From Bacillus benzoevorans (GTDB lineage: Bacteria; Bacillota; Bacilli; Bacillales; Cytobacillaceae), in NCBI RefSeq assembly GCF_014207535.1, contig NZ_JACHGK010000003.1, positions 232,635-256,634 of the forward strand: a DNA stretch of 24,000 nucleotides, written 5' to 3'. The notes beneath the pieces are model-generated. The model was not told the DNA's origin. It ran no database searches and saw only the letters and a program-made list of their open reading frames with translations. Shown here one piece after another: positions 1-24,000 of this stretch. The translations under genes were made by a program, and so were the position numbers. The first letter of the stretch is position 1; the number at the start of each line of letters is the position of its first letter.

Positions 1-601
1 TTAGCTTTTCCGCTGTTTTTCTGCCGACTCCATGCATTTCAATGACCTTAAGGGGCCAGAGGAACTTTGGCACATCCCGTTTTCGCAGGACGGTAATGCC
101 AAGCGGTTTTTTCATATCGGAAGCGGTTTTGGCTAGAAAACGGTTCGGCGCGATGCCAATGCTGCATGGCAAATCAAGTTCACGCATGAGCTGCTTTTGA
201 ATTTGTTCAGCAATTTCGAGCGGGGAACCGAGTTCATAGCTATCGGTAATATCGACATATCCTTCATCAATCGACACGGGCTCAACCAACTCTGAATACT
301 GCTGCAGAATTTCAAACATGCCCTTTGAGGCTGTCCGGTAGCGCTCGAAATTTGGCCTTTTGACAATCAGATTTGGGCACAGTTTCTTTGCCTCCCAAAC
401 CGGCATCGTTGTTTTTACTCCGAATTTCCTCGCTTCATAGCTGCAGGTAACGACGACACCCCTTCGCTCCTCTGGATTACCGGCAATCGCGAGCGCCTTT
501 CCCTTTAACGAAGGATCATAGGCCATTTCAACTGAAGCATAAAAGCTGTTCATATCGACATGCAGAATGACCCGTCCCTTTTTCGGATACATTTCCTTCA
601 T
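1..601 (-). CDS. dinB: DNA polymerase IV (Y-family translesion polymerase), N-terminal ~200 codons; the C-terminus runs off the left edge
   Basis: Absent from the ORF track because it is edge-truncated. Reverse translation from the ATG at 601 gives MKEMYPKKGRVILHVDMNSFYASVEMAYDPSLKGKALAIAGNPEERRGVVVTCSYEARKFGVKTTMPVWEAKK...SIDEGYVDIT...IGIAPNRFLAKTASDMKKP. This includes the Y-family catalytic DMNSFYASVE and DEGYxD motifs. The frame stays open to base 2. Confidence 0.85.
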   Translation of the reverse strand, partial: MKEMYPKKGRVILHVDMNSFYASVEMAYDPSLKGKALAIAGNPEERRGVVVTCSYEARKFGVKTTMPVWEAKKLCPNLIVKRPNFERYRTASKGMFEILQQYSELVEPVSIDEGYVDITDSYELGSPLEIAEQIQKQLMRELDLPCSIGIAPNRFLAKTASDMKKPLGITVLRKRDVPKFLWPLKVIEMHGVGRKTAEKL

Positions 602-731
602 GTTGTTTGCACTTCCTATTTCTAGTACAAGCCGTTTAAAAAATCGGGTCTTCAGGTTTGATGAAGGACATTTTCCGGTGGCCTTGACTCGATTTTGTCC
701 TTCACAATCCAATTAAAGGGAAATTACCCCT

Positions 732-1850
732 TTATTCCCCTGCCACCTCTTTGATAATCTCTACGACCATTTCGGAGAGTTTATATAATTCCTCCACAGG
801 GATCTTTTCATTTGTTGTATGAATGTCCTCATAGCCGACAGCTAGGTTTACTGTTGGAATGCCTAAACCGGCAATGACATTGGCGTCACTTCCTCCGCCG
901 CTTTGCTGGAGTTCTGACGGGCGGCCGATTTTCGCGGCTGCTTTCTTTGCCACCTCGACAACATGATCACCGTCAGCGAATTTAAAGCCGGGATACATCA
1001 CTTCTACTTCGACATCGGCATGGCCGCCCATTTCACTCGCCACGCCTTCAAAGGCATCCTTCATTTTCCGCACCTGGGCCTTCATTTTTTCCGGAATTAA
1101 AGAGCGGGCTTCAGCGAGAATATCAACCCTGTCACAAACGATATTTGTCTGCTGACCTCCCTCAAAGCGTCCGATATTAGCTGTAGTTTCTTTATCGATG
1201 CGGCCTAAGGGCATGCGCGAAATGGCTTTGGCGGCAATCGTTATCGCGGAAACGCCTTTTTCTGGCGCTACACCGGCATGGGCCGTTTTTCCGTGAATAA
1301 TTGCTTTGACTTTCGCCTGCGTCGGCGCAGCCACAACAATGTTTCCTACTTTCCCATCGCTGTCGAGAGCATAGCCGAATTTCGCTTTAACTAAATTGCG
1401 GTCAAGTGCTTTAGAACCATTTAAACCTGATTCTTCGCCGACCGTGATAATAAATTGAATCTCACCATGTGCAATCTTTTCTTCCTGCAGCACGCGGACG
1501 GTCTCAAGCATTACGGCAAGTCCTGCTTTATCGTCCGCTCCAAGGATCGTTGTTCCATCGGTTACCACATAGCCGTCTTTAATCGATGGCTTTACTCCTT
1601 TTCCCGGTACAACTGTATCCATATGGGAGGTAAAATATATCGGATCCACTCCTCCCTTTGTTGCTGCCAGTGTGCAAATCAGATTACCCGCACCATGTCC
1701 GGTTACGGCTGTTGTATCGTCTTCATATACTTCTACACCCAGGGCGGTGAATTTTCCCTTTAATGCCTTCGCAATTTCCGCCTCATATTTGGTTTCGGAA
1801 TCGATTTGAACAAGCTCTAAAAATTCATTTAATAATCGTTCTTGATTCAT
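732..1850 (-). CDS. M20/M25/M40 family metallopeptidase (peptidase T-like, YqjE-like)
   Basis: 372-aa ORF with M20 metal-binding motifs: SHMDTV, GADDKAG, TVGEESG and HTTNEKIP. Its position after the carboxyltransferase and epimerase matches B. subtilis yqjC-yqjD-yqjE. An AAGGAGG RBS lies upstream of the ATG. Confidence 0.85.
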   Translation of the reverse strand: MNQERLLNEFLELVQIDSETKYEAEIAKALKGKFTALGVEVYEDDTTAVTGHGAGNLICTLAATKGGVDPIYFTSHMDTVVPGKGVKPSIKDGYVVTDGTTILGADDKAGLAVMLETVRVLQEEKIAHGEIQFIITVGEESGLNGSKALDRNLVKAKFGYALDSDGKVGNIVVAAPTQAKVKAIIHGKTAHAGVAPEKGVSAITIAAKAISRMPLGRIDKETTANIGRFEGGQQTNIVCDRVDILAEARSLIPEKMKAQVRKMKDAFEGVASEMGGHADVEVEVMYPGFKFADGDHVVEVAKKAAAKIGRPSELQQSGGGSDANVIAGLGIPTVNLAVGYEDIHTTNEKIPVEELYKLSEMVVEIIKEVAGE

Positions 1851-1885
1851 AATATGATCAGACCTCCTTGTGCTTCATTTTTTCT

Positions 1886-1914
1886 AGTATACATCTACCA
1901 CAATTTAGCATCAA
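1886..1914 (-). promoter_or_regulatory. Sigma-A-type promoter for the M20 peptidase gene
   Basis: The minus strand reads TTGATG, 17 nt, TATACT (-35 at 1914..1909, -10 at 1891..1886), about 35 nt upstream of the start codon. Confidence 0.4.
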
Positions 1915-1940
1915 ATATTTTAAGCCGTTCCAGTTTTGAA

Positions 1941-1975
1941 CAGAAAAAGCAGCCGGCACATACCGGCTGCTTTCT
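1941..1975 (-). terminator. Rho-independent terminator after the carboxyltransferase gene
   Basis: An 11-bp GC-rich stem, AAAGCAGCCGG (1946-1956) with CCGGCTGCTTT (1963-1973). On the minus strand it is followed by a T-run. Confidence 0.7.
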
Positions 1976-1991
1976 GCTGTCCTCTTCAAGA

Positions 1992-3542
1992 TTATAAAGG
2001 AATATTACTATGTTTTTTATATGGTCGTGATTCTTTCTTCGTCCGAAGCATTTCAAGCGCTTGAACAATTTTAATTCTTGTTTCGCGCGGGTCGATAACA
2101 TCGTCCACCATTCCTTTTGATGCGGCCACATAAGGGTTGGAGAATTTTTGTTTATATTCTTCGATTTTTTGCGCCCGTGTTTCTTCAGGGTTTGGACTAT
2201 TATTAATTTCCTTTGCAAAAATGATGTTCGCAGCTCCTTGCGAACCCATGACAGCGATTTCGGCATTTGGCCAAGCAAATACAAGGTCAGCACCAATCGA
2301 CTTACTATTTAATGCCACATAAGCACCGCCATAGGCTTTTCGTAAAATAACCGTTAATTTAGGCACTGTTGCTTCAGAATAGGCAAATAAAATTTTCGCA
2401 CCATGGCGGATGATTCCACCATGTTCCTGTTTAACCCCTGGAAAGAAACCGGATACATCTTCAAATGTAATAAGCGGAATATTAAACGCATCACAGAAAC
2501 GAATAAATCTGGAAGCTTTATCAGATGAGTCAATGTCTAATCCGCCGGCCATAAATTTCGGCTGGTTGCACACAAGTCCCACTACTTCTCCTTTAATGCG
2601 TGCTAAACCAATGACGATGTTTTTCGCAAAGTCAGGCTGCACTTCCATGAAGGAGTCCGTATCAACTACCTGGTCAATGACTTTCCGCACATCATATGGA
2701 CGGACTGTATCAAATGGAATCACTTCGGTTAAATCCGGACGGTAATCATCATCATCCGCCGCCTCCAGCATTGGCGGTTTTTCTTCGTTATTTTGCGGCA
2801 GATAGCTTAATAGTTTACGAACCTGTTCGATAACCTCTGCTTCTGTTTTAGCCCGGAAATGAGCGTTACCGCTGATGGAGTTATGCACCTTTGCACCGCC
2901 AAGATCTTCAGAAGAAATCTTTTCCCCGGTAACGGTTTCAATAACCTTTGGACCTGTAATAAACATTTGGCTTGTTTTTTCTACCATGAAGACAAAGTCT
3001 GTAATCGCAGGAGAGTACACGGCACCGCCGGCACAAGGTCCCATAATAACAGAGATTTGCGGAATCACACCGGAATAAATCGAGTTGCGGTAGAAAATGT
3101 GTCCGTATCCGTCCAGCGATACGACACCTTCCTGGATTCTCGCGCCGCCGGAATCATTCAGGCCGATAAAAGGAGCACCGTTATTTGCCGCAAGATCCAT
3201 TACCTTGGCAATTTTCTTCGCGTGCATCTCGCCAAGGGCTCCGCCAAATACGGTAAAGTCTTGAGCAAACAAGTAAATTGGGCGGCCATTCACTTTACCA
3301 AATCCCGTGACAACCCCATCACCGGGACTCTTATCTTTATCTAAACCAAAATCGACACAGTTATGTTCAATGAAGGCATTAATCTCAACAAATGTTCCCG
3401 GATCACAAAGCAAATCGATCCGCTCTCTTGCTGTTAATTTCCCCTTACTATGCTGCTTCTCAATCTTATCGTCCCCTCCGCCTAGCTCGATGGCAGACTT
3501 TCTGTCATATAAATCATGTATAGTATCATAGATGTCCATCAT
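1992..3542 (-). CDS. Acyl-CoA carboxylase carboxyltransferase (beta) subunit, propionyl-CoA carboxylase beta / methylmalonyl-CoA carboxyltransferase family (YqjD-like)
   Basis: Full-length carboxyl-transferase architecture (GKLTARERIDLL, GGARIQEG, PQISVIMGPCAGGAVYSPA, NxxGxxxRxAK-type C-terminal half). I prefer the ATG at 3542 (MMDIYD...). It sits 2 nt after the epimerase stop with a GAAAGGAA RBS. The track start at 3578 would overlap the epimerase by 35 nt. Confidence 0.9.
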   Translation of the reverse strand: MMDIYDTIHDLYDRKSAIELGGGDDKIEKQHSKGKLTARERIDLLCDPGTFVEINAFIEHNCVDFGLDKDKSPGDGVVTGFGKVNGRPIYLFAQDFTVFGGALGEMHAKKIAKVMDLAANNGAPFIGLNDSGGARIQEGVVSLDGYGHIFYRNSIYSGVIPQISVIMGPCAGGAVYSPAITDFVFMVEKTSQMFITGPKVIETVTGEKISSEDLGGAKVHNSISGNAHFRAKTEAEVIEQVRKLLSYLPQNNEEKPPMLEAADDDDYRPDLTEVIPFDTVRPYDVRKVIDQVVDTDSFMEVQPDFAKNIVIGLARIKGEVVGLVCNQPKFMAGGLDIDSSDKASRFIRFCDAFNIPLITFEDVSGFFPGVKQEHGGIIRHGAKILFAYSEATVPKLTVILRKAYGGAYVALNSKSIGADLVFAWPNAEIAVMGSQGAANIIFAKEINNSPNPEETRAQKIEEYKQKFSNPYVAASKGMVDDVIDPRETRIKIVQALEMLRTKKESRPYKKHSNIPL

Positions 3543-3543
3543 T

Positions 3544-3957
3544 TCAGTGGCCCATTCCTTTCTTTTCACATAATTCAACTAAAACACTGCCGGTAGATTT
3601 GGGATGCATAAATGCGACGTGTGAGCCGCCGGCCCCTAATCTTGGCTGTTCATCAATCATTTTGATACCATTCTCTTTCATATCTTGAATTCTTTCTTCA
3701 ATAGAAGTGACTCCAAGAGCAATATGATGAATGCCTTGACCGCGTTTTTCGATAAATTTCGCAATCGCGCCGTCATTCCCCATCGGCTCAAGCAGCTCAA
3801 TATGTGTGTTGCCCGTGTCGATAAATGCCACCTTTACCTTCTGACTTTCCACAGTCTCGATTCCCAGAAGTTTCAGCTTCAGTACGTCCGTATAAAACGG
3901 CAGAGACTCCTCCAGAGATTTGACAGCGATTCCAATATGGTCCACCCTGTTAATCAT
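3544..3957 (-). CDS. mce: Methylmalonyl-CoA epimerase (VOC superfamily; YqjC-like)
   Basis: 137-aa VOC-fold protein (VDHIGIAV...IELLEP...GQGIHHIAL...AFMHPKST). It lies immediately upstream of, and is translationally coupled to, the carboxyltransferase. Confidence 0.8.
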   Translation of the reverse strand: MINRVDHIGIAVKSLEESLPFYTDVLKLKLLGIETVESQKVKVAFIDTGNTHIELLEPMGNDGAIAKFIEKRGQGIHHIALGVTSIEERIQDMKENGIKMIDEQPRLGAGGSHVAFMHPKSTGSVLVELCEKKGMGH

Positions 3958-4092
3958 TTCCCCAATCCCTCTCTTCGTTGAAAAAGTTAAGCCAATTATT
4001 AAATTTTTCTATGTAATTATTAGTTTACTATAAATCTTTCAAAAATTCCTCACTTTTCTGAACGGTTGCTCAATTTCTTTTTTTTTGACAAG

Positions 4093-4121
4093 TTGTCCAA
4101 TCCTCCTTTTCCTTGTAAAAT
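4093..4121 (+). promoter_or_regulatory. Sigma-A-type promoter for the small membrane peptide gene
   Basis: TTGTCC (4093-4098), 17 nt, TAAAAT (4116-4121), with TG immediately upstream of the -10 and a T9 tract upstream of the -35. Confidence 0.4.
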
Positions 4122-4185
4122 AAGAGTTGAACGTAATTTATTGCATGGATATTTAGGGATTCATTTTATTGGAGGGATATTAAGG

Positions 4186-4287
4186 TTGTCTAAAAAGCGT
4201 AAAAACAAAATGAAGATTGTTGTCTATCTCATGATTTTCGCCATCTTAGCTTCAACATTCTTAACTGGCATTGCCATCCTGTTCTAG
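4186..4287 (+). CDS. Small membrane peptide, 33 aa (LSKKRKNKMKIVVYLMIFAILASTFLTGIAILF)
   Basis: GGAGGG RBS at 4171-4176, with a TTG start 9 nt downstream. It has a basic N-terminus, one hydrophobic helix and its own terminator directly after the stop. The 73-aa track ORF (4066..) has no RBS at its start. Confidence 0.5.
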   Translation: MSKKRKNKMKIVVYLMIFAILASTFLTGIAILF

Positions 4288-4302
4288 CACGAGCTTGTAT
4301 AT

Positions 4303-4326
4303 ACCCCTGCCATAGGGGTTTTTTTA
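4303..4326 (+). terminator. Rho-independent terminator
   Basis: CCCCT-GCCAT-AGGGG hairpin followed by TTTTTTT. Confidence 0.55.
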
Positions 4327-4476
4327 TATTATTTTCAAGAAAATATCCACTTCGAAACAATGGTACCTTTTAGAAATGAATAAACTGTTAAAAAATTTTG
4401 AATTAACAGCTTGTATTATAGTAATATACTTCCACATTCACCTCATATCCTATAGAATGAAAGTGAAAGGGGGGAA

Positions 4477-4842
4477 ATGGAAATGCAAGCACATTTAAAT
4501 TCCATTGCGAAGTGGGGGAAATTTCTCGGCTATGTTTATATCGTAGTTGGAGCGATTGATGCATTATTTGGATTATTTGCTTTTATCGTCGGTGCGCTGC
4601 CGGGTGTTATTATGATCTTTCTTGGAATATTTCTTCTTCGCGCCGGAAAAGAAGCAGAAAACCTATTGAGAGAGTACGATGAACGACCGTTGGCGGAACT
4701 GCTTAATAACTTTGCCAAATACCTTAAAGTCATGGGCATTCTTTTTATTATTGGAATCGTTTTTGCAATTATTATGGTTATTTTTGCATTTACAGGGGCA
4801 TTCTTTTTCGGAGATTTATTAAACAATATGAATTATATGTAA
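4477..4842 (+). CDS. Hypothetical integral membrane protein (3 predicted TM helices)
   Basis: 121-aa ORF with an AAAGGGGGG RBS. It has two N-terminal hydrophobic helices, an amphipathic linker (AGKEAENLLREYDERPLAELL) and a C-terminal helix. I recognise no family motif. Confidence 0.65.
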   Translation: MEMQAHLNSIAKWGKFLGYVYIVVGAIDALFGLFAFIVGALPGVIMIFLGIFLLRAGKEAENLLREYDERPLAELLNNFAKYLKVMGILFIIGIVFAIIMVIFAFTGAFFFGDLLNNMNYM

Positions 4843-4846
4843 TAAA

Positions 4847-4906
4847 AGAGGAGACGAACAACTTTGCTAATCAGGATATCTTAGCAGATAGATTCGTCTC
4901 CTTTTC
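4847..4906. terminator. Two-tier hairpin, probable bidirectional terminator between convergent genes
   Basis: GGAGACGAA (4851-4859) pairs with TTCGTCTCC (4894-4902). An inner TGCTAA/TTAGCA stem sits inside. An A-rich tract lies on one side and a T-rich tract on the other. Confidence 0.5.
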
Positions 4907-4955
4907 CATGTTCTCTTTTCAAATTCTTTTTTTCCTTTCCCGATCGATCCCAATG

Positions 4956-5114
4956 CTATTTTTTCACTAGACCGATGCGCCTTTTAAGCGGCAGGCTGTA
5001 GCATGCATCACAAACACCATCATTATCCATATACTCATTTTCATCTAAAATGATCTGATTACAATTAGAGCATTCCCATTGCTGAACTTTGACTGATTCC
5101 TCAACATGCTCCAC
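4956..5114 (-). CDS. Small zinc-ribbon protein, 52 aa (CxxC...CxxC)
   Basis: Not in the ORF track (under 60 aa). An AAGGAG RBS is followed by a GTG start. Translation: VEHVEESVKVQQWECSNCNQIILDENEYMDNDGVCDACYSLPLKRRIGLVKK, with two CxxC knuckles 18 residues apart. The length is exactly 53 codons to a TAG. Confidence 0.5.
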   Translation of the reverse strand: MEHVEESVKVQQWECSNCNQIILDENEYMDNDGVCDACYSLPLKRRIGLVKK

Positions 5115-5263
5115 AAACCCTCATCTCCTTTTTTCTGAATAATATTCGAGAAAAAAGGGGGAATTCCTGCATAATAAATAAAGCAGTGAGGAAAAAACAC
5201 TTGTGGTGTCGAATCCCGCATAGGGTAAGGGGTTAAATCACGAAAGCATCAGCTAATTAAGGA

Positions 5264-6244
5264 TCATCCGTTTGCCGCTTTTTTCTTTCTGTCCTCCATC
5301 CCTTTAAATGCCTGCTTTATCAGCAAGTATTGTTCCATTTCTTTAATAAAATGAAGCAGTGCCGCGCGAATCTCAAATTCTTCCCTCGTTTTTGGCAGTT
5401 CCATTTTTTCAAACGCGTGGTGCATTTCGGCTAATTGATCTAAATAAAGCACCGCTGTATTCCCTGAATGAATATGCTCGGCAAGTTCCTCTATAAATGC
5501 GGCAATCATCCTCCCCTGCGTAACCGTATGGGAAATGGACGTAATAATAGGCAGTACCCGTTCAATAATTTCAAACTGCTTTTCCCTCATGGAAAGATAG
5601 GTATAGTAGATGTCGTCGTGGTGCAAAAAGCGATTTTCCATCACTTGAATGGAAAGCAGCTTCGCTTCCTTGAGCAGTTTGACCGTCTCGGGAATTTCGC
5701 GGCCATCCCAGTCATACTCTCCCTCGCGTAGGAAGCGGACAATTTCTAAAAAGATGGTTTTGAAGTTCGCCTCAATTTTTTTCTGATAATCGATGATTTT
5801 ATGATCTACACTTGGCATATACGTATTAACGACAAGAGCCACCCCGACCCCGATGAAAATAATAGCGATTTCATTCCAGATGAACGCAAGCGTGACATTG
5901 CCCTGTGAAAAAAAGTGAAAGACAATGACGGTACTCGATACAATTCCCTCGCTGGCCTTGAGCATCACCGCCGTCGGGATAAAAAGAAGCAGCAATAAGC
6001 CGATGACTAGCGGATGGTAGGCAATTCCTTCAAAAAAGAGGATCGCAAACGCCATGGCTGTTAAGCAGGAGAGAATCCGTTCCCATGAAGCCTGCAGTGA
6101 TTTTCTTTTTGTGACCTGAATACATAAAATGGTTAATATACCGGCCGAAACAAAGTTTTGCAGTCCAAAATATTGCGCCAGGACAATCGCAGCCGTTGCC
6201 CCGATCGCCGATTTAATCGTCCGGTACCCAATGCGAAATTTCAT
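5264..6244 (-). CDS. Aromatic acid exporter (ArAE/FUSC-like) family membrane protein, YqjA-like
   Basis: 326-aa protein. The N-terminal half has about 5 TM helices and the C-terminal half is a soluble helical domain. Its position between the art operon and the mce operon matches B. subtilis yqjA. The RBS is AAGGGAG. Confidence 0.75.
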   Translation of the reverse strand: MKFRIGYRTIKSAIGATAAIVLAQYFGLQNFVSAGILTILCIQVTKRKSLQASWERILSCLTAMAFAILFFEGIAYHPLVIGLLLLLFIPTAVMLKASEGIVSSTVIVFHFFSQGNVTLAFIWNEIAIIFIGVGVALVVNTYMPSVDHKIIDYQKKIEANFKTIFLEIVRFLREGEYDWDGREIPETVKLLKEAKLLSIQVMENRFLHHDDIYYTYLSMREKQFEIIERVLPIITSISHTVTQGRMIAAFIEELAEHIHSGNTAVLYLDQLAEMHHAFEKMELPKTREEFEIRAALLHFIKEMEQYLLIKQAFKGMEDRKKKAANG

Positions 6245-6302
6245 TCCCCAATCTCCCTTAAAGTTTTTCCTGTTCCTATTAGTTTACCATGTATAATTTC
6301 AC

Positions 6303-6345
6303 AAAAAAAAGTTTTGCCGTTCAGATTGAGCGGCAAAACTTTTTC
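6303..6345 (-). terminator. Rho-independent terminator of the art operon
   Basis: A 12-bp stem, AAAGTTTTGCCG (6308-6319) with CGGCAAAACTTT (6331-6342). The A8 tract at 6303-6310 gives a U8 tail on the minus strand. Confidence 0.75.
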
Positions 6346-6394
6346 AATTCAAATACTTAGCTGATGCATATAGATACCTGTCGCACTAAAAACG

Positions 6395-7117
6395 TTAAAG
6401 GATTTTCTCCAAAAATTCTTTCGCTCTCTGACTCTTTGGCTGAGTAAAGAATTCTTCTGGCGGAGAATCCTCTGCTAGTACACCGCCATCTAAAAACAGA
6501 ACCCGATCAGCCACTTCTCGAGCAAAGCCCATTTCATGCGTTACAATGGCCATCGTCATTCCCGATTCAGCGAGTGACTTCATCACATCAAGAACTTCTT
6601 TTACCATTTCCGGATCTAAGGCGGAAGTCGGTTCATCAAAGAGCATGATTTTCGGTTCCATCGCTAATGCGCGGGCAATGGCGACACGCTGCTTCTGTCC
6701 GCCGGATAAGCGGCCGGGATATTCTTTTGCTTTTTCCGCGAGACCGACCTTTTCGAGCAGTTTCATCGCCTTATCCTCGGCATTCTTTTTTGACAGCCGT
6801 TTCACCTTCATCGGAGCATAGGTTAGGTTTTCTAAAACAGTCATATGTGGAAACAAATGAAAGTGCTGGAACACCATTCCGACGTTCTGTCTCATTTTCA
6901 TAATGTTCGTTTTTTTATCGGTAATATCCATATTGTTAATGTAAATATGCCCGCCTGTCGGTTTTTCCAGTAGATTCATACAGCGTAGAAAGGTCGATTT
7001 TCCTGAGCCGGACGGACCAATAATCGCGACAACCTGACCCTCTTTAATCGTGGTCGTAATCCCTTTTAAAACTTCAAGTCTGCCGAAATTCTTCGTTAAT
7101 CCTTCAACTTTAATCAC
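6395..7117 (-). CDS. artM: Polar amino-acid ABC transporter ATP-binding protein (arginine transporter ArtM/ArtR, YqiZ-like)
   Basis: Walker [11 protein letters not shown]-loop, signature LSGGQKQR, Walker [13 protein letters not shown] and H-loop THEM. It is the last gene of the binding protein-permease-ATPase operon, next to brxB as in B. subtilis yqiXYZ. Confidence 0.85.
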
Positions 7118-7769
7118 CTTTTCTCAATCTCCTCTCGACAGCCTTTCCAATCAGGGTAAGGAACATGACTAAAACATAATAAATAATACCGGCTAAAAGC
7201 AACGGTTCGATAAAGCGGAATGTGTCGGATCCGACCTGATAAGCGCGGCGCATGACATCCATGACTCCAATGGTCGTAACGATTGCTGATTCCTTCGTTA
7301 ATGTTATAAATTCATTCATCAGTGAAGGCAGGATATTTTTCAACGCCTGCGGCAATACGATATTGATCATCATCGGACTGTATGGCACTCCGAGCGCCAT
7401 CGCCGCTTCACTTTGTCCTTTATCGACAGCAAGAATACCCCCACGGATAATTTCAGAAATATAAGCCGTTGAATTTAAGGCAAATGAAATGATTGCCGCC
7501 GTATACGGCTCAATTTGGTAACCGATCAGCTGCGGCGAGCCAAAATAAATAATCATTAACTGCAGCACAAGCGGCGTACCGCGAAATATCGATGTATAGA
7601 AATCGGCAATCCCATTTAATAGTTTTATTTTACTAATTTTAAATAACGATAAAATAATTCCGAACACAAATCCCAGCAGACCGGCAAAAAAAGCAATCTG
7701 AAGTGTTACTCCTACCCCTTTCAGGATAAAGGGAAACGAAGGGAGAACGGAGCTAAAATCTAAATTCAT
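7110..7769 (-). CDS. artQ: Amino-acid ABC transporter permease (ArtQ, YqiY-like)
   Basis: His/Glu/Gln/Arg/opine permease family, with EAA-type loop [24 protein letters not shown] prefer the start at MNLDFSS (7769, 219 aa) over the track start at 7802. It overlaps the ATPase start by 8 nt. Confidence 0.85.
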
Positions 7770-7863
7770 GACCTGAACGCACCCTCTCAAATTCAATATC
7801 AAATTAACGTATAAAAACGTTCAGAATGAAGTTTTTCTGAACGTTTCCGTTTCTATCTGATTG

Positions 7864-8658
7864 TTATTTAGCATCAAAATAGTTTTTTACAATCTTATCG
7901 ATCTCGCCATTTTCAATCATCGTTTTTAATTCTTGATTAAACTTCTCCGTCAGCTCACTGTCCTTTGGAAAGGCAATAGCAAATCCGCCATCTGTATCTT
8001 CAATCGTGAAGCTTTCGATATCCGGATTTTCATCAAGATATCCTTTAGCACTGGTGTCTTCAATAATCGCTGCATCCATCCGTCCTACCTTGATTTCCTG
8101 GATTAGTTCAGGAATACGATTACGCGCATCTACAGTGAACGGTGTTTCTTTTGCCAGTTCATTTGCTTTATCCTGTTGAATGGAACCAAGCTGGGCTCCG
8201 ACTTTTTTTCCTTCCAAATCAGCAACCGTTTTAATGCCACTGCCTTTTTTCGAAACAATGACATGCTTGGAAGTATAGTAAATATCACTAAAATCAACGC
8301 TTTTTCTGCGTTCGTCGGTTGCCGACATAGCGGACATAACGAAATCAACTTGTCCGTTTTGCAGAGCTGCAATCAGACCGCCAAAATCCATATCATTGAT
8401 TTTCAGATCATAACCAAGTTTGTCTGTAATCGTCTTGGCAATTTCAATATCAATCCCGATTGGTTTGTCACCTTTCGCTGTATCGATATATTCAAAAGGT
8501 TTATAATCGGCTGATGTTCCCATTGTTAACACTTTAGTCTCAGTATCAGCACCTTCTGCTGCCTTCTGTTCTGTTTCCTTTTTAGCTCCAGTGCCGCATG
8601 CGGCGAGAATGCCGATAAGCAGGATGCCCATCATGAATAAAGAAAATAATTTTTTCAA
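7864..8658 (-). CDS. artP: Amino-acid ABC transporter substrate-binding lipoprotein (ArtP, YqiX-like)
   Basis: Signal peptide with lipobox LAAC-G, followed by a type-3 periplasmic binding fold (GTSADYKPFEY...GLIAALQNGQVDFV). TTG start behind an AAAGGAGGAG RBS. Confidence 0.8.
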   Translation of the reverse strand: MKKLFSLFMMGILLIGILAACGTGAKKETEQKAAEGADTETKVLTMGTSADYKPFEYIDTAKGDKPIGIDIEIAKTITDKLGYDLKINDMDFGGLIAALQNGQVDFVMSAMSATDERRKSVDFSDIYYTSKHVIVSKKGSGIKTVADLEGKKVGAQLGSIQQDKANELAKETPFTVDARNRIPELIQEIKVGRMDAAIIEDTSAKGYLDENPDIESFTIEDTDGGFAIAFPKDSELTEKFNQELKTMIENGEIDKIVKNYFDAK

Positions 8659-8954
8659 CGTTACTCCTCCTTTAGTATGTAATAAGTCATGTATGAACGA
8701 TTAGTTATCCTTATATTTATGTTTATTCATCAGAATGAATTTTAACACAAAGCCTGCTATATGCAATATAAAATATTATTGTTATATAATATTTTATATT
8801 CTGTAAAATCACCTAAATCTCTTTTATATCTTATATTGTAATCAAAACCAACATAAAATATTATCCATAAATAAAAAAATCCAATAATCTATTGACTATC
8901 GGATTGCTAAGTTTATCTATATTCAAATTACAGAAACCTATGGTGGATCTTGTA

Positions 8955-9395
8955 TTATACTTCTTCGCAATACTGCTCAAATGCCTGCTGTAATTTTTGT
9001 ATAACAGCCATTGGCTCATGCCCTTCAATTTCGTGCCGCTCGATCATCGTTACGATTTTACCGTCTTTTAACAGGGCAAAAGATGGTGAGGATGGTGCAT
9101 AACCTGTGAAGTATGAACGTGCTTTTTCTGTAGCCTCTTTGTCCTGTCCGGCAAATACCGTCACTAAATGATCAGGACGTTTGTCATAATGCAGAGAATG
9201 ATTGGCTGCAGGGCGGGCAATACCTCCGGCACATCCACAGATGGAATTAATCATCACAAGCGTTGTGCCTTGTTTTGCAAGGGCCGCTTCCACTTCCTCT
9301 GTGGTTTTTAATTCGGTATAGCCTGCGTTCGCGATTTCCTGACGTGCCTGAAGGACGGCATCGTTCATAAACAGGTTGAAATCAATATTATTCAT
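8955..9395 (-). CDS. brxB: Bacilliredoxin (YphP/YqiW family, BrxB-like)
   Basis: 146-aa DUF1094-type thioredoxin-fold protein with the diagnostic CGC redox motif ([10 protein letters not shown]). It is adjacent to the art operon, as yqiW is in B. subtilis. Confidence 0.8.
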
Positions 9396-9428
9396 AAGAT
9401 CGCTCCTTTTTCATTTTAATGCATTTAC

Positions 9429-9457
9429 ATCATAACAATAGTGTTATTTGCGATCAA
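9429..9457 (-). promoter_or_regulatory. Sigma-A promoter of brxB with extended -10
   Basis: The minus strand reads TTGATC, 17 nt, TATGAT, preceded by TGt. It lies about 30 nt upstream of the AAAGGAG RBS. Confidence 0.5.
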
Positions 9458-9656
9458 ATATGTTGCTTTGTAGTCTGTAAACATCTGCTGAAATCGCACT
9501 TTACAGTTTACTGCTGGAAGAAGGAAAATAATTAGCAAAACGAATAATACAAGATAGCTAAAGCATAGTGTTTTATATCAGGCTAAAGGGCTCATTATCT
9601 TCCTTTACTTTCTGGCTCAGGTTATTAAACGCCGCAAAACGAAAGGGCTGGCTGCT

Positions 9657-9836
9657 TTGTACCGACAGAAACGTACGCCGATCATTATGGTTTTGTCCTC
9701 GATTTTACTGGTTTTTCTTGTCATACACGTGGTTCGCAGTATAAAGATATACATTGTCTACACTTCAGGGATTCTCCCTTTTTTCATCATTGGACTCATC
9801 ATCACAGGAATCGTAGTTCTTTATTGCAAACGGTAG
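9657..9836 (+). CDS. Possible small membrane protein (59 aa from TTG; 49 aa from an internal ATG)
   Basis: GAAAGGG RBS, 8 nt, then TTG at 9657. Translation: LYRQKRTPIIMVLSSILLVFLVIHVVRSIKIYIVYTSGILPFFIIGLIITGIVVLYCKR, with two hydrophobic helices. The frame is open from 9558 and encodes a third helix with no start codon. This is a weak call. Confidence 0.3.
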   Translation: MYRQKRTPIIMVLSSILLVFLVIHVVRSIKIYIVYTSGILPFFIIGLIITGIVVLYCKR

Positions 9837-9932
9837 CACTAGCATTGGAAATTTCAAGACTGCAGAATATCTGTCCATTTCTTTTTTTCTGAAAAATCAA
9901 TTCAATGGGATATCTGCAGCCTTCATTTATCC

Positions 9933-10700
9933 TTAAAGGATCTTATCCATCTCCTCTAGAACCTTTCCGATCGAATCATTGATACAAAAGGTATCAGCAC
10001 TGTGGTCGTATGGAGTTTCCCCAATATTAACGATGATCATCGGTGCGGCATTTTTTCGATGCTGTGGAAACGTAGAGAACGGGGTCACCTTTAAGCTTGA
10101 ACCGAGCACCAGGATGCAATCCGCTTCAAAGATCATGTTTAAAATAGTCTCAAATCCTTTTTGCGTAAACCATTCCCCCGCATCGCCGTACAAAACAACA
10201 TCCGGTTTAATATAACGGTCCTCCACATGGTGCGTATTACATTCATGACAGATGTAGAATTCTTCCATCTTCTTGCCCCTATGCACCATTTCTTCCGTCG
10301 TATAACTCCGACCACAATGAAGACAAGCAGCGGTGGCAATCGTACCATGGAATTCAATCACATTCTTGCTGCCTGCCATTTGATGGAGGCCGTCAATATT
10401 CTGCGTAATAATATGCGACACTTTCCCCGCCCTTTCCCATTTCGCCAAAATCTCATGACCCTTATTCGGAAGGGCTTCTGGATGATAAAGATGTTCAAGG
10501 GCAAATTGATAAAACTCATTTGGATATTCATAAAAATAGTCCAGAGAAAGGACATATTCCGGGGCTAATGTATAAATTCCTTTGCTGGAACGAAAATCTT
10601 TAATGCCTGATTCCGTACTGATTCCCGCGCCGGTTAGGACGACAATATTGCGGGCATTTCTAATGAAATTTGTACATGTTGCGATCATGTCTTGATTCAT
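9933..10700 (-). CDS. NAD-dependent protein deacetylase/deacylase, Sir2 (sirtuin) family
   Basis: Rossmann motif GAGISTESGIKDFRS, catalytic QNIDGLH, and a Zn ribbon CLHC...CHEC. The start is set at MNQDM (10700) behind a strong AGGAGTGGG RBS. The track start at 10736 has none. Confidence 0.9.
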   Translation of the reverse strand: MNQDMIATCTNFIRNARNIVVLTGAGISTESGIKDFRSSKGIYTLAPEYVLSLDYFYEYPNEFYQFALEHLYHPEALPNKGHEILAKWERAGKVSHIITQNIDGLHQMAGSKNVIEFHGTIATAACLHCGRSYTTEEMVHRGKKMEEFYICHECNTHHVEDRYIKPDVVLYGDAGEWFTQKGFETILNMIFEADCILVLGSSLKVTPFSTFPQHRKNAAPMIIVNIGETPYDHSADTFCINDSIGKVLEEMDKIL

Positions 10701-10746
10701 TTTTCCCACTCCTGATAGTTCACTCTTTATAATCATAATAAATGTA

Positions 10747-11649
10747 TCATGATAAAAGTAAATCCTTCAATGCAGTTTCCAATGCAGGGTAGGAAAATTT
10801 AAAGCCATTTTCCAGCAATTGCTCTGGTAGAACGTACTGTCCTTCCAGCACAAGTTTGCTTTTTTGCCCAAGTGCCAGCTTCATCATAAAAGCAGGAACG
10901 GGCAGCCAATGCGGCCGATGCAGGACAGAGCCAATCGTTTCGCCGAAGTCTTTCATATTTACCGGATTTGGTGCCGTGACATTAACAGGTCCATGTAATG
11001 AGCCATGATCTAGAGCAAAACAAATAGATCGTGCCACGTCTTTGGCATGGACCCATGATACCCACTGTTTGCCGGAGCCAACAGTGCCCCCGGCAAATAA
11101 TTTATAGGGGAGCGCCATTAGCGGCAGTGCCCCGCCTTCTTTGCCCAATACAACACCAAATCTCATCATGACCGTTCGGATGCCGTAATCTGCAGCAACA
11201 AGGGCTTTCTTTTCCCAATCAGCCACCGTCCGCGCCAGAAAATCATCCGCCTTTTCTCGTGACTTTTCCGTATAAATCGCCTCTTCTGATGCAGGGTAAA
11301 TCCCGATCGCACTGGCATTCACGAACACAGCCGGTTTTTCTTCCAGAGCAGCGATAATTCTCAGCAGTTCATTCGTCGCCGTCATTCGGCTTTCATATAT
11401 TTGCTGCTGATGCTTTTGACTCCAACGTCCGGCATTAATCGAAACACCGGCTAAATTAATGAAAGCATCGGCCCGTTCGATTTCCTGTTCCGGTGCCGCT
11501 CCTTCACCAAGCCATCTCACATAAAAAACCTTTCCATCCACAGGTTTCAGTCCCCGTGATAATATGACGATTTCATGCCCTTTATCAAGAAGTATCTCCG
11601 TTAGTTTCTGCCCAACAAACCCAGTCCCTCCCGCAATAACGATCTTCAC
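10747..11649 (-). CDS. TIGR01777-family NAD(P)-binding epimerase/dehydratase-like protein (YfhF/YfcH-like, with DUF1731 C-terminus)
   Basis: N-terminal GGTGFVG dinucleotide-binding motif, 300 aa, atypical SDR architecture with a conserved C-terminal extension. Confidence 0.8.
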   Translation of the reverse strand: MKIVIAGGTGFVGQKLTEILLDKGHEIVILSRGLKPVDGKVFYVRWLGEGAAPEQEIERADAFINLAGVSINAGRWSQKHQQQIYESRMTATNELLRIIAALEEKPAVFVNASAIGIYPASEEAIYTEKSREKADDFLARTVADWEKKALVAADYGIRTVMMRFGVVLGKEGGALPLMALPYKLFAGGTVGSGKQWVSWVHAKDVARSICFALDHGSLHGPVNVTAPNPVNMKDFGETIGSVLHRPHWLPVPAFMMKLALGQKSKLVLEGQYVLPEQLLENGFKFSYPALETALKDLLLS

Positions 11650-11905
11650 CGCTTCTCCCTCCTGCTATCCTCTTTTACTAAAAAAACCATTGCTGCTATT
11701 AAAATAACCTTCTAAACCAATCCGCTGCAATAAATAAAAGAATCCATTTTGAAAAAAAGATTGATCAAAGGTGATTCTTATCTAGAATAGAAAAGTTTCA
11801 ATTTAATATATATTGCTCATTTGCTGTCTGTGCTGCACTACAATTGCCTCTTTGTTTAACAAAAACCTTCTAAGAACATAAAATCAATGTGCCCTAAATA
11901 TGATA

Positions 11906-12211
11906 TCAAGGCTTCGGATTAATCCCCACCCAGGATAGTCCGATCATTAAAAAGGTAAAAACGAAAATAAACAAACTAATCCCAATTCCCCAAAATGCAT
12001 GTAATCTTGATTTTTTAGATGTAATCATCCCAAATAGCCCTAAGAAAAAGCCCACAATTGGCAGGTTAACGAGAAGCGTTTTTGGAAAATCGTCAATATC
12101 CATTAATAATGTAATATTAACCCCCGCTAGTGCGATAAGAGCGACCAGGAAGGATAGGAATCCCATAATGGCTGGCAGTTTTCTTAGATTTTCTTTGTTC
12201 TTATTGTTCAT
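11906..12211 (-). CDS. Small membrane protein, YhdK-like third gene of the ECF operon
   Basis: 101 aa with 3 TM helices. Its ATG overlaps the anti-sigma stop (ATGA). The size and position match the B. subtilis sigma-M negative effector YhdK (96 aa). Confidence 0.55.
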   Translation of the reverse strand: MNNKNKENLRKLPAIMGFLSFLVALIALAGVNITLLMDIDDFPKTLLVNLPIVGFFLGLFGMITSKKSRLHAFWGIGISLFIFVFTFLMIGLSWVGINPKP

Positions 12212-13233
12212 TTCCAGTTCCATAGCTTCACTTCCCCCACCTTCATGATTCTAATCAATTCGTTATCCTTTAGTTTTCTTAATTCCGGAGTTGGTCCTGT
12301 GACTACTGCTCCATAGACTTGGATCCCATTTTTCTCGATATACGGGATTCTTTTTTTTAAAGCTAGCGATCTTGCCCGTGATATTTTCTCGGCTGTTTTT
12401 TCATCCTTGGCAAGGAATTTTAAACTATCTAAGAATACTTTCTCATTTGATTTACCTCGTCCATTAAATGGTGACCATGTAGTGGTATCGACCTGCAGCG
12501 GATAGCCGATTGGCGCAACCGAAGATCCCGCTTCATATAAAATCTTATCCTCAAGCCCCGTATCAACAGCTGCCCATCTTACCTCGACATTGTTTCCAAG
12601 CTGTTTTTCAAGCTCCTCCGGTTTCATTACTTGATTCAAAGAAAGATATATTTCCCCCACCGTTCCATCCGGCAGATGTTCGAGAATCTCCCAGTCCGAA
12701 TGGACGTTTTTGCCATATGGCCCGTCCGGATGATAAAGCATGTCGGTCTCCATGTCTCCCGTAATGGGAAGCGGCCTTTCCAGTTTCATATCCCGCTCAG
12801 GAAAATTTGGCTGATCCAAGGCAAAATTAACCGAGTAATCCCCTGCTTTATAATCTGCTTTCCCAATCCGCTTAAACACATCAAAATAAAGATTCATTGT
12901 AAAAAATCCGATATCCTCTTCTAACTCCATCTCTTCTACACTCATATTTGGTTCCGTTACATAAATAGTTTTTGTGGCGATGTCAATGAGATGGTTCGCT
13001 TTTCCGCCAATCGCGTAATACAAATAACTGCTTAACGTAAGCACTGGCACAATTAGTAATAATACAGCGAGGCTGATCATAATATTTGTCATAAATGCAT
13101 GATTTCTTCCCATTTTAATCAGTCTTTTTTGCTTTTGTTCCGATACCTTATAGCTTTTTTCATAGTCTTGCATCGATTCATTTAAAAAAGATTGATAAAG
13201 TTCCTCATCGTTTTGCTTTTGCTCTTTATCCAT
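12208..13233 (-). CDS. Membrane-anchored anti-sigma factor (YhdL-like)
   Basis: 341 aa. It has an acidic cytoplasmic N-terminus, a single TM helix (AFMTNIMISLAVLLLIVPVLTL) and a large extracytoplasmic domain. It overlaps the sigma gene stop by 8 nt and has no HxxxCxxC zinc motif, as in YhdL. Confidence 0.7.
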   Translation of the reverse strand: MDKEQKQNDEELYQSFLNESMQDYEKSYKVSEQKQKRLIKMGRNHAFMTNIMISLAVLLLIVPVLTLSSYLYYAIGGKANHLIDIATKTIYVTEPNMSVEEMELEEDIGFFTMNLYFDVFKRIGKADYKAGDYSVNFALDQPNFPERDMKLERPLPITGDMETDMLYHPDGPYGKNVHSDWEILEHLPDGTVGEIYLSLNQVMKPEELEKQLGNNVEVRWAAVDTGLEDKILYEAGSSVAPIGYPLQVDTTTWSPFNGRGKSNEKVFLDSLKFLAKDEKTAEKISRARSLALKKRIPYIEKNGIQVYGAVVTGPTPELRKLKDNELIRIMKVGEVKLWNWK

Positions 13234-13717
13234 CTTGCCTCCTCCTTTCCTTTACCCTTTCAACTACCTTTTTCCTTCCCCTTGATAAATGGCTCTTCAG
13301 GGTATTTATATTAAATTGCAGAATTTCAGCCGCTTCTTTTAAACTTACCTGGTGCAAATCACAAAGCAGCACTGCATGCATTTCACTCTCCTTTAAGGAA
13401 TGAATATCGTTCATGAGTTCCCTAAAGCCTTCTTTCTCTAAAAGATCCATTTCCGGTGTTTTCATGTCCATTCGATTATGTACTTCATCGGTAATGACCA
13501 GCCTTTTATATTTTCTAGTAAAATCGATAAAAGCATGATAGGCCACTTTAAAGAGCCAAGGTTTAATTTGGCTAATGTCATCTCCCGCTAACTGGAGAAA
13601 CGCTCGGTAAAACGTCTCCTGAACTAAATCCTCCGCAGTATGATGATTCTTCGAAAGGGCAAATAAGTAGCGATAAAGATCATCTACATACACTTCAAAC
13701 GCCTCATCTAAATCCAT
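13226..13717 (-). CDS. sigM: ECF (group 4) RNA polymerase sigma factor, SigM-like
   Basis: Region 2 (AEDLVQETFYRAF...KPWLFKVAYHAFIDFTRK) and a region 4 helix-turn-helix (SLKEAAEILQFNINTLKSHLSRGRKKV). It is 163 aa from the ATG at 13717 behind a G-rich RBS. The three-gene operon has the same gene sizes as B. subtilis sigM-yhdL-yhdK. The ECF assignment is firm; the SigM orthology is an inference. Confidence 0.8.
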   Translation of the reverse strand: MDLDEAFEVYVDDLYRYLFALSKNHHTAEDLVQETFYRAFLQLAGDDISQIKPWLFKVAYHAFIDFTRKYKRLVITDEVHNRMDMKTPEMDLLEKEGFRELMNDIHSLKESEMHAVLLCDLHQVSLKEAAEILQFNINTLKSHLSRGRKKVVERVKERRRQDG

Positions 13718-13738
13718 TTCCCCCCCCTTCACTCTACC

Positions 13739-13765
13739 CACGAAGCAACCTTATAAAAAGTTGCA
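13739..13765 (-). promoter_or_regulatory. ECF-type autoregulatory promoter
   Basis: The minus strand reads TGCAAC (13765..13760), 17 nt, CGTG (13742..13739). This fits the AAC / CGT pattern of Bacillus ECF promoters and sits about 20 nt upstream of the RBS. Confidence 0.55.
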
Positions 13766-13910
13766 AAATCGGAAAATTTTTAATTTTTCTATTTTTACTA
13801 TAAAACTATTTTTGAGAAATGAAGTCTAAGCTAAAGTATCCACAAAACAGTTGGAGACCTCTAGCGAAATTGGCATCAATTGCAATAGGCTCCCTCCTAA
13901 TAATTTACGC

Positions 13911-13937
13911 AAAAAAACTGGCAAAAAGTAATGCCAG
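13911..13937 (-). terminator. Rho-independent terminator after yjdF
   Basis: CTGGCA / TGCCAG stem. On the minus strand it is followed by T7 (the complement of the A7 at 13911-13917), 14 nt after the yjdF stop. Confidence 0.65.
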
Positions 13938-13950
13938 CAATAAAATAATC

Positions 13951-14364
13951 CTATTTACCCCTATGTTTATTTTTAGCCTTCAGTATTTTTTTCTCTCTCT
14001 TATCCTGTTTCTGCTTGTCTCTAAGTTGTTTGTTTTTCATTACTTTTTCTTTTTTTCGCAGGTCATATTGTTCTTTGATTGCTTCTTGTGCTTTTGTAGA
14101 AACGCCCGCTTGCTTTATTTCTTTGGAAACTATTCTTTGAAGTCTTTTAGGGTTTATTTTCTTTTGAATATCTTGGTCAGCAATTAATCCCTTTTGCTTA
14201 TTTCGCTCAATAAGAGACAACAAATCACTGTAAATAAATTCCAATACATCTTGGTCATTTGGTTCTGGGCCGAAAATATTCCGATAGGCTCTAAGGGTAT
14301 TTCCATCTACTGTTTCCACAATACCTACATAAAATTGACCATCATAATAAATGGTTAGTTTCAC
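13951..14364 (-). CDS. yjdF: YjdF family protein (DUF2992)
   Basis: From the GTG at 14364 (GAGGAGGG RBS 7 nt upstream) the protein reads VKLTIYYDGQFYVGIVETVDGNTLRAYRNIFGPEP...KKINPKRLQRIVSKEIKQAGVSTKAQEAIK...KNKHRGK. This is the characteristic YjdF N-terminal beta domain plus a lysine-rich tail. The upstream 58 codons of the track ORF cover the riboswitch and are not coding. Confidence 0.8.
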   Translation of the reverse strand: MKLTIYYDGQFYVGIVETVDGNTLRAYRNIFGPEPNDQDVLEFIYSDLLSLIERNKQKGLIADQDIQKKINPKRLQRIVSKEIKQAGVSTKAQEAIKEQYDLRKKEKVMKNKQLRDKQKQDKREKKILKAKNKHRGK

Positions 14365-14478
14365 TATAGGTCCCTCCTCAAAAAAATATTGGAATGATGG
14401 ACATCCCGAGGAGGGGAAGGTTACTGACAACTTCAAAGTTGCATTCGGACTACCAACCGAATCGTGTTTTTTCATTCC
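14365..14478 (-). promoter_or_regulatory. yjdF-motif (azaaromatic-responsive) riboswitch-like leader
   Basis: A structured 5' leader directly upstream of a yjdF gene.
- A 7-bp P1 (GGAAUGA at 14478..14472 with UCAUUCC at 14397..14391) encloses two hairpins.
- The hairpins are AUUCGG/CCGAAU and CAACU/AGUUG.
- CCCUCCUC (14415..14408) is perfectly complementary to the SD GAGGAGGG (14379..14372).
- Class assignment rests on gene context and remembered motif architecture. It has not been verified with a covariance model. Confidence 0.6.
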
Positions 14479-14580
14479 GTTTCCATTGTATAATTTTCCC
14501 AAAACTTTGAAAACCCTTTTGGTGAGTTTATTCCACAAATATGTACAGCGGTATTAAATCAAATATAATGGCTATTTAGC

Positions 14581-14613
14581 AAAAAAAGTTGGGAGGTTGA
14601 CCATCTCCCAACT
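14581..14613 (-). terminator. Strong minus-strand rho-independent terminator upstream of the yjdF promoter
   Basis: A 9-bp stem, AGTTGGGAG (14587-14595) with CTCCCAACT (14605-14613), and a U7 tail on the minus strand only (A7 at 14581-14587). Confidence 0.75.
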
Positions 14614-14619
14614 ATAAAA

Positions 14620-14790
14620 TCAAGCGAAGGCACTTGTGCAAACGCATTCAGAGGAATGTGATTCTTCGCAAATGTTCTGACACTACCTAGGAGTGAGGGT
14701 ACTTTCGAGTGCCTTTGAAGTCGGTAGTTTAAGAACCTCGGTATTTCAATACCGAGAGGTTCAGAATAACGGTTCTTCTTTATTAGATAA
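14620..14790 (+). ncRNA. Unassigned structured RNA domain (candidate leader/riboswitch or sRNA); strand assignment is tentative
   Basis: - A 10-bp long-range helix (14625-14634 with 14708-14717) closes a ~73-nt multi-helix region.
- A 7-bp hairpin carries an AGAG tetraloop (14643-14660).
- A 13-bp hairpin spans 14733-14762.
- The repeated hexamer TCGGTA allows alternative pairing.
- G-U pairs favour the plus strand.
- A TGTACA-16-TATAAT promoter lies at 14542-14569.
- I recognise no match to any riboswitch consensus. Confidence 0.35.
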
Positions 14791-14824
14791 TTTCAAAAAT
14801 AGCGGCATTACAAACAGGACCACA

Positions 14825-15061
14825 ATGATCAAAGAAAGTTCTAAAAGAAGTGTAGATTTTAATGATAAATCAAACATTACAGAGAATGGTATAGTGATAA
14901 TTGGCAATAGAACAAATAGAGTAATTTCCTGTTGGACAAATGATAATGATTGTGGGCTATGGTCTGACTTTCATGGTATTACAATTTTGTTCCGTGATAT
15001 ACTACTAGGGATTTTTAAGCAAAACAATAACTGGGAAAAGGATGATGCAAAATGGCATTAG
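14825..15061 (+). CDS. Hypothetical 78-aa protein overlapping the VOC gene start
   Basis: ATG at 14825 behind a weak AGGA RBS with 5-nt spacing. The stop TAG (15059-15061) overlaps the VOC ATG (15052) by 10 nt. It is AT-rich with no recognisable motif. The longer track ORF (14693..) runs through the structured RNA and is rejected. Confidence 0.3.
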   Translation: MIKESSKRSVDFNDKSNITENGIVIIGNRTNRVISCWTNDNDCGLWSDFHGITILFRDILLGIFKQNNNWEKDDAKWH

Positions 15062-15471
15062 GAGTTTATCTAAACTTTGAAAAGGAGTCAAGAGAAGTGA
15101 TTGCATTTTATGAGCAAGTGTTTAATGCCAAATGTACGGATTTATTTACATTTGCAGATTTACCGCCAAACCCGGAATTTCCTGTAGCAAACGAGATAAA
15201 AGACTTAATCATGAATGCTAGTTTAATGATCGAAAATAATAAAGTCATGTTCTCTGATGTTCCTCCAAATATGGGACTAACCTTAAATATGGGAAACAAT
15301 ATCACGCTTGTCATTGATACACAAGATGAAGCAAAATTAACACAGCAATTCAATGATTTAGCTAAAGAAGGGAAAGTCATCATGCCATTAGATAAAACAT
15401 TCTGGTCTGAAAAATATGGATACGTTATTGATAAGTACGGAATTGGCTGGCAATTTAATTTATCTAAATAG
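15052..15471 (+). CDS. VOC (glyoxalase/bleomycin-resistance fold) family protein, PhnB-like
   Basis: 139 aa, beginning MALGVYLNFEKESREVIAFYEQVFNAK and ending MPLDKTFWSEKYGYVIDKYGIGWQFN. These are typical of the PhnB/3-demethylubiquinone methyltransferase-like VOC subfamily. Confidence 0.8.
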   Translation: MALGVYLNFEKESREVIAFYEQVFNAKCTDLFTFADLPPNPEFPVANEIKDLIMNASLMIENNKVMFSDVPPNMGLTLNMGNNITLVIDTQDEAKLTQQFNDLAKEGKVIMPLDKTFWSEKYGYVIDKYGIGWQFNLSK

Positions 15472-15559
15472 GATGTTGTAAAACGATTAACAGGCAAAAT
15501 CGTACATTTTAAAATGATCATGTTCAAGCTCTTAAATGATTAAAAATCCCAAAAAAATA

Positions 15560-15612
15560 AAGAAGATCACAAATTATAGATGGCTAATACTGTGTGATCT
15601 TCTTTTATTACT
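15560..15612. terminator. Bidirectional terminator hairpin
   Basis: A 12-bp stem, AAGAAGATCACA (15560-15571) with TGTGATCTTCTT (15593-15604). An A-run lies upstream and TTATTACTATTT downstream. It sits between convergent VOC genes. Confidence 0.6.
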
Positions 15613-15898
15613 ATTTCGACATAAAGCTACTTCTGCGCTGAATAAGGTTGCCGCATGTATCGTCGAATACAGCTATTATGACTTCTCCCATTTCTGTCGG
15701 CTCCATAGTAAACTTCACACCTTTTTTCATCAAGCGATTATACTCTTTGTGAATATCGGCAACGCCAAACATTGTTGTTGGAATGCCGTCGGCAAATATT
15801 TTCTTTTGATATTCTTTGGCAGCAGGATGTACATTCGGTTCGAGCAGAAGCTCAGTACCGTCTTGTTCATCTGGGGAAACAAGCGTTATCCACCTAAC
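15611..15898 (-). pseudogene. 5'-truncated glyoxalase/VOC family gene remnant
   Basis: The open frame reads RWITLVSPDEQDGTELLLEPNVHPAAKEYQKKIFADGIPTTMFGVADIHKEYNRLMKKGVKFTMEPTEMGEVIIAVFDDTCGNLIQ... This is the C-terminal two-thirds of a VOC protein. An in-frame TAA lies directly upstream, and the first beta-alpha-beta module (about 40 aa) is missing. Confidence 0.6.
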
Positions 15899-15932
15899 TT
15901 AGTACGAATGATTGGAAAATAAGTTCCCACCC

Positions 15933-16022
15933 GTTCTCCTTCAATATTATTAAAAAGAGAGAATTCGTCCTGGACCTTTCAATTGGTAAAAATCAGGTAA
16001 ATTTAAGTACCGTCCCCCTGAT
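15933..16022 (-). repeat. Intergenic repeat copy A (terminator-like hairpin plus ATTGAAGGAGAAC box, with a 38-nt internal insertion)
   Basis: It shares GTTCTCCTTCAAT ... GGTAAAAAyCAGGnAAA ... ACCGyCCCCCTG with copy B at 17523-17573. The insertion is bounded by CCTTCAAT / CCTTTCAAT. Confidence 0.5.
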
Positions 16023-16714
16023 TCACTTTTCAATTTCAAAGGTTACCTCTCCAACCCCGATTTCAGTGTTCACGTTCAAAATAACGTCCGCATCATCAAA
16101 GACCTCATTTACATAAACTCCATTCCCCCTCGAAATAAAGCCGGTTACGTTAGTCTCTGCAAGCCCTTTACTCGATATGATTTTCACACCCACCTTTGAA
16201 GGTAAAATGACAGTGGTTGAGCCAACGCCCGTCTCTATATTGGTTTCAAAACTTTTTTTCCAATCACCGCCTAAATTAACGTTCAAATCCCCGACACCTG
16301 TCTCAATATCTAATCTTTCAAGTTTCAAACCCTGTAGATCAAGATTTGTATCAGAAGCACCTGAGTTTACTTCAAGATCTAACGGTATATCTTCAGAAAG
16401 CTTAGATCCCATTCATTTTTAAAATGACCAATATTCACAGCTGTAGAATCCTTTTGTTCAATGATAATTTTGCCTTTATTCCCCTGATCCTTATAAGTAA
16501 CCTTTGGTTTTAAGTCTTTTCCCTTATAGATAATACGTCCATCTAACCATTCTTTTGCACCATTAGAAACTGCTAATTCACCTGCACCTAAATTTAGTTC
16601 AATATTTAATTCTTTAACGTTATCTTTTTTTACAGAAATAATCTCTTCTTTTTCTTTACCCGGAACAACAGGATTACAACCCGCTGTTGCCAATAATACC
16701 GATCCTAATATCAA
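16023..16714 (-). pseudogene. Toast-rack (DUF2154/DUF4097-like) lipoprotein gene split by a frameshift
   Basis: Two overlapping ORFs in different frames (16379..16714 and 16023..16412). The N-terminal part has lipobox LATAGC. The reading ...HFKNEWDL / KLSEDIPLDLEVNSGASD... becomes continuous if one base is restored near 16398-16406. The C-terminal part has repeated beta-strand units (ETGVGDLNVNL, ETGVGSTTVIL, EIGVGEVTFEI). Confidence 0.65.
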
Positions 16715-16727
16715 ACCATTCTAAAAC

Positions 16728-17438
16728 TCAATCCTTATTTGGGCCATACACACGCTTATCGATGGATGACTTCTCTCCAGCCAGTCGTTTTAATAAAGTT
16801 TGCTTCCAGTTTTCAGCGAGAAACGCACATGTGTAGAGATCTTTTGCAAGTTTTAAATCATCTGTTTTTACATGCATGACCTCATTACATTTAGCGATCG
16901 TCCATTGTGGATAGGGACGTTCCAGCAATGTCATCTCCCTTTCACCTTGTACAAAACCTTCCTTTAGAACTCGAAAATACCACCCTGTTCTTCCCGACCG
17001 CTGGATATGTAAAGCAAAGTCCAACATTTTAAAACGCCGCGCGGGTTTCCAACATGGTTGCCGTGGTTGTGATACTTGGATTACAGCATCACAGAATTGG
17101 TAGGTATCCCCTATGCAAACAGAGTGCTCATCCATCGAATGGACCGCTATGTTCTCTCCCATTGCACCCATCCTCATTTCTTGTAAATCCAATTCTTCCT
17201 TCCAAAAGTCATAATGGATCGTGGGATAGGCAAAGATTGCTTTCTCAGGCCCACCATGGTTCTTTGTATCCGCCACTTCATCACCGGTTAAACCTGTTTT
17301 ACTAAGCCATATTCTTTCATAAACACTATTTTTAAATATGCCGCTCTCCCATGGTTGCTCCATCCAATTGGAAGCATCAGGATCTCCCATTTTCTTCACT
17401 TTACCTACAAATAGTTTTTGTACATTAGATGCGCGCAT
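16728..17438 (-). CDS. MOSC domain-containing protein (YiiM-like)
   Basis: 236 aa containing GENIAV...GD...VSQPRQPCWK with the conserved MOSC cysteine, plus the YiiM-type helical C-terminal extension. The RBS is GGAGGG. Confidence 0.8.
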   Translation of the reverse strand: MRASNVQKLFVGKVKKMGDPDASNWMEQPWESGIFKNSVYERIWLSKTGLTGDEVADTKNHGGPEKAIFAYPTIHYDFWKEELDLQEMRMGAMGENIAVHSMDEHSVCIGDTYQFCDAVIQVSQPRQPCWKPARRFKMLDFALHIQRSGRTGWYFRVLKEGFVQGEREMTLLERPYPQWTIAKCNEVMHVKTDDLKLAKDLYTCAFLAENWKQTLLKRLAGEKSSIDKRVYGPNKD

Positions 17439-17522
17439 CTTGATCCCTCCATACTAATCAACACCGCTGATAGTATTTTAATTGCTTCTTCCTTCTATTT
17501 TTCTTGAACAGCTAATATACTG

Positions 17523-17573
17523 GTTCTCCTTCAATGGTAAAAACCAGGGAAACGAAAACCGCCCCCCTGTTTA
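17523..17573 (-). repeat. Intergenic repeat copy B
   Basis: See copy A. It starts directly after the DUF4256 stop. On the minus strand it reads CAGGGGGGCGGTTTTCGTTTCCCTGGTTTTTACCATTGAAGGAGAAC. Confidence 0.5.
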
Positions 17574-18158
17574 TTACACCCTTAACGATCCGCGGAAACC
17601 TCTGGCAGCATAGTAGGATTCTGCCCCATTGTGGTACACGAAGACGTGCCCGTAGCGATAATCGCAGAAAAGGGCACCACCGACGTCTCTAATATCTGAG
17701 GGTGTTTGCACCCAACTCGACGTTTTCATATCGAAATTTTCAAGCTTTTGCAACGTTCGATATTGTTCTTCTGTTAATAGTTCAATACCCATGGCAGCTG
17801 CCATATCAACAGCATTATTTTCTGGTTTATTTTTTTTCCTCGATTCCAGTGCTTCACGGTCGTAACAAACACTTCTGCGACCTTTAGGGCTTTCCGTCGA
17901 ACAATCATAAAAAATGTATTCGTCCCCACCTTTATCATATCCAACCACATCCGGTTCGCCACCAGTACTCTCCATTTCATTGAGTGACCACAGTTTTTCA
18001 ATATTTTCTTCCAGCTTTGTCTGAACTTTAACCCATTCAAGACCTTTATGGCGGTTCATATTTTTCTCGAAGCGGGCTTTCAATAATCCGAGTAATTCCT
18101 CACGTTGTTCTAATGACAACTCTTTTATATTGTTGATATTTGCCATGTTCGTTTCCAC
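17574..18158 (-). CDS. DUF4256 domain-containing protein
   Basis: 194 aa with the family-typical KARFEKNMNRHKGLEW...WSLNEMESTGGEPDVVGYD...FYDCSTESPKGRRSVCYDREALESRKK...GIELLTEEQYR...SSWVQTP...GGALFCDYRYGHVFVYHNGAESYYAARGFRGSLRV. Confidence 0.75.
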   Translation of the reverse strand: METNMANINNIKELSLEQREELLGLLKARFEKNMNRHKGLEWVKVQTKLEENIEKLWSLNEMESTGGEPDVVGYDKGGDEYIFYDCSTESPKGRRSVCYDREALESRKKNKPENNAVDMAAAMGIELLTEEQYRTLQKLENFDMKTSSWVQTPSDIRDVGGALFCDYRYGHVFVYHNGAESYYAARGFRGSLRV

Positions 18159-18377
18159 CTTTATTATTTATACTTGTTATGGTTTTAGTATATATGAATG
18201 TTGGTTTTATATTAACAGTTAGAAATTAGAGAAGATCAAGAGATATTACGTATGGTGTGCCCATCCTGATTCCTCCATCATGTTTTACCATCCTCTTTAC
18301 CTTAGCTTCTTTCGTCGTGAAAAATTAAACAGGCATTTGAAAGGGAAAATTCAATTCAACTGTTAAAATTATGAAAG

Positions 18378-18881
18378 TTAAGAAACCCTTTTCCCAAGGA
18401 TAACCAAATCTCGTTTGATTCCATCTAATTTAGCGACTTCGGGTAAATGAGCCCACTTCTCAAAACCAAAACTTGAAAATAGTCTTAAACTAGGCTCATT
18501 GTGTCCAAAGATGAATCCAAGTAAGGTATCAATTTCAAACTTAGGACATTCCTCGATAACCTTGTTTATTATTTTTCTCCCAAGTCCTTTACCTCTAAAA
18601 TCATTATGAAGATAAATACTTATCTCGGCAGTTGCATTATAGGCTGGTCTTCCGTAGAAAGATTGCAGACTTACCCAGCCACATATTTCACCTTCATGCT
18701 CTACAACCCACAAAGGTCTTTTGTAAGGGTTATGTTCATGAAACCAATCCAATCTATCGTTTATAGATACAGGTTCAAGATCAGCGGTTACCATTCTGCT
18801 AGGAACTGTCGAATTATAAATTTCCACTATAATGGGTAAATCTTCAATACTCGCATCTTTAAACGTAATATTTTCTAACAT
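18378..18881 (-). CDS. GNAT N-acetyltransferase, phosphinothricin / methionine-sulfoximine acetyltransferase-like (PAT/YwnH/MnaT family)
   Basis: 167 aa with the PAT-family N-terminus (LPIIVEIYNSTVPSRMVTADLEPVSINDRLDWF), the acetyl-CoA motif RGKGLGRK and the tail GFEKWAHLPEVAKLDG. Confidence 0.8.
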   Translation of the reverse strand: MLENITFKDASIEDLPIIVEIYNSTVPSRMVTADLEPVSINDRLDWFHEHNPYKRPLWVVEHEGEICGWVSLQSFYGRPAYNATAEISIYLHNDFRGKGLGRKIINKVIEECPKFEIDTLLGFIFGHNEPSLRLFSSFGFEKWAHLPEVAKLDGIKRDLVILGKRVS

Positions 18882-19001
18882 TAAAAAGCTCCTTTATGAT
18901 AACTTTAGTTAAACAACTACCTACATGTTATATCACTTAAAATTATTATCGCAATATAAATTTAAGATTCTTATATAGCTTAACTGAATATGATTGAGAA
19001 A

Positions 19002-19123
19002 CCATTCAATGATTTAGCAAAGAAGGGAAAGTCGTCATGCCATTAGATAAAACATTTTGGTCAGAAAAATATGGATACGTTATTGATAAGTGCATTGGCT
19101 GGCAATTTAATTTATCAAAATAA
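19002..19123 (+). pseudogene. Remnant of a second PhnB-like VOC gene (3' end only)
   Basis: About 120 nt, by-eye roughly 90 percent identical to 15346-15471 (FNDLAKEGKV.MPLDKTFWSEKYGYVIDK..GWQFNLSK). It carries a 1-nt deletion (gctaaag to gcaaag) and a 3-nt deletion. Similarity continues about 20 nt past the stop. Confidence 0.7.
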
Positions 19124-19161
19124 GCATGCAGCAAACCGTTTAATTTTTTTCAAAATATTAC

Positions 19162-19190
19162 TTGAATTTTAGCTAACTGAATGATATTAT
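19162..19190 (+). promoter_or_regulatory. Sigma-A promoter of the S-box leader
   Basis: TTGAAT (19162-19167), 17 nt, TATTAT (19185-19190). Confidence 0.5.
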
Positions 19191-19226
19191 CAGTAACAAT
19201 ACTTAATTAAAATTAAATAGCGATAA

Positions 19227-19392
19227 CTTCTTATCCAGAGTGGTAGAGGGACAGGCCCTGTGAAACCCGGCAACCATCGAGCAATAGAATGCTTGAACGG
19301 TGCTAATTCCTGCAAAGGTGTTAACCTTTGAAAGATGAGAGGAAAGTATATCTTATACGAACCTCTCTTTATTATCAAAGAGAGGTTTTTTA
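19227..19392 (+). promoter_or_regulatory. SAM-I (S-box) riboswitch with intrinsic terminator
   Basis: The core reads CTTATCCAGAGTGGTAGAGGGACAGGCCCTGTGAAACCCGGCAACC...GGTGCTAATTCCTGCAAAGG...GAAAGATGAGAGG, matching the S-box consensus. P1 pairs 19227-19235 with 19334-19342. The terminator is AACCTCTCTTT/AAAGAGAGGTT (19360-19387) plus T6. An antiterminator can form between GAGAGG (19337-19342) and CCTCTC (19362-19367). Confidence 0.9.
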
Positions 19393-19429
19393 ATGGAAAG
19401 AGGCTATCGCTCAGAAGGAGCGGAATCAA

Positions 19430-19807
19430 ATGGAAAGAGCAGTATTTGGAGCAAGCGGATTTTTTAGTCAAAAGGCGTTTATTACCGGTTATCGCGGCAT
19501 TGAACATGTTCGATTAGGTCACCAAAAAGGAACAAATCTAGATATAGTAGAAATATGGTTTAATCCCTGGAAAGTATCTTATCGTGAATTATTAGATTTG
19601 TTTTTTGACTTACATGATCCCACTTCTATCGAAGGTCAGCCATTTAACAATCAATCTTTCATTTTCTTTTCAGATAAACATCAATATGCATTAGCTAAGC
19701 AAAAGAAAAACGAGCTAAAACACATTTATAAAGATAAAATTATTACAAAAATTACTCCGGCAAATGAATCGATTCAAGGGTTGAAAGAGATAAAATTAAT
19801 TTCTTAA
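19430..19807 (+). CDS. MsrA-like protein, degenerate (no cysteine; catalytic GCFWC replaced by SGFFS)
   Basis: 125 aa that aligns by eye to the MsrA core: AVFGASGFFSQKAF / ATFAGGCFWCMVKPF, GIEHVRLGHQKG / GIEKVVSGYTGG, EIWFNPWKVSYRELLDLFFDLHDPT / QITFHPDVFPYEKLLELFWQQIDPT. It lacks the NPTYEEVCSGxTGHAE segment, the QYRS motif and the C-terminal third. GAAGGAG RBS 9 nt upstream. Confidence 0.7.
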   Translation: MERAVFGASGFFSQKAFITGYRGIEHVRLGHQKGTNLDIVEIWFNPWKVSYRELLDLFFDLHDPTSIEGQPFNNQSFIFFSDKHQYALAKQKKNELKHIYKDKIITKITPANESIQGLKEIKLIS

Positions 19808-19809
19808 AC

Positions 19810-19846
19810 AAAAAAATGGCGTGCTAACTGTTTCCAGTTACACGCC
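19810..19846 (-). terminator. Rho-independent terminator after tag (its hairpin also closes the convergent msrA-like gene)
   Basis: A 12-bp stem with one bulge, GGCGTGCTAACTG (19818-19830) with CAGTTACACGCC (19835-19846), and a TTTC loop. The A7 upstream gives a U-tail on the minus strand. Confidence 0.7.
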
Positions 19847-19863
19847 GTCTAAAACCATTTGGT

Positions 19864-20430
19864 TTAATTTACATTGGAGGGATGACAAAAACAATCCAAA
19901 GTGTGGTCATTAACCATTCCCACCGCTTGCATATAGGAATAGCAAATGGTACTACCCACAAATTTAAACCCGTCTTTTTTTAATCTCTTACTCATCGCAT
20001 CGCTAATTTCACTCGTTGCTGGTACCTCATTACCTGTTTCCCAATGGTTAATGATCGGTTCGTGTTCGACAAAGCTCCAAATGTAATGTGAAAATGAACC
20101 ATACTCTTTTTGAATTCTTAAAAACACTCGAGCATTCGTTAGGACACTTTGTATTTTTAATTTATTGCGCACGATGCTAGGATCTTCTTTTAATAATTGC
20201 CATTTTTCTTCCGGATATTGGATCACCTTTTCTGCTTCAAAATGATCAAATGCCATGCGGTAGTTTTCCCTTTTTTGTAAAATGGTCCACCAGCTGAGTC
20301 CTGCCTGCGCTCCTTCAAGACAGAGCATTTCAAATAATTTTCTATCATCGTAAACAGGTACTCCCCATTCTTTATCATGATACTCAATATATAGAGGCTC
20401 CTTTGTAACCCAATGGCATCTTTTTATCAT
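19864..20430 (-). CDS. tag: DNA-3-methyladenine glycosylase I
   Basis: 188 aa reading RCHWVTKEPLYIEYHDKEWGVP...LEGAQAGLSW.TIL.KR..YR.AF..F...V...... This includes the Tag-specific zinc-snap residues (C5/H18 N-terminal, H/C at the C-terminal DHTLDCFCH). Confidence 0.9.
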   Translation of the reverse strand: MIKRCHWVTKEPLYIEYHDKEWGVPVYDDRKLFEMLCLEGAQAGLSWWTILQKRENYRMAFDHFEAEKVIQYPEEKWQLLKEDPSIVRNKLKIQSVLTNARVFLRIQKEYGSFSHYIWSFVEHEPIINHWETGNEVPATSEISDAMSKRLKKDGFKFVGSTICYSYMQAVGMVNDHTLDCFCHPSNVN

Positions 20431-20558
20431 TTGAAATACCCTCTTCCTTATTTTCTCTTTCCCATTTGGTTTCTGGTTCCTTTCTATAATGATAACCTAT
20501 TTTCCTTCAATCCCCTTCAATATAAATTGCTTCATCTCTAGGTGATAACAATAATGCG

Positions 20559-20592
20559 AAAAGGTCAAATCCTATGATTCGACCTTTTCTTC
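20559..20592. terminator. Terminator hairpin after the GH3 gene
   Basis: AAAAGGTC (20559-20566) pairs with GACCTTTT (20581-20588), 24 nt after the GH3 stop. The T-run is partly within the stem. Confidence 0.5.
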
Positions 20593-20615
20593 ACATTTCC
20601 TAACTTATTATTTTA

Positions 20616-22391
20616 TTAAATATGTGTATCAACAAATCCGCAATAAGCATCAACCGGGCTGACGCCTTTAAATTCAGATTTACCCATTAATTTTTCAACC
20701 AGCACTTCAAGATTTGCCTTACGGCTGTCATAGGCATTAATGTACGTTTTCACCTGTGGTACATCAGCTAAATGGTATGGATATTGCACAGAAATAAAGA
20801 TCGTCGGCACTTCATGGATATAGAATGGAATATCCGGTGTTCCTTTACTTGCTGGCCATACGATTCTTTGTACCGTTCCTGGGTTTACGCTGGCAAGGTT
20901 AATGATGAGATCATAATTGTCTGTCAGCTCACTAATTGGTCTCTTTTGCGCATAGACATTGGCAATTGCCGCTGCTCTTTCATCTTCCGGCAGCTTCATG
21001 ATTTTCTCTTCAGTTGATTCCCAAATGCTCACTTGGAATCCTTGTGCTTCGAGCAATTCTTTCATAATATCAACAGCTTTTTCTTTACTGCCAATCAATG
21101 CACCGAATCCTCCTTGTACACCTTTCACGTCAACTAATAATACGCGTTTGTATTTTTCCGGAGTAATCGGCCAGATATCTTGCTTGTCTTTCACCAGCGT
21201 GATCGCCTGGTCAGCAACTTGTTTGAACAATGCTTTGTTTTCCGGCAGGCCGATTTTTGCCATCGCTTCTTCTTTTGGCGGTAAAATTTCCGTCTTCGCC
21301 TTATGATGAAGACCTAATTTCGCTTTCAACCCTAAAATGCGCTCTAGCGCTTCTTGCAGACGCTCTTCTGTAATGATTCCTTCTTTATATCCATCCATCA
21401 TGTAACCGAAGTCTTCATCTGGGTCATTAAAGAATAAGAATAGGTCGCAGCCCGCTGCAATCGCTGTCGGAATCAGCTTGCTTCTCTTCATAGCACCAGT
21501 AAGACCTAACATATGGCTGGCATCGGTTACAACAACGCCATTAAAGCCTAATTTACCGCGTAATAAATCGGTTGTAATTTCTTTTGAAAGGGTTGCAGGC
21601 AGCAACTCCTCATCTTTCACTCCCGGATTGAAGTGTCTTTGGTATGCAGGCAAGTGAATATGCCCTGCCATGATAGACGGAAGACCGGCATCAATTAAGC
21701 CTTGATAGACTTTACCGTAGGTAGCATCCCATTCTTCCGTAGACAAGCTGTTTACTGAGAAAGATAAATGCTGATCGCGTTCATCGATTCCATCACCAGG
21801 CCAATGTTTCGCCGCCGGGGCAATCCCGCTTTCTTGAATCCCTTTCATGTAAGCAAGACTTAATTTTAAGACTAAATCCGGATCAGAACCAAAAGAACGG
21901 CTTGAAATAATCGGGTTGCGCCAGTTATAGTTAATATCAACAATCGGAGCAAAACTCCAGTTACAGCCAATTGCTGAAGCTTCTACGCCGGAAACACGCC
22001 CCATTTCATAGGCCCATTTTTCATCATGTGCGGCACCGATCTTTACTTCTAAACCCACTTCTGTTCCATCTATGCATGCCCCATTCCCGCCGGCTTCCGT
22101 ATTCGCGGCAATTAATAATGGGATTTTACTGTTTTCTTGGAGGATTTTATTTTGCTCATAGACTTCCTCCGCTTTGCCGGGGTTATAACGTACAGCCCCG
22201 ATATGGTAGTTATTTAACATCTCGGTTAAATATTCTTTTGTACGGCTCGAACCCATATTGACAAATAACTGACCAATTTTTTCTTCCATTGTCATGGATT
22301 GAATGGTGTCTTCTACCCATTGGATATCAGCATCAGTTAAATTGTAGGGCATTGCTTTTAAGTTAACTCTAGTCATTGTGGCCTGTGTCAT
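20616..22391 (-). CDS. Glycoside hydrolase family 3 protein (beta-N-acetylhexosaminidase/beta-glucosidase-like), no signal peptide
   Basis: GH3 N-terminal domain motifs (EEKIGQLF, SFAPIVDIN, AKHWPGDG, VVVTDA) plus a C-terminal alpha/beta sandwich region. The start is set at MTQATM (22391), after GAAGGGGAG. The track start at 22472 adds 27 residues without an RBS. Confidence 0.8.
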   Translation of the reverse strand: MTQATMTRVNLKAMPYNLTDADIQWVEDTIQSMTMEEKIGQLFVNMGSSRTKEYLTEMLNNYHIGAVRYNPGKAEEVYEQNKILQENSKIPLLIAANTEAGGNGACIDGTEVGLEVKIGAAHDEKWAYEMGRVSGVEASAIGCNWSFAPIVDINYNWRNPIISSRSFGSDPDLVLKLSLAYMKGIQESGIAPAAKHWPGDGIDERDQHLSFSVNSLSTEEWDATYGKVYQGLIDAGLPSIMAGHIHLPAYQRHFNPGVKDEELLPATLSKEITTDLLRGKLGFNGVVVTDASHMLGLTGAMKRSKLIPTAIAAGCDLFLFFNDPDEDFGYMMDGYKEGIITEERLQEALERILGLKAKLGLHHKAKTEILPPKEEAMAKIGLPENKALFKQVADQAITLVKDKQDIWPITPEKYKRVLLVDVKGVQGGFGALIGSKEKAVDIMKELLEAQGFQVSIWESTEEKIMKLPEDERAAAIANVYAQKRPISELTDNYDLIINLASVNPGTVQRIVWPASKGTPDIPFYIHEVPTIFISVQYPYHLADVPQVKTYINAYDSRKANLEVLVEKLMGKSEFKGVSPVDAYCGFVDTHI

Positions 22392-22626
22392 CGTATTATT
22401 TTTCTCCCCTTCTTTGGAATGACATTCTCCATTACTTCGCTTAGATGTCATCAAGAGATTGTATTCCTGCAAGTATTAATCTTCAGCGGAATCTTATCTA
22501 AATGCTCTTTACCGAAAAAGTAAAGCAGACATAGTTAGGAGTACCCGAAAATAAGGTTTTTATCAAAAAACCGCTTGCATACTAGTATTTTAAAATAAAG
22601 AAGTAAAACCTGCCAGTTTTAACTTC

Positions 22627-22649
22627 ATTGTTAACAAATTGTTAACAAT
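22627..22649. promoter_or_regulatory. 23-bp perfect palindrome (tandem TTGTTAACAA), candidate operator upstream of the GH3 gene
   Basis: ATTGTTAACAAATTGTTAACAAT is its own reverse complement around a central base. A further half-site, ATTGTTA, lies at 22665-22671. It sits about 235 nt upstream of the GH3 start. Confidence 0.4.
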
Positions 22650-22735
22650 TTCGTTCTAAACCCTATTGTTAGATTGGAAATGTCAGCAGGTCTTTCTTAA
22701 AAAGTTACGGGCAGCAAATCGGATGATTTACCCGT

Positions 22736-23467
22736 CTATATATTATCACTTCCTTCTTGCAGCAAGATTAGTTTTTGGTATAAGCGCTCAGCCATTAATT
22801 GATAACCTGCTGGATTCAAATGGATCTTATCGCTAAAATAGTCTTTTTTCGGCTGATTGATATATAAATCAAGGACAGGCACAAAGTAAGTCATTTCATA
22901 ATTAGCGGCACTAGCTTCAATCTCTTGATTCCATTGCTGGATCAGATTCAGAATTTCCTCTTCATTCTGATATTCTGAATAGGGGTGGTATAACCCTAAA
23001 ACGAGGATAGGGGCGGAGGTATTCTCCAGTCTGATAAGGTCAAGAATTCGATGAAGGTTCTGTGAATATCGTTCTTTTCCTGTCTTCATTTGCTGAATTT
23101 TCAAAGAATCCAATGTATAGGCAGCACTTTTTCTAAAATCATTTGTTCCTGCGTAAAGAATAATGTAATCGGCTTTTTTGACCTCCCTTATGATTTTTCG
23201 ATCCTGCAGCTGCTGTAAAATTTGATCCGTGGTATATCTTGGAACACCAAAGTTAGATAATTCTACCAGGATTCCTTTCTCTTCCTGAAGCAGCTCTTTT
23301 ACTCTTCCTATATATCCTTTTTGACCGGGATCACCTGTCCCATATGTAATGGAATCACCGATGGCTGTAAGATGTATCGTATTGGAACCAGCAGAGTAAA
23401 TAATTCTACAAGTATAGAGGATAACAAGCAAGAGCATGATACCCATGACAAAGTAATATTTTTTCAT
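22736..23467 (-). CDS. SGNH/GDSL hydrolase family protein with N-terminal membrane anchor
   Basis: Block I GDSITYG, block III GTNDF and block V DKIHLN (the DxxH catalytic pair). The N-terminal hydrophobic helix is YYFVMGIMLLLVILY. ATG at 23467, 7 nt after GGGAG. Confidence 0.8.
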   Translation of the reverse strand: MKKYYFVMGIMLLLVILYTCRIIYSAGSNTIHLTAIGDSITYGTGDPGQKGYIGRVKELLQEEKGILVELSNFGVPRYTTDQILQQLQDRKIIREVKKADYIILYAGTNDFRKSAAYTLDSLKIQQMKTGKERYSQNLHRILDLIRLENTSAPILVLGLYHPYSEYQNEEEILNLIQQWNQEIEASAANYEMTYFVPVLDLYINQPKKDYFSDKIHLNPAGYQLMAERLYQKLILLQEGSDNI

Positions 23468-23535
23468 CAAAAAACTCCCAGACCGTACAGATTCTTTTCC
23501 TACTATTATTTCTTATATTTTCCATAATAAAAGAT

Positions 23536-23564
23536 CTCCCGCCACGCTTCAAGCATGCCGGGAG
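23536..23564 (-). terminator. Possible terminator after the acyltransferase gene
   Basis: CTCCCG (23536-23541) pairs with CGGGAG (23559-23564). On the minus strand it is followed by the T-rich ATCTTTTATTAT. The loop is long, so this call is weak. Confidence 0.4.
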
Positions 23565-23573
23565 TATGTTGGA

Positions 23574-24000
23574 TTAATGTTTATGATGACCAGAGCTGAA
23601 ACTATGGACCTTGAAAAAGGAGGCTTTTAATTCAATTAGCGGCTGAGCAACTTTTCGAATCATCTTGCTCGATAGAAAAGCAATTAATAAAAGTGAAACG
23701 ATAAGGAATACGAGTATCTGCTCTGTATCCGCTAGGATGTCAACGAGTTCACTGTTTCGGAAATATTTAACAAAGAAACCGTGCAGCAGGTAAACATAAA
23801 TTGAACTTGTCCCCCATTTGGTAAAGAAGTGTTTTTTGCTTGGTACCAATGCAAGGAAGCTGAGTGTTGCCAACAATGTCACACCATAAACAGCTAGGCG
23901 AATGATGCCGCCATTTATTTCTGTCGTATTCAGAACCTCATATGGTATGGAGCCAAACAGCCATTTATAATTAAAATCTGGAAGATTATACATGACAATA
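23574..24000 (-). CDS. Acyltransferase-3 (AT3/OatA-type) family membrane protein, C-terminal part; the N-terminus runs off the right edge
   Basis: Polytopic hydrophobic sequence with the AT3-typical C-terminal helices (WGTSSIYVYLLHGFFVKYF...ILVFLIVSLLLIAFLSS). The frame remains open upstream of the listed ATG to base 24000. Confidence 0.7.
   Translation of the reverse strand, partial: IVMYNLPDFNYKWLFGSIPYEVLNTTEINGGIIRLAVYGVTLLATLSFLALVPSKKHFFTKWGTSSIYVYLLHGFFVKYFRNSELVDILADTEQILVFLIVSLLLIAFLSSKMIRKVAQPLIELKASFFKVHSFSSGHHKH

Follow-up and report, generated by a model that had tools for sequence, protein, structure and literature searches.

Textbooks present MsrA as a thiol enzyme, and the Bacillales S-box regulon is deemed well mapped; the locus described here bears on both. 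Cys-to-Ser mutants of MsrA are inactive, and we know of no MsrA that works independently of a thiol. The Bacillales S-box regulon is said to comprise metIC, metE, metK, metNPQ and the mtn genes. Sulfur-depleted proteins are reportedly induced by sulfur starvation, known cases being cyanobacterial phycocyanin isoforms, yeast Pdc6 and the E. coli sulfate-starvation proteins. Methionine-responsive control of an MsrA-family gene has a precedent in Shewanella, where msrA belongs to the MetJ methionine regulon (PMC4239095). There, however, a canonical, Cys-containing enzyme is controlled by a protein repressor (PMC4239095), whereas the gene studied here encodes a Cys-free protein and lies behind a riboswitch. 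Salvage of free MetO explains the control of the Shewanella gene, an explanation that fails for ours. In the literature searched, no description was found of an MsrA pseudoenzyme, or of an S-box upstream of msrA.

The gene, called mini-MsrA hereafter, is found in a window of 24,000 nucleotides from Bacillus benzoevorans. Together with its promoter and leader, it makes up a cassette of approximately 670 nt (~0.67 kb), running from promoter to stop codon, that blastn aligned with 35 Bacillaceae loci at 75–87% identity across genera. Its features are as follows.

19139–19807, plus strand: whole cassette, consisting of promoter, S-box leader and mini-MsrA gene (blastn, 35 Bacillaceae loci)
19162–19190, plus strand: sigma-A-type promoter, TTGAAT, 17 nt, TATTAT, with an extended -10 TG (promoter scan)
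19218–19232, plus strand: 5' box TAGCGATAACTTCTT, formed by the 5' flank and 5' strand of P1, predicted to pair with the post-terminator box
19228–19341, plus strand: SAM-I (S-box) aptamer, RF00162, full model 1–108
19337–19367, plus strand: antiterminator helix, P1 3' strand with the terminator 5' arm
19360–19391, plus strand: intrinsic terminator of the expression platform, a 12-bp hairpin followed by U6
19398–19411, plus strand: post-terminator box AAGAGGCTATCGCT, complementary to 19218–19232
19408–19422, plus strand: small hairpin CGCUC/GAGCG, overlapping the Shine-Dalgarno AAGGAG at 19415–19420
19430–19807, plus strand: gene for the Cys-free, sulfur-free MsrA-fold protein (PF01625, AF2, Foldseek, 105 clusters)

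Homology begins at 19139–19156 in most loci, and as late as 19206 in a few. At the other end it stops at the stop codon or a few nucleotides past it in about half of the loci, and 40–170 nt earlier in the rest. Within the cassette alignment, nearly all loci align at the -35 element (CTTGA), and conservation is also good in the -10 region.

The aptamer scored 88.8 bits in a covariance-model search, against a gathering threshold of 44.4 (E 3e-20). Similar scores, 84.7–98.2 bits, were obtained in all 35 orthologous loci, approximately 90 nt 5' of the mini-MsrA gene, and the riboswitch, the terminator/antiterminator and the gene always occur together (35/35). In the ViennaRNA fold of 19326–19372, GAGAGG at 19337–19342 pairs with CCUCUC at 19362–19367, at -12.5 kcal/mol. 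The competing terminator hairpin (19360–19387, -15.6 kcal/mol) leads into a U-run ending at 19391 and is conserved in the leader alignment. A simple terminator scan left it unflagged because two Ts of the tail were counted into the stem. The two predicted folds exclude each other, as they should in a SAM-I expression platform, and 38 nt separate the last U from the start codon, so that the S-box and switch noticed in the preliminary description, and their spacing to the gene, were all recovered. From the covariance model and these folds, the leader is predicted to bind SAM and to terminate transcription in a SAM-dependent manner.

Aptamer and platform are thus of the same kind as in the known Bacillales regulon, and the other S-boxes of this genome precede metI/metC-like, homoserine-dehydrogenase-like and metNPQ-like genes (names read from translations). 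Mini-MsrA differs from these targets in being non-catalytic, to all appearances, and in having no known role in methionine or SAM supply. In addition, its leader carries an anti-P1 box beyond the terminator, absent from this genome's metIC, hom and metNPQ leaders, and the whole unit seems to behave as a mobile cassette.

Pairing and energies were computed with ViennaRNA scripts on the leader copies. The duplex between 19218–19232 and 19398–19411 had a median of -15.8 kcal/mol, with z -4.8 relative to shuffled sequences, in 35/35 copies analysed. The core of the post-terminator box, TATCGCT, is the same in 34 of 35 copies, and its sole change, at locus L035, is a compensated one (G>A with C>T). 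Support for a long-range helix comes from this single clean compensation, from a little covariation through wobble pairs and indels, and from invariance. The small hairpin, at -7.5 kcal/mol in the window and a median of -8.2 in the 35 copies, cannot coexist with this helix, and it may have a regulatory role over the Shine-Dalgarno that it overlaps.

The same region had drawn attention for another reason. A 10-mer, ATGGAAAGAG, occurs twice, at 19393 and 19430, and its first copy does open a 24-codon ORF out of frame with the gene, as had been remarked. The suggestion that went with it, a leader ORF or an indel scar, did not hold up. Over the 36 copies compared (the window and the 35 loci), the upstream ATG at 19393–19395 is absent from nine, and elsewhere it stands in frame 0, 1 or 2, which rules out a conserved uORF at the first ATGGAAAGAG. 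Rather, what is conserved beside this ATG is RNA: the post-terminator box, complementary to the 5' flank and strand of P1, begins 2 nt past it.

The product has 125 residues (14.5 kDa), with no cysteine and no internal methionine. It is a true MsrA homologue. PF01625 matched it at 54.8 bits (cut-off 23.7), over profile positions 45–132 of 153 only, and it failed the TIGR00401 equivalog test, at 48.6 bits versus a cut-off of 108.1. The AF2 model (pLDDT 85.3, pTM 0.80) gave 37 Foldseek hits in the PDB with E<=1e-3, the best at TMq 0.72–0.73. All are described as MsrA except 7c13, which sequence search names MsrA as well. The best matches, 4GWB and 1NWA by sequence and 4LWL by fold (TMq 0.72), are all MsrA. 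With canonical MsrA (PF01625/TIGR00401; E. coli, M. tuberculosis, PDB 1FF3, 1NWA) the protein shares the alpha/beta core, the Phe of GCFW, SY, the FF..HDPT helix-loop and the Q...A...K helix; Phe stands in place of Trp53.

The preliminary description had also reported that cysteine is lacking, that GCFWC reads SGFFS, that the NPTY segment and GTQYRS are lost and that about 50 residues are missing from the end of the protein, and alignment with canonical MsrAs bore this out. The family consensus of the first motif is SEFFS, the second Cys of GCFWC corresponding to Ser13, and no conserved Cys is found in 32 aligned mini-MsrA proteins or in the 35 genomic copies. At the former catalytic Cys itself, the family has mostly E or G, and also D and R. 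A 15-residue deletion takes out the NPTY...TG loop, including Tyr82; GxQYRS is shortened to NNQS, with Tyr134 aligned to Asn74; and the position of Glu94 is occupied by D, E, K or N. We take Tyr82, Glu94 and Tyr134 (E. coli and N. meningitidis numbering) to be the residues by which MsrA binds the sulfoxide. The C-terminal third of the canonical enzyme, with the recycling Cys and the YHQ motif, is gone. Mini-MsrA therefore has neither the catalytic Cys nor the recycling Cys region, and two of the three contacts to the sulfoxide oxygen are lost. Since it has no Cys, sulfenic-acid chemistry is impossible, as had been concluded before, and given these losses it almost certainly does not reduce Met-S-sulfoxide.

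Homologues form 105 protein clusters in Bacillaceae, with 55–84% identity and no conserved Cys in any of them, and the family scores 223 bits internally versus at most 67 bits for any full-length outsider. Four further Cys-less short MsrA-like sequences (P0124, P0138, P0179, P0228) are single-member clusters on short metagenome contigs and were uninformative. The reading frame is intact in all 34 full-length genomic loci, the 35th being cut by a contig end. Mean p-distance was lowest at second codon positions (0.137), then first (0.207), then third (0.335), and median dN/dS was 0.26 over 578 pairs. Twenty-five residues are invariant, many of them in the former active-site loops (F11 F12 S13, D60–T65, N74–S76), and the start codon and Shine-Dalgarno are conserved too. 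Mini-MsrA is thus held under purifying selection in more than 100 Bacillaceae sequence clusters. The constraint is moderate, as dN/dS reaches 0.4–0.5 in the closest pairs.

On balance, we consider it probable that this is a self-contained cassette, in which a strong sigma-A promoter and a terminating SAM-I riboswitch cause a non-redox MsrA-fold protein to be made at low SAM. When SAM falls, the antiterminator would form and mini-MsrA would be transcribed. The freed 5' strand of P1 would pair with the conserved box just past the terminator, locking the leader in its ON fold and preventing the box from covering the ribosome-binding site. Under methionine/SAM starvation the protein would then be abundant, which would account for its sulfur-sparing composition, and would act without redox chemistry. 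To judge from the residues retained, the Phe-Phe methyl pocket and the former active-site loops HDPT and NQS probably bind a methionine-type ligand, either free or within peptides: Met, Met-sulfoxide or a related thioether/sulfonium compound. At the former Cys position and at the Glu94 equivalent the residue varies; neither site looks newly catalytic, and the variability weakens any specific model of the pocket.

A bolder version, which we put forward tentatively, makes of the locus a mobile SAM-starvation module, combining an MsrA-fold protein of new function with an anti-P1 lock that unmasks the ribosome-binding site. The new function could be that of a Met/thioether/sulfonium binder or chaperone, of a non-thiol enzyme, or of a responder to SAM depletion, for instance depletion by phage SAM-degrading enzymes. 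No sign of phage carriage or of a defence system was seen: phage hits were only distant (28–39% identity), the two annotated ones being canonical msrA, and PADLOC gave no hit.

The remodelled pocket might also have acquired non-thiol catalysis on a sulfur metabolite of methionine salvage, which would make mini-MsrA an enzyme and not a binder. Invariant polar residues do lie in or near the former active site (S13, K48, Y51, D60, H62, D63, N74, Q75, S76). Mini-MsrA is as tightly conserved as canonical MsrA, with amino acid identities of 71–80% versus 67–71% in the same genome pairs, and its S-box companions in the genome are all metabolic or transport genes. However, the variability at the Cys and Glu94 positions argues against such an enzyme, and no conserved partner gene or pathway context accompanies it. 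We consider it unlikely.

How the cassette came to its present distribution was examined separately. Mini-MsrA was found in 19 of 269 genomes of the GTDB family, in 6 of its 25 genera, and in 9 of 12 genomes of the window's own genus. Its pS is 0.10–0.48, versus 0.71–0.89 for canonical msrA in the same genome pairs, and falls to 0.10–0.21 even between different genera and families. The surroundings are unrelated in nearly all loci: no ORF cluster besides mini-MsrA is common to more than 3 of the 36 regions (window and 35 loci), and neighbours, where shared, are shared mostly between closely related genomes. Two Peribacillus asahii plasmids carry the cassette. Low pS relative to canonical msrA, the sharp edges of the homology, unrelated neighbourhoods and plasmid carriage together point to horizontal spread, apparently among soil and alkaliphilic bacilli. 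Neither terminal inverted repeats nor a transposase or integrase was seen at the cassette edges in the 35 loci and the window.

Could the cassette instead be old and vertically inherited, its low pS due to AT3 bias or nucleotide constraint and its patchiness to repeated loss? The GC3 of mini-MsrA is 0.16–0.23 whatever the host, an extreme bias that lowers the value at which pS saturates, so composition could explain some of the low synonymous divergence. The tree follows taxonomy in part, with recognisable Niallia and alkaliphile groups, and carriage within the window's own genus is frequent. Yet the non-coding promoter region is equally little diverged (0.305, near the 0.335 of third positions), and the tree joins a Neobacillus copy to one from Fictibacillaceae, another family, as sisters (support 96/85). 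With the low pS across families, the changing neighbourhoods and the plasmids, this makes purely vertical descent rather improbable.

The amino acid composition of the family is itself unusual. Internal Met amounts to 0.24% and Cys to 0.33%, versus 2.55% and 0.79% in the genome, so that Met and Cys together are depleted about six-fold (0.57% versus 3.34%). Members free of sulfur number 53 of 101, whereas only 2.9% of random 124-aa segments are so. By composition the family is sulfur-sparing, and the S-box suggests that it may be induced when sulfur metabolites run short. Like the known sulfur-starvation proteins, mini-MsrA would be both depleted of sulfur and tied to a switch opening on scarcity of a sulfur metabolite. 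Those isoforms keep their activity, however, whereas in mini-MsrA the depletion takes in the catalytic residue itself.

Activity would be saved if an external low-molecular-weight thiol, e.g. bacillithiol, served as nucleophile and mini-MsrA were a sulfur-sparing starvation isozyme still acting as a reductase. Sulfur-free composition and S-box control would fit, and the Phe-Phe pocket and the Asp of HDPT are kept. But both tyrosines for the sulfoxide oxygen are lost and the acid residue is not invariant. Moreover, the B. benzoevorans genome already has separate intact genes, an msrA-msrB pair and an msrAB fusion, both with GCFWC; unlike mini-MsrA, these are not riboswitch-controlled. We find this reading very improbable.

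We give equally little weight to the idea that the cassette works mainly as RNA, be it a SAM decoy, a trans-acting S-box sRNA or a selfish element, with an incidental ORF. Aptamer and leader are indeed more conserved than the coding sequence (aptamer p-distance 0.059), the leader has an extra conserved helix, and plasmids carry the unit. Nevertheless, the codon-position pattern, dN/dS and invariant amino acid motifs betray selection on the protein, and homology runs through the coding region, reaching the stop codon in about half of the loci. Between the two options of the preliminary description, the data speak for a maintained pseudoenzyme, with orthologues all lacking the catalytic Cys, intact and linked to an S-box (35/35 loci), and neither orthologues with that Cys nor neutral decay was seen among the 105 clusters and 35 loci. 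A recently inactivated, decaying gene still attached to its riboswitch, the other option, would fit the shortening and the lost catalytic residues, but is refuted by the open state of every full-length frame over ~0.3 substitutions per neutral site, the 3>1>2 order of codon positions, dN/dS well below one, the invariant residues and the conserved translation start.

Coming back to the self-contained cassette that we favour, a protein kept intact behind a SAM sensor in many soil bacilli, and seemingly spreading, probably has an undescribed job in methionine shortage. That a nearly sulfur-free clade is under selection, wired to a SAM sensor and apparently mobile suggests a benefit from a non-reducing MsrA fold when methionine or SAM is scarce. 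The databases consulted mostly label these proteins 'peptide-methionine (S)-S-oxide reductase', which in its catalytic meaning is almost certainly wrong. Mini-MsrA offers a small, easily expressed test case for the passage from redox enzyme to pseudoenzyme or new function. Similarly, its leader offers a testable layer added to a classical riboswitch, a post-terminator element that would capture the 5' strand of P1.

Around mini-MsrA, the window encodes a generic GNAT, a DUF4256 protein and Tag. No neighbour, the divergent GNAT acetyltransferase included, is conserved across the 36 regions, and a functional link to any of them was therefore discarded. One more structure was noted on the downstream side.

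19816–19848, no strand assigned: hairpin between the convergent mini-MsrA and tag genes, -18.8 kcal/mol

It has a T-run on its minus-strand side only, and lies outside the conserved cassette, since downstream sequences differ between loci.

The gene at 19430-19807 is more than a dead gene behind a riboswitch. It encodes a conserved, sulfur-free, non-redox protein of the MsrA fold (the mini-protein), and is part of a unit of approximately 0.67 kb (19139-19807, plus strand) that behaves as a mobile S-box cassette and carries an extra leader element. The factual statements of the preliminary description all held: an S-box with terminator and antiterminator, and an MsrA-like product without cysteine, having SGFFS at the catalytic position, lacking a loop and a motif, and stopping early. 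The cassette is laid out as follows.

19162-19190: sigma-A-type promoter (TTGAAT, 17 nt, TATTAT, extended -10 TG), upstream of the aptamer
19228-19341, plus strand: SAM-I riboswitch aptamer (RF00162; cmscan, full length, 88.8 bits, gathering score 44.4)
19337-19342: GAGAGG, the 3' strand of P1, which in the alternative fold forms the antiterminator by pairing with the 5' arm of the terminator
19360-19391: terminator hairpin downstream of the aptamer (12 bp followed by six U, -15.6 kcal/mol), passed over by a simple terminator scan for a rule-based reason
19430-19807, plus strand: mini-MsrA ORF behind an AAGGAG Shine-Dalgarno sequence (125 residues, no Cys, no internal Met)

The riboswitch is universally linked to the gene, RF00162 being found at equal upstream distance in 35 of 35 homologous Bacillaceae loci (84.7-98.2 bits). 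The window's genome has five S-boxes above threshold, this one included. Three of the others precede metI/metC-like, homoserine-dehydrogenase-like and metNPQ-like genes (names are our reading of the translations), and the remaining one an unnamed ORF of 129 aa, behind which an ABC transporter is encoded. Uncharacterised SAM-riboswitch genes of Bacillales were considered probably tied to Cys/Met metabolism in a riboswitch-regulon survey (PMC3766115). A precedent for methionine-responsive control is the msrA of the Shewanella MetJ regulon (PMC4239095), but its product is an active enzyme, whereas the mini-protein is devoid of the redox residues. Neither a Cys-less MsrA clade, nor an MsrA pseudoenzyme, nor an msrA-like gene with an S-box ahead of it was described in the full-text literature searched. 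The window also holds a full-length azaaromatic (yjdF) riboswitch, RF01764, at 14381-14483 on the minus strand (95.1 bits).

The mini-protein is genuinely homologous to MsrA yet non-canonical: it belongs to the superfamily by homology and fold and fails the features that define the enzyme. PF01625 matched at 54.8 bits (cut-off 23.7), within profile positions 45-132 only, and the NCBIfam MsrA equivalog cut-off was not reached (48.6 versus 108.1). The top PDB sequence matches were MsrAs (4GWB, 1NWA). AlphaFold gave a confident model (pLDDT 85, pTM 0.80; input of 32 family sequences), for which Foldseek retrieved from the PDB MsrA structures only at E≤1e-3 (best TM 0.72). When the protein was aligned with canonical sequences, among them the MsrAs of the same genome, GCFWC proved to have become S-G/E-F-F-S in the family. 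The NPTY...TG loop, the carrier of Tyr82 in canonical MsrA, is lost through a 15-residue deletion, GxQYRS is cut down to NNQS with Asn opposite Tyr134, D, E, K or N stands in place of Glu94, and some 50 C-terminal residues of canonical MsrAs are missing. What the mini-protein keeps is the methyl pocket, Phe-(Trp to Phe), along with SY, the LFFDLHDPT helix-loop, for which some canonical MsrAs from other phyla have the identical sequence, and the next helix. GCFWC is present in both canonical MsrAs of the same genome, one encoded in an msrA-msrB operon and the other as an msrAB fusion.

Among the 25 invariant residues of the family, none of which is Cys, many lie in the former active-site loops (F11 F12 S13, D60-T65, N74-S76). 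From this pattern, the mini-protein would probably bind a ligand at the former active site, in a non-redox role. It could also be that a new, non-thiol enzymatic activity has arisen there, which the same residues would accommodate and which we regard as unlikely. Source databases mostly label the family 'peptide-methionine (S)-S-oxide reductase', which is misleading. Four MsrA-like metagenome proteins of 127-134 aa (P0113, P0147, P0199, P0250) lack the NPTY loop and keep the catalytic Cys, P0113 having in addition a shortened QYRS loop; the mini-MsrA architecture thus exists with Cys too, although every one of these is a cluster of one or two members, found on a short contig or in a single read.

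When 5.8 billion proteins were searched, 105 clusters with 55-84% identity came up. Their length is mostly 110-139 aa, a few being fragments or longer gene calls. Named carriers include Peribacillus, Neobacillus, Niallia, Halalkalibacter, Alkalihalobacillus, Anaerobacillus and Metabacillus. The clade is isolated: when 1.84 billion representatives were searched with a profile, one full-length protein scored 223 bits, followed by a few fragments, and the rest did not exceed 67 bits. Of the 269 genomes in the GTDB family, 19 carry the gene, spread over 6 of 25 genera; within the window's own genus it is found in 9 of 12.

Homology to the window (blastn, 75-87% identity across loci) begins at 19139-19156 in most loci, approximately 15-20 nt upstream of the -35. 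It runs to the stop codon or a few nt past it in roughly half of the loci and breaks off 40-170 nt earlier in the others. The genes on either side bear no relation from locus to locus: apart from the gene itself, no ORF cluster is common to more than 3 of the 36 regions compared, which contradicts a functional pairing with the neighbouring GNAT gene. Two Peribacillus asahii plasmids also carry the cassette, at 85% identity, near replication genes. Synonymous differences were 0.10-0.48 for the mini-MsrA gene and, within the same pairs of genomes, 0.71-0.89 (saturated) for canonical msrA. GC3 was 0.16-0.23 whatever the host, and the non-coding promoter segment diverged (0.305) about as little as third codon positions (0.335). 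One Neobacillus and one Fictibacillaceae copy were sisters in the ML tree (96/85 support). The most economical reading of these sequence comparisons is that the cassette was passed on by horizontal transfer. Vertical inheritance with synonymous constraint would suit the genus-level grouping that partly remains, and AT3 bias does account for part of the low synonymous divergence, but not for its lowest values; we hold vertical inheritance to be unlikely.

No transposase, integrase or terminal repeats were found for the cassette. A 73-nt direct repeat (96% identity) lies at 15364-15436 and 19019-19091, the right-hand copy ending shortly before the 5' edge (19139-19147), so that the cassette adjoins a rearrangement scar. 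A DUF4256 gene is located approximately 5 kb from the cassette on both plasmids (NZ_CP085721.1, NZ_CP085716.1); the window likewise has one, at a distance of 1.3 kb (17574-18158, minus strand). This may be what remains of a larger shared block. One MAG has two copies on different contigs (L014, L016), either paralogous insertions or a strain mixture. Several loci (e.g. L013, L017, L021, L026, L028, L035) show a loosely conserved TAAAACTTCACATTAGGAC-like segment 0-60 nt past the stop, which the window does not have; an ancestral cassette may have reached a little beyond the present 3' end.

Internal Met and Cys amount to 0.24% and 0.33% across 101 family members, versus 2.55% and 0.79% in the long ORFs of the window's genome. 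No sulfur beyond the initiator Met is present in 53 of the 101, compared with only 2.9% of random 124-residue proteome segments. In this the family resembles the known sulfur-sparing proteins of cyanobacteria, yeast and E. coli. This composition fits a protein made in quantity under SAM/methionine scarcity: the gene would be induced at low SAM, and its product highly abundant. A reductase relying on an external thiol could do without Cys of its own, but with the loop and the GxQYRS motif gone as well, it is very improbable.

The family is maintained at the protein level. Frames are open in all 35 loci, taken from species-representative genomes (one runs into a contig end), and none has a conserved Cys. 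Median dN/dS was 0.26 (pairwise Nei-Gojobori, 578 pairs), and mean divergence rose from 0.137 at codon position 2 to 0.207 at position 1 and 0.335 at position 3. In the same genome pairs, the mini-protein (71-80% identity) was as well or better conserved than canonical MsrA (67-71%). Function by the RNA alone would agree with the constant leader and is, given this selection on the protein, highly unlikely. A pseudogene, the recent inactivation considered in the preliminary description, is hardly credible in view of the open frames, invariant residues and dN/dS.

A 10-mer occurs twice, at 19393 and at the start codon (19430). The upstream ATG at 19393, which had hinted at a leader ORF, is absent in 9 of 36 copies and falls in all three frames among the others, and is therefore not a conserved leader peptide. 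The copies do have a conserved box behind the terminator, (A)AGA(A/G)G(C)TTATCGCT (19398-19411 in the window), the reverse complement of the P1 5' flank and 5' strand, TAGCGATAA(A)CTTCTT (19218-19232). All 35 copies analysed are predicted to form this duplex (median -15.8 kcal/mol, z -4.8 versus shuffles), and the MFE structure of the complete leader includes it. One clean compensatory change (G>A / C>T) occurs in L035, and an extra A on one side is accompanied by an extra T on the other. Alternatively, the box can pair with the Shine-Dalgarno region (5-bp hairpin, -7.5 kcal/mol). We propose that in SAM-free read-through transcripts the unpaired P1 5' strand would be captured by the box, which in the folding model would lock the ON fold and leave the Shine-Dalgarno sequence open. 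Such a lock would account for the purine-rich likeness of the box and the P1 3' strand.

No such element was found in the metIC, hom and metNPQ leaders of the window's genome. The fifth S-box (contig C1, 620649-620752, plus strand; 61.7 bits) has a similar one approximately 60 nt downstream, directly preceding the Shine-Dalgarno sequence of the unnamed ORF ahead of the ABC transporter, and complementary to its own P1 5' flank and 5' strand (-13.7 kcal/mol versus -7.2 +/- 1.7 for shuffles). Judging from these sequences, S-boxes may make more general use of such an 'anti-P1 lock'. In L015, a Bacillaceae MAG locus, promoter, S-box and terminator occur in two tandem copies (2096-2357 and 2588-2827), separated by approximately 135 nt of unrelated sequence from the post-terminator box and gene, owing either to duplication of the leader or to faulty assembly.
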